Shown: positions 1-64,000 of the stretch, in pieces
Position numbering within the stretch: position 1 is the first letter of the stretch
How the letters are laid out: every line of letters begins with the position of its first letter
IMG/VR virus record: IMGVR_UViG_3300050821_018577
Coordinates: 1-64,000 of that record
Origin: a virus
Reading direction: 5' to 3' (one strand)
Length of the DNA stretch: 64,000 nucleotides
Position numbers and translations under genes: made by a program
Notes under the pieces: model-generated
What the model saw: the letters and a program-made list of their open reading frames with translations, nothing else
What the model was told of the DNA's origin: nothing
Databases searched by the model: none

Positions 1-46
1 TCGGCTACATGGGACCAGGCCGCGTACTCGTCTCGGTGGAACTGCG

Positions 47-250
47 ATGAGAGCCAAGCAAACGCCTGATTGGATTGTGGCTCGCGATAAAGGTGCGACC
101 GCTCTCTGCGAGCGATGCCGTGCCACGTTCACGCTGAAACTGCCGTGTCCGCTGTCCGTCTGGTGCACGGCCATGCAAGAGTTTTGCAAGATTCATTCCA
201 GATGTAAGGCAGCGTCGAGCCAAAATCGACGCAAGGGAGAAACAAAATGA
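47..250 (+). CDS. small Cys/His-rich hypothetical protein
   Basis: CxxC and HxxC pattern; stop overlaps ATG of ligase (ATGA). Confidence 0.6.
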   Translation: MRAKQTPDWIVARDKGATALCERCRATFTLKLPCPLSVWCTAMQEFCKIHSRCKAASSQNRRKGETK

Positions 251-1338
251 CCACGGTCAAGAGCACGGTTCTCTTCTTTTCAGATTTAGCAACCGGAGGA
301 ACTTCGGACAAGACCTACCAAATACAACTGACCAAAAACGGATCCGGTTACAACGTGCAATTCCAATACGGGCGCCGCGGTGGCACGCTCCAACCAGGCG
401 TCAAAGCCGAAAATGTATCGTTCGAAGAGGCAGAGCGTGAGTATCAACGCCTGGTCCGCGAGAAAACAAACAAGGGCTATGTCGGTGCCGAAGCGGAAAC
501 GACCGCCCAAGCACCGGCCATTCTTGCCAAGGATGCGAGCCACAGTCGTTATCCGGCAGAACTACTCGATGAAATTGACGAAGAAGAAGCGGAAGTCTTC
601 ATTAAGGATTCCCGCTACGGGATGCAGAAGAAATATGATGGTGAGCGCCGGCCTGCCGAGAAGCTGGCCGATGGGTCCGTCATTTCCTACAACAAGGAAG
701 GAAAGGCCAAGCCATTACCAGCCGAAGTTGCTGCGGAATTCGCCAAGCTATCGGACGGACCGTTGTACATCGATGGTGAACTGGTCGGAGCAACGTATAT
801 CTGTTTCGACCTGCTCGAACTGAATGGCGCTGTTTTTACGAAGTACGCCTACAAACTCCGTCTGAAATCTCTCCGGGCTCTAACCGCCAACACGACCATG
901 ACCGTTGCCGAGACTTGGCTGACGACCAAAGAAAAGCAGGGCCAGCTCGCCTTACTCAAAAAGAAGCGGGCAGAAGGCGCTTGTTTCAAGCTGATGGATG
1001 CTCCGTATGCGGCAGGCAGAAACGGCCAGCACAAAAAATTCAAATTCCTGAAATCCGCAACGTGCAAAGTCGTCGGCATGGGCCATAAGGGCCACAACAG
1101 CGCAACGCTTGCATTGCTCAAAGACGGAGACTGGCGAGAAGTTGGCCGGGTCAGCATGAACGGAAAAGATTCGCGTATCAAGATTGGATCGCTGGTCGAA
1201 ATCAAATTCCTGTATGTGGGTGCTGGCGGACGACTGTATCAGCCGCGTGTCAAGGAACTGCGTACCGATATACGAGAGTCGGAATGCACTTTTGACCAAC
1301 TTAAGAAGGCGTACAAAGAAGGCATCACAGCCGCCTGA
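247..1338 (+). CDS. WGR-domain ATP-dependent DNA ligase
   Basis: N-terminal WGR-like segment (DKTYQI..VQFQYGRRG..EKTNKGY), adenylation motif QKKYDG, EGACFK motif IV, C-terminal OB-like region. Confidence 0.88.
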   Translation: MTTVKSTVLFFSDLATGGTSDKTYQIQLTKNGSGYNVQFQYGRRGGTLQPGVKAENVSFEEAEREYQRLVREKTNKGYVGAEAETTAQAPAILAKDASHSRYPAELLDEIDEEEAEVFIKDSRYGMQKKYDGERRPAEKLADGSVISYNKEGKAKPLPAEVAAEFAKLSDGPLYIDGELVGATYICFDLLELNGAVFTKYAYKLRLKSLRALTANTTMTVAETWLTTKEKQGQLALLKKKRAEGACFKLMDAPYAAGRNGQHKKFKFLKSATCKVVGMGHKGHNSATLALLKDGDWREVGRVSMNGKDSRIKIGSLVEIKFLYVGAGGRLYQPRVKELRTDIRESECTFDQLKKAYKEGITAA

Positions 1339-1435
1339 GTTTGCCAGTGGTAGAGCAGTCGCGGGGCCGTTCTGCCCGACGGCAATGCAATACGGCAGCG
1401 GCGAGCCGGAATCGCCGCGCTTCTTTGGAGACAGC

Positions 1436-1555
1436 ATGTTAGCAAACATCGACAGCGCGGTAACGACACTGCTAATCCTGGGATCGATCGCGGCCATTGT
1501 CGGCTGTGCCACCCTGCTTGCCTGTCCCAAGGACAGGAGAAGGAAACCTCGATGA
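1436..1555 (+). CDS. small membrane protein
   Basis: GGAG RBS, one hydrophobic helix, ATGA overlap with next gene. Confidence 0.5.
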   Translation: MLANIDSAVTTLLILGSIAAIVGCATLLACPKDRRRKPR

Positions 1556-1752
1556 CCTTCGACAATGCTATAGACGAGTTACCGCTTTGCCTTGCTGGCG
1601 ATTACGACCCGCATCAGCACAAAACGCCAGAGGACCTGCGATTTTTGGCGCAGACCGTCTATGACCTATGGAAACAAAACGAACGCCAGCTTTCCGAGAG
1701 CGATGTCATTAGCCTTCGGAATTTCCTCTGTCTATTTGAGAGAGTGGCATGA
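1552..1752 (+). CDS. hypothetical protein
   Basis: coupled overlaps at both ends. Confidence 0.6.
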   Translation: MTFDNAIDELPLCLAGDYDPHQHKTPEDLRFLAQTVYDLWKQNERQLSESDVISLRNFLCLFERVA

Positions 1753-2330
1753 CCCTAGAGCTACCTCCAAACGGCCAGCTTGGAGAAGCATGTATCTCCG
1801 AGACTACGGTAACTTATAGCGACGTACTGGAATCTCTGATGGACTCTGCCAGCACCGGCTTCCCTTTCCACGTCCAAGAAGGAAAGTACAAACGCCTGCA
1901 TGTGCGCGGCGTCCTACAAATGAGCAACACGCGCATGGAACGCGTGACCAACTTACAATTTGTGCTTGAGGCTCGCGGAAAAGTGTTGGTCGCCGGGCTC
2001 GGGATGGGCTACGTGCTTACGCAGATTTTGCCGAAGCCGGAAGTCAAGCATGTCACCGTCATAGAAAAGTCCGCGGACGTTGTGAAATTGGTCGCCCCAC
2101 ATTTCGCTTGTGACAAATTGCGAGTGCTCATTGACGACATTCACCGTTGGCGGCCAAGCGAGAAATTTCACGTAATCTATTTCGATATTTGGCCAAACGT
2201 GAGCCTGAAAAATCTTCCGGAGATGGCCAAACTGCATCGCAGGTTCCGACAGTTTCTATTACCCGGCGGATACCTGAATTCGTGGAGCCGCGAAGGACTT
2301 CTCAAAATGAAGAAACGAGGGCTCGAATGA
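1749..2330 (+). CDS. class I SAM-dependent methyltransferase (spermidine-synthase-like)
   Basis: VLVAGLGMG motif I, VTVIEKS, YFDIW. Confidence 0.8.
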   Translation: MTLELPPNGQLGEACISETTVTYSDVLESLMDSASTGFPFHVQEGKYKRLHVRGVLQMSNTRMERVTNLQFVLEARGKVLVAGLGMGYVLTQILPKPEVKHVTVIEKSADVVKLVAPHFACDKLRVLIDDIHRWRPSEKFHVIYFDIWPNVSLKNLPEMAKLHRRFRQFLLPGGYLNSWSREGLLKMKKRGLE

Positions 2331-2686
2331 AACTGACGATTCAGCGGTCGAAGTGGTTGCACGGCGAAGGCAGCGACCAAAGTTTCCTCTTGCGCGAGTC
2401 GGATGGAAAGATGTGCTGTATGGGATTTTATCTCCGCGCGGTGGGCCTTACCGACGACCAAATCAGAGACAAGACGACCCCCGAAGATGTAGCCATGGCC
2501 ATCATCAATTCTCCTGCTTCCTGGCTATTGACTCCCAGATGGAATGGCGGGAGCGCGCTAGAAAACAGCATTGATTGCTCATTCTTGATAAACAAAAACG
2601 ACATTATAAACCTCAAGGTAGACCGAGAGGAGGCTATCGCCAAGTTGTTTGCCAAGCATGAAGTGGAAGTGGAATTCGTAGAGTAA
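2327..2686 (+). CDS. hypothetical protein
   Basis: ATGA overlap; GKMCCMGFY motif. Confidence 0.65.
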   Translation: MKLTIQRSKWLHGEGSDQSFLLRESDGKMCCMGFYLRAVGLTDDQIRDKTTPEDVAMAIINSPASWLLTPRWNGGSALENSIDCSFLINKNDIINLKVDREEAIAKLFAKHEVEVEFVE

Positions 2687-2724
2687 AGGCAGCGAAGCGC
2701 CTAAGTTTCGCAAGGGAGAAATAG

Positions 2725-4257
2725 ATGAGCACTGCAAGTCTGAAAAGTGTTGAAAGTAATACCATGGTCAAACTGGATCGGGTGCGGCAATCCCCATTCA
2801 ATCCACGTAAGACCTTCGACAAGGAAGCGATGAAGGACCTAATCGCTAGTATCGAGGAAAAGGGCATTCTCGTTCCACTATTAGTGCGCCCAACCTACGA
2901 CAATGATGTATTGGGCTACGAAGTCGTTGCCGGGGAGCGACGTTATCGCGCCGCACTGGCATTGGAACTTACCGACGTACCTGTGGTCATCCGGGAAATG
3001 ACCGATGAAGAAGCGCGAGAAGTCCAAATCATCGAAAATCTCCAGCGCCAGGACCTGCATCCGCTCGAGGAAGCCGATGGCTATCACACTCTACAACCGT
3101 TGACCGCCGAGCAAATTGCAAAGAAAGTGGGCAAATCAATCATCTATGTCACGCGTCGCCTGCAACTCCGGAACCTGATTGAGCCGATTCGGAAGCTGTT
3201 CTTCGAGAACAAAATCGGGTGGGCTCATGCTTTCTTGGCTGCGCGATTGGGCCCGGAACAGCAGAAAGAAAGCCTGCCCTGGCTGAAACGTGGCGACAGT
3301 CCGGAAGGATTCAAGAGCGAAATCGAGCGCCATTTCTTTCTGACTCTCAAGAATGCGCCGTTCGATACCGCCGACGCGAAGCTGGTTCCGAAGGCCGGCG
3401 CGTGCGTGGATTGTCCGAAGCGCACCGGATTCAACAAGATGTTGTTTGCGGAAATCAAGGACGCGGACATCTGTACGGATCCTCCATGCTTCGAGAACAA
3501 GACCAGGGCCTTCATCAAGATTCAAGTCGGCACGCACAGGGATGCCGTCCTGTTGAGCATTGCAGACCAGTTCGGCAGCAATCGGTTTCCGGCCAAGCAT
3601 CTGACAACTTGGGTGCCAGCCGGCGCTGAGAATTGCCCCGACACAAAGGAAGGTGTCATTGTCGAGCATTGCGCCTATCACGATTCGCCGCACAAGGTGG
3701 GTTCTCTGCTCAAGGTCTGCACGAATCCCAAGTGCAAGACGCATTACCCGAAGGAACCGCGTCCGGATTACAACTCGTCTACCGGCGGCAGCCGCAAAGC
3801 GGAGAAGGCCAGGAAGATTGAGCTCCGGCGCCGCGGTCTTGTGTTCAAGGAACTGGCCTCCGACCCGTTCACCATCGACAACAAAAAAGATTACCGCGAC
3901 GTGCTCGATTGGGCCATCAAACAATTGAATAACGATGAAGCGAGGGCTATCTGCAATGCCATGCAGTGGGAAATCGCGGCCGCCAAGTACGGTGGCAAAG
4001 ACTATACCGGAACCATCCAAAAGAAGCTGGCCAAGCTAGAACCTGCCGGCATTCATCAATGGCTCTATCTGGTCATGCTGGCCGGCACTGACCTGTGGTT
4101 CTACAACAATATCAATACCACGCCCAAGGCATTGCTACTCGAGGCCAAAGCAAGGATCGCCGGCGTTCCGCTGGCCGATATCGCCAAGCTGGCCAAGGAA
4201 ACCAAAGCCGACGCCAAGAAGCGCGAGAAACAGGCCGCTGCCAAGAGCAAAAAATGA
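2725..4257 (+). CDS. ParB/RepB/Spo0J family protein
   Basis: SPFNPRK, GILVPLLVR, VVAGERRYRA, IIENLQRQDL, HTH, Cys-rich C-terminal region. Confidence 0.9.
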   Translation: MSTASLKSVESNTMVKLDRVRQSPFNPRKTFDKEAMKDLIASIEEKGILVPLLVRPTYDNDVLGYEVVAGERRYRAALALELTDVPVVIREMTDEEAREVQIIENLQRQDLHPLEEADGYHTLQPLTAEQIAKKVGKSIIYVTRRLQLRNLIEPIRKLFFENKIGWAHAFLAARLGPEQQKESLPWLKRGDSPEGFKSEIERHFFLTLKNAPFDTADAKLVPKAGACVDCPKRTGFNKMLFAEIKDADICTDPPCFENKTRAFIKIQVGTHRDAVLLSIADQFGSNRFPAKHLTTWVPAGAENCPDTKEGVIVEHCAYHDSPHKVGSLLKVCTNPKCKTHYPKEPRPDYNSSTGGSRKAEKARKIELRRRGLVFKELASDPFTIDNKKDYRDVLDWAIKQLNNDEARAICNAMQWEIAAAKYGGKDYTGTIQKKLAKLEPAGIHQWLYLVMLAGTDLWFYNNINTTPKALLLEAKARIAGVPLADIAKLAKETKADAKKREKQAAAKSKK

Positions 4258-4457
4258 TTGCCGTTCCAGTCGGTAAGGCCAAGCTGCGCATCCACATCGA
4301 AGGTTGCCGCGACTGTGGAACGCTGTGGGCGCCAGCTTGGCACATCGTTGAAACCGTGGCAGTCACGACCTGGCGATTCAACCAACTGAGTCGGTCGACA
4401 AAGGTAGATGTGCCTGTTTGTCGCGATTGTTTCAAAAAACTCAAAAGGAGACGATGA
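4254..4457 (+). CDS. small Zn-finger-like protein
   Basis: two CxxC; coupled overlaps. Confidence 0.55.
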   Translation: MIAVPVGKAKLRIHIEGCRDCGTLWAPAWHIVETVAVTTWRFNQLSRSTKVDVPVCRDCFKKLKRRR

Positions 4458-4645
4458 TGAAAGCGGTTTCGATTGTCGGTCACGCCTTTGATTGCCTGCC
4501 CGGTCATGTGCAGATTACCGCTCGCGGCGTGGGCTCGGACCTCCGCGTTGCAATTTGTGATGCGGTTCGCGAAATGTTTCAAGATGAACGCCTCCACCGT
4601 AAACGCATCAAGGAATTCAAGTTGGCGGTGGTTGCCGACAAATGA
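4454..4645 (+). CDS. hypothetical protein
   Basis: AGGAG RBS, ATGA overlaps. Confidence 0.6.
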   Translation: MMKAVSIVGHAFDCLPGHVQITARGVGSDLRVAICDAVREMFQDERLHRKRIKEFKLAVVADK

Positions 4646-4983
4646 ACCAGATGCAAACACTGGCCGATGCCTGGGAGGAATTGTCCAAAGGCCCATTCGT
4701 TTGCTGGCAAGCTGCCGAAGTGACTCGGCAAATTGTCGGTGGCGTGCGGATGGGCTACTACGCCGAAGATAATCCAACCGCCGCGCTGGGCCGCGCCGAG
4801 GGTGGTCACGACTTCCTCATTGTCGATGACGAGTGGATCCTCGACTTTTGGGCCGCGGCCTATTACGGCGAAAGTCCTATTCATAGTCTGAAAACAGACG
4901 CCGCAGAAATCGCACGACTCTACGGCGACCGGAGCAAGTGGGAACGGTCGGAGGGAGAAACAGATGATGGTTACGCAACTTAG
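4642..4983 (+). CDS. hypothetical protein
   Basis: coupled ORF in operon. Confidence 0.6.
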   Translation: MNQMQTLADAWEELSKGPFVCWQAAEVTRQIVGGVRMGYYAEDNPTAALGRAEGGHDFLIVDDEWILDFWAAAYYGESPIHSLKTDAAEIARLYGDRSKWERSEGETDDGYAT

Positions 4984-5344
4984 ACCCACAGGAAACTATC
5001 TCAATCAGTGGATGGTCAGCAGCCATACCGACCCGGACAAAGAGTATAAGGTCAGCCAGACAGAAGATGGCGATTGGAAATGCTCCTGTCCGCGTTGGAT
5101 CTTTGGCAAGGCCCCCAAGCAGGACTGTAAACATATTATTGCCATCAAGGTGGAAGAGCCTGTCGACACCAAGAGGACGTCGCGCAGAGCGGCCGAGGCA
5201 TTTGCTCGCACGCGAATCGAATGGACGGACGCCCGCCTGTCGATGGGTAAGTCGAAAAAGAGTCCGGTTCCACCGACGCCATCGATTCCATCGGAACCTG
5301 TGTTCTTGTTGCAGACCCGCCGCAGCATCCAGCTGGTGGATTAA
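4964..5344 (+). CDS. SWIM zinc finger protein
   Basis: WKCSCP...DCKHI SWIM signature. Confidence 0.8.
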   Translation: MMVTQLRPTGNYLNQWMVSSHTDPDKEYKVSQTEDGDWKCSCPRWIFGKAPKQDCKHIIAIKVEEPVDTKRTSRRAAEAFARTRIEWTDARLSMGKSKKSPVPPTPSIPSEPVFLLQTRRSIQLVD

Positions 5345-5713
5345 ATGTCGCCATCAGACCCCACCATCTGGGCGCTAAAGGTCACCGGTATCATAGCTTG
5401 TGTCGCGTGTTTGCTAGTTTTCGTTATTGGAACAGTTCATTACCGCTGGAAAAGGCGATATGAACGAGCAATGCGGACATTCCATGCTCCGGAGCCTGAA
5501 AAGGAACCGTCGGGCACTTATACCGTATATTTTACTTGCCCGAATTGCGCCGAACGAACCCGCGTAGATATTCCGAGAGGCACACGCAAGGACGAAATGG
5601 AACCTTTCCCGTGTCGCAACTGCGGATGCCTATATCAGTTCACTAAAAATAATGATGAAGTTGGAGGCTTTGTGCTGGCTCCATCTCCGCGCAAGATTAG
5701 AGTAATTGACTAG
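5345..5713 (+). CDS. membrane-anchored Zn-ribbon protein
   Basis: N-terminal TM helix, CPNC and CRNC. Confidence 0.65.
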   Translation: MSPSDPTIWALKVTGIIACVACLLVFVIGTVHYRWKRRYERAMRTFHAPEPEKEPSGTYTVYFTCPNCAERTRVDIPRGTRKDEMEPFPCRNCGCLYQFTKNNDEVGGFVLAPSPRKIRVID

Positions 5714-5730
5714 CATTGCCGTTGTGTTAT

Positions 5731-5743
5731 CTTAGACCATAAG
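5731..5743. promoter_or_regulatory. operator-like palindrome CTTAG-ACC-ATAAG
   Basis: one mismatch to the CTTAG-N3-CTAAG consensus, intergenic. Confidence 0.5.
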
Positions 5744-5789
5744 TTTCGACAATCAAGTACAGGAGATTAGATACAGTAATGCAGAAAAA

Positions 5790-6173
5790 TTGCTTTGCCT
5801 GATGGTGCTCGATGACGGCGTTGTGCAGGACGTCATCGTTCCCGGAGCAAAGCCGGCGTTTTGGCGCGCCTTCATCGTACAGAACCGCGAGACAGGGATC
5901 GTCTCCTGCAAATATCGATTCAAACAGATTGACGCTACGAATTGGTACGAAATCACACCGAAAGAACAAAATGCCAACACAGTAAAAGTATTGCGCGAAA
6001 AAGTGGAAACTGTATTCCGCCTAGCCTCCGGTGCGTTCGGTGCCGACCCGAATAAAGCTATTCAATGTTTTTATCCACCCGATGACGGCGGCGACGGAGC
6101 TAAGACCATCATCTGGCTCGAAATGCAGGATCTTGCCGAAATCACGAAGGTCGTTAAATCCGATGAAACGTAA
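5790..6173 (+). CDS. hypothetical protein (start uncertain)
   Basis: open frame filling gap, overlaps next gene. Confidence 0.6.
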   Translation: MLCLMVLDDGVVQDVIVPGAKPAFWRAFIVQNRETGIVSCKYRFKQIDATNWYEITPKEQNANTVKVLREKVETVFRLASGAFGADPNKAIQCFYPPDDGGDGAKTIIWLEMQDLAEITKVVKSDET

Positions 6174-6504
6174 CCCATGGCAACCGCCATCCGACTTGGA
6201 CCCGGAGTGCCTTGCGCTCTGTGTGGCATTGAACAAGATGCCGGGCATCCAAACAACCGATTCTTGTTGCGGTCACGGTAAAAATCCATACTGGATTTTC
6301 TTTCAACCGACAAATTTGGCCTCGTTGCCGAGACTTCTTTATTGGTTCGATTCCTGTCACTGCGGCTGTAGAAATTGGCGTGTTATCGCCTATACCGATT
6401 GTTCCGCCGACAGAGCGCGATTCATGGTTGAGGGGCCGGTCGGGGCCTATGACGATGCCAAACACATTGCTGAGTTAATCGAAAAGGATTTGAAAGGAGC
6501 GTGA
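6163..6504 (+). CDS. hypothetical protein
   Basis: TTDSCCGHG motif; coupled. Confidence 0.65.
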   Translation: MKRNPWQPPSDLDPECLALCVALNKMPGIQTTDSCCGHGKNPYWIFFQPTNLASLPRLLYWFDSCHCGCRNWRVIAYTDCSADRARFMVEGPVGAYDDAKHIAELIEKDLKGA

Positions 6505-6507
6505 GAC

Positions 6508-6822
6508 ATGGAAATAGCCAAAGACCGTATCTTGGCGTTGGCGAACAACGTCAATTTCAAGTTCGGTAGAGATGTCGTCATCGCCGACGGCATACGGATC
6601 GGAGACTTGTTCGATTCCTACCGAGCGACCGTTTCAACCAAACCGGTCCGCATTATCATGGACGGCGGACTGATTGAAGAAGTCCAAAACGTTCCAGTCG
6701 GTCTCACCATCGAAGTCTACGACTACGACCTTTCGGATTCCGACCATCCGAACGTCATAAAAGACGAAGAAGGCACACTGGTGTTCCACAACATCTATAC
6801 GAGCGAGGGCCAGGTCAAGTGA
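6508..6822 (+). CDS. hypothetical protein
   Basis: AGGAG RBS; acidic IEVYDYD motif. Confidence 0.6.
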   Translation: MEIAKDRILALANNVNFKFGRDVVIADGIRIGDLFDSYRATVSTKPVRIIMDGGLIEEVQNVPVGLTIEVYDYDLSDSDHPNVIKDEEGTLVFHNIYTSEGQVK

Positions 6823-7718
6823 CGACAAAAGCCTTGCCGTTTCCTGAACCGCTCTACGAGAGATATAGACCAAAACGGATTGCGGATTTTATCGGCCTAG
6901 TAAAAGTAAAACGGATCATAGAACCTTTCGTCAAAGCGCCGTTTGAGTCCAACTGGCTGTTCCTGGGAGGCTCAGGCCTCGGCAAGACGACACTGGTGCA
7001 GGCTATTGCCGATGAAATCAATGCGGAGCTCCACGAGATTCCTTCCGCCGAGTGTGACCTTGAGCGCGTGCTTCACGTTACTGGTTTATGCACATATGGC
7101 GCATTCAACTTTGCCAAGGGCACGACGTCTGTCTGGCACGTCGTGGGAATTCACGAAGCTAATTGGATCACGCAAGCGGCTCAGAAATCTTTGGTTTCCA
7201 AGATGGATTCCACTAACCCGCCGCCAAAGACTATTTTCATTCTGACGGCCAACACCAAAGAAACCATCGAGCCTAAACTGCTAACGCGTCTGACCGAGAT
7301 TTCCTTCACCGAAGAATCGGTGGAGGATGAGCTTCCGGATTACCTAGCCAAGATTTACAAGAAAGAAGGTGGCCGGCATCCACTCGACTTCGCGGCAATT
7401 TCGAAACTTTGCAAGTACAACGTCCGGGACGCGCTGCTTAAATTGCAGGTTGAGCTCCTGATTGGCACCAATCGCAAAGGCCTGCCGACCGAGGATCTGA
7501 AAATCCTGCCAACCCATCAGCACGAATGCGAGAAGTGCAGGAAGCCGTGGAAATGCAGTCAACTGAAATGCAAGTTGCCGCATGTGAGCGTCTGTCCAGA
7601 GTGCGGCGGCTCGAGGACCGTTGGCCAGGAACGGGCCAAGAAAGCCTGGAAAACGATTCGCGACAATATTGCCGAAGAACTGAAACAGAAACCAAAGAAG
7701 AAAGGAAAGGCCGCATGA
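6819..7718 (+). CDS. clamp-loader/RarA-like AAA+ ATPase with C-terminal Zn ribbon
   Basis: LYERYRP (RFC box II-like), Walker A GGSGLGKTT, FILTAN sensor 1, variant Walker B GIHEA. Confidence 0.8.
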   Translation: MTTKALPFPEPLYERYRPKRIADFIGLVKVKRIIEPFVKAPFESNWLFLGGSGLGKTTLVQAIADEINAELHEIPSAECDLERVLHVTGLCTYGAFNFAKGTTSVWHVVGIHEANWITQAAQKSLVSKMDSTNPPPKTIFILTANTKETIEPKLLTRLTEISFTEESVEDELPDYLAKIYKKEGGRHPLDFAAISKLCKYNVRDALLKLQVELLIGTNRKGLPTEDLKILPTHQHECEKCRKPWKCSQLKCKLPHVSVCPECGGSRTVGQERAKKAWKTIRDNIAEELKQKPKKKGKAA

Positions 7719-8002
7719 CACATACGCCTGGACCATTTGAAATTATGGAGCTTGCCACTCCGCTAAAGGACTGGACGGGCGGGCGATTCATCATCGAGGC
7801 CCCTAGCGCACCGGGAGGCTTAGCCGTGACAATCGGTGGATTGGGCGAAGAAGAACGCGCCAATGCCAATTTGTTCAAGGCCGCGCCTAAACTGCTGCTC
7901 GCTTGCGAGCTTATGTTTCAGGTCATCGACCGTGAAAGATGGTACACCCCACGCCAGCGAGAAGAGATTAAAGCCGCCATCAATGAAGCGAGGGCCGCAT
8001 GA
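7715..8002 (+). CDS. hypothetical protein
   Basis: MTHTPGP...ANANLFKAAPKLL, a common phage small-protein pattern. Confidence 0.7.
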   Translation: MTHTPGPFEIMELATPLKDWTGGRFIIEAPSAPGGLAVTIGGLGEEERANANLFKAAPKLLLACELMFQVIDRERWYTPRQREEIKAAINEARAA

Positions 8003-8328
8003 ACATCAAATACGCCGATTTTTTTCATCTGGCGCCACAATTCGCGGACCGGTTCGAGCATCTTGCACCCGGCGAAGATGGCGTAATCGACCGCGATGAC
8101 AAGCGAGTCCTAGCCAAGTTTCGTCGGCTACTGGAGAAATTGCGACAGGATTTGCTTGCAGCGCCAAGTCGGACCAGTACGCCATTGGATGCCCAAGCTA
8201 TCGCCTTCGAGGTTCTCGGACACATCGACACGATGTATCCGGCGATGTGGAACGGAGTGCCCAAAACCGCGCGAGTCAGTTTGCGCAACACGATTGTCAG
8301 GGCAATCGCACGGCAGGAGAAATCATGA
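7999..8328 (+). CDS. hypothetical protein
   Basis: ATGA overlaps. Confidence 0.6.
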   Translation: MNIKYADFFHLAPQFADRFEHLAPGEDGVIDRDDKRVLAKFRRLLEKLRQDLLAAPSRTSTPLDAQAIAFEVLGHIDTMYPAMWNGVPKTARVSLRNTIVRAIARQEKS

Positions 8329-8651
8329 ACCGGACATGGCGCATCGAGCGCACTAGTTCACGGCCGGAGGAACTGTACAGCGTCGTGAACGAGAAGGGCG
8401 AGCACTCTAAGGTTCTATTGGTCTATGTGCCGGCGACGAAGAAAAATGCACAGTTACTCGCTGCGGCACCGAAGATGCTGGCGGCCCTCAAAGCGTTGAC
8501 TGGCTACTATTTGCCGAATGGTCCAGATGGATTTGTGGCTTGTGTTACGCCGAAAAGCGCAAGCAATCTTACGAAACGCCAACGCAGACAGAATACGTGC
8601 TGGAGCAAGTGGGATGCTGCGCTGGAAGCAATTGCCGAGGCAGAACGATGA
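8325..8651 (+). CDS. hypothetical protein
   Basis: NAQLLAAAPKML motif, similar to 7715..8002. Confidence 0.65.
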   Translation: MNRTWRIERTSSRPEELYSVVNEKGEHSKVLLVYVPATKKNAQLLAAAPKMLAALKALTGYYLPNGPDGFVACVTPKSASNLTKRQRRQNTCWSKWDAALEAIAEAER

Positions 8652-8851
8652 CTCAAGTCTTTATCCGCCAAAATCTGTTCCAGCGTTGGATCGTCGTGAC
8701 AGCCGAGAATATCGACGGCGAACTCGCTTGGAGCGGCTCGCAATGGGTGTCGTTCGACGGCGATGTCCAAATCTCGAATCTTGACACTTGGGAAGAGGCC
8801 GCAGCGTATGCAGAGAGTTTTGGATTCACTGTAATTGGGAGGCTCGAATGA
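8648..8851 (+). CDS. hypothetical protein
   Basis: ATGA overlaps. Confidence 0.6.
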   Translation: MTQVFIRQNLFQRWIVVTAENIDGELAWSGSQWVSFDGDVQISNLDTWEEAAAYAESFGFTVIGRLE

Positions 8852-9021
8852 AAATAGACCTTGGAAAGCTGACGCAAGAAGAATCTGCGGAACTGTTGAA
8901 GCGACTCATCACTGATGCTTTGACGGAGGAACAAGTGTTCTCTGCGTTGAACGAAGTACTTACTACGGAACAGAAGGAGGAATTGGGAGAAAGTTGGTTC
9001 AACTTAGGCAGGGAACGCTAA
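8848..9021 (+). CDS. hypothetical protein
   Basis: GGAGG RBS, ATGA overlap. Confidence 0.55.
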   Translation: MKIDLGKLTQEESAELLKRLITDALTEEQVFSALNEVLTTEQKEELGESWFNLGRER

Positions 9022-9028
9022 GGAAAAG

Positions 9029-9517
9029 GTGATGGAATACAAAACGATTCGCAAATTTGAAGCCTATCCGAGTCTGGGTATAGAAATTCGCGTTGCCCTG
9101 AATCGACCGATAACCGAAGAGGATGAACGCGCGGCCATGAAGGCGTGTAACGAACTGCAGGAAGCGTTAGAGCTTGAAACCGCACGCCTGGATCCGGACG
9201 CCGCACTGCATCGGGAACTGGAACGCCAGAATCTGCTCGGGCTATTTGCTAGCCATGTGATTTGGGCCGAAGAAATTCCGAACGGCTATTGCTCCAGGCC
9301 ATGTTGCTCACAAAAGCCGTGGTACATCGTGACGACGACGAAGGGTCGAATCACCTTGGGATGGCGGAAACGCGTCATTGAAATCACTTGGACGCCATCG
9401 GTCGGCGGCATGGCCAGCATCCTATTCCCGGGCGAGGACGTCACCAAACTCGAAAGGTCGATTCACGCCTGGGGCTACGACAAGGCGAAAGAATACATCC
9501 AGAGGTTGCTCGCATGA
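9029..9517 (+). CDS. hypothetical protein
   Basis: IPNGYC...ITLGWRKRVIEI...IHAWG pattern. Confidence 0.7.
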   Translation: MMEYKTIRKFEAYPSLGIEIRVALNRPITEEDERAAMKACNELQEALELETARLDPDAALHRELERQNLLGLFASHVIWAEEIPNGYCSRPCCSQKPWYIVTTTKGRITLGWRKRVIEITWTPSVGGMASILFPGEDVTKLERSIHAWGYDKAKEYIQRLLA

Positions 9518-9726
9518 ATAGTAAGACAAACGACGGCAAGAGTGACTACTGCGAGTGTGGACGACTCCGCACTGCTTGCGTTGGTGGGTTTACTAAAAAC
9601 CGTAACACTTTGCACGGCGACCGGGGCGAATTCCGCAATAAGCCTTTAGTGCCGGTGTTCGTTGTAGACCGCGAAGCCTACGACTTGAACCTGGAAGAAG
9701 GCAGTGCGCAACGGAGAATGAAATGA
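9514..9726 (+). CDS. hypothetical protein
   Basis: ATGA overlaps. Confidence 0.5.
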   Translation: MNSKTNDGKSDYCECGRLRTACVGGFTKNRNTLHGDRGEFRNKPLVPVFVVDREAYDLNLEEGSAQRRMK

Positions 9727-10310
9727 AGTTTGAGGACACAGTGCGCCGCTATGCCAAAGTGGCGCGGCAGGAAATTCTTCGTGACTTTAGAAGCGATTCT
9801 TGTATCGCTTCAACGCGCATCACCATCCGTGTCATGCGCGAGTTTGGGATCGCCGCGGAGCCGGTTAGTGTCAACTACATCGTCGGCAATCCCGAATGGG
9901 CGCGGCGGATAATCGACCAGCAAGAACCTTGGCCCGCCCGCGAAAGCCTTTTCAAGTGGTGCGAAACGACAGGCGCCTGGAGCGTTGGAGTGGGCAACGG
10001 AGAAGAACGCGAGGGCGGCTGGCCGGGACATCTGATAGCCTATTTACCGAAGCACCGTTTTTTAATCGACGCCAGTATCGACCAAGCCAATCGTCCAGCA
10101 AAAGGGATCGTTTTGCCGCCGGTACTGCTATCGCCGGATGTGCCGCCGCGATTTCTGACCGGAGAGATGTCTCTTGAAGCGCGCATTCAGGGAATGTACC
10201 TGCAATATGTTTGCGTCCCCAACGAGACATTCCGTAAGTCCAAGGACTGGACAGAATTTTCCAGAATCAAGCCGGTCGTCAAACGGATCGTAAAAGAGAT
10301 GGAAAGTTAA
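9723..10310 (+). CDS. hypothetical protein, possibly transglutaminase/papain-like fold
   Basis: N-terminal DSCIA, then GHL and LIDAS give a C/H/D spacing suggestive of a triad. Confidence 0.55.
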   Translation: MKFEDTVRRYAKVARQEILRDFRSDSCIASTRITIRVMREFGIAAEPVSVNYIVGNPEWARRIIDQQEPWPARESLFKWCETTGAWSVGVGNGEEREGGWPGHLIAYLPKHRFLIDASIDQANRPAKGIVLPPVLLSPDVPPRFLTGEMSLEARIQGMYLQYVCVPNETFRKSKDWTEFSRIKPVVKRIVKEMES

Positions 10311-10311
10311 C

Positions 10312-10614
10312 ATGGCGACTTGGGCTCTGTTCATTCACGTCCCGATGTTCGGGTCCGTCAACGTGGACTCCAAGCCAATTGTCTGCGCGCGGTGCGGACA
10401 GAATAAATGGCTTTGGGATAAAGGTCCGGCCGTAAATTCAGATGGCAACGAAGAAATCGCCTGTGCCGATTGCGGTCAAACGAACCTGATATTTTGGCCG
10501 GTACTTGAGCCTGACCACATTTCGACTTGGCTCAACTCCGAGTACTGTCCGCATAGTCTCTGCCGCATCAAGTACGCTGCGTTGTGTAGGGAAATGGAAT
10601 GGAAAGGACACTAA
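10312..10614 (+). CDS. Zn-ribbon hypothetical protein
   Basis: CARC, CADC. Confidence 0.55.
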   Translation: MATWALFIHVPMFGSVNVDSKPIVCARCGQNKWLWDKGPAVNSDGNEEIACADCGQTNLIFWPVLEPDHISTWLNSEYCPHSLCRIKYAALCREMEWKGH

Positions 10615-10796
10615 TGCGCTGCCCGCACTGTAAAACGCCAATGGGTTTGATTACCGAAATCCAGGGTGGCGCCCACGCTGACCTGCAACCTGGGGCGGCA
10701 GGCTTTTGTCCGATGTGCGACTGGAATCTGACTTGGGACGGCGAGAAATGGGTTGCTGGAGATAGAAACAAGAATTGGTGGGAGCGCACGCAATGA
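10614..10796 (+). CDS. Zn-ribbon hypothetical protein
   Basis: CPHC, CPMC; TAATG overlap. Confidence 0.55.
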   Translation: MRCPHCKTPMGLITEIQGGAHADLQPGAAGFCPMCDWNLTWDGEKWVAGDRNKNWWERTQ

Positions 10797-10872
10797 ATCG
10801 GAAAAGCCTATTGCGAACAGCTTTACTGTGCCTCGCCGTAGCCGGCCTGTTGCTCTGGATGGCGGTCAGCCG

Positions 10873-11049
10873 ATGAGAGAACGCATCATCCCGCGTAAAG
10901 AGCATCCCGACCGGGAATTGACCTGTCCTAAATGCCACGCGCTTCCGGGGCAGCCTTGCCGTTCTGTAGGTGGCATCGGCCTGAGAATTTACGGACGTTC
11001 CATGCCACAGTACAAAGTCCACAAATGCAGATTAAGAGTTGCACCTTGA
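10873..11049 (+). CDS. small Zn-finger protein
   Basis: CPKCHALPGQPC...HKCR. Confidence 0.55.
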   Translation: MRERIIPRKEHPDRELTCPKCHALPGQPCRSVGGIGLRIYGRSMPQYKVHKCRLRVAP

Positions 11050-11074
11050 AACTTATACTCAAAGATTCTATACT
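11046..11074 (+). promoter_or_regulatory. sigma70-type promoter with operator-like site in spacer
   Basis: TTGAAA-17-TATACT; CTTAT-ACT-CAAAG at 11052-11064. Confidence 0.65.
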
Positions 11075-11100
11075 GGCAACCGGCGCGAAGCCGACCCCAA

Positions 11101-11778
11101 ATGGGCGGCCAAGAAACAAAGCAGAGGAAACTAAACAGAATGGCGAAGCAAAAATTAAAGCTCCAGGGCGCGGCATTGGCTTTCTTCCAGCGAGTAGGCA
11201 GTAAGGGCGGCCGGATGCGCGCTCAAAACAACTCCAGGAAACAGCTCAAACGATGGGCGCGTCTTGGAGGGCGACCAGGGAGGTCATTGAAAGAAAGAGT
11301 CGCTGCCTTACGCAAGAAATTTGAACGGTCGCACGGATCCCGCCAGCGAAAGTTCGAGTCCTTGCAAGAGAAATTCTTCGTCATGCAGTCCGCTTTGCTG
11401 AGAGATTTTGAGGCGCAAATTGCCGCTTTCCAAAAAAAATTCGCAGAACGACAGCTAATGTTTGCGGAGTCTCATGGAGAGCGCCAGAAGAAATTCGAGA
11501 TGACACATATCCAGAGCGCCTCGGACCAACCTGCTTTCGAGAAGGCGCAAGCCAGCCGCCAGGAGGCTTTTGAGTTATTGCACATGGCGCGCCAGAAAAA
11601 ATTCGAAAAAGCGCAAGCCGGCCGGCAAAAAAGATTCGAGACGGCACACGCCTTCCGCCAGAAAAAATTCGAGACACGGGAACGGAACTTCAAGATAACC
11701 CAAGCGGAGTGGCAATCAGTGTTCGATGCACGGGTCGATGCTCTGCAAAAGACCATGCAGAAGAAACAAGCGGCTTAA
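11101..11778 (+). CDS. basic helical protein with 11-aa RQKKFE repeats
   Basis: N-terminal GSKGG motif; at least six xxxRQKKFExx units. Confidence 0.7.
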   Translation: MGGQETKQRKLNRMAKQKLKLQGAALAFFQRVGSKGGRMRAQNNSRKQLKRWARLGGRPGRSLKERVAALRKKFERSHGSRQRKFESLQEKFFVMQSALLRDFEAQIAAFQKKFAERQLMFAESHGERQKKFEMTHIQSASDQPAFEKAQASRQEAFELLHMARQKKFEKAQAGRQKRFETAHAFRQKKFETRERNFKITQAEWQSVFDARVDALQKTMQKKQAA

Positions 11779-11802
11779 GTGTAGTTCCCTGAGAAGGGAA
11801 AC

Positions 11803-12462
11803 ATGACGGTTCCAAGTCCGAAGCTGCGACTCAAGACGGACAATCATTCTCTGACAGATAAATGTAATCTGCGACGCTTGGTTATCGAGGAAGCGCACTT
11901 CGAGGAGTTGCGTGTACTGGATCTGTTTGCGGGGGAAGGGAATATCTGGCGAGAACTCCGCCGGCAATCCCGGGACCAGGAAGCGCCGCCACCATTGAAC
12001 GTTGTGACGTATACGCCTGTGGACTCCGCCATGAAACAGTCCGGACAGATTCGTTTCAAAATCACGCCACGGCTGATTGCCAGCCTTAATGGCGACGCGG
12101 ACGCGAACACTTTTACCGGGACGGATCTATCCCGTTACAACGTTGTGGACGTTGACACGTACGGCGACCCGTTCGGAATCTGGCGTGAATTGCTGTTTCG
12201 CATCAAGACGCCGACGGTGGTGTTTCTGACGCGAGGGAGAGTGACGTATGGCTCCGGCAAAATGCCGATTTCTAATCTGGCGAAACGAGTGATGGGCATC
12301 CCTGAGAGTTGGGATATTCCCGGCAAGATTGAAGTACTGGATTATTCCGACCGGTGCCAGCTTTTACAACCATGCCCGACAGCAAAGATTTCCTTCGGCA
12401 AGTGGATCAACGGCGCGCGGGTAGATTATTACGGCCTGTATGTTACGCCACAAGCCGCATAA
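11803..12462 (+). CDS. methyltransferase-like protein (possible DUF5131 partner)
   Basis: VLDLFAGEG motif I; VVDVDTYGDP. Confidence 0.6.
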   Translation: MTVPSPKLRLKTDNHSLTDKCNLRRLVIEEAHFEELRVLDLFAGEGNIWRELRRQSRDQEAPPPLNVVTYTPVDSAMKQSGQIRFKITPRLIASLNGDADANTFTGTDLSRYNVVDVDTYGDPFGIWRELLFRIKTPTVVFLTRGRVTYGSGKMPISNLAKRVMGIPESWDIPGKIEVLDYSDRCQLLQPCPTAKISFGKWINGARVDYYGLYVTPQAA

Positions 12463-12473
12463 ACGTTTCAACC

Positions 12474-12503
12474 TTGCAAATCTAAGGCCCTAAGTTATAT
12501 AAT
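12474..12503 (+). promoter_or_regulatory. sigma70-type promoter with operator
   Basis: TTGCAA-18-TATAAT; CTAAG-GCC-CTAAG at 12482-12494. Confidence 0.75.
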
Positions 12504-12538
12504 TTTGCGCTGAGCCTTGCGCGAAAGACAGGAGACGT

Positions 12539-13156
12539 ATGAATCTTAAAGCAGTCGGTGACAGTGTGAGTAAAGCCCTTTTCAAGCAAGAGGACCCGGT
12601 AAAGCGGCCGGTTGCTGCGGCGCCGGTACGAACAGTACCAGCACCGGATGGGGCGTTCCCTCGTCCATCGCAGCCCGTAACTTCCAGTAAAAACGCAGCC
12701 TATTCCACACTGTTGGAAAAGACGAATTTTGACACCACCAATGCCGGCGCAGCCTTAATGAAATACTTAGAACCTCTAAAGGCTTTACCAATTGACGAGC
12801 ACGCAAAATACAAGGCAGCGGCTGCGCAAGCCGCAGCGACAGCAGGCGTGACCGTAGTGGGGATTCTAGCCACCTTCGATGGACTTAAGCGCACTCTTCA
12901 AGAGGAGACGCGCCAGTTCGATGCCGAAGCCTCCAACACAGCCAATGAGCAAGTAGGCGATAAGCGTGCGCGGCGAAACGAAATCAGTACAGAAATCGCA
13001 GCCCTCCAGCGCGAGGATGAGCAGTTGCGCAAGGATATCGACGTCGCGCAAGCAAGGATCGACACCGCCAGAAAACAGTTTCAAGACGCAGTAGAACTAC
13101 GGGGCCAAGAACTCGACGGACAGAAGGCGGCTTTAACTCGCCTTCTGCAAGGATAA
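12539..13156 (+). CDS. coiled-coil protein, first gene of ABC/OmpA cassette
   Basis: AGGAG RBS; long heptad-rich C-terminal half. Confidence 0.8.
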   Translation: MNLKAVGDSVSKALFKQEDPVKRPVAAAPVRTVPAPDGAFPRPSQPVTSSKNAAYSTLLEKTNFDTTNAGAALMKYLEPLKALPIDEHAKYKAAAAQAAATAGVTVVGILATFDGLKRTLQEETRQFDAEASNTANEQVGDKRARRNEISTEIAALQREDEQLRKDIDVAQARIDTARKQFQDAVELRGQELDGQKAALTRLLQG

Positions 13157-13161
13157 AAACG

Positions 13162-14208
13162 ATGAGCAATTCACCGATGATTCCAGCAAGTCTAAGTGAT
13201 TCAGCGCAGTGGAAAACGTTCTGGTCCAAACCAGAAGGGAAGATGGGGATCGGTCTGCTTATACTTCTGGGCATCGGAGGAATCTGGGCCTGGGGAACCG
13301 TATCAGCATTTCTGGTAGCGATGCTGGCCGATACCGTACACATGGCCATGCTCGCCGGGCTGCTGTTTGCGATGGGATGGGTAGCGTTCAGCAAACGCTC
13401 TCACATGCTATTCCGACTTCTGAGTCGCTACTTGACCGGACTGATTATCAACGTGGATCCCATCGGAATTCTCGAGGACCATCTTCTGCAAATGAAAAAA
13501 CGCCGGGAACGTCTTGGCGAGCAAATCACCAATGTCGCCGGACAGAAACGGTACCTCGAAAGCGTGATTGAACAAAACAAACAGGACGCCAGTAAGAATA
13601 TGGCTTACGCCGCGCAGGCGCGAAAGATGGCGGACACCACCGACGCGCAAAAAAAACTACAGATGGAACTCCAGGTCCGCGCGAAAGCCAACAAGGCCGG
13701 CCGCCTGCAACAATCAAACGTTGGCTACCAACAGCTGCTCAACAAAATCACGGTCGTCTATGACCTGTTAGCGAAGTGGGCCATCAATATCGATTTTTTC
13801 ATCGAAGATACCGAGGATACGGTCAAGCAGGCAAAGACTCAGTACAAGGTCACAAGCGCAGCATTCAGCGCCATCAAAACCGGTATGGCAATCATCCGCG
13901 GCAATGCGGATGAAAACGACCTATACGACCGCACCATGGAGCATCTGGCCGAGGACGCTGGTCAAAAACTTGGCGCGATTGACGATTTCCAGCGCGTCGC
14001 GCAGAACTTCATGGATACCATCGACATCCAGAATGGCGCCATTGATACAGCGGCGCTCGACCAACTCAACCAATATGAACAAAAATTGCTCACCGCTGGC
14101 GACCAGGGTACAGCATTCCTGATTCCCGCGGTGACACAACAAGCAGTTCCGGTTCCGGTCGCCACTAAGGGTTCAAAAACAGGAACCTACGGCGACCTTC
14201 TTAAGTAG
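13162..14208 (+). CDS. membrane-anchored coiled-coil protein (PspA/TelA-like architecture)
   Basis: two N-terminal TM helices then long coiled coil. Confidence 0.75.
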   Translation: MSNSPMIPASLSDSAQWKTFWSKPEGKMGIGLLILLGIGGIWAWGTVSAFLVAMLADTVHMAMLAGLLFAMGWVAFSKRSHMLFRLLSRYLTGLIINVDPIGILEDHLLQMKKRRERLGEQITNVAGQKRYLESVIEQNKQDASKNMAYAAQARKMADTTDAQKKLQMELQVRAKANKAGRLQQSNVGYQQLLNKITVVYDLLAKWAINIDFFIEDTEDTVKQAKTQYKVTSAAFSAIKTGMAIIRGNADENDLYDRTMEHLAEDAGQKLGAIDDFQRVAQNFMDTIDIQNGAIDTAALDQLNQYEQKLLTAGDQGTAFLIPAVTQQAVPVPVATKGSKTGTYGDLLK

Positions 14209-14236
14209 TTAAATTCACAAAAAGGGAGAAACAAAA

Positions 14237-16057
14237 ATGCCAGCATTGAAAACAGGGCCAAAGGTGTTACTCATTGCGCTCGCAGCAGGGTCTTTAGTTC
14301 TCGGACTCCGCACGGCCGCAGAACGTGGTTGGATCCCAACGCCGGGAATCATGAAAGCGTTGATTCCCACCAGGGTAGTGCTTCCAGACGTTAAAGACGC
14401 TCTGGTAGCCAACGTTGAACCTCTGCCGTTGCCATCGGACACCCCTGCCAAGGTGGACGCTACGCCCATTGTCGGTGAGTTTTGGGAGTGGAACGCGCAG
14501 GCCAACATGATTCTCGCTAACGGCGGACCTTTCACCACGAAGGGTTCGTTAATGGAAAAGCACGGCGTGAACCTGCGTCTTGTCCGGCAAGACGACACAA
14601 AACAAATGGCGACCGATTTGGTGACCTGCGCGACTGCCATAGCAGGCGGAGCACCGTATTGCAATGGCGCAACGTCAGCATCGGAGCAGCCCGCTGGCGC
14701 TAATTTCGTTGTCATTATGGGCGACCAATCCGGCGCATTTTTTGCCGGTGTCACTCCATTATTGAAAAAACTGAGCCCCGGGTACATCGCTAAAGTCATC
14801 GGTGCCACCGGATACAGTCGCGGCGAAGATGCGTTCATGGCTCCGCCTGAAGTAAAGAATAATCCGCAGGCAGCGCGCGGAATCCTTGTTTCCGGTTCGC
14901 TGCGCGAAGGCGATTGGAATATCGCGTTGAAGTGGGAAGGCGACAACAGTATTCCAAACAATCCCGATGTGCACACCTACGACCCTGATGCCGTCAACTG
15001 GCTCGCAGTTGACGATTATCTGAAAGCCACCGAAGCCTATAATTCCAACCAATGCGAGGATCGCAAAGTCGTCAAAGACGGGCATCCTACCGGAGAGACG
15101 AAGCGCGTCTGCGTCAATGCCATCGTGACCTGGACCCCGGGTGACGTGAATGAAGCGCACGGCCGCGGCGGCCTCGTCAAAGTGGTCAGCACCAAGCAAT
15201 ATCGCTCGCAAATGCCCGCAGTCATCATTGGCCCACTTGCGTTCTTCCAGAAGAACCGTGATGAAATCAATGGCATGCTTGCGGCGACGCTCGAGGCTGG
15301 CGACCAAATGAAAGCCTACGACAAGGCACTGCGCAAAGCGGCGGCTATCTCCGCGAAAGTCTACAACGACCAGGATGAAGCCTACTGGTACAAGTATTTC
15401 AAGGGCGTGACTGAAACCGATACGCAGGGCGTGAAGATTGAGCTCGGCGGATCGGCAGTCAACAATCTGGACGACGAGAAAATCCTTTTCGGGCTCAAGC
15501 CCGGAACTGCCGACAATTTCAGGGCGACCTACACAATATTCGGTGGCATCTGCACGCAGCAATATCCTTTACTGTTCAAGGACACTCCGATTCCAACCGC
15601 ATCCGAGATTGAAGATAAATCCTTCGTTACCGGAGCCGAAGCCGTTATGAATGGTTCTGGTTCAGAAGCAGAAACGCCAAACTACACCGCCGAGGCTAGT
15701 GGCCCGACCGTCAGCAAGCGGTCCTGGCACATCAACTTCGATACCAATAAATCATCGTTTACACCCGATGGCGAAGCCACGATGCAGGAATTGCGAGATT
15801 CCCTGGTAATTACCGGTCTCTTCGTAAAAATCGATGGCCACACCGATGACCAAGGAAGTCACATCGTGAACGAAACGCTCTCGCGCGACAGAGCGAACGC
15901 AGTCAAGAACTGGCTGCAAAAGCACGCTCCAGCCAACTTCCCGAACAATCGATTCAAAATTGCCGGCCATGGTGCGGACCAGCCTGCCGCATCAAATTCC
16001 ACGCCAGAAGGCCGTGCAGCAAACCGCAGGGTGGAGATAACGCTTGTTGGGAATTAA
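14237..16057 (+). CDS. ABC substrate-binding protein fused to C-terminal OmpA-like domain
   Basis: N-terminal anchor; SsuA/NMT1-like region (YSRGEDA, GDWNIALKW); OmpA motifs INFDTNK, IDGHTD, LSRDRANAV, NRRVEI. Confidence 0.85.
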   Translation: MPALKTGPKVLLIALAAGSLVLGLRTAAERGWIPTPGIMKALIPTRVVLPDVKDALVANVEPLPLPSDTPAKVDATPIVGEFWEWNAQANMILANGGPFTTKGSLMEKHGVNLRLVRQDDTKQMATDLVTCATAIAGGAPYCNGATSASEQPAGANFVVIMGDQSGAFFAGVTPLLKKLSPGYIAKVIGATGYSRGEDAFMAPPEVKNNPQAARGILVSGSLREGDWNIALKWEGDNSIPNNPDVHTYDPDAVNWLAVDDYLKATEAYNSNQCEDRKVVKDGHPTGETKRVCVNAIVTWTPGDVNEAHGRGGLVKVVSTKQYRSQMPAVIIGPLAFFQKNRDEINGMLAATLEAGDQMKAYDKALRKAAAISAKVYNDQDEAYWYKYFKGVTETDTQGVKIELGGSAVNNLDDEKILFGLKPGTADNFRATYTIFGGICTQQYPLLFKDTPIPTASEIEDKSFVTGAEAVMNGSGSEAETPNYTAEASGPTVSKRSWHINFDTNKSSFTPDGEATMQELRDSLVITGLFVKIDGHTDDQGSHIVNETLSRDRANAVKNWLQKHAPANFPNNRFKIAGHGADQPAASNSTPEGRAANRRVEITLVGN

Positions 16058-16856
16058 CCGCAGCTACGCGCTTGTGCTAGATGCGTTCCTGCCCAACAAA
16101 GTCCTCAGCAAGAACGCCGTCCGCTTGATGGTCGGCGTTCAGTTGGCGGTGGTCTTGCTGCTGTGGACCTATTACCAGACCGTCTTTCTGCCCAAGCCGG
16201 GAGACATTCTACGGGCCTTGAATTTCCTCTGGACTCAGGAAGGGCTGGGAATCGAATTGCTCACCAGCTTCTTCCTGAATCTCGAGGCTATTGGGATCGC
16301 AACGGTAGTCTCACTGTTGCTGGCCTATTCTTCCTTGCTGCCGTTTTTCCGGCCCATCATCACAGTCTTGAGCAAGCTGCGATTCCTGTCCATGGTGGGC
16401 CTCACGTTTTTCTTTACGCTCATGGCTGCCAATGGCCATGCTCTACGGGTCGAGCTGCTGGTATTTTCCATTTCCGTGTTCTTCGTAACCGGCATGGCCA
16501 GCGTAATTGACAGTGCACCCAAGGAAAAATTTGACTTGGCACGCACGCTCGGAATGAACGAATGGCGGACATCGCTTGAGGTTGTCGTACTCGGCGAGAG
16601 CGACCAAGCATTAGACATGCTACGTCAAAATGCCGCGATGGGCTGGATGATGCTCACCATGGTCGAAGGCCTTTCGCGCGGCGGCGGCGGCATCGGAACG
16701 CTGCTGCTTGACAATTCCAAATACTTTCACCTGGACGCGGTATTCGCCATCCAGATAACCATTTTGCTTATCGGTCTCGGCCAAGATTATGCGATTGGGG
16801 CTCTGCGCAGAATGATTTGTCCCTGGGCGGATCTAACTCTTGAGAGGAGAACTTAG
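16044..16856 (+). CDS. ABC transporter permease (start may be GTG near 16074)
   Basis: about 6 TM helices; EAA-like loop DLARTLGM; MLTMVEGLSRGGGGIG. Confidence 0.85.
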   Translation: MLGINRSYALVLDAFLPNKVLSKNAVRLMVGVQLAVVLLLWTYYQTVFLPKPGDILRALNFLWTQEGLGIELLTSFFLNLEAIGIATVVSLLLAYSSLLPFFRPIITVLSKLRFLSMVGLTFFFTLMAANGHALRVELLVFSISVFFVTGMASVIDSAPKEKFDLARTLGMNEWRTSLEVVVLGESDQALDMLRQNAAMGWMMLTMVEGLSRGGGGIGTLLLDNSKYFHLDAVFAIQITILLIGLGQDYAIGALRRMICPWADLTLERRT

Positions 16857-17006
16857 ATGGATAGCAAAACAGCAAAAGCGTTCGACAAGGCACTTCTGAA
16901 ATTTGAAGCGGAGGTTGCGAAACTGAAATTGGTCGTAGCCGACGTACGGGCAGCCATCAAGAAACACTACGTAGCAAAGCCGAAGGCGAAGAATGGGCCC
17001 AACTAA
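16857..17006 (+). CDS. 49-aa basic helical protein
   Basis: AGGAGA RBS; MDSKTAKAFDKALLKFEAEV... translated by eye, below the ORF-track cutoff. Confidence 0.55.
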   Translation: MDSKTAKAFDKALLKFEAEVAKLKLVVADVRAAIKKHYVAKPKAKNGPN

Positions 17007-17802
17007 CTGCACGCTCGGCCCTACGCTCCTGAAAATCGATAACGTCTGCCTTTCCTACGGCGACAAAGTCGTCCTCAAGAACGTGAATGCCGAGATTCGG
17101 GAAATCCTGCGCAATCAGAGCAAGGGCCAGGTTCTCGGCTTCCTGGGGCCATCAGGCGTAGGCAAAACGCAATTATTCAGAATCATCGCCGGCCTGAACA
17201 AGCCGACCTCCGGACAAGTGACACTCAATGGCGGAACACCCGTTCATCCTGGGCTGGTAGGTGTCGTCGCGCAAAATTATCTATTGTTTGAACACCGCAC
17301 CGTACTCTCTAATCTCATGCTCGCGGCACGACGGAAGAATCACACCCAAACAGAAGTCGGTGCCTACCTGGAGGAATTCAGTCTGCATGATGTTCGCCAC
17401 CATTACCCGGCACAATTATCCGGCGGCCAGCGTCAGCGGGTAGCAATTTTGCAACAGATTCTCTGCTCGTCCCACTTTTTGTTAATGGACGAGCCATTCT
17501 CCGGACTTGACCTGCTCATGCTCGAAAAGACCGCCGCGCTGATTCAAAAAGTCGCCAACATGGATGAGCTCAACACTATCGTCATCGTTTCCCATGACGT
17601 GACCGCCGTGGCCAGTGTCAGCGACCACATCTGGATGCTTGGCCGCGACCGCGATGCGGAAGGCAATATCATTCCTGGCGCCAGAATCATGGAAGTCTAC
17701 GACCTAGTAGAACGCGACCTGTGCTGGCACCCAGACATCATAACGTCGCCCCGATTTATGTCTTTTGTTGCAGAAGTCAAAGAACGCTTCCGAACGCTTT
17801 AG
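16993..17802 (+). CDS. ABC transporter ATP-binding protein
   Basis: Walker A GPSGVGKT, signature LSGGQ, Walker B LLMDEPF, H-loop VSHD. Confidence 0.92.
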   Translation: MGPTNCTLGPTLLKIDNVCLSYGDKVVLKNVNAEIREILRNQSKGQVLGFLGPSGVGKTQLFRIIAGLNKPTSGQVTLNGGTPVHPGLVGVVAQNYLLFEHRTVLSNLMLAARRKNHTQTEVGAYLEEFSLHDVRHHYPAQLSGGQRQRVAILQQILCSSHFLLMDEPFSGLDLLMLEKTAALIQKVANMDELNTIVIVSHDVTAVASVSDHIWMLGRDRDAEGNIIPGARIMEVYDLVERDLCWHPDIITSPRFMSFVAEVKERFRTL

Positions 17803-17811
17803 AAATTCTTC

Positions 17812-17840
17812 TTTACAAAGCCTAGGCCCTAAGTTATAAT
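17812..17840 (+). promoter_or_regulatory. sigma70-type promoter with operator
   Basis: TTTACA-17-TATAAT; CCTAG-GCC-CTAAG at 17821-17833; near-copy of the 12474 promoter. Confidence 0.75.
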
Positions 17841-17856
17841 ACTTTGCTCACTCGGA

Positions 17857-18090
17857 GTGTATCAATTGAAAAAGACAGCGCCGCGTCAAGTAGAACCGCC
17901 CGGCAGGCCATCCAAACGACGCGCCGACGAATTGGCTGGAGCGCCACAAAAGACTCGCTGGTGGGAGTGCTCATTGTGCTACAACGTGTTTGGCACACAG
18001 CATCATGCTTGTCGCACCTGTGACGGTCGGACGCCGCACTCTTGTCCGTACTGTGGAATCCAGTTTGACGATTTGACGGAGTTTGCGTGA
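17857..18090 (+). CDS. Zn-finger hypothetical protein
   Basis: three CxxC pairs. Confidence 0.5.
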   Translation: MYQLKKTAPRQVEPPGRPSKRRADELAGAPQKTRWWECSLCYNVFGTQHHACRTCDGRTPHSCPYCGIQFDDLTEFA

Positions 18091-18113
18091 GTGTTTCTAT
18101 TGCGGAATGAGTA

Positions 18114-18653
18114 ATGGCACAGACTCACGAAGGCGCGATGAAAGTCTTAGCTCGCAAGACCGGCTTGTCTTTGCCTGAATTCCAGAATCATATCAAGCGT
18201 GGCCTGAAATGGTGTTATCGGTGCAGTGCTTGGAAGGACCGGCTCGCCTTTCAATTAGACCGAAGTAGGTACGATGGACGCGCCGCAATATGCAATCAGT
18301 GTAAACACGATAACCATAAAGGTCGATATGTTCCAAGGCCGCGCATTTCAAAGAAAGGTTCACGTTTTGCACCAGTTCGGGATGGCGATAAATTTCAAGC
18401 TCGGGCCAGAGTAAATCATCTCGTCGATATCGGATTACTTCCGGACCCGGATACTCTGCCGTGTGCAGATTGCGGCGACCGCAAGAAGCGTCACACGTAT
18501 GACCATTATCTTGGCTATGCAGCAGCGCATCAAGAGCACGTAGAACCAACCTGTTATAAATGCCACGACAAACGCTCAAGGCAACGCGGCGAACTAATTC
18601 AACGCCGCAATGCTAAAGGTAAATTCACGCAGAAGGACGCACATGGGAGATAA
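18114..18653 (+). CDS. HNH-like Zn-binding endonuclease
   Basis: CADCG...HTYDHY...CYKCH. Confidence 0.65.
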   Translation: MAQTHEGAMKVLARKTGLSLPEFQNHIKRGLKWCYRCSAWKDRLAFQLDRSRYDGRAAICNQCKHDNHKGRYVPRPRISKKGSRFAPVRDGDKFQARARVNHLVDIGLLPDPDTLPCADCGDRKKRHTYDHYLGYAAAHQEHVEPTCYKCHDKRSRQRGELIQRRNAKGKFTQKDAHGR

Positions 18654-19461
18654 TTCGCGTATTTCTTGGACAATGAAAACATGGAATCCATTTATTGGCT
18701 GTCGCAAAGTCAGCGCAGAGTGCGAACATTGTTATGCTGAATCAATGATAAATCGCTTGCGCGACACGCCTGAACAAAAGGCTGACGGCTACAAAGGGCT
18801 GCATGCTTTCGATACTGTCGTCCGAACAAAAACCATGCACGACCCAATTACTTGGCAGAAAAAGGCCGAAGCAGCCGGACGCTACGACCTAGTTTTCACT
18901 TGCTCGCTGTCTGATTTTTTCATCCAACAAGCTGACCAGTGGCGCCCGGAGATTTGGCGCATCATCAAAGCCACGCCGAATCTGATTTATCAGATTTTGA
19001 CCAAGCGCCCGGAACTAATTGAAAAACGCCTACCTCCCGATTGGGGCGTAAATGGGTATCCCAACTGTTGGCTAGGCACCAGTGTTGGCATGAAGAAATT
19101 TCTCAAACGCATGGACGTCCTTCGCAAGACTCCAGCGCATGTTCGCTTTGTTTCCGCAGAGCCACTCCTAGAGGATCTCTGTCCGGAACTGCAAGCGCAC
19201 ATCGACGGCTTCCACCAAATCATCGTGGGTGGCGAGAGCGGAAATAATTCCGACCTGTACCGTCCAATGGACCATAATTGGGCTCGGCGCATCTTGAAGA
19301 TTTGCCGCACGCATCATATCGCCTACTGGTTCAAGCAGAGTTCCGCCCGCAAAACAGAATTGGGCACGCAGTTGGCCGAAATTGAAGGCGCGGCCCCGCA
19401 AACGATTCAGGAATATCCGGCTGCGTATTTTGCGTACAAGGCCGCGCCGAAACTGTTTTAG
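18643..19461 (+). CDS. DUF5131 (Gp37/Gp68-like) protein
   Basis: ISWT..TWNPFIGCRKVSAECEHCYA, CSLSDFF, QILTKRP, FVSAEPLL, IVGGESG, YWFKQ. Confidence 0.9.
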   Translation: MGDNSRISWTMKTWNPFIGCRKVSAECEHCYAESMINRLRDTPEQKADGYKGLHAFDTVVRTKTMHDPITWQKKAEAAGRYDLVFTCSLSDFFIQQADQWRPEIWRIIKATPNLIYQILTKRPELIEKRLPPDWGVNGYPNCWLGTSVGMKKFLKRMDVLRKTPAHVRFVSAEPLLEDLCPELQAHIDGFHQIIVGGESGNNSDLYRPMDHNWARRILKICRTHHIAYWFKQSSARKTELGTQLAEIEGAAPQTIQEYPAAYFAYKAAPKLF

Positions 19462-19471
19462 GAGCAATGAT

Positions 19472-19657
19472 ATGAAACGCCCTGATTGGGCAGAACGTCA
19501 GGCACGTAAGTTTTGCGGCGACCATCAAGTTCCTCGTGGCTGTACCGATTCGTGCTGTCCCACGTGCGGTGATATTGTTCGCGCCCTGCGCCGTGCCGAG
19601 AAGCGGGGATATAGACGCGGGCTGACAGAAGGCGTGATGCACAAGACTGGAACATGA
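19472..19657 (+). CDS. hypothetical protein
   Basis: AGGAG RBS, Cys-rich. Confidence 0.5.
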   Translation: MKRPDWAERQARKFCGDHQVPRGCTDSCCPTCGDIVRALRRAEKRGYRRGLTEGVMHKTGT

Positions 19658-19965
19658 ACATCTGCATTCACGCGGAAGCCGACCTGTGCAAACCGGAAGA
19701 ATTGTTCTTTTTCGCCGTGCCGTACCTTGGTCAAGTGCTGGTCTGCCGCGAATGCCGACGGGAGCTTGCCTTGCGCACCGTGGAACGCCCGCATGGCCTT
19801 GTACCTGCCGACCTGGGACGGATCGGCTATCGGTGTTCCCGCTGCGGCGGCGACTACACCAGCACCGACGCGATGACTTGCCGATGCCCTGGACGGAAAG
19901 AACAGTGCGAACAAGCGAATCAGTTGGTCAATGAATGGATGACCTATCGAGAATTGGTGAGCTAA
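19654..19965 (+). CDS. Cys-rich hypothetical protein
   Basis: ATGA overlap. Confidence 0.55.
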   Translation: MNICIHAEADLCKPEELFFFAVPYLGQVLVCRECRRELALRTVERPHGLVPADLGRIGYRCSRCGGDYTSTDAMTCRCPGRKEQCEQANQLVNEWMTYRELVS

Positions 19966-20189
19966 TGCGCAGACAAACTGGCTACATAAGGCGTCAAGAG
20001 AGAATCTTTTCTGAATGGGGAGACACTCCGATTGGAACAGCGGTAACGGTAGAGAAAGATGACGGCACGGAAGTACAAACCAAGACACGTTCCAAAGCCT
20101 GGATGCTCGCTGGTCATACAGCCGTTGTTATGGTCGAAGGGATCACCGGCTGCTATGCGCTCGAACGAATCAAAAAGGAACAAAAATGA
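19965..20189 (+). CDS. hypothetical protein
   Basis: TKTRSKAWML.GHTAVVMVEGITGCYAL pattern. Confidence 0.65.
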   Translation: MRRQTGYIRRQERIFSEWGDTPIGTAVTVEKDDGTEVQTKTRSKAWMLAGHTAVVMVEGITGCYALERIKKEQK

Positions 20190-20545
20190 CACCCGGCGAA
20201 GTGCAAATGCAAGTCATCGTTGAATTGTCGCAAGGAGAAATGTGCAAGGTCCATGACTCCGTGGATCCGGACGCAACCGGCGGGGCAATCATCGCATTGC
20301 TCCAGATTCATGACCTGGGCCTGCGCGGTCCAAATATCCACATACTCTTCAAGGACGTCTGCCATTGCGAAGCTGCACGGTTTGTGATGCTTTTTCGCGC
20401 ATGGCAGCTTGGATTCCTTCCGAAAGCTGACCTGCTAGCGGCGTCTATCCGCCGCGGCTTAGTGCTGGACACCGATACCCTTTGGGAAAAAGTGTGCGCG
20501 GAACTGCCTCGCTTCCAGGCGCGTCCTGTCGTCAAGGAAAAGTAG
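20186..20545 (+). CDS. hypothetical protein
   Basis: LGLRGPNIHILFKDVC pattern; coupled. Confidence 0.65.
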   Translation: MTPGEVQMQVIVELSQGEMCKVHDSVDPDATGGAIIALLQIHDLGLRGPNIHILFKDVCHCEAARFVMLFRAWQLGFLPKADLLAASIRRGLVLDTDTLWEKVCAELPRFQARPVVKEK

Positions 20546-21498
20546 TGGACGACCACCAGAGGAAGTTCTTGAAAATCCTCAATGCCATTTCGTACAAGCA
20601 CTCCAGCCTGTTGAACGATTGGGCGGAAATGGCCGCTGTCTCTCTATCAAACGCCGTCATGCCGGATAACGCAGAGCGCCGCGACCGCGAGAACCGCTAT
20701 CTGGAACTGGCCAAACGCTACACTGGCGAAGAACTCAAAGGGATAGCCGAAATGCTCGCCTGTGTCGTAAATTCGCTCGATTCAAGCCACGGCGTTGCTG
20801 GTGCATTGGCGAAAAAAGACGCACCGGAATTGTCTCTGCACGATTGCCTAGGCGAACTGTACATGAATGAAGAGATGGCTTCGAAATGGGACACCGACGT
20901 AGCATTCACACCGTTTCACTTGGCCTATATGATGGCCCAAATGACATTCGCTGATTTCAAGTTGCCAGAAAAAGGCTGGTTTTCTGTTGGCGAGCCGGCC
21001 TGCGGAACCGGCGTCATGATAATCGCAGCGGCGCAAGCACTCAGGGATCTCGGCCTGAACTATCAGCGGGTGATGCACGCGACCCTGGTCGACATTCGAG
21101 CGCCATTGGCGCATATGTGCTATATCCAGATGTCGCTACTGCACATTCCAGCCGTGGTCATTCACGGTGATTCTCTAGCTCTGAAAGAGTGGTCGCATTG
21201 GCGCACGCCAGCCCACGTCCTAGGCTTTTGGGAAAGGCGAGCCGGTCAATCGATGCCACGACCTGTTATGCAGGACGATGCAGTTTCAGTTTCATGCACC
21301 AAGATGCAGGATGCCAAACCGCAGTTCACTTTCAATTTCGAGAAAGGAGACACGCATGAGGCGACCACCAGGTCCACGAGTCGGGCGGCCGTCCGACCTG
21401 CCGCCAGCGTTCGTACTCGGCCTTCGCCACAAACACGGCACAAAAATGCGGTATCTCGCAGGCTGCCGTTGCCGGCGTTGCCGCCGCGGAAACGCTGA
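20545..21498 (+). CDS. SAM-dependent DNA methyltransferase-like protein (type I M-subunit-like N-terminal part)
   Basis: AFTPFHLA, EPACGTGVM motif I, VIHGDSL; no NPPY/F seen. Confidence 0.7.
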   Translation: MDDHQRKFLKILNAISYKHSSLLNDWAEMAAVSLSNAVMPDNAERRDRENRYLELAKRYTGEELKGIAEMLACVVNSLDSSHGVAGALAKKDAPELSLHDCLGELYMNEEMASKWDTDVAFTPFHLAYMMAQMTFADFKLPEKGWFSVGEPACGTGVMIIAAAQALRDLGLNYQRVMHATLVDIRAPLAHMCYIQMSLLHIPAVVIHGDSLALKEWSHWRTPAHVLGFWERRAGQSMPRPVMQDDAVSVSCTKMQDAKPQFTFNFEKGDTHEATTRSTSRAAVRPAASVRTRPSPQTRHKNAVSRRLPLPALPPRKR

Positions 21499-22180
21499 AT
21501 ACGAAGCCCGTCTCAATCTCAATCGCAAGCTCTACGGTCCTAATGACCTAGTTTCCTCCGACCGCGTGCGTGACCATGTGAACTATCTACGAACCTTCGG
21601 CATGGGCCCAAAGACGATTGCCAAACATGCTCGCGTGGCTAAGACCAGCCTGCGAGAGATTCTTTATGATGGCAGGCAGCACGTCCGGCGCCGCAATGAA
21701 ACAAGGATCCTGGCGGTCCAGCCGTCGCTCGACACACTCCCGCGCAACGTCAACATCCCTGCCGGCGAGACGGTCACCAAAATCGAGCAAATGATTCGGT
21801 GGGGCTATCCCAAATCGCTCATCAACCGCGACGCTTTGGGTCATAATTGGCCAGGACTGCAAATCCACAAATACAAGAGTCCGAACACTACCGTCAGAAC
21901 CGCTGTGAACATCCGTAATTTTTACGCACTGGTCATCACCATGCGCCGCGTATGGCAGGAGAGACGAGGCTCAATTCCTCAGCGCCATTACGTGTACTGG
22001 AATATCCGCCGAGGCCGCAAGCCAACCGTACCGACTATCCGCAGATTGGAGCTTCGGCCGTTCGCAGTAACGTATGATTACAACTACATTTGGCCGAAAG
22101 AATTAAGAGAAGTCTCTAACCTGACCTGGAAACTCAGAAGATTGCATCGACAGAAATCTAAGGAGGCACATGGCAAATAA
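21356..22180 (+). CDS. Zn-finger/HTH DNA-binding protein
   Basis: HGT..RY..GCRCRRCRRGN; HTH-like MGPKTIAKHARVAKTSLREI; AGGAGA RBS. Confidence 0.7.
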   Translation: MRRPPGPRVGRPSDLPPAFVLGLRHKHGTKMRYLAGCRCRRCRRGNAEYEARLNLNRKLYGPNDLVSSDRVRDHVNYLRTFGMGPKTIAKHARVAKTSLREILYDGRQHVRRRNETRILAVQPSLDTLPRNVNIPAGETVTKIEQMIRWGYPKSLINRDALGHNWPGLQIHKYKSPNTTVRTAVNIRNFYALVITMRRVWQERRGSIPQRHYVYWNIRRGRKPTVPTIRRLELRPFAVTYDYNYIWPKELREVSNLTWKLRRLHRQKSKEAHGK

Positions 22181-22469
22181 AAATAGGCTGGGCGATTTGC
22201 GTGACCATCTGTTCGACCAGCTAGAGAGACTGAAAACCGCAGCGGACCCGGACCTGGAAATCCGTCGCTCGCAGGCAATGGCCAAGGTTGCCACACAGGT
22301 GATCAACTCGGTCAAAGTGCAGTTGCAATTCGTCAATACAATTGGGTCACCTGTACTCACGGAGCAAACAAGCGACTTTTTCCGCGATGAACTGCCGCCG
22401 CAAAAGGGACTGAATACCGGAAAACAGCTTGGCCCTCAGACCAATGGTCATGCGAACGCAAAAACCTAA
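22170..22469 (+). CDS. hypothetical protein
   Basis: NRLGDLRDHLFDQLERL...RSQAMAKVA pattern. Confidence 0.7.
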   Translation: MANKNRLGDLRDHLFDQLERLKTAADPDLEIRRSQAMAKVATQVINSVKVQLQFVNTIGSPVLTEQTSDFFRDELPPQKGLNTGKQLGPQTNGHANAKT

Positions 22470-22608
22470 GCGTTGCCTGGAATGCGGCGAAGTCCCGATT
22501 CCCAAACGCCGTATTCGCTGCAGGATTTGCGGTCGGTGCGTTTGCCGACTGTGCATCGCCATCACCGACCCGGATTCTGGTGGCCCGATTTGCAGAAAGT
22601 GTGATTGA
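22450..22608 (+). CDS. small Cys-rich protein
   Basis: four CxxC pairs, translated by eye. Confidence 0.5.
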   Translation: MRTQKPKRCLECGEVPIPKRRIRCRICGRCVCRLCIAITDPDSGGPICRKCD

Positions 22609-22610
22609 GT

Positions 22611-23798
22611 ATGGACCCGACGATAGGAAATCTAAAGCCAGGCGAACGAAACGTACTCCTCAAGCTTCGCGACGAGAAGAAGAAGGAACTATCTAAAGCC
22701 GACGAAGAGTTAAATGTGGCGCACGATAAGATTGTGGACATTTTGCGCGAAAGTCCAAGTGTTGCCGAAGAAATTCTGCTCAAACGCATAAATTCACGAA
22801 CACCTGGGACCGTAGACCTGCCCGACGAGATGGATGTCGAGAAATCCTTGATTGACCGGGGGATCTACAAACTCGGCACAGGGCCGCACCACATTACGCA
22901 AGTGAATAGTCCGTCGAGGCCATCACCGCTCGATTCCGTGCTTATTAAAATCCAGAACGTTCACGACTATTTCGTCGCGCACGCGAAGGAACACGGCTGG
23001 GAAGACCTAAACTCGTTTTTCGCCGTCCGCCCACCGTTCCCGAAGATGGTATTTTCGTACGATTCTAACTTCTTCAACCGTAGGCTCGGCAAGAAAATCG
23101 TCCGCCACGTCGATGTGATTATGACAGAGCGCGGCATGGACTATTTCGCGCACTACTTCAAGCACGAGGCGCACATTGCTGCCGACCAATGCGATGAACT
23201 GCAGGCGCTGGTGGTGCGGCTTCGACCGTTCCGGTTCCTGGAATTTCAGCTTGCGATGGATGGGAGCCGCGTTCCGGGCCGTTGGTTCGTGATGACAGAT
23301 GAGAAAGGGAAGGTGCTCACGGAAGCCAACATTGGCTGGGTGTTCGTGAAAGACCCGAAGGAAGACGCGCTTTTGAATAAGGCGACGCAGCTCGAAGGCA
23401 TCGACATGCAAGAGATGGTGCAGGATGCATTCGGCAGCCACGGTTCCTGCGCGCTTGCGGCGCTCCAATTCATGAACTGCAAAAACGTGGAGGTCGTGGA
23501 CAATCTTCCGACGCGCCAGCAGCGACGCTCCGCCGAGCGCGAGAACAAACGGCCGCCCGTGACCTACAAGACACTGATTATTCACCCGACGTGGAAGAAA
23601 AAACGCAATGTTTCGAGTTCTTCGACGGGGGTCGAGATGTCGTTGCACATTTGCCGAGGTCACTTCAAAGATTACCGCGAAGGTGATGGCCTGGGTAGAG
23701 CTCACGTCAAGGGCATGTGGTGGTGGTCGCCGCAAGTTCGTGGGTCTGCCGAACGAGGCCGGGTCGTTAAAGACTATGAAGTAGAAACCGAGCCATGA
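22611..23798 (+). CDS. hypothetical protein with C-terminal HxxRGH motif
   Basis: HICRGHFKDY...WWWSPQVRG. Confidence 0.75.
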   Translation: MDPTIGNLKPGERNVLLKLRDEKKKELSKADEELNVAHDKIVDILRESPSVAEEILLKRINSRTPGTVDLPDEMDVEKSLIDRGIYKLGTGPHHITQVNSPSRPSPLDSVLIKIQNVHDYFVAHAKEHGWEDLNSFFAVRPPFPKMVFSYDSNFFNRRLGKKIVRHVDVIMTERGMDYFAHYFKHEAHIAADQCDELQALVVRLRPFRFLEFQLAMDGSRVPGRWFVMTDEKGKVLTEANIGWVFVKDPKEDALLNKATQLEGIDMQEMVQDAFGSHGSCALAALQFMNCKNVEVVDNLPTRQQRRSAERENKRPPVTYKTLIIHPTWKKKRNVSSSSTGVEMSLHICRGHFKDYREGDGLGRAHVKGMWWWSPQVRGSAERGRVVKDYEVETEP

Positions 23799-24079
23799 GA
23801 GGGCATCCGAAGGAACCGCATCGCCTGCTGTGCATGGTCTACCGCGAGAATCGTTTTATCGGTTGGGTCATCGCCAGTGCCGATATTTTGCAGCTTCCAT
23901 TTCGCAAGTGTCCGGGCTATAGCGTTCGCGTCAGACTCACAACGGGAGATACAGCGCATGACCTGAACAATTTGTTCCGTCGCGCTCGTTGTTTACGGGA
24001 TTACGGCAATGAAAATTTTAGCCGTGCAGCCAAGCAGGCAAAGCAAAAGGAGAAACACAATGGGCTCAGGAAGGTATAA
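23795..24079 (+). CDS. hypothetical protein
   Basis: ATGA overlap. Confidence 0.5.
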   Translation: MRGHPKEPHRLLCMVYRENRFIGWVIASADILQLPFRKCPGYSVRVRLTTGDTAHDLNNLFRRARCLRDYGNENFSRAAKQAKQKEKHNGLRKV

Positions 24080-24995
24080 CGACGATACGTATCACAGGGC
24101 AGCAACTAGTAGAAGAATGACAGGAACGGATGATTTTGAATATTCTCGGACCGCCACAGCACTTCATCCGGACCTGAACCCGAAGCGGATCCGCAACAAG
24201 CCATTCGGTAAACTCGAAAGCCGGGACAGTTTGGAGCATCCCGAATCCAATGCGGTAGTTCTCTGCATCGACGTTACTGGCTCAAACATCGCGCGTGCAC
24301 GTGAGGCTCAAAAGAAATTACCGAATCTCATGGCCTTAGTTACGCGCTACCTGCCGCATCCCCAAGTGGCGGTCGCGGCCAATGATGATTACTACGTGCA
24401 AGCCGATAGGTCTTTGCAATTCTCAGACTTCGAATCGGATAACCGGATCGATGAGCACATCCGAAAATTACTGCTGACGAGCGACGGCGGCGGCAACCAG
24501 GGCGAATCCTACGACTTGGTCATGTATGCGGCCGCTCACAAGACCGTCTTGGACTGCTTTGAGAAGCGCGGACGCAAAGGCTACTTTTTCATGTATGCCG
24601 ATGAACCCATCTTCTCGACTTCTGCCAAGGAACAGGTCAATGACTTGTTTGGGGATGGCCTTACGCGTTCCATCCCGGTCGAGGAAACAATCCGGTCTCT
24701 CAAGGAGCTCTACCATGTGTTTGTTATGTGGCCAAACAAGAGCGCCTATCCGAACGCACGCGAACAGTACGTTCAACTCTTTGGGGACGATTGCGTTGTA
24801 ACTCTTCAAGACCCCAAGGTCATCTGCGAAGTCGCAGGCGGGCTCATCGGCATGACCGAAGGCCAACTCCATAACGAAACGGACGTCGTTAACGACCTGG
24901 TGGCTGCGGGCACTGACGCTGCGGACGCTGCCGCTATTAGCCGAGTCCTCTGGGGCGGTCGTAGGATCCACCTGGGTGGCACAGCAACGGCCTAA
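24060..24995 (+). CDS. vWA (MIDAS) domain protein
   Basis: LCIDVTGSN, GGGNQGESYDL, FFMYADEP; AGGAGA RBS. Confidence 0.85.
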   Translation: MGSGRYNDDTYHRAATSRRMTGTDDFEYSRTATALHPDLNPKRIRNKPFGKLESRDSLEHPESNAVVLCIDVTGSNIARAREAQKKLPNLMALVTRYLPHPQVAVAANDDYYVQADRSLQFSDFESDNRIDEHIRKLLLTSDGGGNQGESYDLVMYAAAHKTVLDCFEKRGRKGYFFMYADEPIFSTSAKEQVNDLFGDGLTRSIPVEETIRSLKELYHVFVMWPNKSAYPNAREQYVQLFGDDCVVTLQDPKVICEVAGGLIGMTEGQLHNETDVVNDLVAAGTDAADAAAISRVLWGGRRIHLGGTATA

Positions 24996-25056
24996 ACATG
25001 CGCCAGCCAACCAAGCCAAGGGAGAGCCGCTGTGCTCTCCCTTATAGCTTTCAGCT

Positions 25057-25242
25057 TTGGTCATGAAAGCGTGCGACGAATGCTTGGAGCGGGTTCTCCG
25101 TAGGAGGCCCTGTCCTGGTTGCCGAGCGATGCTTTGTTCTCACTGCTATCACGAACACCACATGGCCAGAGAATCTGGCGAGGGATGCTGGCTGCACACA
25201 ATGAACTTGCGGGATATGAGAAACAATCAGGAGCATAGATGA
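25057..25242 (+). CDS. Cys-rich small protein
   Basis: three CxxC; stop near next start. Confidence 0.4.
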   Translation: MVMKACDECLERVLRRRPCPGCRAMLCSHCYHEHHMARESGEGCWLHTMNLRDMRNNQEHR

Positions 25243-25604
25243 ACTACGACCAATTCCTGGAACGCGTCATCAACGACGGGGTCGAGGCCGCCAAAGCCGA
25301 CTACACAAAGCCGAGACAACAACCGCACTTGCATGGTTCGGTCGCGGGCTTCGAGGCCTGCCGATACAAAACGCCTGTGCAGCTTGCGGTCTTATTGCAA
25401 GAGGCAGAAACGGCCACAAGAGAATCACGCCACGCGAAGGACGAACCCGATACCTACTGGTTTAAACGCTGCTACGAATTGGAAATCGAATGGGTCTGCA
25501 ACGTAGTTTCCGCGATGCTCCACAACCAAGGCCAGACAGTTATCGTGCCCGTAACCGCTCGGGGAATGATGAAGGCCGCTGAAATCGTCGGAGTAAGGAC
25601 TTGA
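25239..25604 (+). CDS. hypothetical protein
   Basis: GSVAGFEACR...IEWVCNVVSA. Confidence 0.7.
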   Translation: MNYDQFLERVINDGVEAAKADYTKPRQQPHLHGSVAGFEACRYKTPVQLAVLLQEAETATRESRHAKDEPDTYWFKRCYELEIEWVCNVVSAMLHNQGQTVIVPVTARGMMKAAEIVGVRT

Positions 25605-25741
25605 GCCGCAAGCTGCGTACCGACATTCTGCGGCGCAAGCCAAAACCGCCAGCACTGAGCTACAACTGTAAGAACGGGTATTGCCGACAATGCGCAAAAC
25701 TGAATTGCACCTGTCCGTGCCACAAGGAAGGAACGGCATGA
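25601..25741 (+). CDS. small Cys-rich protein (TTG start)
   Basis: TTGA and ATGA overlaps at both ends. Confidence 0.45.
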   Translation: MSRKLRTDILRRKPKPPALSYNCKNGYCRQCAKLNCTCPCHKEGTA

Positions 25742-25998
25742 AATCTGAATGGCGTAAAACCGAAGAGACACTGGTCGATGTCTACGAAATCAACGGAGCC
25801 CGCTGCCATATTTGGATCGAGCAACGACCAGTCTATTGAGACCGTGGCAATTGGTTGGCACAGATAGAAGAAACTGTGCACGACCACAAACTGTCCCTGG
25901 ATGGGGCAGACCTATGGCCGCGGTACTATTTCGACTTGGACCGCGCAAAGCTAGAAATCGAGGCTTGGCTCAAAAAAAGAGGAGAGTGGCTGCCATGA
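25738..25998 (+). CDS. 86-codon protein with in-frame TGA at codon 34 (recoded or pseudogene)
   Basis: MKSEW...EQRPVY*DRGNWLAQ...EAWLKKRGEWLP; frame coupled by ATGA overlaps at both ends. Confidence 0.65.
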
Positions 25999-26480
25999 TT
26001 TGGGAGCTCATCAATCCGAGTGATGCAATCGTCTTTGAAACAGACAGCGTGGAATTGGCTGCATTGGCTGTGGCCGTAGTTGGTCGTGGCCAATACGGAG
26101 CCGAGGCTGACTGCACCGGCAAAAACGTGGAAATCCCAATGTTTGCATTTCAGTCCAGCGAAGAAACTGACAAATGGTTCATCGACTATTTCGGCGCTTC
26201 CTTGGAGCAATCTCTAAGCAGACGCAAAAGTGAACTTCCGGCTGTCTTACGGTCATTTACGCTAGGCCATCCCAAGGACCTGGAATCCTACAATCTCTCG
26301 CTTTCCTTTATCCCTCTGGAAAAGCACCAGGAATTCAAGTCCAAGTGGAAAGAACAACGTCGGTCTTCCATGAACGACATCTGCGGTTATGCCTGGCAAT
26401 GCGCTGACGAACTCGAAGGAACTGGAACACATCCGGCAAACATTCCTCCGCCGCAGACCCTATTCAGGGGCGCATCGTGA
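25995..26480 (+). CDS. hypothetical protein
   Basis: WELINPSDAIVF...SSMNDI; GGAG RBS. Confidence 0.7.
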   Translation: MIWELINPSDAIVFETDSVELAALAVAVVGRGQYGAEADCTGKNVEIPMFAFQSSEETDKWFIDYFGASLEQSLSRRKSELPAVLRSFTLGHPKDLESYNLSLSFIPLEKHQEFKSKWKEQRRSSMNDICGYAWQCADELEGTGTHPANIPPPQTLFRGAS

Positions 26481-26803
26481 ATTGCCCGAACTGCACTTCG
26501 ACGAATATCGCCACCCATACCGTCACCGAATGGATTCCTTACGGTGAGGATCAACAGGCCTTTCAGGCCACCTTCCCGGTCTACACCTGCAACGATTGCG
26601 AGTTTGGCTGGCGCGATTATCTTGCCGAAGAAGCTATCGCTACGGCCATGCAGGAATATCTTGCATCGTCCGCCGACGGACTCGAGGAACGAGTCGCTTT
26701 AGTTACGGGGAGGATCCGGGAACTGCTGACGGAAACGATTAAGCCTACCGACGAGAGAGAACCATTTCGCGAGGCGCTGCTGCTTTTGGCGGCGGAATTA
26801 TGA
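26477..26803 (+). CDS. YgiT/MqsA-type zinc finger protein
   Basis: MNCPNC...PVYTCNDCEF. Confidence 0.6.
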   Translation: MNCPNCTSTNIATHTVTEWIPYGEDQQAFQATFPVYTCNDCEFGWRDYLAEEAIATAMQEYLASSADGLEERVALVTGRIRELLTETIKPTDEREPFREALLLLAAEL

Positions 26804-27087
26804 AAACACATTTAATGTGGTCTCCGACGAAAGGCTTTACTGAGCGGGTCGTCGTGTCCGCGAGATTAGTCAAGCGCGGTGTCTGTTCTTGCGGATTCCC
26901 GACCGTTGCAGACCATGTGCCGACCGGAAAAGTCTACGATGCCGTGCCAGATTCGCCAGAGAGCATGACATTTGTCTGCGGTGGCTGTAAGCAGGAAATC
27001 ACTGTGCCGTCGATTCTGGTTCGGGATAGCACAGATACTTGTGCTTTCAAACGATTGCCGGTGGGTCTTTTTGAATTGGAGTCCTGA
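26800..27087 (+). CDS. hypothetical protein
   Basis: CSCG, CGGC; ATGA overlap. Confidence 0.6.
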   Translation: MKTHLMWSPTKGFTERVVVSARLVKRGVCSCGFPTVADHVPTGKVYDAVPDSPESMTFVCGGCKQEITVPSILVRDSTDTCAFKRLPVGLFELES

Positions 27088-27156
27088 CAATGCCGGTCAT
27101 CGGGAAAGACCTTTGTTGTCGACGCAAAGACCGCAAAGAGTGGCGCTGTCCTTCTG

Positions 27157-27390
27157 ATGGGCAATGAGATATTACAGTGCAAATTCTGCAAGTCCGAAAA
27201 CCTCGAACGGACCACCGAAGAATTTGCTTTCCTGGTGACGAAAAAGAAAGACGGAACGGTCGTGGACAGGGCTTTCAAAGGGATTATGTTCGCAGTGCAA
27301 TGCCTCGATTGCAAGGAACAATTCGCCGTATTGGACACGCCTAGAGATGAAAAGCATTGGCAGTCGCTCAAACGATGGGAGGAGCAATGA
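27157..27390 (+). CDS. Zn-ribbon protein
   Basis: CKFC, CLDC. Confidence 0.5.
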   Translation: MGNEILQCKFCKSENLERTTEEFAFLVTKKKDGTVVDRAFKGIMFAVQCLDCKEQFAVLDTPRDEKHWQSLKRWEEQ

Positions 27391-27521
27391 CGGAACGCAG
27401 AATCGCCAGAGCTTGGCGTTGGGTAAAGCATCGTCTCGGCATCGACAACTGGACCGAGCGCCGAGAGAAAGAGCGTCGAGCGAAATTGGAAAGGATAAGC
27501 CATGACAAGCGGTGTGATTAG

Positions 27522-28619
27522 ATGAAGCGCGCTTTCCTAGTTGCCGGGCTTGGCTGGGGTGACGAATCGAAAGGGGCAACGACTGATTTTTTGACCTGGA
27601 AGTATGGAGCTGGTCTTGTAGTTAGATATTCGGGCGGTTCCCAATGCGGCCATAATGTCGTGACTCCCGACGGCCGTCATCACACCTTCCAACAATTCGG
27701 CGCCGGCATGTTCCATCCAGGTATCCGGACGCATCTCTCGCGGTTCATGCTGATAAACCCGATGAACATGATGCGCGAGGAAGAACATTTGCGCGAAGTC
27801 GGCATCACCGATGCCTGGGAGCGGACGTCAGTGGATCCGCGCGCGTTAATCATCACGCCATTCCATCGAGAGCTGAATCGTGCGATGACGCCGGCAGGCA
27901 CGACCAGTTGCGGCCATGGAGTAGGTGTATGCCGCGAAATGCACCTGGCTTATGGCGACCGAGTTTTATTTGCCGGCGACCTGCTGGACAAAGAAAAGAC
28001 GATTACAAAATTGCAGTGGACCCAATTAAAATGCTTAGAAAAATTTGCAATCGAGTCAAGGGCGTGGCCCATACCAGAAGCCCTTAAAGACCTTCAAATG
28101 TCAGAACTCTGTTGGGACTGGTACAAAGACTGGCGCGAACTGGTTCAAATTCGCCATCTCACCGGAATGCTTGACCACGAAACCATCATCTTTGAAGGGG
28201 CCCAGGGCGTGCTGCTCGATGAAACCCACGGCGATGAAGGTTTCAACACTTGGACGGACACGACGTTCAACAATGCGAATACACTGCTCGATGAAGCCGG
28301 CTTCGATGGCCAACGCACCCGGGTTGGCGTCATCCGGACTTACTACACGCGGCACGGCGCCGGGCCGTTTCCGACCGAGGATCCGGCGTTAAACTATCCC
28401 GAACCGCACAACGAAGATTCCGGCTATCAGGGCAAGTTCCGCCGCGGCAAGTTCGATGATGCCCTGTTTCATAAGGCTCTAGACATTTGTGGTGGGATCG
28501 ATTGGCTGGCCGTGAACCATATAGACCGGTTCGATTTGAGTCCGGAGGGCTATTACAAGTGGCACAACATCTTCGGGTACGGCCCGACCTGTAAAGACCG
28601 CCAAGAGAGTTGGCGATGA
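27522..28619 (+). CDS. adenylosuccinate synthetase-like protein (PurA family)
   Basis: GLGWGDESKG, RYSGGSQCGHNV, SCGHGVG, FEGAQGVLLD, RTYYTRHGAGPFPTE. Confidence 0.88.
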   Translation: MKRAFLVAGLGWGDESKGATTDFLTWKYGAGLVVRYSGGSQCGHNVVTPDGRHHTFQQFGAGMFHPGIRTHLSRFMLINPMNMMREEEHLREVGITDAWERTSVDPRALIITPFHRELNRAMTPAGTTSCGHGVGVCREMHLAYGDRVLFAGDLLDKEKTITKLQWTQLKCLEKFAIESRAWPIPEALKDLQMSELCWDWYKDWRELVQIRHLTGMLDHETIIFEGAQGVLLDETHGDEGFNTWTDTTFNNANTLLDEAGFDGQRTRVGVIRTYYTRHGAGPFPTEDPALNYPEPHNEDSGYQGKFRRGKFDDALFHKALDICGGIDWLAVNHIDRFDLSPEGYYKWHNIFGYGPTCKDRQESWR

Positions 28620-28816
28620 AAGTAAGCGAGTGGCTTCGTAAATACCAGATTACCGGTGCAGTCCCAGATGAAAAAGGCCTGAGCATGGATTCCACCGACG
28701 CTGTCTTTGCCTTCTGGTGCGGCTGGCTCATGCGCGAAACAATGCTCACAAGGACTATAGACGACCAACTTGCGATGGCCATCAGGGCCGCCGAATTCAT
28801 CGAGGCACAGAAATGA
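28616..28816 (+). CDS. hypothetical protein
   Basis: ATGA overlaps. Confidence 0.5.
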   Translation: MKVSEWLRKYQITGAVPDEKGLSMDSTDAVFAFWCGWLMRETMLTRTIDDQLAMAIRAAEFIEAQK

Positions 28817-29022
28817 ATTTTCTAGTGAAAATCAATGGCGGAGTAAACGACGGCCGACAATTCATCGTCGAGAACAAAACCACCTGGGAAGAAGCCGGCG
28901 ATGAGATTTGCACCAAGCTTGGGCTGCGCCGCGACGACTACGACTTTCTGACGGTAATTCAGTTACCCTTAACTTCCGGCAAAGAATATGAGGTAAAAGG
29001 AGACTTAGATGCAATTCATTGA
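28813..29022 (+). CDS. hypothetical protein
   Basis: ATGA overlap. Confidence 0.5.
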   Translation: MNFLVKINGGVNDGRQFIVENKTTWEEAGDEICTKLGLRRDDYDFLTVIQLPLTSGKEYEVKGDLDAIH

Positions 29023-30190
29023 GAACATCCCTGTATGGGGCAAGCCCGACGATGGTGCGCTATCGCAGATTAAAACCTGCGCGCAAACAGCCGACAAGGT
29101 TGCACTGATGGCTGACCATCATCGTGGCTATGCCGTACCAATCGGCGGCGTCGTAGCCTACCGCGATTCCATCAGTCCGAGCGGCGTTGGATTTGACATC
29201 GCGTGCGGCAACAAAGCCGTGCTCACGGACATGCCCGGCGAAGCTCTGCGCAATAACATCCACGCGGTCATGGATGCCATCTGGAAAACCATCAGCTTCG
29301 GCGTAGGCGGCACAAACAACGAGCAGGTAGACCATTCGCTCTTTGCGCGTGATGCTCATCCCGGGTGGAATACGGATGCCGCCAAACCGTTGAAGCGGAT
29401 GGCGCAAGAGCAGCTCGGCACGGTCGGTTCGGGTAATCACTACGTCGATGTATTCACCGACGAACTGGACCGCGTGTGGGTCGGCGTGCACTTCGGCTCC
29501 CGCGGGCTAGGCCATAAAATCGCCACCTGGTTCCTGAACGCTGCCGGGGCAAAAGACGGCATGGACGTCGAGCCATGCGTCCTGAAAGCCGAATCGGATC
29601 TCGGAGCACAATACCTCTCGGCCATGGACCTGGCCGGAAAGTATGCCTATGCCGGCAGGGATTGGGTTTGCCAGCGCGTAGCGGCCATCCTGGGGGCCAA
29701 AGTCCTCGAGGAAGTCCATAACCACCATAACTTCGCTTGGCGCGAAATCCATGGCGGCGAGCACTATTGGGTCGTCCGCAAAGGGGCTACCCCGGCTTTT
29801 CCAGGGCAGAAAGGCTTTGTTGGCGGGACTATGGGCGAAATCTCCGTCATCCTCGAAGGCATAGAGAACGAAGCCGCGAAGTATTCGCTCTACAGCACCG
29901 TGCACGGCGCCGGCCGGGTCATGGGGCGGTCGGAAGCGAAAGGCAAGGTCGACCGCAAGACCGGGGAAGTAAAGCGAGTCGGAAAAGTCACCCAACAAAT
30001 GATGGACGGTTGGGTACAGCGTGCGAACATCGAACTGCGCGGCGCCGGCCTGGATGAATCACCAGACTGTTACAAACGCCTGCCGGATGTTTTGGCAGAG
30101 CACGGAGACAGCATCAGGATTTTACACACATTGACACCGGTTGGGGTAGCGATGGCGTCCGCTCACGAAAAAGACCCCCACAAGGACTAG
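29009..30190 (+). CDS. rtcB: RtcB family RNA ligase
   Basis: MADHH.GYAVPIGGV, GFDIACG, GTVGSGNHY, HFGSRG, HNHHN, RKGATP, HGAGR, DESPDCYK. Confidence 0.95.
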   Translation: MQFIENIPVWGKPDDGALSQIKTCAQTADKVALMADHHRGYAVPIGGVVAYRDSISPSGVGFDIACGNKAVLTDMPGEALRNNIHAVMDAIWKTISFGVGGTNNEQVDHSLFARDAHPGWNTDAAKPLKRMAQEQLGTVGSGNHYVDVFTDELDRVWVGVHFGSRGLGHKIATWFLNAAGAKDGMDVEPCVLKAESDLGAQYLSAMDLAGKYAYAGRDWVCQRVAAILGAKVLEEVHNHHNFAWREIHGGEHYWVVRKGATPAFPGQKGFVGGTMGEISVILEGIENEAAKYSLYSTVHGAGRVMGRSEAKGKVDRKTGEVKRVGKVTQQMMDGWVQRANIELRGAGLDESPDCYKRLPDVLAEHGDSIRILHTLTPVGVAMASAHEKDPHKD

Positions 30191-30702
30191 AGCTCTCTGA
30201 TTGCCTTGGCGAGCAATTCGCGGTCATACTGTGGCGAATGCTCCATCAGTTTCTCAATTTTCTGTGCCGCTTCTTCCAAGGTATCCTTTCGAGCTTTTTC
30301 CGCACGGTCATACTGCACACGCACAATTTGCTCAACGCAGCTGGTGGCGTCTCCGGGCCACGCCGCGACGCCTTCCTGGGTGAGCGCATCGAGTATCGCC
30401 AGCATGATTTCCGAAGGATCGCGCCGACACCCAGCCTTGCGCCACAACCACTGCAAGTTATTATCCAGGTCGGTTTCGGTCTGAGCGTCCTCTGACGGAA
30501 CAAATCCTTTGCGCAGTAGGTCCAGTTTCACTTGCTTGCGATAGTGTTGCTGGTAGGTATTGGTGTTGCGGTCCTGCAAAAGCGGCCGAAGGAAAGCCGC
30601 TGCTTCTTCATCGAGACGGATACCGTCGCGGCCATCGTGCGTCAGGAATGGGACAAGTTTGTCGCCAGCCCATCCATCTTCAATCTGCCAATTTTGTTCC
30701 AT
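30187..30702 (-). CDS. hypothetical protein
   Basis: GGAG RBS; convergent with rtcB. Confidence 0.55.
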   Translation of the reverse strand: MEQNWQIEDGWAGDKLVPFLTHDGRDGIRLDEEAAAFLRPLLQDRNTNTYQQHYRKQVKLDLLRKGFVPSEDAQTETDLDNNLQWLWRKAGCRRDPSEIMLAILDALTQEGVAAWPGDATSCVEQIVRVQYDRAEKARKDTLEEAAQKIEKLMEHSPQYDRELLAKAIREL

Positions 30703-30866
30703 CTTCGCCTCCCTGTCATGTAAACAAGAGATTTGACGTAACGGGCCTGAATGTGCTGGCCAGGAATCTCGCTAGGCAGCAAATCACAGGACCATGCGTC
30801 GTGCCCGCGTCGGCGGAAAGCCTCGCGCACTATTCCTGAAAACTCGCAGGCTACCAGCACCCTCAC
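30642..30866 (-). pseudogene. truncated phage DNA cytosine methyltransferase (N-terminal motif only)
   Basis: MRVLVACEFSGIVREAF..RGHDAWSCDLLPSE..GQHIQ, then unrelated sequence. Confidence 0.65.
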
Positions 30867-31120
30867 TTAGTCTCCTCCTCCGCTCGCAAGGAGCATTTCT
30901 TTATTACCGCCCGCGCCATTTTCATATATTGGTGATAGGCATAGGCCGTCGACGGATTGCCTTCAATGTCGCGTAATCCATCCCAATCAAAATCCCCTTG
31001 CGTATTGCACAGGACCTTGGCTATTTTCTCCACCAACGGCATTGGGAGCGGACCTCCGCGTCGCCGCAAAGAATCGCGTAAATTCTTACGGCTATTCAGC
31101 AATTTTGCTCTATCTATCAT
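30863..31120 (-). CDS. hypothetical protein
   Basis: GGAGG RBS before MIDRAK. Confidence 0.55.
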   Translation of the reverse strand: MIDRAKLLNSRKNLRDSLRRRGGPLPMPLVEKIAKVLCNTQGDFDWDGLRDIEGNPSTAYAYHQYMKMARAVIKKCSLRAEEETK

Positions 31121-32040
31121 TTGTCCTCCGCTCGCAAGGAAGCTGGGGGCGGGGCTGCACCAAAATCTTCTTGGCGCGGACTGGAGTAATGCTGGCCGCT
31201 GTGCCCAAACACTCGCTTGCAATTCCATGAATGCGAAACACCATTTATCCATCGCTCTACGCGATAATTGCAAACGGTGGAATTTTCAGCTTCCACCTGC
31301 GGCTCGGCGGCTGCCAGGGCGCGCAATTCCAGTGAACAATTCCGCGCCATTGCAATGCGCTGCGAATCATAACCTTGTGCTGCCGCCTCATCAGCATCAT
31401 CGTCCCATCGCCTTGCCAGAGCTAAAATCGCGTCAACTGGCACGTCGCGCTCCGCCCCTGCTGCTCGCGGGGCTGCGGCCAGCGCACGCTCTGCTATACA
31501 GCGATGGCAAGTTATCGGCTTATCATCCCGTTCGGCGGCAACTGCGTAGTTACCCGCACGCAGATTGCAGGTATGCTGCCATGCCAGCATCTTTTCGGCC
31601 CACACGTTCTGCGGCTCCCGTTCCGGCACCGCTGATGCGTCCAGCTTTAGGGCTTCAAATTGCGCTTTGGGAACCCCACCGTCATAACCGTTTCGTTCCA
31701 GTAACATTGGCTTATCATCTGGCACCGCTGGCTCGGCAGGGCGCTTATGCTCACGAATTGGACCTGTGTTTTCCTCGCCGCACCAGCAGGTGGTACCCGC
31801 GTTATAGGTATGCTTGCGCTCTGTGGGCGGCGGCGCTGGCGTGGGCGCAGGAGCGGCGGTATCGTCGTCTTTCCACCACGCTCCAAGTTCACCGAACGCT
31901 GTTCGTATCTCTGCCCAAGTTAAACTACCGTTTGCTGCATCTCCGCGAGCAACACACATTCGGTATAGTTGTGTCCTCAACGCTGTCACTCGCTCCCGCA
32001 GTTCCCGCTCCGGTGTCATGGCTTCCAGTTTATCGCGCAT
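31117..32040 (-). CDS. mosaic hypothetical protein with Pro/Ala linkers
   Basis: long open frame coupled at both ends. Confidence 0.6.
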   Translation of the reverse strand: MRDKLEAMTPERELRERVTALRTQLYRMCVARGDAANGSLTWAEIRTAFGELGAWWKDDDTAAPAPTPAPPPTERKHTYNAGTTCWCGEENTGPIREHKRPAEPAVPDDKPMLLERNGYDGGVPKAQFEALKLDASAVPEREPQNVWAEKMLAWQHTCNLRAGNYAVAAERDDKPITCHRCIAERALAAAPRAAGAERDVPVDAILALARRWDDDADEAAAQGYDSQRIAMARNCSLELRALAAAEPQVEAENSTVCNYRVERWINGVSHSWNCKRVFGHSGQHYSSPRQEDFGAAPPPASLRAEDK

Positions 32041-32155
32041 TACAGAAAATCCTTTCTATCAGCCAGAATATCAGGCCGACTCCAAACCCAAGCCATGCTG
32101 CAAATAGCTGCGTGTCACGGAAGCGGGCCGCTGGCTCCTTGGGATGGGCTTTCAT
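32030..32155 (-). CDS. small membrane protein
   Basis: one TM helix; overlaps neighbours; translated by eye. Confidence 0.4.
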   Translation of the reverse strand: MKAHPKEPAARFRDTQLFAAWLGFGVGLIFWLIERIFCNAR

Positions 32156-32469
32156 GGCGCTGCCTTCTTGTAATCGACTATTTCCACCTCACATCTCTCC
32201 GACCGAGAGGTGCAGTAAAAATTAACTATGATTAAGTCGCCGTCAGGAACTGGCTCAGCAAGTGAGCATGTGACCGTTATTTGATGGACGAACGAACACC
32301 ACATGTACTGGTTCAGATTTTGCGTCGAAGGTGGTGGAAGTTTTGGATTGGGAATTGTAGCCAGAACCTCATAATATTCGTACGGAGGAATGACCGGAAT
32401 CGCTCGCCAAACAAGCCATGAGCCAGTAACAATCACCACAAGCAACAATAGATTGACCGCGACCCTCAT
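32152..32469 (-). CDS. membrane-anchored/secreted hypothetical protein
   Basis: GGAGG RBS, N-terminal hydrophobic helix. Confidence 0.55.
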   Translation of the reverse strand: MRVAVNLLLLVVIVTGSWLVWRAIPVIPPYEYYEVLATIPNPKLPPPSTQNLNQYMWCSFVHQITVTCSLAEPVPDGDLIIVNFYCTSRSERCEVEIVDYKKAAP

Positions 32470-32470
32470 T

Positions 32471-32749
32471 TCACTTCCTCCCGTTTCCCGCCCCGCTGCC
32501 CGCGGACCATCTGACTTTACGCGGGTCTTTCTCGGCGTGGTGTGGTCCGCAAAGATGGACAAGGTTTTCGATCCTATCGTCGCGCCTCGGCCAGCGTTTG
32601 TTTATGTGATGCGGATCGCGGGCTGGCATGGAGCAGCGATATAAGGCTTCCTGCTCTCCATCCTCAATCCGCGGCATCAACTCCTCGCATCGCCCGCCTG
32701 AGCGTTTGGCCAGTTCCTCCACCCTGCGCTTCCAGTCCTTCCGAAACAA
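32471..32749 (-). CDS. HNH endonuclease-like protein (5' end probably disrupted)
   Basis: RCE...DPHHI...NLVHLCGPHH; frame stays open to about 32840 without a start. Confidence 0.65.
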   Translation of the reverse strand: MFRKDWKRRVEELAKRSGGRCEELMPRIEDGEQEALYRCSMPARDPHHINKRWPRRDDRIENLVHLCGPHHAEKDPRKVRWSAGSGAGNGRK

Positions 32750-33522
32750 GACCTCGGAGCCATCAACTCGTACATACGTCTTACGGTCGGTGTACCCACG
32801 CCGGCGCTTCTCGTCAGGATCGCGGAATAGATTTCAGGTAGGCCCGCCTCACCTAATTCACCGAGCACGGCATCGACCAGTGCGCGCCAGGTGTTTTTAC
32901 GTGCCACTCCGCCAGCAAGTATCTCTTTCGCAAATCCGGCCATCCGGTCGACCTGTACGGCTTGGTCGTATAAGGCGAAGCCTACCATGTCTCGGCGATG
33001 ATTCTTTTCAAAGAGCACGAACATGAGCGGCAGACGCAAACGAGGAAACAGGCGCCGCGGAATTATCTCCGCGCGCATCGACCAGTGGGCCCGCCAGCGT
33101 TCCACCGTGTTGTGTGTCTGCATCGCATAGGCCGGCAACAGCAGCCCGCATGTCCGGCAATCCGCCAGGTGCGTGATGCGCTGCAGGAACGCGCCGATAG
33201 TGCGTACGGCGAACGGGGGATTGCCCACCGCCGCGGTAATGCCCTCGGGTAGCTCCACGGACCTAAAATCGCCAGTAATGACCTTTCGTCCTGTGTTCTG
33301 CCGACAAGCTTCGGCGACGTCAGGGTCGAGCTCTACGCCAATAGCCGGGATCTCCCCTGGAATAGCCTTCAAAAACGCTCCCAGCCCGCAGGAAGGCTCA
33401 AGAACCAGGTCTGAGGCAGAGAGATGCGGGAAGAACTTTTCGACCAGTTCAATCGCCGCCCATTCGGGGGTCCAATACTGGTACTGCGCCGCGTTCAAGC
33501 GTTGGTCGAAATGAAGCTGCAT
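32677..33522 (-). CDS. N6-adenine DNA methyltransferase
   Basis: QYWTPEW, VLEPSCGLG motif I, GNPPF motif IV. Confidence 0.85.
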   Translation of the reverse strand: MQLHFDQRLNAAQYQYWTPEWAAIELVEKFFPHLSASDLVLEPSCGLGAFLKAIPGEIPAIGVELDPDVAEACRQNTGRKVITGDFRSVELPEGITAAVGNPPFAVRTIGAFLQRITHLADCRTCGLLLPAYAMQTHNTVERWRAHWSMRAEIIPRRLFPRLRLPLMFVLFEKNHRRDMVGFALYDQAVQVDRMAGFAKEILAGGVARKNTWRALVDAVLGELGEAGLPEIYSAILTRSAGVGTPTVRRMYELMAPRSCFGRTGSAGWRNWPNAQAGDARS

Positions 33523-33753
33523 TCACCAGGGCCTCGGCTTGAACATCATGTCCCACGCCCAATCCTGCGTGTACGGACAGAACGGGCAAATCCAACCATT
33601 CTCGGTCGCTACCAGCTTGCCTTCACCGTCCAGATGGTGCTCATCGGTGCGATTGCCGCTCCCGCAGGTGAACGGGTGCATCCAGCCTTCTTCCTGGAAG
33701 CGATTGAGCCCCTCAACTTGTTCCTTGGTCCAGGGCGCTTCGATTTTATTCAT
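33523..33753 (-). CDS. hypothetical protein
   Basis: MHPFTC...LVATENGWICP.CPYTQDWA pattern. Confidence 0.7.
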   Translation of the reverse strand: MNKIEAPWTKEQVEGLNRFQEEGWMHPFTCGSGNRTDEHHLDGEGKLVATENGWICPFCPYTQDWAWDMMFKPRPW

Positions 33754-33953
33754 GCTTTTGGCATCAACTTCCGGTCGTCCACAGCGATAAGTTCTCCGAA
33801 GCCGGTTGTTGGATCGACTTCGTATTCCATCTTGTGTTCATAGCCGAGGAATTTGGCCGCTTTCAACGCCTCGCCGGTCAAGCCGGCCTTTTCCGCTTCG
33901 TCGTAGGACTGCTCTTTTGAGGAATGGACGTAGATTGTGATTCGCATTGTCAA
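33750..33953 (-). CDS. hypothetical protein
   Basis: ATGA overlaps. Confidence 0.6.
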   Translation of the reverse strand: MTMRITIYVHSSKEQSYDEAEKAGLTGEALKAAKFLGYEHKMEYEVDPTTGFGELIAVDDRKLMPKA

Positions 33954-34183
33954 TCCGCAGCTTTCCTGTTTGGAGTCTTGCGCATGTCAAGCGCGTGCTC
34001 CAAAGCGTCGCGTAATTTGTCATCCGGAGCCGTTTCGATGTTCAGGTAAATCCAAAACGCCACGGTTGCCGCGGCCGTGCGGTCGTGGCCGACAAGCACA
34101 AACGTTTGCTCGCCGGCTTTTTCCGCATTGCCCAACAATCGCTTGGCTTCCGCCAGATGGTCACCACGTTCGACTTGACTCAT
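33950..34183 (-). CDS. hypothetical protein
   Basis: TFVLVGHDRTAAATVAFW; GGAGG RBS. Confidence 0.65.
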   Translation of the reverse strand: MSQVERGDHLAEAKRLLGNAEKAGEQTFVLVGHDRTAAATVAFWIYLNIETAPDDKLRDALEHALDMRKTPNRKAAD

Positions 34184-34599
34184 TAAACCTCCAAAATTCT
34201 CCGCATCATTGCCTGCGCTTCTTTTACGGTCATCCATTTTTCAGGTTTGCACCCGAAAGGACATCGCATATTTGGGTCGTCAATCATCCCCCACGTCCTG
34301 CACACGAACGGACGGTGTTCATAGACGCGGCATTTGCCGCTCGGATAGAGCATCGAACAATTTAGCGTTCCCGGCATCGGCGCAGTGGCCACCAATTTCT
34401 TTTTGGGCATCCATTGCCATCGGCGGTCCAATTGAACCGCATCTATCGAAGAAAGATTGAACACCGCTCCGGTCTTTTCGATTTGCACGTACTCGATACG
34501 CGGGATCAGTAGCGGCCCGCAGGATTCTTGGCACTTCCGCTTGCACTCCATCTTGGGCAGTTCGGCGTAAATTGCCTGCAATTGCTCGGCGGCTGTCAT
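34183..34599 (-). CDS. YkgJ family Cys-cluster (Fe-S/Zn) protein
   Basis: CKRKCQESCG...CSML..GKCRVYEHRPFVCRTWG. Confidence 0.8.
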   Translation of the reverse strand: MTAAEQLQAIYAELPKMECKRKCQESCGPLLIPRIEYVQIEKTGAVFNLSSIDAVQLDRRWQWMPKKKLVATAPMPGTLNCSMLYPSGKCRVYEHRPFVCRTWGMIDDPNMRCPFGCKPEKWMTVKEAQAMMRRILEV

Positions 34600-34976
34600 T
34601 CTGGTTCGACCACAATTACTTTGTTATCGCCAAACATTGCGCGGAGCTCTTCGACCGCATCGATATATGTCCAACGCTCTGGTGGTAACGGTGTGAGCGG
34701 CAACGTTTCCCCGTACCTTTTCTTCGCCAATTCAACAAACTTCGGCCAGTTTTTTCTGTTTATCTTGGAGTCGTCCCAATCGCGCAGTTGGGGAAGCTGC
34801 TCGAAAATCCACGGCTTTAGAATATCTTGAGCGCGCGGCAATTGATGCGTGTAAAGCTCATCGCCGGTTAGAAAGTTACAGATGTTGTAGACCTCGGTCA
34901 TCTCACAAAGCAGTTTATCGTGGCACACGCTGAGGACCACCACTGTCGGAAAGTATTTGACTTTGACTGTGCTCAT
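34596..34976 (-). CDS. hypothetical protein
   Basis: FLTGDELYTHQLPRA pattern. Confidence 0.7.
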   Translation of the reverse strand: MSTVKVKYFPTVVVLSVCHDKLLCEMTEVYNICNFLTGDELYTHQLPRAQDILKPWIFEQLPQLRDWDDSKINRKNWPKFVELAKKRYGETLPLTPLPPERWTYIDAVEELRAMFGDNKVIVVEPE

Positions 34977-35269
34977 AGCCGGTTGGCGGCCTCTACTGCG
35001 GCGGCTATCTCTTTACAAAATTCTTCGATGAGGACCGGCTGGACCTTGAGTACGGCGGCCTTGAGGGCCACGGCCGCTTCCAGAACGGTTTTGAGCGCCT
35101 CTGGCTTTTTTGAGTAGATATAATTCCTGTAGAGTGTCGGGTCCACAATGACTGCGATGTCCTCGGCGTGTTGCAGGTTTTTCACCCACTCTTCAAGCGG
35201 CATGGCCGCAATGCCGTTGGCGTGCTCGAAAAGCTCTCTGGTCAATTCCGTGTAGTTAAGTTCCGCCAT
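34973..35269 (-). CDS. hypothetical protein
   Basis: coupled ORF. Confidence 0.65.
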   Translation of the reverse strand: MAELNYTELTRELFEHANGIAAMPLEEWVKNLQHAEDIAVIVDPTLYRNYIYSKKPEALKTVLEAAVALKAAVLKVQPVLIEEFCKEIAAAVEAANRL

Positions 35270-35873
35270 GTGCTTGTTCCTCCAGGTCTTTCCTGTGGTG
35301 CTCGTCCCAATATGCTGGGCTGATTGGGCGATTAGCCTTCATATGGTCAAATTCTTCAAGACGACCCTGGGCTCGAGCCTTTTCCAAGTCTGCGAAAGTG
35401 ATGGCATTGTCCATCAGTTCCTGGTTTGTCTTTTGCAAATTCTCTACGGCCCGGCAGATTTCACAATAGGGCGCGCCGCGGTCATCGCCAACTTCATTAG
35501 CGCCGCGGTGCCCACACGGCAATTTCTCTTCAAGGTATCGCAGTTGACTGGAAAAAAGTCTCCATTCCTCAGCGCGAATAAAAGCGAACTGGATGGCTAG
35601 CACATCCGGGAATTGCACGCTGGCCCACCAGACCTTCCCCGGCTCAGTGGTCGCTTCTCCAGTAATGCGCTTTTGGAACGCAATGGCTTTGTCTCTGTCG
35701 GAGACTGGCTGTTTGTCTTTTATTGTAAACTTCGGTCCATGGTAGCTGGCTCCGTGAATAGTATTCATCGTTTCACAGGCTAACCACCATTCCATGATTT
35801 GGCGCGCGGCGTCGCCCTCGGCAAACCGGATATCGCCGTCGTCGTACTCAATTTCGATACGGATCGCCTTCAT
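35256..35873 (-). CDS. hypothetical protein
   Basis: coupled ORF. Confidence 0.6.
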   Translation of the reverse strand: MKAIRIEIEYDDGDIRFAEGDAARQIMEWWLACETMNTIHGASYHGPKFTIKDKQPVSDRDKAIAFQKRITGEATTEPGKVWWASVQFPDVLAIQFAFIRAEEWRLFSSQLRYLEEKLPCGHRGANEVGDDRGAPYCEICRAVENLQKTNQELMDNAITFADLEKARAQGRLEEFDHMKANRPISPAYWDEHHRKDLEEQAHGGT

Positions 35874-36289
35874 TTGCCCTTCTTTGGTTTACGTGCCCGA
35901 GACCGCGGCGGTTTATCGACGGTAAATGTGCCTTTGCGCACCAGGGCGGTATAGATTTCTACTACTTTAGCGTTGATGGCGGTCTGCGCCATGCGTTCGC
36001 TTGGCTGAGGCAAGCCTTTAGCAACGTGTTCCACGTACTGTTTTACGCTGGCATGCTCCTTTGACAGTCCAGTGATTCGCGTGAACTGGTCGTTTGCCCG
36101 TTTGGTCAACGTGTCGATACGCCGCTCGTGGTCTTCGCGGCGGAAATCGGTTGCCACTTGGTCTTTACGGAATTCAACTTTGAGCTCTCCTACCTCGCGG
36201 TTTAATCGGTTCGACCGGATATCTAGAATGATGTAGGCAACGAACAGCAACACAAAGAAAATTCCAAAACACCACAATGCTGGCGTCAT
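35870..36289 (-). CDS. membrane-anchored coiled-coil protein
   Basis: N-terminal TM helix. Confidence 0.6.
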   Translation of the reverse strand: MTPALWCFGIFFVLLFVAYIILDIRSNRLNREVGELKVEFRKDQVATDFRREDHERRIDTLTKRANDQFTRITGLSKEHASVKQYVEHVAKGLPQPSERMAQTAINAKVVEIYTALVRKGTFTVDKPPRSRARKPKKGK

Positions 36290-36300
36290 GGCACGCCCCC

Positions 36301-36903
36301 TTATTTACCTCTCGTGATTCCCGGTATCTTCATGCGGTCTTGATGCTCTACAGCGAAGGTGCGAAATCGGTCGAGCACGGCGTTGACCTGCTCGATGCGG
36401 TCCTCTGGCGTCCCAGCATCATACATGGCCTCGATATACGAACCGATGGCGTCGCACGAGGCATTGTCGCGACCACGCAAGATGAACAGCGGCTCATCAT
36501 CCGGTACGCGTTCGCCGTTGCTGGTCTTGACGAGGTAGCCTTCCGAATCGACGCTGAACATATCATTCAGCTTTCTCAATGCAGGAAGTATCGGCGGAAT
36601 GCGCTTGTCGGCATTGCCTTTGCCCAAACCAATCTCACATACGGAAACAATCTGCGTTCGCGGGTCAAGTGAACCACCGACGGCTGGATAGAGTCCGCCT
36701 ACAAAAAGATTCTCTAGGATTTCCAGGTCAGCGATGAATTTGTCTCCCTCTCTGCGTATCATTGCCTTTCCAACTGGATGTTGAAAATTTACGCTGACGC
36801 GAATCTGTTCGGCAATGGCTACGCGGTCCGCAAGAACTTTATCGCCATGCGCATCCTCTGTGCCGTCGGCGATTAGAACGAGCACGTCTTTGATGATTTT
36901 CAT
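36301..36903 (-). CDS. hypothetical protein
   Basis: DEPLFILRGRD motif in C-terminal half. Confidence 0.65.
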   Translation of the reverse strand: MKIIKDVLVLIADGTEDAHGDKVLADRVAIAEQIRVSVNFQHPVGKAMIRREGDKFIADLEILENLFVGGLYPAVGGSLDPRTQIVSVCEIGLGKGNADKRIPPILPALRKLNDMFSVDSEGYLVKTSNGERVPDDEPLFILRGRDNASCDAIGSYIEAMYDAGTPEDRIEQVNAVLDRFRTFAVEHQDRMKIPGITRGK

Positions 36904-37169
36904 ATCTGAATTCTCCGCCCGCCAAGGAATTGCTCTGGCGCCTCTTGGATAGATGCTAGCTTCGAAAGCCGGTCATCAATAACCTTTTGGCGGTAAGTGA
37001 GCATTACAAATCGGTCATCAAACCTTGCGCTCATCTCGCAGAACTTCTCATCGATGCGACGGATCTCCTCATCGATGCGACGGCTATCCCTCTCGAAGAA
37101 CCAAGCCAGTGCGGAGACTATACATCCCGCACTGGTGATAGCTATAACTAAAAGCGTGAGGTCGTTCAT
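36900..37169 (-). CDS. membrane-anchored protein ending GGRRIQI
   Basis: N-terminal TM helix; GGAG RBS. Confidence 0.65.
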   Translation of the reverse strand: MNDLTLLVIAITSAGCIVSALAWFFERDSRRIDEEIRRIDEKFCEMSARFDDRFVMLTYRQKVIDDRLSKLASIQEAPEQFLGGRRIQI

Positions 37170-37510
37170 AGCTGAATTCTCCGTCTCGCGTCCAGCACCA
37201 GCGCCGGAACCCACAGGTCTCTCTCGAACACTCCCTTGGTTTCCTCGTAGATTTGCTTGAACTCCCGGTAGGCGCGCTCGTAGCAATCGCAGTAATGAGG
37301 GCCGCCTTCGATTGCGTCTAGAATACCTTCGCGCGGGCCGTCATGTTCGGTGACGCCATCTTTATTGCGCCAGGAACGCACTGCATCGAAATCGTGCGCA
37401 GCCGCGTGGATCTCAAAGGCACGATGCCATATTCGCTCAAACTTGCGCGATTCCTCTTCGCTTGGCAGCGGGAAGCCTTCCGGGAGATGCTCGCGAGGCG
37501 TTTTCAGCAT
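37166..37510 (-). CDS. hypothetical protein ending RRRIQL
   Basis: ATGA overlap. Confidence 0.65.
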   Translation of the reverse strand: MLKTPREHLPEGFPLPSEEESRKFERIWHRAFEIHAAAHDFDAVRSWRNKDGVTEHDGPREGILDAIEGGPHYCDCYERAYREFKQIYEETKGVFERDLWVPALVLDARRRIQL

Positions 37511-37517
37511 GGGTCCG

Positions 37518-37721
37518 TCATGCGGCCATGCTCACAATCGGCATCTCCAGCAATTCGGCAAGAGGCACGGCGCCCACGCACAGCGAATTCGAGCAAAGAG
37601 TGTGGTCCAGGTCGAGCCAGGCACAGAATTCCTGGTGGTCCTCGTCCTCATAGCGGAGGACGCACGGATCTGTCTCGGTACAACCGCAAATTCTGCAGGT
37701 TCCAGGTGCGACGATTATCAT
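37518..37721 (-). CDS. Cys-rich protein
   Basis: GTCRICGCTETDPC...CAW...LCSNSLC. Confidence 0.65.
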   Translation of the reverse strand: MIIVAPGTCRICGCTETDPCVLRYEDEDHQEFCAWLDLDHTLCSNSLCVGAVPLAELLEMPIVSMAA

Positions 37722-38479
37722 GCGGCGAGCTCCAATGTTGCAGTTGCAGTGATAATCTCGTTCGCAGTCACGACAATCTCATCCGGAGTTACGTTTGGAG
37801 TTACCGGCATTGCTTTTGTTTCATTTGCCGTCCGGATGAACTCAGTTTCGTTGCTTTCGAGTAGGAGCTTCTGCGCCAGCGCCACGTCGTCGCTGGGGAG
37901 TCCATGCTCCGAGGCCGGGTGAATGCAGAAGTAACTTTGAATTGTCTTGGTCTGCGGATCGAGCCGTTCGACGCGGCAGCCCGGACGTACTCGGTACAGC
38001 CGGCTATTCACTTGCAGGTCGAAGTGTTGTTCTTTTTCAAGCTGGTCGCGCTGCGCCTCGGTCAGTACCGACAGCAAGGCTTCGCGGGCCCGCTTGCGGC
38101 GAGCATCGTCCTTGGCCTTCTCGTCGCGCTGGCGCTGCTCACGTTCGAGGCGCTGCTCTTCGGTTTCCGGCGGGAAGTCCGTCGCTGCTACCGTGAAACT
38201 TGTAATGTAGTTGGTGATGTAATTTCCAATTCCAGCAGCGATGTTGTTTGGATAGGTGACTGTTTGCGTGACGGCTGTTTGGTAGACCCACTGGTCTGGA
38301 TAGATAACCGTGTTCGATGTAATCGAGCCTGTCTGATAGCCGTAGTAGGTCATGGCTTCCTCAAGGTGGCGAATTTTCTTTTCGTATTTGTCGTATTTGT
38401 CGTATTTGCAACCGTAGAGGTGCTTTTTCCACTTGCAGTAATCGGTGTCGTACCAGTCGGCGAATTTCATCGTCATCAT
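37718..38479 (-). CDS. hypothetical protein (Tyr/Thr-rich N-terminus, conserved-looking C-terminal domain)
   Basis: RAREALLSVL..Q...FCIHP....LPSDDVALAQKLLLE..E.EF..TAN. Confidence 0.75.
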   Translation of the reverse strand: MMTMKFADWYDTDYCKWKKHLYGCKYDKYDKYEKKIRHLEEAMTYYGYQTGSITSNTVIYPDQWVYQTAVTQTVTYPNNIAAGIGNYITNYITSFTVAATDFPPETEEQRLEREQRQRDEKAKDDARRKRAREALLSVLTEAQRDQLEKEQHFDLQVNSRLYRVRPGCRVERLDPQTKTIQSYFCIHPASEHGLPSDDVALAQKLLLESNETEFIRTANETKAMPVTPNVTPDEIVVTANEIITATATLELAA

Positions 38480-38839
38480 TCATTCCTGCGGCGGCCAGGC
38501 ATCAGGGTCGGACGGCACGTACATCTCTTGCGCTACAACCGTGGTGAGAGCTCGGTCACGGCCGCGCGCATGCACCTTGCGGTAATAGACGCGGCGCTTG
38601 TCCGACGGCAGCTTCTCTTTTTCATCTTCGAAGATGTGGAAGCCGGCAGTATAGTTGCTGCCTTTGGCGGTTCCACCCTCGGCGACAAGCCATTCATCAA
38701 GTGGCACCGACCGGGAACCTTTGAGAGTGAAATTCTCAAACTTCGGCTTGCCAAGGAGTCCGCTATCGAATCGTTTCCAGCCGCTTTGGATCAGCGTCGT
38801 CGGCTTGCCGATTTGTTCGCTAACAGTTGCTAGGCACAT
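38480..38839 (-). CDS. hypothetical protein
   Basis: MCL...YTAGFHIF pattern. Confidence 0.65.
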   Translation of the reverse strand: MCLATVSEQIGKPTTLIQSGWKRFDSGLLGKPKFENFTLKGSRSVPLDEWLVAEGGTAKGSNYTAGFHIFEDEKEKLPSDKRRVYYRKVHARGRDRALTTVVAQEMYVPSDPDAWPPQE

Positions 38840-39036
38840 TCTTCACTCCTGGACTCCTTGAGTAATTTGGTTGCGGCCCTTACCAATTCAACGAAAGCAT
38901 CGTGACCTACCGGATGCCGACTGGCCATCTGACGCCTCACGACCGTAACAGCCTTTCTGAGCCGGTCGATTTGTTCTTTGGGCACGGTCACGTTTAAAAT
39001 CTCACCAACCGGCGATGAATGCGTAACTAACAGCAA
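38830..39036 (-). CDS. hypothetical protein
   Basis: open frame overlapping next gene. Confidence 0.45.
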   Translation of the reverse strand: MLLVTHSSPVGEILNVTVPKEQIDRLRKAVTVVRRQMASRHPVGHDAFVELVRAATKLLKESRSEECA

Positions 39037-39174
39037 CGAAATAAATGGAAACGAGAGCCGTCCAAAACTTCGGATGACGCGCCCAGATGTACAGGCCCAT
39101 CACGATTGCAAAGGTTTCCCAATCCGGACAGGCCTCTGCAATTATGCGCTCCTCTCGGGTCAGAAGCTGCATGT

Positions 39175-39399
39175 TCATCCCCCGACAAATTGTGGCACGA
39201 GGATCAATCGTTCGGCCGTAGCATCGAAGGCGTCAATCTGCTCGCCTTGGTTGCCGGCGCGATTGACTCGGAAGGCGGCATAGCCTTTGCTTTTGAGGTC
39301 ATTAAAACGCGAGCGGGCAGCTTCCACTTCATCGTGATTCCCGCTCCGCCATTGGATCCTAGTATCGCCAGTTCTGTCCAACACCATCAGTTCGCTCAT
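39175..39399 (-). CDS. 74-aa protein ending in Gly-Gly
   Basis: GGAG RBS; VLDRTGDTRIQW...KGYAAF...LILVPQFVGG. Confidence 0.75.
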   Translation of the reverse strand: MSELMVLDRTGDTRIQWRSGNHDEVEAARSRFNDLKSKGYAAFRVNRAGNQGEQIDAFDATAERLILVPQFVGG

Positions 39400-39435
39400 C
39401 GGTTTCTCCCTTTTCACATTAAATGTGCCCCATGG

Positions 39436-39681
39436 TCATGCAACTTTCCTCTGTCGAATGTCCTGTAGCCCGCGCGAGATTAGGGCTTCCATGAGCATCG
39501 CTGCATTACTACAGGCAAGGACGCCACCTTGTACGGCCTCTACAAGCCCATTGTTTGACACGCGCCACCGTTCGCCGCTCCAGGTAAAGCGCACTTCGGC
39601 TCCGTGAATGTCAATATCCCGAATCCGGTCAGGATACGGCAGCGTAGCAAGCGCAGCTTCCAATAATTCAGTGGCGGTCAT
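39436..39681 (-). CDS. hypothetical protein
   Basis: ORF in leftward block. Confidence 0.55.
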   Translation of the reverse strand: MTATELLEAALATLPYPDRIRDIDIHGAEVRFTWSGERWRVSNNGLVEAVQGGVLACSNAAMLMEALISRGLQDIRQRKVA

Positions 39682-39693
39682 AACGTAAACTTT

Positions 39694-39942
39694 TTAAGCT
39701 GCTGCAAATTCTGGAAGGATGAGCGACCATGCCCACCGGCCAGCTCGGTAAAACGCTCGCATCGCACTACGGAAGCCGGCGACCGCCACGATGATGAGCA
39801 CGACAAAAATCCAGACGCAAGGTTCGGTTGCGCTCACGTGCTCTGACATCGGGCATCGCGATTCGACGAGCATTACAAAAGGAAAACTGAAAACAGAATA
39901 GATGAACCATCCGGTGAGTGTGAACAGAATTTTCTTTGGCAT
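39694..39942 (-). CDS. two-TM membrane protein
   Basis: AGGAGA RBS; hydrophobic segments. Confidence 0.6.
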   Translation of the reverse strand: MPKKILFTLTGWFIYSVFSFPFVMLVESRCPMSEHVSATEPCVWIFVVLIIVAVAGFRSAMRAFYRAGRWAWSLILPEFAAA

Positions 39943-39964
39943 CCGATATCTCCTGCTTACTGGC

Positions 39965-40030
39965 CCAAGAGTCTAAGTAAACTCTCAGCGGATTGCAAGT
40001 ATTTTCTTACACTCTAAGTTGTGTTAAAAT
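39965..40030. promoter_or_regulatory. divergent promoter region with two operator-like sites
   Basis: minus: TTGCAA(39998-39993)-17-TAGACT; plus: TG-n-TAAAAT at 40022-40030; sites CCAAG-AGT-CTAAG 39965-39977 and CTTAC-ACT-CTAAG 40006-40018. Confidence 0.65.
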
Positions 40031-40036
40031 CCCGCC

Positions 40037-40252
40037 ATGCAAACGAATAGGCAGATGCAAATGCATAGCCGGTCCATCGGCAAGATGGAGGAGATGTTGG
40101 AGCGTATGCACGCCGCGCTCGAGGACGGCAAGGCCATGAGGATCGTCTGCCTTGACGCCCAACACGCAGCGAATCTTCGTGCTCGTTGGTTGAAGCAATA
40201 TCCGAAGGACAAAATTCCAGTGTTCACCATTCTACGGTCAGAGCAAGAATGA
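40037..40252 (+). CDS. hypothetical protein
   Basis: first ORF of rightward block. Confidence 0.5.
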   Translation: MQTNRQMQMHSRSIGKMEEMLERMHAALEDGKAMRIVCLDAQHAANLRARWLKQYPKDKIPVFTILRSEQE

Positions 40253-40485
40253 ACGACCAAGAATTTGTTTTGGCAAAATATCCACGCGCTGAATGCTTTG
40301 GACCAGTCAACCTATATTGGCCCGGACAGGGCACGCGTAGAAAGTATATTGTCACATCCGCGCCACATATGAGCAGGACAGAAGGTGAAGGCGATACGCC
40401 AGCAGAAGCGTGGACCAATGCGGCAGTGAGAATCAAAGCGGTCGCGGCCGCTAAAAAGATTCTTCCTGGGAAGAACGATGGGTAG
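40249..40485 (+). CDS. hypothetical protein
   Basis: VLAKYPRAEC...AEAWTNAA pattern. Confidence 0.65.
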   Translation: MNDQEFVLAKYPRAECFGPVNLYWPGQGTRRKYIVTSAPHMSRTEGEGDTPAEAWTNAAVRIKAVAAAKKILPGKNDG

Positions 40486-40870
40486 GCACGGACATGCTTC
40501 CATTCCGTTCGGCATCCACAAAGGCATCCGCGTACGCTTACTGCCCGACCCTTACCTGTCCTGGCTCACAACGACGTTCATTATGACTGCGCCAGAGTGG
40601 CGTTGGCTCAAGGACAGCGTCCTCAGTGAATTAAATTTCCGTGGACTGCGTTCCGATTTGGTCGACCTACATGTGAAGCCCGGCTGCCAGGCGGTGGTGC
40701 CGCCCTATTGGAATACGTTGCTGGAATGTACCAGCGAGACGTGCAACCGTCCGTTGCCGTGCACCATACATACGGTCGAGGAATCGGCGCAGACTAGGTT
40801 TGAGTTTGCGGAGGCCAAATTCCTACTGGAATCCAAGCGACGCATCCGTGTCGAAGGCGAGCGCACATGA
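40478..40870 (+). CDS. DUF3820-like protein ending KRRIRVE
   Basis: IPFGIHKG..VRLLPDPYLSWL. Confidence 0.7.
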   Translation: MGRHGHASIPFGIHKGIRVRLLPDPYLSWLTTTFIMTAPEWRWLKDSVLSELNFRGLRSDLVDLHVKPGCQAVVPPYWNTLLECTSETCNRPLPCTIHTVEESAQTRFEFAEAKFLLESKRRIRVEGERT

Positions 40871-41076
40871 ACAGGGATTGCAACGGAGATTACTGGCCAA
40901 CCTTGCGGCTTTATCGGTGCCTGCGCGATGGGTCTCTCATCAAAGCCAACGCCCGGCCAATGGAATGTGACAATTGTAAGCGGCGCGTGTCGGCGACGGT
41001 CCATCCAAAGACTGAGATGCGAACAATCAAACAGCTCAAGCACCCAACATTCGGATGGCTGGATATCATCCCGTGA
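40867..41076 (+). CDS. hypothetical protein
   Basis: ATGA overlap. Confidence 0.5.
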   Translation: MNRDCNGDYWPTLRLYRCLRDGSLIKANARPMECDNCKRRVSATVHPKTEMRTIKQLKHPTFGWLDIIP

Positions 41077-41366
41077 TTCGCCTTGTCCAATGGCTCTGTC
41101 CGCAGCGGCACTGCATCGTAGCGGTTGCCTACGACCCTGAACATCAGGACCATGATGCTGCCATTGCCCAGATGGAATCCTTTGTGGCCGCCGCTAATGT
41201 GCTGCCACACTGCGGTCTGTGCGGGTCGAAGTCACTGTTCTACGATGACCAGCCTACGAAATTTGAGACTATGCAACAGGCGCAAGCAACTCGCCAATCT
41301 CAGAACGCAGGAATATTTGAAGGCGTCGAGGAATTAAGAGATGCTCTCCCTGGTTCGAATCGATAG
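41073..41366 (+). CDS. hypothetical protein
   Basis: QWLCPQRHCIVAVAY...PHCGLCGS. Confidence 0.6.
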   Translation: MIRLVQWLCPQRHCIVAVAYDPEHQDHDAAIAQMESFVAAANVLPHCGLCGSKSLFYDDQPTKFETMQQAQATRQSQNAGIFEGVEELRDALPGSNR

Positions 41367-42168
41367 CGACATTCCTAACGGCATAAAGTATTTTGTGATA
41401 GCCGAGGAAAGTGTGCTTGCGGTCGCGCGTGAGTATATTAGCCCGGTGACCGGCCGCAGGATGCGCAGCGGCGTTCCCTCGGTTCGAAATATTGTGGTAG
41501 TACACCGCCCCGACGGGTGGGCCTGCCAAGCCTGTCAGCCGCCACCGTACCATCCCGTCTTGGCGCCACCCTGTGAACATATCCGGTTTGCAATTGAGCT
41601 ATATTTAACCAACGGCTACGCGACGACGGAGCGTGAAGAATACTTGCAAGAGTGCGCGAGGCAGAGCAGGGAAGCGGAAGCTCGAGGCGCACGCCGCATT
41701 GAAAACGCAAGTGACGTAGAGCTAGAGGACCGCGCTAATCATCCGGACTGGTTTATTCCACGAAACAGCATCACTGGCGAAGAAATAGATAGGGTGCGCG
41801 CGGAAGCATACACCGAAATGAATCACCGTCGCGCCAGGCGGCAGCACGAGAGGCTCACTCACGACCGCGCAATTGCCGAGCGACGCGCAAGGAACGCACA
41901 AATCGACCGCGAACGCGCACGATTTTCTTGGCAGTGGTTTGACAATTTGTTACCTGAATCGGAACAGGTCAAGGTCAGATGTTGTAATGCTCCTAACACC
42001 GATGGAAGTTACCGGTGCAATAAGGAACTTGGACATTCAGGCGACCATGTTCATAGTTTTATCCGCAATGGTGAGCGTGACTTTTATTGGTGGCCAGTGA
42101 AGCCGGCGCCTGAACCAATCGCCACCTTGGACCTCCACGCCAAGCGCAGGATCAGGGTCGAAGAGTAG
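41341..42168 (+). CDS. hypothetical protein with SWIM-like motif, ending KRRIRVEE
   Basis: WACQAC...PCEHI; C-terminal CxxxxGHSGDH. Confidence 0.6.
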   Translation: MLSLVRIDSDIPNGIKYFVIAEESVLAVAREYISPVTGRRMRSGVPSVRNIVVVHRPDGWACQACQPPPYHPVLAPPCEHIRFAIELYLTNGYATTEREEYLQECARQSREAEARGARRIENASDVELEDRANHPDWFIPRNSITGEEIDRVRAEAYTEMNHRRARRQHERLTHDRAIAERRARNAQIDRERARFSWQWFDNLLPESEQVKVRCCNAPNTDGSYRCNKELGHSGDHVHSFIRNGERDFYWWPVKPAPEPIATLDLHAKRRIRVEE

Positions 42169-42328
42169 GCTGCCGTCTAGATTTTTCAAATTCTAAAATT
42201 TTCCAATGGCACTTCCGGCAGCAGCGATAGACATGCTCAAGGCGGGTAAGCACTTCCTCCCACAAATCTGCGCGAATCACCATTGGAGGTCGATTAAGAG
42301 GACGCAGGATGACGAATTCATAATTCAT
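42152..42328 (-). CDS. small hypothetical protein
   Basis: coupled to upstream gene. Confidence 0.4.
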   Translation of the reverse strand: MNYEFVILRPLNRPPMVIRADLWEEVLTRLEHVYRCCRKCHWKILEFEKSRRQPTLRP

Positions 42329-42878
42329 GTATCGGAGCAAGGTCCTCTCCGATGATTCCCGCACGCTGAAATCCGTAAAAACTGTTGCTGTGCGGATGAC
42401 TGTACTTGATTCCCTTTTCGTCTTTTTCCCACTGAATATTGAAGATGGCCAGACTGAGCTCGGCGAATTGCGCAAACTCTTCCGGCGTCGCGTCTGTTAG
42501 GTGCGTGTTGTAGAACTTGAAATGTAAACGTTTCCGCGTGCCGAGGATCGGTCGGCTCCAATAGCCGGTGACGCCGCGCTCTTTTGGACAAGCGCAATCT
42601 GCTCGATGGTGCGCAAAGCAGGTCCAATAATCTCCAGCACCAAAATCCACCACGCCATCTGGTAGTGATTCCGAGCCAATTTCTACAATCTTGTCGGCTT
42701 CTGGGTTTGGCGGCTCGATATACACCTTGTGGGGCCACCCATATTTTTGGTCTGCGCCGCTGAATCGTGTGCCAGGAGTTTTCAGGAATCGGATTGCATC
42801 AGCGACGCTGATAGACCCGCAATAGGAACAGTGTTTGGTTCCAGCTTCGCCGTCGCGATATGTTCCGCTACAGCTCAT
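42318..42878 (-). CDS. hypothetical protein
   Basis: CSYCGSI...DQKYGWPHKVY...FKFYNTHL. Confidence 0.7.
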   Translation of the reverse strand: MSCSGTYRDGEAGTKHCSYCGSISVADAIRFLKTPGTRFSGADQKYGWPHKVYIEPPNPEADKIVEIGSESLPDGVVDFGAGDYWTCFAHHRADCACPKERGVTGYWSRPILGTRKRLHFKFYNTHLTDATPEEFAQFAELSLAIFNIQWEKDEKGIKYSHPHSNSFYGFQRAGIIGEDLAPIHEL

Positions 42879-42900
42879 TTCTGAAAATGGATTTTAGCAC

Positions 42901-42942
42901 AAAAAGCCCGGCTCCTTTTAGGCAAAGAACCGGGCTAGTTTT
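42901..42942. terminator. putative bidirectional intrinsic terminator
   Basis: AAAAA-AGCCCGG...CCGGGCT-AGTTTT inverted repeat. Confidence 0.55.
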
Positions 42943-42959
42943 CTGTCAGGCTTGAGCGT

Positions 42960-43226
42960 TTATGGCTGGTAGCCGCACTGATTACAACGCACGATTACCC
43001 TCGGGCTGCCCTGTGCCACGAATGTGTCCGCAATCGTCAAGGCTGTACTACGGCATTTCGGACATGCCAGTCCGGCCAGCACCAGGTTCTCTCTCGCGAC
43101 CCGCGCCAATTCCACAGCCTTGGCCAAAAGAACAGCGGCCGCTTTTTTGATTACGTCTTTAGATTCTTTCTTTGGCGCCTTCTTCGGCGCTTTCTTTGCT
43201 ACTCGTTTCGCAGAAGTTTTTGCCAT
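42960..43226 (-). CDS. Lys/Ala-rich N-terminus plus Zn ribbon
   Basis: GGAGG RBS; KKAPKKAPKK; CPKC, CNQC. Confidence 0.65.
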   Translation of the reverse strand: MAKTSAKRVAKKAPKKAPKKESKDVIKKAAAVLLAKAVELARVARENLVLAGLACPKCRSTALTIADTFVAQGSPRVIVRCNQCGYQP

Positions 43227-43294
43227 TGGGAACCTCCCAAATAGTACGCTATCACCATTTAGTTCCGGTTGGTCTGTATAAAATAGGACACTAC

Positions 43295-44269
43295 TTACTT
43301 TTTGGCTTTTACGGCCTCTTGTTCTTCGGCGAGCGTCGAGGCCGGAAACACCGCGGACTTGAGCCCGGTGAAAGCGCCGGTGCCGGCGACGTCGGCTTCG
43401 TCTTTGTCTTTCATGCCAAACCACGGCCCTGTGTAAGTCTCGCTGGTGGCTGGCTTCGGTACTTTTTTGCCAGTGATTTCCTCGAAGGCTTCGGCGTTCA
43501 CCAGATACATGGCAAACGTTGCGGCCGGCTTCTCCTGCCAAACCTCGAGGCCGTGTGGATCCGAATAGACCTTTTGGATGATTTTCCCGCCGCGACCGAC
43601 GCCCATTTCACCCATGGACTGGCCGCGCGCTCCGCTTCGCTTAACGAGACTCGCGCTCGGCGCTAGGTGGCTGGTAGCTATGAGCGAATGACTGCCGTAA
43701 GACAAATTTGCGCCCATTGGATAGTTGAATTCGTCGCTGTCGAGGTCCGAGGCCCAGCCTTCATGCGGCAGGATCTTCGACTTGAGCTTGCTCGGATCCG
43801 TAGGTTCGAACAACGCGATGCCGATGGCGCCTGTCTTTGACTCTTCGCCGAGCAGCTGCTCGGCGACAGAGATGCCTTTGCCCTTCTGGTACGGCGTGGC
43901 CACAAATTGATAGACCGTGCCGTCCTGGTCTTTCCAGCCATCAAGCCACGGCTGCGGCGGCGTGACGAGGTAGTTGTCTTTGGCGAGCGTAGTGCCGAGT
44001 TTGTCGCCAGTGAGTGCGTTGATGCCGCCAGCGCCGATGAGCAAAGCGACCGGATGCTTGGTTGAAAAACTCATCCACAACGCTTCGGTGTCATGGAGCG
44101 CGACAAAGCACGCTTCGGCTTCCCAGGTGGATGGGCATTTATCCGCGTAGTCTTTTACGCGGAACACTTCCATTCTTCCGAGGCTTGGCGGCAGGTTTGA
44201 CGGTTTTCTTCCGTCCGGGACTCTTACGGTTCGATGAAACGTTACTTCTAACGATGGACTGATTCTCAT
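43295..44269 (-). CDS. conserved hypothetical protein (family I recall from actinobacteria and fungi)
   Basis: TFHRTVRVPD..NLPPSLG, EALWMSF, NYLVTPPQPWLDG, QFVA; AAGGAG RBS. Confidence 0.8.
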   Translation of the reverse strand: MRISPSLEVTFHRTVRVPDGRKPSNLPPSLGRMEVFRVKDYADKCPSTWEAEACFVALHDTEALWMSFSTKHPVALLIGAGGINALTGDKLGTTLAKDNYLVTPPQPWLDGWKDQDGTVYQFVATPYQKGKGISVAEQLLGEESKTGAIGIALFEPTDPSKLKSKILPHEGWASDLDSDEFNYPMGANLSYGSHSLIATSHLAPSASLVKRSGARGQSMGEMGVGRGGKIIQKVYSDPHGLEVWQEKPAATFAMYLVNAEAFEEITGKKVPKPATSETYTGPWFGMKDKDEADVAGTGAFTGLKSAVFPASTLAEEQEAVKAKK

Positions 44270-44393
44270 GGCGTCTCCTTTTGTTCCAGGTTCTTCGTTT
44301 GCATTGCGGACACCGGTCGGGGAAAAACATCGTGGACCAATTGTGTCCACACCATTCACAGTGGCAGCCGAATGCTTCGAGTAGCCGGTACAT
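44139..44393 (-). CDS. Zn-ribbon protein
   Basis: CEWCGHNW...PDRCPQCK..TWN; tail overlaps next gene. Confidence 0.5.
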   Translation of the reverse strand: MYRLLEAFGCHCEWCGHNWSTMFFPDRCPQCKRRTWNKRRRHENQSIVRSNVSSNRKSPGRKKTVKPAAKPRKNGSVPRKRLRG

Positions 44394-44461
44394 AGCGGTA
44401 CAACTATACCATAGAACCTTGACTTTACTGGTGCAAATGTACCATAATCCCGGAATCGTTT

Positions 44462-45169
44462 ATGCGCCAAGACATGAAAGACCTGTTGGTGAACACTGGC
44501 CGGTCCGGAGACTATGCCAAAAGCCGGCGTGCGCGTTTCAAGCACGCGGATCCGGAGCTTTTGCCTCGCCGTATCAGTCAGGCCACGTTTGGTTGGTATG
44601 CGAGAAGCCAGGGCGACCGGCTGGCGCCGCTTCGCCGGTTCCTCGAAGTGAACTGCGGCCGGCCCTGGGCGGACATCTACTCCGAAATCTGCGCGGTGTC
44701 GGACGCCAGAACCATTCGCGGATACCATCTCCGCGAGCATGTCCACCAATACGTTCGCCAATACGAACATGACCTTGGCCAACGCGCTTGGGGATCGTTC
44801 TTTGTCGGCGCGGATGGCATCCTGCACCAAGAGTCTAGGCTGACGAACGCGGAACGTGCCGCCCGCTGGAAGAACAGTTTGCAGTGGGACCCAAAAGAAA
44901 AAAAATGGAAACTGCCCAAGCCGCCCAATCCTAAAGTCACAGACAACGCAGACCGCTGGTGGGAAAAGATTGAAGGCTATTGGTACGAGTTCACTGTGAC
45001 TCACATCAAGACCACTTACCCAGTTGAATGGCTCATCGACCGCGGAAATAATGTGGTGGATATCGGTCGCGAATTAAAAGAAAGAATCTTTGATAAGACC
45101 ATCAAGCGCCAGGTGGATTCCAAGACCATCAAAAAACTCGAAGCGATGCTGCGGTCGAAGGTCGCATGA
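44462..45169 (+). CDS. hypothetical protein
   Basis: LAPLRRFLEVNCGRPWADIYSEIC pattern. Confidence 0.75.
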   Translation: MRQDMKDLLVNTGRSGDYAKSRRARFKHADPELLPRRISQATFGWYARSQGDRLAPLRRFLEVNCGRPWADIYSEICAVSDARTIRGYHLREHVHQYVRQYEHDLGQRAWGSFFVGADGILHQESRLTNAERAARWKNSLQWDPKEKKWKLPKPPNPKVTDNADRWWEKIEGYWYEFTVTHIKTTYPVEWLIDRGNNVVDIGRELKERIFDKTIKRQVDSKTIKKLEAMLRSKVA

Positions 45170-45381
45170 AGATACGCTCAATCGTCGGCAAGACCATCAA
45201 ATCCGCTGAGGCCACAACTCACGAAGCTTCGGATAGTTGTGTATTTGCAACCATTGAATTCAGGTTCACCGATGGCTCGATGTACAGTTTATGTCTGCAA
45301 GCTCTACCTCAAGTCCATGGAATGCTTTTCAAGAGCGATAACGATGACAACGCTACGGAAGTGGAGTTGGTCAAGCCGTGA
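45166..45381 (+). CDS. hypothetical protein
   Basis: ATGA overlaps. Confidence 0.6.
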   Translation: MKIRSIVGKTIKSAEATTHEASDSCVFATIEFRFTDGSMYSLCLQALPQVHGMLFKSDNDDNATEVELVKP

Positions 45382-46103
45382 AGCCGGCAAACTTTCTTCG
45401 CACCGTAGGATTCAAAGACCTCAAGAAAAACAAGCTAACTGTCATTTCCCTGTTCAGTGGCTGCGGCGGCATGGATCTCGGCTGTATGCAAGCGGGCCTC
45501 GAAGTGCGGGTGATGATTGACAACGAGAAAACCTGCTGCGAGACGCTATACGAGAATTTTGTCAAACGGTCTTTATATCGAAAGCGGGCTCCGGTTCCGG
45601 CCATCCTGCACCGGGACATTTGCCAAACGCCCACGTCGATGATACTCGATGCGGCTAAGCTGCAGGTCGGTGAAGCGGGCGTAGTGACCGCAGGATTCCC
45701 TTGCACGGGATTCAGCTTGGCTGGCAAGCGCAGAATCGATGACCCACGCAACAAACTCTACTTGGAATGTGTGCGGGTCATACGTGAGGCGCTACCGCGG
45801 TTCTTCATTTTAGAGAATGTCCCAGGACTTATCTCCATGGACAAGGGCCGGATCATCGACCGCATTTGCCGGGATCTCGCCTGCTGCGGCTACGATGTGC
45901 ACTGGCAGAAGCTGAATGCCGCGGACTACGGCGTGCCGCAGAATCGCATCCGCGTTTTCTTCATCGGCCAGCGCGTCGATATGCTCTATTGGAACGGCAA
46001 AGACAATCCGCAATTGCACATGGGCTGCGGAGGCCGCTACAAGCATCCGGAATTTTTCGAGAAGAAGTACAAAATCGAATCGTATTGGCCGGAGGCGGCG
46101 TGA
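45378..46103 (+). CDS. DNA (cytosine-5) methyltransferase, N-terminal half only
   Basis: ISLFSGCGG (I), GFPCTGFS (IV), ENV (VI), QNRIRVF (VIII); no TRD or motifs IX/X. Confidence 0.85.
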   Translation: MKPANFLRTVGFKDLKKNKLTVISLFSGCGGMDLGCMQAGLEVRVMIDNEKTCCETLYENFVKRSLYRKRAPVPAILHRDICQTPTSMILDAAKLQVGEAGVVTAGFPCTGFSLAGKRRIDDPRNKLYLECVRVIREALPRFFILENVPGLISMDKGRIIDRICRDLACCGYDVHWQKLNAADYGVPQNRIRVFFIGQRVDMLYWNGKDNPQLHMGCGGRYKHPEFFEKKYKIESYWPEAA

Positions 46104-46441
46104 TGCGCCTATGGCTCGACGATATTCGAGAGCCATGGAAGCACGGCTGTGTCGGTTGGGATTGGGCCAAGACCGCCGAGGAAGCTATCGCATTTCTGCG
46201 CACCGGCACGGTCACCATCGCTTCGCTCGACCATGACCTAACTCCAGAGCAAACGCTTGGTGGAATCTACGGCGTAATTAAGACGGACGGCCAGAAGTCA
46301 GGATACGACGTTGTGGTGTGGCTTGAAGAACATCCAGAATTCTGGCCTGCGGACGGTGTTCGCGTGCATTCGATGAATCCCGCCGGCCGCAAACGGATGC
46401 TGCAGGTGATTGAACGTCATTACAATGAGCGCACCGGCTAG
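46103..46441 (+). CDS. cyclic-phosphate processing receiver domain protein
   Basis: LWLDDIRE, SLDHDL, SGYDVVVW, VHSMNPAGR. Confidence 0.85.
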   Translation: MRLWLDDIREPWKHGCVGWDWAKTAEEAIAFLRTGTVTIASLDHDLTPEQTLGGIYGVIKTDGQKSGYDVVVWLEEHPEFWPADGVRVHSMNPAGRKRMLQVIERHYNERTG

Positions 46442-46752
46442 GATTCCGCCCTGTCACCTAGCGTTAGAGGCTTATTCTCCCCGTATCCCTTGCGACCGAG
46501 CTCGGTTAGGGGGCCCTAGTGCCATTTCGGGCCGATGAAGGGCTTGCCTCCGCCTGTTGGCACCGTCAGAGCAGCAAGGTCAATTCCTTTTCAGCCAGCC
46601 GCGTGCTGCCGTTTAAGGCGACGCGATTGCGCTGTCACGCTCTGCAAAGCTTCGAAGGTGTCCGGGATCGTTTCACTCGGTCCCCGCCTTGACTTCAAAC
46701 GGGAGATGCGTCTCTGCCCGGCACACGGTGCGCTCGCGCGGAGTATACACCT

Positions 46753-46801
46753 AAAAAGACCGGCGCGGGAAGAGGTCGGAGTTCTTCGGAACCGCGCCGG
46801 T
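46753..46801 (-). terminator. putative intrinsic terminator
   Basis: 10-bp stem ACCGGCGCGG/CCGCGCCGGT followed by CTTTTT on minus. Confidence 0.55.
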
Positions 46802-46837
46802 ACGTTGTGTCCCTCTTGGAGCAACAGATTGACAGAA

Positions 46838-46867
46838 ATCCTATTGCAAACTTACAGGCTAAGTCAA
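46838..46867 (-). promoter_or_regulatory. candidate promoter with operator
   Basis: TTGACT-18-TAGGAT on minus; CTTAC-AGG-CTAAG at 46851-46863. Confidence 0.55.
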
Positions 46868-46870
46868 GCC

Positions 46871-46908
46871 AAAATAAAAGGCCGACTCTCCGTGAGGAAG
46901 CCGGCCTT
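46871..46908 (-). terminator. terminator downstream of tRNA cluster
   Basis: AAGGCCG/CGGCCTT-type stem followed by TTTTATTTT on minus. Confidence 0.6.
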
Positions 46909-47037
46909 GAGTGGTTGAAGTTGAGTTTGGGAGCTTCGAAGTGTGTTTAACGCGACGGTCGAACCGCCAAAGGCACCAAACATTCCGAAGCCAAGCAAAG
47001 AGATTTTGGCAGCCAAATGCACCACCGTCAAGGAATT

Positions 47038-47115
47038 TGGAGCGCCTGACGGGATTCGAACCCGCAACCCTTCGCCCTAGGAGACGAATGCTCTGCGCAG
47101 TTGAGCTACAGGCGC
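47038..47115 (-). tRNA. atypical tRNA (Arg-CCT-like) with 8-nt anticodon loop CUCCUAGG
   Basis: GCGCCTG/CAGGCGC acceptor, T73, encoded CCA, T-loop TTCGAAT, anticodon stem TTCGT/GCGAA, D-loop lacks GG. Confidence 0.75.
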
Positions 47116-47166
47116 TCGGAGGAATATTTTTTATTCTTATAGGAACAAAAAATATTCCTGAAAACT

Positions 47167-47219
47167 TGGCGCCGGAGTCCCACTTAAGGGCACGCAGCAC
47201 TAGCAGCCGCGCCTCCGGC
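47167..47219 (-). ncRNA. 53-nt CCA-ended D-armless tRNA-like element
   Basis: GCCGGAG/CTCCGGC stem + G + CCA; 7-bp hairpin with loop TGCTAGT; short CCC-TTAAGT-GGG hairpin. Confidence 0.45.
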
Positions 47220-47723
47220 ACTGGCTCGCCCGGTGTGACTTGAACACACATCGTCAGCTTTAGAGGCTGCTGCACTGGCCGGTTGTGCTACAGGCGAACT
47301 GAAATCTGGAGCCGCTGGCAGATTACGAGTCTGCGGCCTCTCGGTTAAAACCGAGTGCTCTTTATCGGAAGAAACTTCCGGTCGATGCTGAGCTACAGCG
47401 GCGTGGTTGTAAACTCGATAGTTGGCCAGCGCCTTGCGCTGCTCGCCGGCGATCGGGCTCGTCGCAATTGCGGTGAGCTCGTCATTGAAGTCAGGCTCGT
47501 GCCAAGAAAAATGCGGGATGTTATTGGCGCATAGCTTTGCTTCCGCGCGGCGAAGCGACGCCAAGTGCGGCAGGCCAATCAAAACCATATTGGGAATTCC
47601 TTCTTCACAACGAAGCGAGGCAACGTGGAAGGAGGCATGAGCGGTCTGAATAATTTGCGCAGGGATGGGGATGTCGGTTCGAACGAACAGGAAAACGTAG
47701 CGGTCGTCGCTTATCTATGTCAT
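47184..47723 (-). CDS. PTH2-like (peptidyl-tRNA hydrolase) protein with in-frame TAG at codon 3; frame runs into tRNAs
   Basis: ATG ACA TAG ATA...YVFLFVRTDIPIPAQIIQTAHAS...WHEPDFNDELTAIA; in frame with track ORF 47184..47588. Confidence 0.65.
47222..47297 (-). tRNA. amber suppressor tRNA (anticodon CTA)
   Basis: 76 nt cloverleaf: TCGCCTG/CGGGCGA, D-arm GCAC/GTGC with GG, loop CT-CTA-AA, T-arm GTGTG-TTCAAGT-CACAC, G73, CCA. Confidence 0.88.
47307..47402 (-). tRNA. degenerate Lys(TTT)-like tRNA with enlarged D-loop
   Basis: GCCGCTG/CAGCGGC + T + CCA; 6-nt loop TTTTAA; D-loop carries extra CGGAAG/CTTCCG hairpin; T-loop CTCGTAA. Confidence 0.55.
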
Positions 47724-47729
47724 GGTCAA

Positions 47730-47759
47730 ACTGTGCCAGAACTGCGGATTCGGTGTCAA
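47730..47759 (-). promoter_or_regulatory. candidate promoter giving a leaderless PTH2-like/tRNA transcript
   Basis: TTGACA-18-(TGn)CACAGT, 6 nt before ATG 47723; no SD. Confidence 0.45.
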
Positions 47760-47761
47760 CT

Positions 47762-47797
47762 AAAAACCGAAGCGCCGTTCACACGCGGCGCCTCGGT
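47762..47797 (-). terminator. terminator after terminase gene
   Basis: ACCGAGGCGCCG/CGGCGCTTCGGT stem then TTTT on minus. Confidence 0.6.
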
Positions 47798-47914
47798 CAT
47801 TACTTCCTATCCCCGCAGAGAGTCTATCATGGAACCTTCCAATTTTCGAACGGTTGCTCTTGCGCTCGCGGCCACCAGCGGACACGCAAACCGCGGAAGC
47901 CAGGGATCACGAAC

Positions 47915-48078
47915 GGCATGGCGTGGCAAGTTAAGGTACGGCGGGGTGCGGCATGGCTGCGAGTGGACAAGGAGCGGCGTGAGAAGGCGGGCGCGGTGCG
48001 GTCCCGCAAGGCATGGCAAGGCCGGGCGAGTAATGGCCTGGTGAGGCAAGGCGGGCATGGTGTGGCGTGGCGTGGTTA
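47915..48078 (+). repeat. GGY-NN pentamer array (about 30 units)
   Basis: ggcat ggcgt ggcaa gttaa ggtac ggcgg ggtgc ggcat ggctg ... ggcat ggcaa ggccg ggcga gtaat ggcct ggtga ggcaa ... ggcat ggtgt ggcgt ggcgt ggtta. Confidence 0.85.
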
Positions 48079-49749
48079 TTATTTTTCCAATTGAATTCGT
48101 CTGCCGCCGAGCGGTCGCTGAATTACTTGCGTGCAATCATAATTTTGACCGCAATGATTACAGTGACGGGAATTTGCAATGGTGACCTGCATCGTGACTT
48201 CATTGCAGTTCGGGCACCTCGGCGTTTGGTCGTTGGTCATGACAGCGGCCAATGATGTCGCGCCAGCCACTTTTTCAAGCGACGTGGTCTTTCCGGTCAC
48301 GGTGTTAGTAAAAGTGACCCGGCCAACCAGCGGCGGAGCATCATCGCCATTGCGAACCGGTGTTCTTGGTATTGGTTGACGTCCCATCATTTTCTCCGCG
48401 CGTCCGGACTTAAACAAATCGAGCAGCCCTAGGGCCCCGGCGCCGGAGAGCTCCGTTCCTACCCAGACCATGGCGTCAAGTCGGTTCGGCGATTTTTGTC
48501 CTGGCTGTGCGCAATAGCTGACCAATTCTTCTTCGAGCGCAGAAAACTCGGTACATTGAGGCTTGCCGCAACTGCAAACCAGGTGCATTTTGTTTTGCTG
48601 GAACAGCGCAAGGATCGGCTCGGCGCGCACCAGCTTGCCGCGGGATGCGCTCACATCATGGTAAGAGACGTTTTCATCCACATTGCGGATGGTCTCTTCA
48701 ACCATGTCCCCACCGTAGTTTCTCTCAGCGATGATGCGGTCAGCTGCGTAGCCGTAGTAGGTGCGGATGGCCGTGGTCGCCCAATCCCGCGGCCGCGCTG
48801 CGCGCATGGAATCGTCGTGGAGAATGTAGATATGCCCGTCCTCGCCTTCACCGCCGGTCATGATGCCTACTTCGGTCATGTTGCCGCCAGAAGGATCGAT
48901 GCCCACTACGATGCGCCGCAAACGAATCTCCTGGTCGCTGGTCAACAATGAGCCGGCATTGTAGCTGGCGGTCACGCGGCTATCCTCGATAATTTTCCGC
49001 GTCCACAACGCACCGGGAATCTCTTCGGTGTCCTCGGCCAGAATTTCTTGCCGATAGGCCAGCGAACTCATGTTGTGGGTGACTTCCTCGAGGCCTTCTT
49101 TTGAAAGATGTGGATTGGCGGAACTCGGGAAATGCAGGCACAGCCACAATGGGTCGTTCTTGTACTTCTTGAACATCTTGGCGGCGTGCTGCGGATCTCG
49201 GGCTTTGCTGGCGCTGCGCGTCTCAAGCGATGGTGGCGTGTAAATGAACACCACGTCGCCGTTGTTATCAATCAGCATGGGCGCGCCGACTTCGGTCCAT
49301 GCCGTTTCATCCATCATCTGGTATTCATCGAGAATCAAAAGGTCGGCATAATCACCGCGAAGCGTTTCGGCGTTGAACGCGGTCTTTGCCCGTATTCTGC
49401 GGTCGGTGCCGCGCTGTTCGATGATGTGTTCGGTTTCGTTTTTATACAGCCGGCCAAAGGCGATTGGTTCATCGAGAGCCAGCAGCACTTCTTTCCAGAA
49501 TTTCTTCACCTGGTCGATCGTGGGCGCGGCGTAGAGCACGCGCTTGCCTTTGAGAAATTGTTCCACAGCAAGGATTGCTGAACCAGTCGTCTTTCCAGAG
49601 CGTCTTCCAGCGCGAATGATTTTTCGTTTAAGTGGCGACCGGCAAAATCGCAACTGATATGGATTGTCCGCGGGATTGCGCAGATTGATTTTGAACTGCT
49701 GGGGCTTTGGCGCTTCGGCGTCTGGCGGAATTATGGGATTGGAAGCCAT
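48079..49749 (-). CDS. terL: terminase large subunit with C-terminal Zn-ribbon extension
   Basis: Walker A AGRRSGKT, Walker B LILDEY, nuclease VVGIDPSG, SPNRLDAMVW. Confidence 0.9.
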   Translation of the reverse strand: MASNPIIPPDAEAPKPQQFKINLRNPADNPYQLRFCRSPLKRKIIRAGRRSGKTTGSAILAVEQFLKGKRVLYAAPTIDQVKKFWKEVLLALDEPIAFGRLYKNETEHIIEQRGTDRRIRAKTAFNAETLRGDYADLLILDEYQMMDETAWTEVGAPMLIDNNGDVVFIYTPPSLETRSASKARDPQHAAKMFKKYKNDPLWLCLHFPSSANPHLSKEGLEEVTHNMSSLAYRQEILAEDTEEIPGALWTRKIIEDSRVTASYNAGSLLTSDQEIRLRRIVVGIDPSGGNMTEVGIMTGGEGEDGHIYILHDDSMRAARPRDWATTAIRTYYGYAADRIIAERNYGGDMVEETIRNVDENVSYHDVSASRGKLVRAEPILALFQQNKMHLVCSCGKPQCTEFSALEEELVSYCAQPGQKSPNRLDAMVWVGTELSGAGALGLLDLFKSGRAEKMMGRQPIPRTPVRNGDDAPPLVGRVTFTNTVTGKTTSLEKVAGATSLAAVMTNDQTPRCPNCNEVTMQVTIANSRHCNHCGQNYDCTQVIQRPLGGRRIQLEK

Positions 49750-49787
49750 CCGGACAATAATCCTCTGCCGTTACCCCAGATGCAAGC

Positions 49788-49976
49788 CTAATGGAGATAT
49801 TGATGGGCCCAGAGGTCCGCGAAGGTAGCGGCCGAGAGAGCCGCGATGATAGCGCCGACATGGCCGCCCATGACCACTGCCAGAATCACGATGATGGCCA
49901 AGCTGTAGTAGACGTGCCCTTTGCCGCTTAGAACACAATCCCACACCGGATCCGGACCTTGAAGCTCAGGATCCAT
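49788..49976 (-). CDS. small two-TM membrane protein
   Basis: two hydrophobic helices. Confidence 0.45.
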   Translation of the reverse strand: MDPELQGPDPVWDCVLSGKGHVYYSLAIIVILAVVMGGHVGAIIAALSAATFADLWAHQYLH

Positions 49977-50394
49977 TGAATTTCTCCCAGGTCTTGTTCA
50001 GACCAAAATTTATCAGCTTACGGTAACCGAAACTTAATGCCTCGGCCATGGCTACTTGCTTCGGCCACTTGCACACCGCTACGCGATAGGCCGCAATCAC
50101 CAGCCCCGTACGGTCCTGCCCATGCTGGCAGTGTACCAGCAACGGTTTTGGTTCCACTTCGATGAATTGCAGAATTGCCGCAAGCGCCTCCTGGCTGATT
50201 CCGGTTACGTAAATTTGCCACGGCGAGATGGGGCGAGAAATAATCCGAACGGGTTGCAGTTCGAGAATTTCTTTTACATCTTCATCCGCTCCCTCAAGAC
50301 TGAGTACAGTGGCAAACTCTGCCTTGATGGCGGCGAAGTCCGCAGGTTCAGGACGCGGACCACGCGACACTCCATTCCCGACGAAGGTAATCAT
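49966..50394 (-). CDS. dual-specificity/tyrosine phosphatase family protein
   Basis: SRGPRP, VHCQHGQDRTG P-loop; GGAT-like spacing before MITF start. Confidence 0.85.
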   Translation of the reverse strand: MITFVGNGVSRGPRPEPADFAAIKAEFATVLSLEGADEDVKEILELQPVRIISRPISPWQIYVTGISQEALAAILQFIEVEPKPLLVHCQHGQDRTGLVIAAYRVAVCKWPKQVAMAEALSFGYRKLINFGLNKTWEKFNGS

Positions 50395-50522
50395 CGGACC
50401 GCCAAATAAATGAGGATCAAAGTGGCCACGAGCGCGCTGCCGAAAAATCCGATACTCAAGCCGACCGCGCAGAACACCAGGAAACGATAGAAGTCCGGCA
50501 TGTGTTTGATGACACTGTTCAT
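50391..50522 (-). CDS. small membrane protein
   Basis: one TM helix; ATGA overlaps. Confidence 0.5.
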   Translation of the reverse strand: MNSVIKHMPDFYRFLVFCAVGLSIGFFGSALVATLILIYLAVR

Positions 50523-50707
50523 GGTGCACCTCTGGCGCTTGGGCAGGTTCGCACGCACGCGCACAATGCCTTGTTGCATTGAATGTCGCAAGTCCTGGTT
50601 TGAAACTGGTCCAGGTCGCGCAATTTACCGACAATGGCAATCAGTAATAGCGCAATACATACGGTGACGAGCCCGGCCAGTATGCGTAGACGAATTTTCC
50701 TCATCAT
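50519..50707 (-). CDS. membrane-anchored Cys-rich small protein
   Basis: N-terminal TM helix, four Cys. Confidence 0.5.
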   Translation of the reverse strand: MMRKIRLRILAGLVTVCIALLLIAIVGKLRDLDQFQTRTCDIQCNKALCACVRTCPSARGAP

Positions 50708-50713
50708 TCACGA

Positions 50714-50926
50714 TTACTTCTTGCCAGGCTTGATGGCACCGTCTTTTACGGAATCTATCGGATGCGTGACCATGTGCTTGCCTGTGTGGAAGACTTTGGT
50801 AATGACCGCCTTTGGCGCTTTGTAGAAGGCAGCTTTGGCGCCAACGCCTACACCCTTTGCTACCGTGGCACCGCCTATCACCATCAGCGTGGCCGCCGCT
50901 ACGACAAGGATTTGCTGTGGATTCAT
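50714..50926 (-). CDS. small secreted basic protein
   Basis: GGAGG RBS, signal-peptide-like N-terminus. Confidence 0.6.
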   Translation of the reverse strand: MNPQQILVVAAATLMVIGGATVAKGVGVGAKAAFYKAPKAVITKVFHTGKHMVTHPIDSVKDGAIKPGKK

Positions 50927-51003
50927 GGTGGCCTCCTTTAAGGCTGAAATCTTCGCGCGCTTTTAGTTTCACGGTCAACTCCCAATTTATTCCAACCAGA
51001 GAC

Positions 51004-53595
51004 TCATGGATGGCACGCATATTTTTGCTGCGGTATGGTAGCGCGCAGGCCGGTCGAGGCATCAAGCTCTGTCAGTGTTTCCAAACAGACTGGAGTGACA
51101 CTGACCCCGGTTCCGGATAGAGGCGCGTTGTTCGGGCTGGTCGAAGCGTTCGTCGTGAAAATCAAGTTCGCGTTGTGCACCCCAGGCGTTGTCGGATTGA
51201 AGGTGACGCTCACAATGCAATTATTTCCGATGGCCAAGGTTGCGCCACAGGTGTTCGCCGAAATCGCGTAGTTGGTCGCGTCGCTCGGGGCGATGCTGGT
51301 GATGTTCAGTGTCGCCGTGCCTGTGTTGGTCAACGTCACGGTCTGCGCAGCGGAAACCTTTCCAACGTTCACCGCACCGAAGCTCAAACTCGTTGGATTC
51401 AAGGAGACCACTGGCGCGTTTGGCGGTGGAACTGTTCCCCACACCGGCCCCGCATCCGTAATGGTCATGCTCTCCACGGTGGTTGCCAACGTAGTCGTGG
51501 CGCCGGCCGCTTTCACCGTTCCGCCGGTTGAAGCCGTCCCCTTGAAAATTGTCGCTACGTCGTTGGCGTCAAGGGTAACCGTCCAGTTCGTCCCGTTGTC
51601 TACGATGCTCGGCGTGAGCGCGACGAATCCGGAAATGTCTCCGAGCTGAATTGCGTTGACCTGGTAGCTGACCACGTTTCCGGGGTTGGTATTGTTCGAT
51701 TCGATGCGGTACTGCCACTCTCCTGTAGCGATGACAGGCGTCGGTCCGGAGGAGCTCACGTTCTCCGCGAAGGTGGAAATAGTCGGCGCCGTAGGAAGTA
51801 ATGCCGTGTAGAGCGCCCGCTGCGTGCCATCGTTGCAGGTGACTTGCGCGCCGCTGACGGATGGACTTGTTTCGCAGTGAGTTACGAAAGTCGTGCTGGT
51901 GCCCGAGGCCGTAGTTTGGATGCGGTCCACGACCAGCAGGACGTTGATGCCGCGGAAGTAGAGATATTCCCTGACGACCGAAACGACGTTCTGATTCTGG
52001 CGTGTGGGATTGCCAGCGTCGCAGACGTGGTTCTGATAGACCAACGTGAGGTCGGTTACGGCGTAGGCGTAGTTGGTCTGCGATTCGAGCCGCTTGATGA
52101 TTCCAGGACCGTCCGAGCAACCTTGTGAAATGTTCTGTGCTTGCCCGCCGACGAAGGGGATGTTATGCGCGAAACCTTCGTATACGTTCGCACAGCCCCC
52201 GGACAGGCACGCGCCGCCGTATCCGGCAACCGTTTCCGAGTAACCCATCGTTTCACGGATAATGTTCACGCCCTTGCGCGAGCACTGAAAGGTTCCAGCA
52301 TCCCAGTGCGAGTGTCCACTACCCCATGCCTGCGCTCCTGGATTAGTGCCCTTGGTGACCCCCATTTGCAAAAGGCAGGTGGTACCCGTCGACGTCCAAG
52401 TATCGTGTAGGTACAGATAGTTTGCACCCGATGCGTAGTAGTCGAGCGGAAGATTCGAGAACGCCAAAGAGGAGCCGCCCGGATCTACGGAGCGGAACAT
52501 CGGTCCGACTGCGGGCTTCACCGTCCCAAGCCACTGACGCGCGTACTTTCCTATATTCGTTGCGGCGTATTCGCCCGCCGCAGCGGTCATAAAGTCGCCG
52601 TAATACTGAGACTCCATCATGCAACCGCCGGTGGCGTTGGCGTTTCCGGTGGAGTTATGGCTCTGAAAGGCACAGGTATCCGCAGCAACCCACTGCTCAT
52701 CATCAGACGCCGTGAACCCATCCCATACCGACCGCGGTGAGGCCGTCCGCTGCAGCACGGTGTTGTAAATCGTAGTTAGTACGCCCGACTTGAAGGCAGT
52801 CGTTTCGTTCCACAGGTCACGGCCCAAAAGCGCCGAGGAAGCGAGCGCGGCGGCATAATAGTCGAGCGAGTAGCGGCCATATTCCGCGGCACCCTCTTGG
52901 TTGTGAAAGGCGTAGCCGTAGGCGCCGTTTCTTCCTGTTCCGGTCGGAGAATCGAAGTTCAGCAGGTCTACCCATCGACTGTTCATCGCGTACTGGAGAT
53001 TTGCATCCGCGCTGGCATTGGTGATGTAGCTGGCGATTCCGAAAGTGAAGTCATTACGGAACTGGCCAGCGAAATAATTACTTGCCGGCATCCCCACGTT
53101 GCCCCAAGTCTGCGTTACGGTATCTTGGCCGTTCTGCCAGGTGTTCCAGTTCGTTTCCAGAGTGGTGACCTGTCCAGCCGTGAGGCACGCCGCAAGACCA
53201 CATCCGGGCGCGAGCCAGTCGCGGATGAGCAACATCATCTCGCCTTGTACGCGCATGGCATCGCAGCCCGGCCCGGTGTAGCAGCCCGAGGAAGGCGCGA
53301 ACCCGGTGGTGTCAGTGATGGCCTGGGCGCACGCGGCCGCTTGTGCACTCGGTGGCCCGTTGATGCAGGTAAACGCGATATCGTAATCGTCAAGGTTGCG
53401 CGTGTTGGCGGTTTGGCCAAGATAGCCAGTGCTCGTCACCCACGCCTTGGCAGTCGTGATGCGCGCGGGAGTCCAGAACAGGCGAGGATGCGCGTTTGGA
53501 AAAGTTAATCCATAGGCGGTAGTGGTTTGCGAATACCCCGTATTGGCGAACAGAAGAGTGACAGCGGTGACGCAAATGAGAACGCGCAGTCTCAT
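51004..53595 (-). CDS. secreted heparinase II/III-like (polysaccharide lyase-type) protein with C-terminal ASPM/choice-of-anchor-D Ig domain
   Basis: Sec signal; HPRLF N-terminal motif; GHSHWDAGTFQ; C-terminal LNPTSLSFG...VTLTNTGTATLNI. Confidence 0.7.
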   Translation of the reverse strand: MRLRVLICVTAVTLLFANTGYSQTTTAYGLTFPNAHPRLFWTPARITTAKAWVTSTGYLGQTANTRNLDDYDIAFTCINGPPSAQAAACAQAITDTTGFAPSSGCYTGPGCDAMRVQGEMMLLIRDWLAPGCGLAACLTAGQVTTLETNWNTWQNGQDTVTQTWGNVGMPASNYFAGQFRNDFTFGIASYITNASADANLQYAMNSRWVDLLNFDSPTGTGRNGAYGYAFHNQEGAAEYGRYSLDYYAAALASSALLGRDLWNETTAFKSGVLTTIYNTVLQRTASPRSVWDGFTASDDEQWVAADTCAFQSHNSTGNANATGGCMMESQYYGDFMTAAAGEYAATNIGKYARQWLGTVKPAVGPMFRSVDPGGSSLAFSNLPLDYYASGANYLYLHDTWTSTGTTCLLQMGVTKGTNPGAQAWGSGHSHWDAGTFQCSRKGVNIIRETMGYSETVAGYGGACLSGGCANVYEGFAHNIPFVGGQAQNISQGCSDGPGIIKRLESQTNYAYAVTDLTLVYQNHVCDAGNPTRQNQNVVSVVREYLYFRGINVLLVVDRIQTTASGTSTTFVTHCETSPSVSGAQVTCNDGTQRALYTALLPTAPTISTFAENVSSSGPTPVIATGEWQYRIESNNTNPGNVVSYQVNAIQLGDISGFVALTPSIVDNGTNWTVTLDANDVATIFKGTASTGGTVKAAGATTTLATTVESMTITDAGPVWGTVPPPNAPVVSLNPTSLSFGAVNVGKVSAAQTVTLTNTGTATLNITSIAPSDATNYAISANTCGATLAIGNNCIVSVTFNPTTPGVHNANLIFTTNASTSPNNAPLSGTGVSVTPVCLETLTELDASTGLRATIPQQKYACHP

Positions 53596-53981
53596 CGGTG
53601 ATTTTCCTCTGCGCGTTTGATGGCCGCATTGTGCGTGTGGAAGTAAGCCTGGCCGGGATAATCCTCGCCGGCTGGTTTTAATTGCCGAATGTACTCCGAG
53701 GATTCAAAGATTTCGAGACGATTTTTGAGCAGCAGCTTGGCGCGTTCGATTTGCGGATTGCGGGGATCGAAGCGGATGAGCTCCTCGGCCAGCGCCCACA
53801 TGCAGTTTTCTAGCTCGGTGACCCGGGCGACTACTTGCGGCGCAGAACTTTGCGCGATGGCCACTTTGTCGAATTCGAGCAGGTCCGCACGTTGGTCCAT
53901 TTCGGTAACCGCAGCTGTGCCATCGTTTTTGGGATGTGTGACCGAAGGAAGTTGCGATAGAGGCGCATCGCTCATCGGCAA
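53592..53981 (-). CDS. hypothetical protein
   Basis: coupled ORF. Confidence 0.55.
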   Translation of the reverse strand: MPMSDAPLSQLPSVTHPKNDGTAAVTEMDQRADLLEFDKVAIAQSSAPQVVARVTELENCMWALAEELIRFDPRNPQIERAKLLLKNRLEIFESSEYIRQLKPAGEDYPGQAYFHTHNAAIKRAEENHR

Positions 53982-54202
53982 ATCCTATCGTATCGGTCAA
54001 GCGACGGACAGTGCCCAAGCGTAAGGATCCGGCCTTCATCTTTGAAGCCGTATAGTTCATAGGACGTCGTGATGGCTTGTTCGTGATACGCCAACTGCAA
54101 GCGGTCGTGTAAGCATTCAACGCGGTCGCGTAAAGCGTGCAAACCTATCAGGATTTTAGCCAGCTCCACGTCGGTCAATTTTCTTCTCTGGGTGTTTGCC
54201 AT
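53972..54202 (-). CDS. hypothetical protein
   Basis: open frame coupled to next gene. Confidence 0.5.
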   Translation of the reverse strand: MANTQRRKLTDVELAKILIGLHALRDRVECLHDRLQLAYHEQAITTSYELYGFKDEGRILTLGHCPSLDRYDRICR

Positions 54203-54329
54203 TGATGTGCGCTCGCAATCCAGCTTCGGCTCTTTTCTTAAGCGGCATCTTGTTCTTAATCTTGGTGGACAAATCCTCCGGTTCTTTATACTCGCCAACC
54301 CAAGGACAATAGGGACATTGGACCCTCAT
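54156..54329 (-). CDS. C2H2-like Zn-finger protein
   Basis: CPYC...LRAHINGKH. Confidence 0.55.
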   Translation of the reverse strand: MRVQCPYCPWVGEYKEPEDLSTKIKNKMPLKKRAEAGLRAHINGKHPEKKIDRRGAG

Positions 54330-54877
54330 CGCACCAGCACTACAGGATTGAAAGTGGGACGCACGATGGCTATGCTCTGGATTGTCGGCGCGCGCACGCC
54401 AAACAGGTCCGGCGCTTGGCCTTTGCCGGCCAGTAGCACCCACAGGTCGCGCGGATCGATGCGCATGACTGGAATGTCTTTGGGTAATACGACGATGCCG
54501 GCTAGCTCGAGGCCGCGGGCATCAAGCTCGCTGCAAAACCAGGCGTCGGGCAAACGCCAGTCCCGGTTCCCCATGCCGAATGCGAGAATCGCCCGCCAGT
54601 CATATGGTTTGCCGTCCTGGGCAGTGAGGAACTGCCAGAAGCGCGTGTATTGTTCCGCAGCGACCGGGATCTGTACCGTTTGATAAGCGGTAGCTTGCCG
54701 ATAGCACTTGTCGGCCAGGAGGCGCCATTTGACGCCGCCGCGCAATTGCGCACCAAAGGTTTTCTGGCCATCCTCGGACAATGCTTCCGTGTGACTCCAG
54801 CGGCATCTTGTCGTGTAACGGATGACCTTGGAGTCCCAGCCGCCACCTTCGACAAAGCGTAGTTGAATGGTAGGCAT
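54326..54877 (-). CDS. permuted papain-like (YiiX/NlpC-P60-like) amidase
   Basis: RWSHT...GKPYDW...WFCSEL order (His before Cys). Confidence 0.75.
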   Translation of the reverse strand: MPTIQLRFVEGGGWDSKVIRYTTRCRWSHTEALSEDGQKTFGAQLRGGVKWRLLADKCYRQATAYQTVQIPVAAEQYTRFWQFLTAQDGKPYDWRAILAFGMGNRDWRLPDAWFCSELDARGLELAGIVVLPKDIPVMRIDPRDLWVLLAGKGQAPDLFGVRAPTIQSIAIVRPTFNPVVLVR

Positions 54878-54982
54878 TTGTCGGCATTTTGCTCCGAGTT
54901 TTCTCCAAAGTCTATCAGAATCCTTCGTTTACTCCAGAGTACCGCTAGTATACTACTCGCCACTAGCACGTTGACATTCTTA

Positions 54983-55011
54983 TTGACTAAACTTAGCCCC
55001 TATGTTACAAT
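54983..55011 (+). promoter_or_regulatory. sigma70-type promoter with operator
   Basis: TTGACT-17-(TGn)TACAAT; CTTAG-CCC-CTATG at 54992-55004. Confidence 0.7.
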
Positions 55012-55074
55012 CAGTTAAGAAGTAAGACGTTAGAGCGCAGCACGAACCAAGCGCAGAACAAAGGAGAAAAGGAA

Positions 55075-55200
55075 TTGAACCTGACCATCACGCAAGCCGT
55101 ATGGACGCTGGCGATTCTGCTGTGCTTCACGCTCGGCTGCATCGCCATGCTGTGGATTCGAGAAGCGGGCCAAATTCAAGAAAAAGGAGAAGGAGAATGA
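55075..55200 (+). CDS. small membrane protein (TTG start)
   Basis: AGGAG RBS; one TM helix. Confidence 0.45.
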   Translation: MNLTITQAVWTLAILLCFTLGCIAMLWIREAGQIQEKGEGE

Positions 55201-55486
55201 AACTCTCTGCATATCAGTCAAGCGATGCGCCGCAATGAAGTGGAACTACTAGCGCATCTTCGCCGCTATCGCATTGGCATTCCAACGCTGTTCAGTATGG
55301 CTTGGCACAAGGCGCTTGACCGTCTTATGGATGCCGGGATGGTCCGTTACAAAAAGAGCAGGGCTCGCTTCGGCATGGGGCACTATGTGGTCCAGCCTGG
55401 GGCCCGTCACTGCTCGGATTCGGAAGTAATCGGTTCCGCCGCAGCACGACACAAGCGGCGACCGTTCGGAAAAGGAGAAAATCGAA

Positions 55487-55723
55487 ATGGCTACCGTCCC
55501 TGTTTTTATTCTCTGTCAACAATGCCAGTTCTACCACGAAGCGCAACAGTCTCCGGCAACGGAGCGGCCCGTCAAATGGAACCGCTACACCCGCTTGGAA
55601 CTCGATGCCTTGCACGGTGGGGGGTGGATTCAGAGCGTTACGACCATGACCGCTTGCCCGTCGGGCGCTGGGCCTGTGGTGAAAGTCAAACCTGTGGTGA
55701 AGGGCAAAAGGAGGGCCGCGTGA
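55487..55723 (+). CDS. hypothetical protein
   Basis: AGGAG RBS; CQQC. Confidence 0.55.
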   Translation: MATVPVFILCQQCQFYHEAQQSPATERPVKWNRYTRLELDALHGGGWIQSVTTMTACPSGAGPVVKVKPVVKGKRRAA

Positions 55724-55962
55724 AGCGCCGGGTAGCAGTGCCGCGCAAGCGGAAACGGATCTCCAAACGCGAATCGCAAAGCATCGCGAGACGGAAAGTC
55801 TATCGGCCCAACGCAATACTGCGCAAGGTCATTCGCCGGAAGTTGGCGCAACGCCAAGTCATTCTCTATCGTTTGCGCGTCAATGGCGCCGGCTCGTTCC
55901 AGATGGCCGACCCGAATTCGCGACAGCGGCATTGGGAGCCGCTGGTAAAGAGCATGGCATGA
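55720..55962 (+). CDS. very basic small protein
   Basis: GGAGG RBS, GTGA overlap; Arg/Lys-rich. Confidence 0.5.
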   Translation: MKRRVAVPRKRKRISKRESQSIARRKVYRPNAILRKVIRRKLAQRQVILYRLRVNGAGSFQMADPNSRQRHWEPLVKSMA

Positions 55963-56138
55963 TGTGGGACATTCTCCAGTTCGTGATTTTGATGAGCCAA
56001 GCGGTGTATTGGTTCCATCTGCGCAACCCAAAGCGCGATGAGGTCGTTTGGCTCGCCTGCGTTTATCCTGGGTCAAGTACTCCGGAGAAACTTCCGGACA
56101 TCTCACAAAAGGGAGAACAACCGAAATGGCTAAACTGA
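55959..56138 (+). CDS. small membrane protein
   Basis: ATGA overlap; hydrophobic N-terminus. Confidence 0.4.
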   Translation: MMWDILQFVILMSQAVYWFHLRNPKRDEVVWLACVYPGSSTPEKLPDISQKGEQPKWLN

Positions 56139-56389
56139 CGAAAGGAAATGTCGTGGCGAAGCCGAGCTATGAAGAATTGAAAGCGCGGCTGGCCGAACTG
56201 GAAAAGCAGAACGGTCCGCGGGACCTCGAATTTCGCGTGGCTGCCAAAGGCGGGGTCAGCGTCTATGGACTTGGCCGCTTTCCTGTCAGCTTATATTACG
56301 AGCAGTGGATTCGCGTTCTCGACAAGGCGACGGAGCTGCGAGCTTTCTTGGAAGCCAACAAGAAACGCCTCAAGCTACGTGCCGCATAA
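56126..56389 (+). CDS. conserved hypothetical protein
   Basis: KGGVSVYGLGRFPVSLYYEQW motif; GGGAG RBS. Confidence 0.8.
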   Translation: MAKLTKGNVVAKPSYEELKARLAELEKQNGPRDLEFRVAAKGGVSVYGLGRFPVSLYYEQWIRVLDKATELRAFLEANKKRLKLRAA

Positions 56390-56406
56390 ATAATCCAACT
56401 GGAACG

Positions 56407-56438
56407 GGCCGGAGCCTTCGGGTTCCGGCCTTTTTTTT
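56407..56438 (+). terminator. intrinsic terminator
   Basis: GGCCGGAGCC-TTCG-GGTTCCGGCC followed by T8. Confidence 0.85.
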
Positions 56439-56444
56439 GTTTTG

Positions 56445-56642
56445 TTAGTGATGAATTCTCGGAACGTTTCCCAAGTCCATGTTGAACACGCCGAACACGC
56501 TCAATAGCCACAGGACGACCAGAATGATGGCCACCACATTCAGGATTTGTTTGATTTTGGCGTCCATTGGAATATAGGAATTTACAAGCCAGAGCAGCAC
56601 TCCCACAACGACCAGGACAACAAGCACGCTAATTATGGGCAT
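56445..56642 (-). CDS. two-TM membrane protein (Thivi_2564-like)
   Basis: LLWLVNSYIPMDAKIKQILNVVAII; GGAGG RBS. Confidence 0.75.
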   Translation of the reverse strand: MPIISVLVVLVVVGVLLWLVNSYIPMDAKIKQILNVVAIILVVLWLLSVFGVFNMDLGNVPRIHH

Positions 56643-56704
56643 AAGGCCTCCCAACCATGATGCTATCTTGTTTTCCCCGATTGGTCCTGTTCTTTTTTGG
56701 ACAC

Positions 56705-56941
56705 TCAATTGGGCGCCGGTCCAACCTTGACCCACACGGTTTTGTCTACCGGCCCTTTGCCGCGGTCGATTACGCAAATTCCCGGAAACCGCTCTTTGAG
56801 TTTCCGGATGTAGCGTTCCGCCTTGCCTTCTTCATCGTCGGTGATGAACGACACGGTCTTCTTGTGGACCATCGCCTGGTGGCCTATCATTTCGATTCTG
56901 CGGTCCTCGTCATGGTCGGCAACATCCATAAAAACCGTCAT
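56705..56941 (-). CDS. hypothetical protein
   Basis: ATGA overlap with upstream gene. Confidence 0.6.
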   Translation of the reverse strand: MTVFMDVADHDEDRRIEMIGHQAMVHKKTVSFITDDEEGKAERYIRKLKERFPGICVIDRGKGPVDKTVWVKVGPAPN

Positions 56942-57507
56942 GGGTTCTCCGCTTTCGCTGGTGTCAGCTTGCCGAACGCTCGCATGTGTTCCATCCACAC
57001 GCGCACTTTGCTTTTCCCCGGCGGCAACGGATCGACGGCAACGAAATAATAAAATATCGACATTCCAAAGGAAAAGAATATCGTGGAAACCAAGTCCGCA
57101 AACCAGTAAGGACCGCGGCGCGGCGGTAGCACAATTAGGAATACCGTGTCCCACAAAAGCATCCCCAGCCACAGGAGTCTCCACCACACATTGAACCAGC
57201 CAACGGTGAAAGCCATAAGCTCGCGCGGTTTGATTCCGGAGCCTAAGTGTTCCTCCGCTTTGGTAAGGAAAAACGTGCGCCTGTAGAAATCCACCAGTAT
57301 GATGAGTTGCAGCAGCATTAGGCTCAAAGGCGTCTTATGACGCAGAAACTGATGCAGGTAATTAAGCAGTTGGACGCCAATGTCCACCGCAGCCAAGGCA
57401 ATCCCGATTTTGGCGATGAAATAGCTGGTCAACCCTATGGCACGCTGCGTCGCGTGACTGATTTTGGTGCACACCGCCAATAGGATGGCATCGAATTCGC
57501 GAATCAT
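56938..57507 (-). CDS. multi-TM membrane protein
   Basis: four hydrophobic segments; AGGAG RBS. Confidence 0.65.
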   Translation of the reverse strand: MIREFDAILLAVCTKISHATQRAIGLTSYFIAKIGIALAAVDIGVQLLNYLHQFLRHKTPLSLMLLQLIILVDFYRRTFFLTKAEEHLGSGIKPRELMAFTVGWFNVWWRLLWLGMLLWDTVFLIVLPPRRGPYWFADLVSTIFFSFGMSIFYYFVAVDPLPPGKSKVRVWMEHMRAFGKLTPAKAENP

Positions 57508-57803
57508 TTCGGTTCTTGCTCCTTCTGCGCCGCTCGAAACCGCGCTTGCGTGAGTATTTCGCGCATCTTGCGCAAAGACCGCTGGCCGTAGAGTTTCGCG
57601 CTGTCCTCGAGGTCCTGGTCGGTCAGCTCGATATGAAACCATTTTTTGAAAAAGGCACGCCGGCGTGTGAGTCTGCATGGCATACATCTGCAGGCGAAGT
57701 GGATCCGCCACACGTGAGAGCCAAACCACAGCTGGTACGCGTAATAGTCCAGGCGCTCGAGGCGATATTGTTTTGGCTGGCCAGCCCAATGATAGAGTTT
57801 CAT
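57504..57803 (-). CDS. hypothetical protein
   Basis: ATGA overlaps. Confidence 0.55.
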   Translation of the reverse strand: MKLYHWAGQPKQYRLERLDYYAYQLWFGSHVWRIHFACRCMPCRLTRRRAFFKKWFHIELTDQDLEDSAKLYGQRSLRKMREILTQARFRAAQKEQEPK

Positions 57804-58213
57804 CGCCGGTCTGGACCAGTTATCTGCGCCGTCCCGGTATGTTGCCAATCCTGTGCATTACAGCTGGCGTCATCGATGATGGAAAGCATACCGTTGGTGT
57901 AGAGGGCGCACACTGCGTCCTTTCCCGGATACCAGCCAAAATCTCCGTTTTTGGCGTTGACGGTATCAAGCCAAATCGATACCGCCGGCTTTGTTTTCGC
58001 TTGATGGTTCTTGGCCTGCTTACCGAGCAGCGGTGTTCCAATGGTTACGTGATTCGCCGCGTTCCAGCCATTATCGAACATCTCCTGCACGATGGTTTTT
58101 TCTTCGCTGGCGTACCAGCGGTCCGCGGCGTGCTTGCCCAAACCGTAGCCTATCCCCAAGCCGCTGACCCACAATCCAAACAGGATCAGGAACCAACGCA
58201 GAGTTTCTTTCAT
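57800..58213 (-). CDS. membrane-anchored hypothetical protein
   Basis: N-terminal TM helix. Confidence 0.6.
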   Translation of the reverse strand: MKETLRWFLILFGLWVSGLGIGYGLGKHAADRWYASEEKTIVQEMFDNGWNAANHVTIGTPLLGKQAKNHQAKTKPAVSIWLDTVNAKNGDFGWYPGKDAVCALYTNGMLSIIDDASCNAQDWQHTGTAQITGPDRR

Positions 58214-58503
58214 GGCTTCTCCCTTTGCTTGGCGACTTGTTCTTCTATCGCAGTTACCATGCGGTCCACACCGGTCAGCGCCTCTAACGATTGCCGTAGG
58301 GTAATGCCTGGCTTCAATAAATCTTTGTCGGCATGAAATCCCGCCCGGTAGAATTTATTCATGCGTTGCCGGAATTCTTCCCGTATCGGTTGGTTGAGGT
58401 CGACTTCGGTCACCGTGAATCCGCAGCCGGAACAGACATGCGCTTGGCCATCAGCTGCCAACACCAGCGATTGGTCGCAGTTTGGACAGTTCATGGCCAG
58501 CAT
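58210..58503 (-). CDS. Zn-ribbon protein
   Basis: CPNC, CSGC. Confidence 0.55.
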   Translation of the reverse strand: MLAMNCPNCDQSLVLAADGQAHVCSGCGFTVTEVDLNQPIREEFRQRMNKFYRAGFHADKDLLKPGITLRQSLEALTGVDRMVTAIEEQVAKQREKP

Positions 58504-58600
58504 CCTAGCACAAACTTGGCGTCTATGTTACAGTTTGCCGGAGGGTCTACCAACGCCAGAATGGGGCAGCAGAATATCATGCGCTGTTCGCGGAGCAAAA

Positions 58601-58831
58601 ATGAGCGAACGCATCGATGCTATAAAGAAATTAGTGGACCAGTTTCCACCTGGCAATCTCAACCGTAAGTTGTGGGTGCTCGTGATTGCCGAACTGGAGG
58701 ATTTACGCCATCCTGGAGAGCAAAGAATCAAGCGATGCAGCTACCGTTTCAGTGGAAGCGGTAATCAGTGCCAACGTGACGAGCACAGCGACAGTCATCA
58801 TTCCTGGAAGCAGGCCGCGGAGCCGAAATGA
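58601..58831 (+). CDS. hypothetical protein
   Basis: GGAG RBS; ATGA overlap. Confidence 0.5.
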   Translation: MSERIDAIKKLVDQFPPGNLNRKLWVLVIAELEDLRHPGEQRIKRCSYRFSGSGNQCQRDEHSDSHHSWKQAAEPK

Positions 58832-59133
58832 TGGACAGGATCTCCGACCGCGACCGCGCATTGCGTCTACTGGCGGCGTTGTTTGGCCTGACCGTGGAGC
58901 AGCTGCGAAAAGAATTCAGCGCCGCCAACATTGATGCCGACCTGGAAACCATCATGGCGGAATTTCAAGAATTGGCGGTAGAGGGATGGACCGACGGCTA
59001 TGAAGCTGGCATCGATGTGGAAGCTATGCGCCGCGACCATCCCGAGGAATACCATCGCCAGGCGCAGGACGTCAAAGGAATCCTGATGAAAGCCGTGGAC
59101 GACTGGAAGCGCAGACGGCTGGGAGTGAACTAA
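58828..59133 (+). CDS. hypothetical protein
   Basis: GGAG RBS. Confidence 0.55.
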   Translation: MMDRISDRDRALRLLAALFGLTVEQLRKEFSAANIDADLETIMAEFQELAVEGWTDGYEAGIDVEAMRRDHPEEYHRQAQDVKGILMKAVDDWKRRRLGVN

Positions 59134-59146
59134 CAATCCGTGCGTC

Positions 59147-59830
59147 CTACCTGGGCTTGAAACTCATCGTGAACTGACACCAGTTCACCGGACTGCTATA
59201 GGTCACTTTGCTGGTGACCTCGCCGCTCGCGGTTGCGACCATATCTTCGATGAACGCGTTGGCGTGGTCGCGGAGTGTGAAGCCGCCGTCACCGATTATT
59301 CCAGGAAGGCCGGTGGTGTGGTTGGATCCGATGCCGATAACCAGTTCGCCCGCTTCCGCCAGTACTGGCGCGCTCCAGCCGTACTCGCTCACGACATTGA
59401 ACGTTTCTGGAGATACTTGGACTGGCGTCAACGCGCCTGCGTACACGGCGAAGATGACCTCTTCCCAGCAAGGTAAATTGTTAGGGCACGTCACGGTGAT
59501 TGTGTCCGTGCCGCTCGCGCAGGAATTGCTGTACAGCAGCCGCAAGTCAGATTGTCCGGTGGCCACCTCGAATGAATTGCCTTGTGAATCTTTAATGGTG
59601 CCGTAGTTCAACTGGTCTGCCGACGCCACCATGATGGTGCACGGAGCAACCAGGGGCTGCTTGAACGTGAACGTGTAGCTGGCTGCCTGGGCCCAGTAGT
59701 TGGCCCAGTCGTTGACAATCAATATTCCGCCTTGCGTGTAGCCCACGGCCTGGGGCGCGACGTAGTTGCTGCCGCCGCCGCAACCGCACAAAACAAAGGC
59801 AACACAGACCCAGGGAATCAATTTTCGCAT
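59147..59830 (-). CDS. putative lipoprotein
   Basis: lipobox-like VLCGC followed by GGGS; beta-rich body. Confidence 0.65.
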   Translation of the reverse strand: MRKLIPWVCVAFVLCGCGGGSNYVAPQAVGYTQGGILIVNDWANYWAQAASYTFTFKQPLVAPCTIMVASADQLNYGTIKDSQGNSFEVATGQSDLRLLYSNSCASGTDTITVTCPNNLPCWEEVIFAVYAGALTPVQVSPETFNVVSEYGWSAPVLAEAGELVIGIGSNHTTGLPGIIGDGGFTLRDHANAFIEDMVATASGEVTSKVTYSSPVNWCQFTMSFKPR

Positions 59831-60159
59831 ACGTCCTCCAGATTACTGTCCCGCGCTTCGTCCAACAGCCTATAGGTTTCCTCATCGCCTAAAATTCCGC
59901 AAAGCAATTCCACCAGGATTTTCGAATGGTCGTACAGGAAGGCGATGAATTTTTCATCATTGCCGATATACACGTAGCCGTTTTCATCGCTGCAAGCCAC
60001 CATGGCCACCCAGGTACACAGCCGGCTCCAGCGTGTCAGCGGATCGATCGTGGCATCCGCGGCTAACGACTGGACGCATTTGTGGAATTCCGTGCTGGCG
60101 CGCACCATGTCGAGGCCGGCGTGACGAAACCGTAATCGCTGTTTGCGGATTCTATTCAT
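59818..60159 (-). CDS. hypothetical protein
   Basis: open frame coupled to lipoprotein gene. Confidence 0.5.
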   Translation of the reverse strand: MNRIRKQRLRFRHAGLDMVRASTEFHKCVQSLAADATIDPLTRWSRLCTWVAMVACSDENGYVYIGNDEKFIAFLYDHSKILVELLCGILGDEETYRLLDEARDSNLEDVCEN

Positions 60160-60292
60160 CGTTGGAACCGGCCCCACAGTTTCACAAACCACGGAAACAC
60201 CGGCGAGTTTATCAGTTGTATTATAAGAATAGTCAGCAACACTATCAGCCCGACGCCCAGGAGCAGGCTGAAACAGATGAACAGCAAGGTCT

Positions 60293-61196
60293 TCACGGCA
60301 GCAGCAACCCTTTCACCTGCGCACTCTCGAATGGTTCGACCATCTGCGTCACCAGGTTGAACCGGTCAAAGCACAGTCCCAGGGCCATCGCGCAGTTTAT
60401 CGGAACCGGCCCATCGAAACACGCCGTTAAACTCAGGAATGAAATCCACGTTGCATTGCGGGCACCAGAGATGTCCCTGGTACTCCGACCAATCGGGATC
60501 TGTGTGGCCGCAGCCGTGAAAGGCAATCTCGTATTGCCGCGGCCGTTGTAGGTAGACCCAGGTACGTTTTTCGAGTTTCATGACGATGATTTGAATTGGG
60601 GATGTGAGACGCCGCTTTTCGGGCATTTGCGCGCCCATTCCAACGGCTTGCTCCACGAAGAAATAATACCCAGGTCCCGGACTATTCACGGTAGAGAGAA
60701 TTCTCCAGTATGTTTCCGGTTCGCTCATGCGCCTAAAAATATCGCCTTGGCGCAGGTCGTCCCACTCAACTGACTCCCATTCGCGTCGGCGAATCACCAC
60801 GCGCTCGAACTGTTCATCAAGCGGTTTGTGTCCTGCGGCTGGATGTGCGACCGTGTACAAATCGCCGCAGGAGTTAGGAACAACTTGCACCACGACTGCG
60901 GTTCCAATGTGCCACAGGCGCTCGTAAGGATCGAAAGCCATTTGCCCGGGCTCGAGCGATGTGTCGTATTCCCAACGCACCGTGCGCCGCGCGCGTTCAA
61001 AACATACTTCGGTATGGGTGTAACAGACCGGAACTTCGAGCAACGCTACCGAGTGGTCCCCGCACAGATGGCAATGATTTTCATCCATCGGCGCGTAAAC
61101 CCAGCGTGGCCTCGCTTGTGTTGCAGGCGCAAAATGCAGCGCCCAAAAGCCGGCAGCCGCTTTGGCGATCGAGGTGAAAAAGCTACGGCGTTTCAT
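60293..61196 (-). CDS. mosaic ORF with Tat-like N-terminus and apparent +1 frameshift near the 3' end
   Basis: MKRRSFF start at 61196; frame stops at 60366; +1 shift at GTG TTT CGA gives ..NGVFDGPVPINCAMALGLCFDRFNL to 60293. Confidence 0.5.
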
Positions 61197-61384
61197 GGTC
61201 CAGTCCTTATGCCGCACCCAGCCCGTAATTTCCAGAGCGTGTACGGCGTGAAAAGAAGCGCGGCGGCCCTTTGCCACTTCTGCCGCGCTGTCCATGCAGG
61301 CATCTCGTCGTTGAGGCGAGAAAAACAAAATATCCCGGAGCTGACTGCCATTTGAAGCCACAAGAAAATTGCTAGGTATTTCAT
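61193..61384 (-). CDS. small membrane protein
   Basis: hydrophobic; ATGA overlaps. Confidence 0.5.
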   Translation of the reverse strand: MKYLAIFLWLQMAVSSGIFCFSRLNDEMPAWTARQKWQRAAALLFTPYTLWKLRAGCGIRTGP

Positions 61385-61635
61385 GGTTTCGCCGCTTTTT
61401 TCCACCCGACGATTTGTGGATCGCTGATTCCAGCCTTGGCGAAACCGTCCAGTTGCTCCTGCAATTTCCCGCGCACCCGCGCCAGCTCGTCTGCGGTCGT
61501 GCATGTATTCCGACATGCGGAATGTGCTCGACTACTTTGAACATGCCAACTGGATGTTTTCGCTTCGCCCGGAGTGTTGGCGATTCTGTCGAAGATGGCG
61601 TTGTCAGGTTCGCGTTCAAATCGTGCTTCGCTCAT
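61381..61635 (-). CDS. hypothetical protein
   Basis: GGAGG RBS; ATGA overlaps. Confidence 0.55.
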   Translation of the reverse strand: MSEARFEREPDNAIFDRIANTPGEAKTSSWHVQSSRAHSACRNTCTTADELARVRGKLQEQLDGFAKAGISDPQIVGWKKAAKP

Positions 61636-61940
61636 GGTTGCGCCTCCGAATGCCGTACCCCAGCCCGGTACAACTCCGCGCGTATGCTCTGGAAATGTTG
61701 GTAGCGGTGCGCATCCGGCTCGGTTCGTTCCACTTGCTCCAGAGCCTCAAGGGCAAAATCGGTCCGCTCAATTCCCTCGGCTTTTAGTTCCTCAAGGCAT
61801 TCTAAAATTAACCCAGCCATCTCCGCCGGCGTCAATACCACCTTGGGCCGAAACAACGGACACCACCGGTCCAGCCATATCAGGAATTTCACTTCCCATC
61901 TGGCTAATCGCTGGTAATAAAATCTCCACCGCTCGGTCAT
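61632..61940 (-). CDS. hypothetical protein
   Basis: ORF coupled to next gene. Confidence 0.55.
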   Translation of the reverse strand: MTERWRFYYQRLARWEVKFLIWLDRWCPLFRPKVVLTPAEMAGLILECLEELKAEGIERTDFALEALEQVERTEPDAHRYQHFQSIRAELYRAGVRHSEAQP

Positions 61941-61948
61941 AAAATTAC

Positions 61949-63787
61949 CTATGGCGCCAACTGAGTGAGCAGTTGCCCTAATTTTGTTTTGGCCGCTTCG
62001 AGCAACGCTGGACTGTGGTTCCAGTTTTTCCAGTTTCCGGCAATCGGTTGTAGGGTGGCATTGAGAAACGCGCTTTGCCCCAAGCGGTTTAGGATGGCTG
62101 CATATTCATAATCCTGGATGCCGTCGCGAATGGCTTTTAAGCGAATGCCGGGAGCGGATTCGGTCGACCCGATAGGCCCTGGCGGGTAGAGGAAGATGCC
62201 ATCGCCGGGCCGGCTATTGCTGCCGCAGGTGGTTTCATTCACATTGTCCCAGCTAGCTTGCGCGTTGCCGTTGGTCCAGCCATCCGCGCGATAGTACAGG
62301 ATCCCGGTGGCGCCTTCGGCCCAATTCAAAAACCCTGCCTGCAGGCGCTCGTTGATGGGCGGATAGTCCACCATCCATTCTGGAGTGTTGCCGAATCCGG
62401 TGTTGCAGCTGGTGTAGCTCCACAAATCGCCGCCTGCGGTAAACGGCAAAGCCGGCCACTGCTCGAGGGCATCGAGCAGCACCCAATGGTCGACCGCGCC
62501 GTACAGGTTGGCGTCCGGGGCGTTGATGGTGAGTATCGTTTTGACGCCCGCAGAGTGCGCGTCGGCCGCCATGGTTTTTAGCGCCGGATAGGCTGCCGGA
62601 CACCCATTTAATTCATCGCCTACATAAAAATCTAACGCCACTCCGGCGGGATAGTTTCCAGCGGCTGCGGAAATTTGCGTTGCGGTCGGCGAGCTGCTCG
62701 AGGAGCCGTTACACTGAATGCCGATAAAGTAGTAGCCATCTAAGCCTGACCGGTTCAGCCCGAAGTTGGCGACGTCAAAGGCCGCGTTGGCTGCCGCGTC
62801 ATACCGGCTCATCACCTTGTTGCGCATCAGCGCATCCGCCAGGCTGGTTACGGTGTTTCCCGAAGCCGGATTCCAAAGCGTCCATTCGGAAAGCTCCGTG
62901 GGCTTGAGCGGCAGCTCGAAATTCCATACCGTCAGGCTGACCGGCACCAACACCGTGCCTTGCGTGGCAGTGACAGAAATGGTTCCCGTGTAGACGCCTG
63001 GCGGCGCTGCCAAGCCTCGCGGGATCGCAATATCAATCCAATACGGCTGGTTTTTTCCCGCCGCTACGGTGGCGTTGCAAGCCTTGAGCGTGGCTGTCGT
63101 TGCACACAGCGGCGAGCCCGTTTCCGGGTCAGTGAAAGGGATCAGCGGCTCCGCGTACGTTCCTGAACCGAGTGGCGGATTGCTGCCGCCGCCGTAATTG
63201 TTGGTTCCCGTCACGGTCAGGAAATATTCGCGATAGACTGTGACGGCGGAAGCGGGGATCGTTGCTGGCCCGGTTAACGCCGAAGCTGTCAGATTCACAT
63301 TGCCCACTGGACCTGCCACAGCAATTTGTGCGTCCACGGTTTCTCCGCGTCCGCCCGATACAGTAATCCCCGATACGGTCCCTGGGCTGTCCACCAATCC
63401 CACGCGCGAGGTGCCATCTACAACCCACACCGGATAGGCCGCTGGTGGCGGAGGAGGCGGCACCGTTTGCCGGAATATCGAAACGGTGAATGCCCCTGTT
63501 TGTGGAAATTGCACCACCGCCGTCAGCGTCGTCGAATTCAGGAAAGTCGTGGTCCAATTGGTCGGCGTTATACACGGTGTCGCACAAGTTTCCACTATGT
63601 CCCCGGGTAAAAAACCCAAACCCGTTACCGTCAGCGTCACGCTCGTTGCCGCCGCCACCGTCCCAGGAGTAACACCGCTCACCGTTGGGTTGGCCACTAC
63701 CGTCACTGTTTGACCGAACGTTGCTGGGGCTAGTAAGCATAAAAAAGCAAAACATAAAACGGACCGGGATCTCGAATGAATGGTCAT
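61949..63787 (-). CDS. secreted DUF4091/GH123-like protein with N-terminal Ig-like domain
   Basis: signal peptide; LTVWNFELP; GILYY; GDGIFLYP...IRLKAIRDGIQDYEY. Confidence 0.75.
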   Translation of the reverse strand: MTIHSRSRSVLCFAFLCLLAPATFGQTVTVVANPTVSGVTPGTVAAATSVTLTVTGLGFLPGDIVETCATPCITPTNWTTTFLNSTTLTAVVQFPQTGAFTVSIFRQTVPPPPPPAAYPVWVVDGTSRVGLVDSPGTVSGITVSGGRGETVDAQIAVAGPVGNVNLTASALTGPATIPASAVTVYREYFLTVTGTNNYGGGSNPPLGSGTYAEPLIPFTDPETGSPLCATTATLKACNATVAAGKNQPYWIDIAIPRGLAAPPGVYTGTISVTATQGTVLVPVSLTVWNFELPLKPTELSEWTLWNPASGNTVTSLADALMRNKVMSRYDAAANAAFDVANFGLNRSGLDGYYFIGIQCNGSSSSSPTATQISAAAGNYPAGVALDFYVGDELNGCPAAYPALKTMAADAHSAGVKTILTINAPDANLYGAVDHWVLLDALEQWPALPFTAGGDLWSYTSCNTGFGNTPEWMVDYPPINERLQAGFLNWAEGATGILYYRADGWTNGNAQASWDNVNETTCGSNSRPGDGIFLYPPGPIGSTESAPGIRLKAIRDGIQDYEYAAILNRLGQSAFLNATLQPIAGNWKNWNHSPALLEAAKTKLGQLLTQLAP

Positions 63788-63792
63788 AAAAA

Positions 63793-63972
63793 TTATCTGT
63801 GTTCCTCGGTGAACTTAATGGATAACTCCACAACGCACAGCGCCCCGTAAACATTTGCCAGGCACCGCAGCCTGTCGCTGCCCGCTACCGGTTTCGGTTC
63901 GTCTATCAACACAATTCCCGGTCGAATTTCAACCCCGTCTATCTTCGGAAGAATCATCTCACCGGTAACCAT
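63793..63972 (-). CDS. small hypothetical protein
   Basis: 59-aa frame translated by eye. Confidence 0.4.
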   Translation of the reverse strand: MVTGEMILPKIDGVEIRPGIVLIDEPKPVAGSDRLRCLANVYGALCVVELSIKFTEEHR

Positions 63973-64000
63973 CGCCGCACTCTACTCCCGCTCCTGTGCC

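What the first reader, a model, noticed from the sequence alone, without database searches (positions are those of the whole stretch)
47915..48078. GGY-NN pentamer array resembling VIPR-type guide RNA, orphan in this window
Seen: about 30 consecutive 5-nt units, most being GGC or GGT plus a variable dinucleotide (at gt aa aa ac gg gc at tg / gt aa gg gc gc cc / at aa cg ga at ct ga aa g at gt gt gt ta), with a few phase slips. It lies in a non-coding gap directly against the terminase stop codon, and overlapping ORFs are only G/A/R/W-rich artefacts. From memory, recently reported phage VIPR systems use RNAs of alternating GGY/NN in which the NN pairs spell a gapped DNA target, bound by a Cas7/RAMP-like protein; this recollection should be verified. 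I recognise no RAMP-like ORF within these 64 kb, so the array is either orphan or served in trans. Alternatives are a two-tetrad G-quadruplex element or a packaging-related site.
Basis: partly seen in the sequence, partly recalled or inferred. Interest (0 to 1): 0.8.

Follow-up and report, generated by a model that had tools for sequence, protein, structure and literature searches.

The report
Guide-RNA array without its protein
A 179-kb uncultured soil phage carries a 164-base array of five-letter GGY-NN repeats built like the guide RNAs of the recently described VIPR system, but no gene for the Vipr protein that uses such guides; it is most likely a "solo" guide array, a kind already reported in 2026.

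Summary
On the + strand, 47915-48078 holds 33 consecutive units, 26 of them GGY+NN. Nineteen GGY sit in one phase, against a mean of 4.7 and a maximum of 11 in 20,000 shuffles. It is the only such array in the complete 178,858-bp genome.

VIPR is real literature (three bioRxiv preprints, 2026). The array has the vrRNA hallmarks: fixed GGY, variable NN, codon-like NN composition, unstructured RNA. Two 4-nt units (GGCG) split it into three modules, as in the "staggered" arrays I found beside vipr genes in IMG/VR.

No vipr gene was found anywhere in the genome by a Vipr HMM, 82 single-sequence searches, phrog_4652 or profile-profile comparison of all 829 ORFs. The same HMM found a Vipr beside 82 of 120 control arrays.

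No target was found above shuffled controls, and no related phage carries a homologous array. Expression, target and NN turnover therefore remain untested.

Best reading: a vipr-less solo vrRNA-type array that could act only with a Vipr supplied in trans. A decaying relic is the main rival.

Solo vrRNAs are already in print (Oct 2026). This scan has noted VIPR-like arrays in at least 120 other genomes, one of them an orphan guide, so this is a new member of a known kind.

The parts
47915..48078 (+). Whole GGY-NN pentamer array: 33 units, 26 of them GGY. It is vrRNA-like in sense on the + strand.
   Evidence: Unique in the genome. In-phase GGY count is far above shuffles.
47915..47989 (+). Module g1 (75 nt). 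Nine good units with NN = AT GT AA AA AC GG GC AT TG, then a 6-nt slip, five mostly degenerate units and the 4-nt unit GGCG.
47990..48053 (+). Module g2 (64 nt). Twelve units with NN = GC GC CC AA AT AA CG GA AT CT GA AA, closed by the 4-nt unit GGCG.
   Evidence: The direct repeat D3 (47984-48001 and 48048-48065, 83% identical, 64 nt apart) marks both module boundaries.
48054..48078 (+). Module g3, short or truncated. Five units with NN = AT GT GT GT TA, running into TTATTATTTTT and the terminase stop codons.
47765..47798 (-). Strong intrinsic terminator on the minus strand (13-bp stem, 9 GC pairs, then a T run). The terminase mRNA therefore probably carries the C-rich complement of the array as a 3' UTR.
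48079..49749 (-). Terminase large subunit gene (context), convergent with the array.
   Evidence: Terminase_6N and Terminase_6C; phrog_2 at 2.6e-29.
47298..47723 (-). Pth2-like gene with TAG as its third codon, followed by suppressor tRNA genes (context only).
   Evidence: earlier notes e1-5807917 and e1-5807929.

Best explanation
The array is a VIPR-type guide-RNA (vrRNA) array that has no vipr gene of its own, a 'solo' array.

It is built of three modules of GGY-NN pentamers separated by 4-nt GGCG units. This is the layout of 'staggered' vrRNA arrays.

If it is transcribed from the + strand, each GGY would be gripped by Vipr protomers and the exposed NN pairs would spell a DNA target read as NNxNNx. 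The phage encodes no Vipr, so the RNA could act only on a Vipr made by another element in the same cell: a VIPR-positive prophage, a rival phage or a host defence VIPR. It would redirect or soak up that machinery, as shown in E. coli for satellite solo vrRNAs and predicted there for vipr-null phages.

Shown here: the array, its architecture and the absence of a recognisable vipr. Inferred: + strand transcription, loading in trans and the biological role.
For: (1) GGY is fixed and NN variable, with a strict 5-nt period far above chance.

(2) GGY-NN arrays are a specific VIPR signature. Of 120 IMG/VR loci with at least 10 perfect units, 82 have a Vipr (E 1e-5 to 1e-82) on the same strand within about 700 nt. 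Six more have one elsewhere on the contig.

(3) The layout is shared with Vipr-linked arrays. These are split by 4-nt slip units (92 cases: GGCA 86, GGCG 3). Ours has two GGCG slips 64 nt apart, each after an xxxAA unit.

(4) NN composition is codon-like. N1 is 81% purine and N2 69% A/T. The best-fitting model is sense codon positions 1-2, at +5.7 bits over background. The same trend holds in 2,694 units of Vipr-linked arrays, where N1 is 64% purine. This fits the published rule that the skipped base falls on the wobble position.

(5) GGY integrity is 0.79, within the range of Vipr-linked arrays (median 0.86; a third are at or below ours).

(6) The + strand RNA is no more structured than shuffles (z = +1.2), as expected for a protein-held single-stranded guide.

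(7) No vipr is present in a genome rated 100% complete.
- HMM: best hit 11 bits, on a 92-aa ORF.
- phmmer with 82 Viprs: nothing significant.
- phrog_4652: none.
- hhalign of all 829 ORFs of at least 90 aa: at most 14% probability, while the three weakest true Viprs score 80-90%.

(8) Solo vrRNAs are documented: 346 vipr-null phages and satellites (10.64898/2026.10.15.759431). Nine of 15 further IMG/VR contigs with arrays have no Vipr, including a 45-kb contig rated 100% complete and a 105-kb contig rated 93% complete.
Against: - No sigma-70-like promoter lies upstream on the + strand, even with relaxed criteria.
- The array is antisense to both flanking genes. The only strong transcription signal nearby, a minus-strand terminator, implies that the complement is transcribed.
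- No target was found. There were no self matches, no matches in 1.1 Mb of VIPR loci, and no exact NNx matches in IMG/VR or GTDB genomes. The exceptions were three chance-level hits in unrelated genes.
- There is no conserved structured 3' tail like that of type II vrRNAs.
- The boundary unit is the rare GGCG, not the usual GGCA.
- The 3' half of module g1 is degenerate.
- No relative carries the array or a VIPR locus, so descent from a VIPR-positive ancestor is not shown.
Confidence: 0.5

Rival explanations
1. The array is a dead relic: a vrRNA array left behind after loss of vipr, or picked up as a fragment by recombination. It is no longer expressed or used and is slowly decaying.
For: - No vipr in the genome.
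- No + strand promoter.
- Seven of 33 units are degenerate, and these are clustered in the 3' half of module g1.
- Module g3 has only five units and runs into the terminase stop.
- The boundary units differ by one base from the canonical GGCA.
- No target was found.
Against: - GGY is still far better kept than NN (entropy 0.24-1.1 against 1.7-1.9 bits). Neutral decay would erode all five positions alike.
- GGY integrity of 0.79 lies inside the range of arrays that sit beside an intact vipr.
- No vipr pseudogene or fragment is visible next to the array or elsewhere.
Confidence: 0.25
2. The array is not VIPR-related. It is a G-rich pentamer repeat with a DNA-level or minus-strand role. Candidates are two-tetrad G-quadruplex or i-motif DNA near the packaging gene, a pac-related site, or a C-rich 3' UTR element of the terminase mRNA.
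For: - It directly abuts the terminase gene.
- It lies between the terminase stop and a strong minus-strand terminator, so the C-rich complement is the RNA most surely made.
- GG-N3-GG spacing allows two-tetrad quadruplexes.
- Terminase relatives carry two or three GGCAG-like units at the same spot.
Against: - About ten terminase relatives (51-68% identity) have no array after the gene, so it is not a conserved packaging element.
- Quadruplex formation needs only GG runs. It explains neither the pyrimidine kept at position 3, nor the codon-like NN, nor the 4-nt GGCR module boundaries shared with Vipr-linked arrays.
Confidence: 0.15
3. The system is complete. A very divergent Vipr, or a non-RAMP partner, is encoded elsewhere in the 179-kb genome and escaped sequence searches.
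For: - RAMPs are notoriously divergent, and Vipr was found by structure.
- Many ORFs of this phage have no annotation. One example is the 235-aa protein at 44462-45169, on the same strand 2.7 kb upstream, which has no Pfam or PHROG hit.
Against: - The published family was collected by PSI-BLAST from one seed.
- My profile found Viprs beside canonical GGC-type staggered arrays (L111, L099, L062) at E about 5e-11 to 9e-9, but nothing here.
- In 82 of 82 positive loci the vipr lies within about 700 nt of the array on the same strand. Here both neighbours are known genes on the other strand.
- The ESM Atlas model of the 235-aa protein has no RAMP-like neighbour.
Confidence: 0.07

Closest known systems
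Solo (vipr-null) vrRNAs of SUSP1-family phages and F5 satellites (Lopez et al., bioRxiv 10.64898/2026.10.15.759431)
   Same: A GGY-NN guide array is carried by a mobile element that has no vipr gene. The presumed action is through a Vipr supplied by another element.
   Different: - Those phages are close kin of VIPR-positive SUSP1 and share a defined 1,114-bp vipr-vap1 deletion. Here no relative has VIPR or an array.
- They carry 1-2 type II vrRNAs with a pseudoknot tail. Here there are three tail-less staggered modules.
- Their guides have predicted targets (vipr, vrRNAs, satellites). None was found here.
- The host range differs: Enterobacteriaceae there, an uncultured soil phage of unknown host here.
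Staggered vrRNA arrays of VIPR systems
   Same: GGC-rich pentamer runs of 9-14 units are separated by a 4-nt unit that shifts the register by one. There is no long structured tail between guides.
   Different: - Those arrays directly follow a vipr gene on the same strand.
- Their 4-nt unit is GGCA in 86 of 92 cases. Ours is GGCG, which occurs in 3 of 92.
- Ours has only two full modules plus a stub.
Type II VIPR of Escherichia phage SUSP1 (vipr = ALH47069.1, PDB 36pp; vap1 = ALH47068.1)
   Same: Alternating GGY/NN units; phage-borne.
   Different: SUSP1 vrRNAs are GGT-rich, about 100 nt long, have 9-16 units plus a conserved pseudoknot tail, and flank vipr-vap1. None of these features applies here.

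Membership tests
VIPR vrRNA (guide array) | Tandem 5-nt units of GGY plus a variable dinucleotide, at least 4 units (the papers' calling rule) | tested here: met
   26 of 33 units are GGY-NN. 19 lie in one phase against at most 11 in 20,000 shuffles.
VIPR vrRNA (guide array) | GGY conserved while NN is hypervariable | tested here: inconclusive
   Within the array the feature is met: entropy is 0.24, 0.39 and 1.10 bits for GGY against 1.70 and 1.87 bits for NN. Across homologous arrays it could not be tested, because no related phage has the array.
VIPR vrRNA (guide array) | A vipr (RAMP) gene in the same locus | tested here: not met
   No Vipr was found in the whole genome by HMM, phmmer, phrog_4652 or hhalign. 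The same HMM found a Vipr beside 82 of 120 control arrays.
VIPR vrRNA (guide array) | Conserved structured 3' tail after 9-16 units (type II), or another typed architecture | tested here: inconclusive
   There is no structured tail. The layout fits the staggered type through two 4-nt slip units, but these are the rare GGCG rather than GGCA.
VIPR vrRNA (guide array) | Natural target matching at least 80% of NN positions by the 1-nt skip rule, above null | tested here: not met
   - Own genome and 1.1 Mb of VIPR loci: nothing at or above the shuffled-guide null.
- Exact patterns: 0 hits in IMG/VR for A9, B12 and B1-9, and 0 hits in GTDB genomes for B12.
- Pattern B4-12: 3 hits in unrelated genes, at chance level.
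- Mismatch-tolerant scans of host genomes were not possible.
VIPR vrRNA (guide array) | Expressed as a small RNA that co-purifies with Vipr | not testable with these tools
   No expression data are available. No + strand promoter was recognised.
Solo vrRNA of a vipr-null phage (Oct 2026 preprint) | vrRNA-type array in a mobile element whose genome lacks vipr | tested here: met
   CheckV rates the genome 100% complete, and it has no recognisable vipr.
Solo vrRNA of a vipr-null phage (Oct 2026 preprint) | Derived from a VIPR-positive relative by loss of vipr-vap | tested here: inconclusive
   The nearest relatives (terminase 51-68% identical) have neither array nor Vipr, but they are distant and incomplete.
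Pentanucleotide microsatellite | One unit repeated, with all positions diverging alike | tested here: not met
   13 different NN dinucleotides occur among 26 units, while GG is nearly invariant. True microsatellites in the IMG/VR sample look different (L080, L132, L139, L140).
Packaging (pac/cos) site next to terminase | Conserved among phages with related terminases | tested here: not met
   About ten related loci have no array after the terminase gene. The pattern anchored on the terminase end found nothing in IMG/VR.

The most novel reading that the evidence does not exclude
Guide-only carriage is a general strategy outside enterobacterial phages. This large soil phage would use its solo array to commandeer or decoy a Vipr made by its host's defence VIPR or by a resident prophage, as an RNA-only counter-weapon.

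In my IMG/VR sample, 9 of the 15 whole contigs tested that had arrays but no nearby vipr also lacked vipr altogether. Two of these are near-complete genomes. The phenomenon may therefore be widespread.
Probability: 0.3. Interest if true: 0.55.

Novelty: new member of a known kind. Interest (0 to 1): 0.35.

Why it matters
VIPR is a months-old field, and solo guides have so far been described only for SUSP1-like enterobacterial phages and their satellites.

A vipr-less, staggered-type array in an unrelated 179-kb soil phage, together with other vipr-less array-bearing contigs in IMG/VR, suggests that guide-only elements are common in environmental viromes. It also shows that array-based VIPR detection will pick up many loci without a protein.

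The finding supplies three natural guide modules whose targets could be sought in the source metagenome. It does not reveal a new mechanism.

Tried and rejected
**vipr search**
- SUSP1 Vipr as a single query against the genome found nothing.
- Weak Vipr-like hits were examined and dismissed:
  - The 92-aa ORF at 76382-76660 scores 11 bits, covers only profile positions 89-159, and lacks the G-loop and helix-1.
  - ORFs 2147-2686, 42960-43541 and 52346-52654 have phmmer E of 0.009-0.05 per query before correction for 82 queries. They align to different parts of Vipr, and one lies in a wrong frame inside another gene.
- The 235-aa neighbour P0122 has no Pfam or PHROG family, a low-confidence Atlas model and no RAMP-like neighbours.

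**Homologous arrays**
- Terminase and Pth2 relatives in IMG/VR and in metagenomes have none.
- A pattern anchored on the terminase end found none.
- blastn against cultured phages gave only a 40-nt chance hit.
- The 6-unit match in relative G006 lies inside coding sequence and is chance.

**Targets**
- These are covered in the membership test. The three 18/18 hits for guide units 4-12 fall in a 112-aa protein, a scaffold-like protein and the antisense strand of a capsid-like gene. They match only 2-3 of 6 further positions, so they are chance.
- No guides are shared with other arrays.

**Host**
- Terminase relatives in GTDB MAGs are at 50-52% identity in three different phyla, so no host handle was obtained.
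- Relatives cannot be drawn for a virus record, so mismatch-tolerant scans of host genomes were not run.

**Other checks**
- Rfam (ribozymes and other families) gave no hit at E of 1 or below.
- The idea that the minus-strand complement acts as a sponge for rival guides aimed at this phage was rejected. Such guides would have to match this genome, and no self match exists.
- No structure prediction or complex prediction was run. No candidate justified one.

Full report
**1.

Reading 47500-48500 and parsing from 47915 in steps of five gives:
- nine units, eight of them GGY (47915-47959);
- a 30-nt degenerate stretch (47960-47989);
- twelve units plus a 4-nt unit GGCG (47990-48053);
- five more units in the new register (48054-48078).

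After that come TTATTATTTTT and the terminase stop codons.

Allowing the slips, 26 of 33 units are GGY. Nineteen GGY sit in one phase, against a mean of 4.7 and a maximum of 11 in 20,000 shuffles of the same 164 nt.

Positions 1-3 carry 0.24, 0.39 and 1.10 bits of entropy, and positions 4-5 carry 1.70 and 1.87 bits. The GGY frame is therefore kept while NN is free, which a decaying microsatellite would not show.

The window is the first 64 kb of a single 178,858-bp IMG/VR record rated 100% complete. A scan of both strands finds no second array. The ORFs over the array are G/R/W-rich artefacts without credible family hits.

**2. Context**

On the minus strand the order is:
- terminase large subunit, 49749 to 48079;
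- the array;
- a 116-nt spacer;
- a strong intrinsic terminator, 47798 to 47765;
- a Pth2-like gene starting at 47723 with TAG as its third codon (earlier notes e1-5807917 and e1-5807929);
- two tRNA genes, one with anticodon CUA.

The GGY sense is on the + strand, antisense to both neighbours. The RNA most surely made across the array is its C-rich complement, as a terminase 3' UTR. No sigma-70-like + strand promoter was found, even with relaxed criteria. This counts against independent expression, though promoter rules for this uncultured phage are unknown.

**3. VIPR is real and the recollection was right**

Three 2026 preprints describe it.
- Discovery paper (10.64898/2026.04.26.720920). 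vrRNAs have 9-16 YNNGG units. GGY is bound by the RAMP-like Vipr, and NN pairs read a DNA target with one skipped base (NNx), mostly the wobble position of codons. There are seven types, including staggered arrays, ribozyme-interspersed arrays and single-vrRNA systems.
- Structure paper (.720927).
- Lopez et al. (10.64898/2026.10.15.759431). Satellites and 346 vipr-null SUSP1-like phages carry solo vrRNAs.

A fourth preprint finds 99 period-5 clusters, 76 of them next to a Vipr-like gene. An orphan array is therefore a known category.

**4. Is there a vipr?**

I located the SUSP1 system at KT454805, with vipr at 28474-29061. It matches PDB 36pp 'SUSP1 Vipr protein'. I collected 120 relatives and built an HMM. 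It found nothing in the 1,563 six-frame ORFs of this genome.

To learn how far that HMM reaches, I scanned IMG/VR for at least 10 perfect GGY-NN units (120 loci).
- In 82 loci the HMM finds a Vipr at E 1e-5 to 1e-82, always on the array's strand and within about 700 nt.
- These include Viprs beside GGC-type staggered arrays (L111, L099, L062) at E about 5e-11 to 9e-9.
- The family is phrog_4652.

A profile enlarged with these 82 Viprs again finds nothing convincing here. The best hit is 11 bits on a 92-aa ORF covering only profile positions 89-159. Other searches were also negative:
- phmmer with each of the 82 Viprs gives nothing significant after correction.
- phrog_4652 finds nothing.
- hhalign of all 829 ORFs of at least 90 aa gives at most 14% probability. 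The three weakest true Viprs reach 80-90% against the narrower profile.

I conclude that the genome has no recognisable vipr. A fold-level screen of all ORFs was beyond the budget and remains the decisive check.

**5. Does the array look like arrays that do have a Vipr?**

Yes, in four respects.

(a) Architecture. Vipr-linked arrays are often cut into guides of 9-14 units by a 4-nt unit that shifts the register by one. Among 92 such slips, 86 are GGCA and 3 are GGCG. Ours has two GGCG slips, at 47986-47989 and 48050-48053. Each follows an xxxAA unit and lies inside an 18-nt direct repeat 64 nt apart. The array is thus three modules: g1 of 75 nt, g2 of 64 nt and a 25-nt stub g3. The first two units of the three modules also resemble each other (AT GT, GC GC, AT GT), which suggests modules made by duplication.

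(b) NN composition. N1 is 81% purine and N2 69% A/T. Of six codon registers, the sense position 1-2 model fits best, at +5.7 bits over background. The 2,694 units of Vipr-linked arrays show the same trend, with N1 64% purine and base frequencies close to codon position 1. Read as codons, g2 spells A-A-P-(K/N)-(I/M)-(K/N)-R-(D/E)-(I/M)-L-(D/E)-(K/N).

(c) GGY integrity is 0.79, against a median of 0.86 in Vipr-linked arrays, a third of which are at or below ours.

(d) The + strand RNA is not more structured than shuffles (z = +1.2), and no Rfam family matches.

The differences are the rare boundary unit, the absence of a structured tail, and the degenerate 3' half of g1.

**6. Solo arrays elsewhere**

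Of the 38 IMG/VR loci without a Vipr in the fetched stretch:
- Five are plain microsatellites.
- Thirty-three are heterogeneous arrays sitting beside ordinary phage genes such as SNF2 helicase, radical SAM, methyltransferase, AAA_24 and capsid. Their orientation relative to neighbours is mixed, with 6 of 21 antisense to both, as here.

I searched 15 of these contigs whole. Six have a Vipr elsewhere and nine have none. The nine include a 45-kb contig with terminal repeats rated 100% complete and a 105-kb contig rated 93% complete. Vipr-less array carriers therefore exist beyond the published SUSP1 family.

**7. Tests that gave nothing**

- Homologous arrays. About ten terminase relatives (51-68% identity) and one Pth2 relative have no array. 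The relatives show only two or three GGCAG-like units at the same spot. A pattern anchored on the terminase end found no other contig. Two related IMG/VR contigs have neither Vipr nor array. NN against GGY turnover could therefore not be measured.
- Targets. There is no self match above the shuffled-guide null for skips of 0-2, and none in 1.1 Mb of VIPR loci. Exact NNx patterns gave 0 hits in IMG/VR and GTDB genomes, apart from three hits for units 4-12. Those lie in unrelated genes, match only 2-3 of the 6 remaining positions, and number about what chance predicts.
- Host. It could not be pinned down, so mismatch-tolerant scans of host genomes were not possible.

**8. Verdict**

The array is best read as a solo, staggered-type vrRNA array (confidence about 0.5). 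If active, it would work only with a Vipr supplied in trans.

The rivals are:
- a decaying relic (0.25);
- a non-VIPR G-rich element, or a role for the minus-strand UTR (0.15);
- an undetected divergent partner in the genome (0.07).

The kind is already in print, and this scan has many VIPR notes, including an orphan guide in a Felix O1-type phage. This is therefore a new member of a known kind, of moderate-to-low interest. Its main added value is the indication that guide-only carriage reaches large environmental phages.

Noticed in passing
window 47038-47115 (-) and 47222-47297 (-): Two phage tRNA genes lie just left of the array. One has anticodon CUA (amber suppressor). The other has an 8-nt anticodon loop that ARAGORN reads as 'ccta'. 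The adjacent Pth2-like gene has TAG as its third codon. Others in this scan have already noted this.
   Followed up: partly
window 45378-46441 (+): A C5 DNA methylase ORF stops at 46103 after matching only positions 2-165 of the 324-position Pfam profile. At that point a cREC_REC (cyclic-phosphate processing receiver) domain begins in another frame, within ORF 45866-46441. This could be a split gene, a frameshift or an odd fusion. With TAG read as Gln, the second frame extends to 46918.
   Followed up: no
L021 about 620-960 (Ga0307475_10072773): In one terminase relative, the space after the terminase gene holds at least five copies of a roughly 25-nt hairpin-like repeat (GTTCCATYCTTTCCTCGRAYGGACA). 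They are separated by 20-32 nt of unique sequence, which gives a mini-array look.
   Followed up: no
L011, L013, L015, L017, L018, directly after the terminase stop: Relatives carry two or three GGCAG/GGCAA-like units on the opposite strand, at the exact position where this phage has its array. This could be a seed or a remnant of an array. The run is too short for statistics.
   Followed up: partly
IMG/VR loci L041 (contig G009, 45 kb, terminal repeats, 100% complete) and L077 (G002, 105 kb, 93% complete): These near-complete viral genomes have GGY-NN arrays of at least 10 units and no phrog_4652 (Vipr) match anywhere. They are candidate solo-vrRNA phages outside the published SUSP1 family.
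   Followed up: partly
IMG/VR Vipr-linked arrays (L022-L141): The 4-nt register-shifting unit between guides is GGCA in 86 of 92 cases. In some systems (L099, L062, L115) the last two or three units before it are semi-conserved, for example GGCAA GGCAT GGCA. This suggests a short 3' handle in staggered arrays.
   Followed up: partly
genome 76382-76660 (+), outside the window: A 92-aa ORF next to the portal gene ends in the RRIVVEE-type C-terminal motif that another note reports on several proteins of this phage. It gave the best Vipr-profile score (11 bits), which I judge to be chance.
   Followed up: partly
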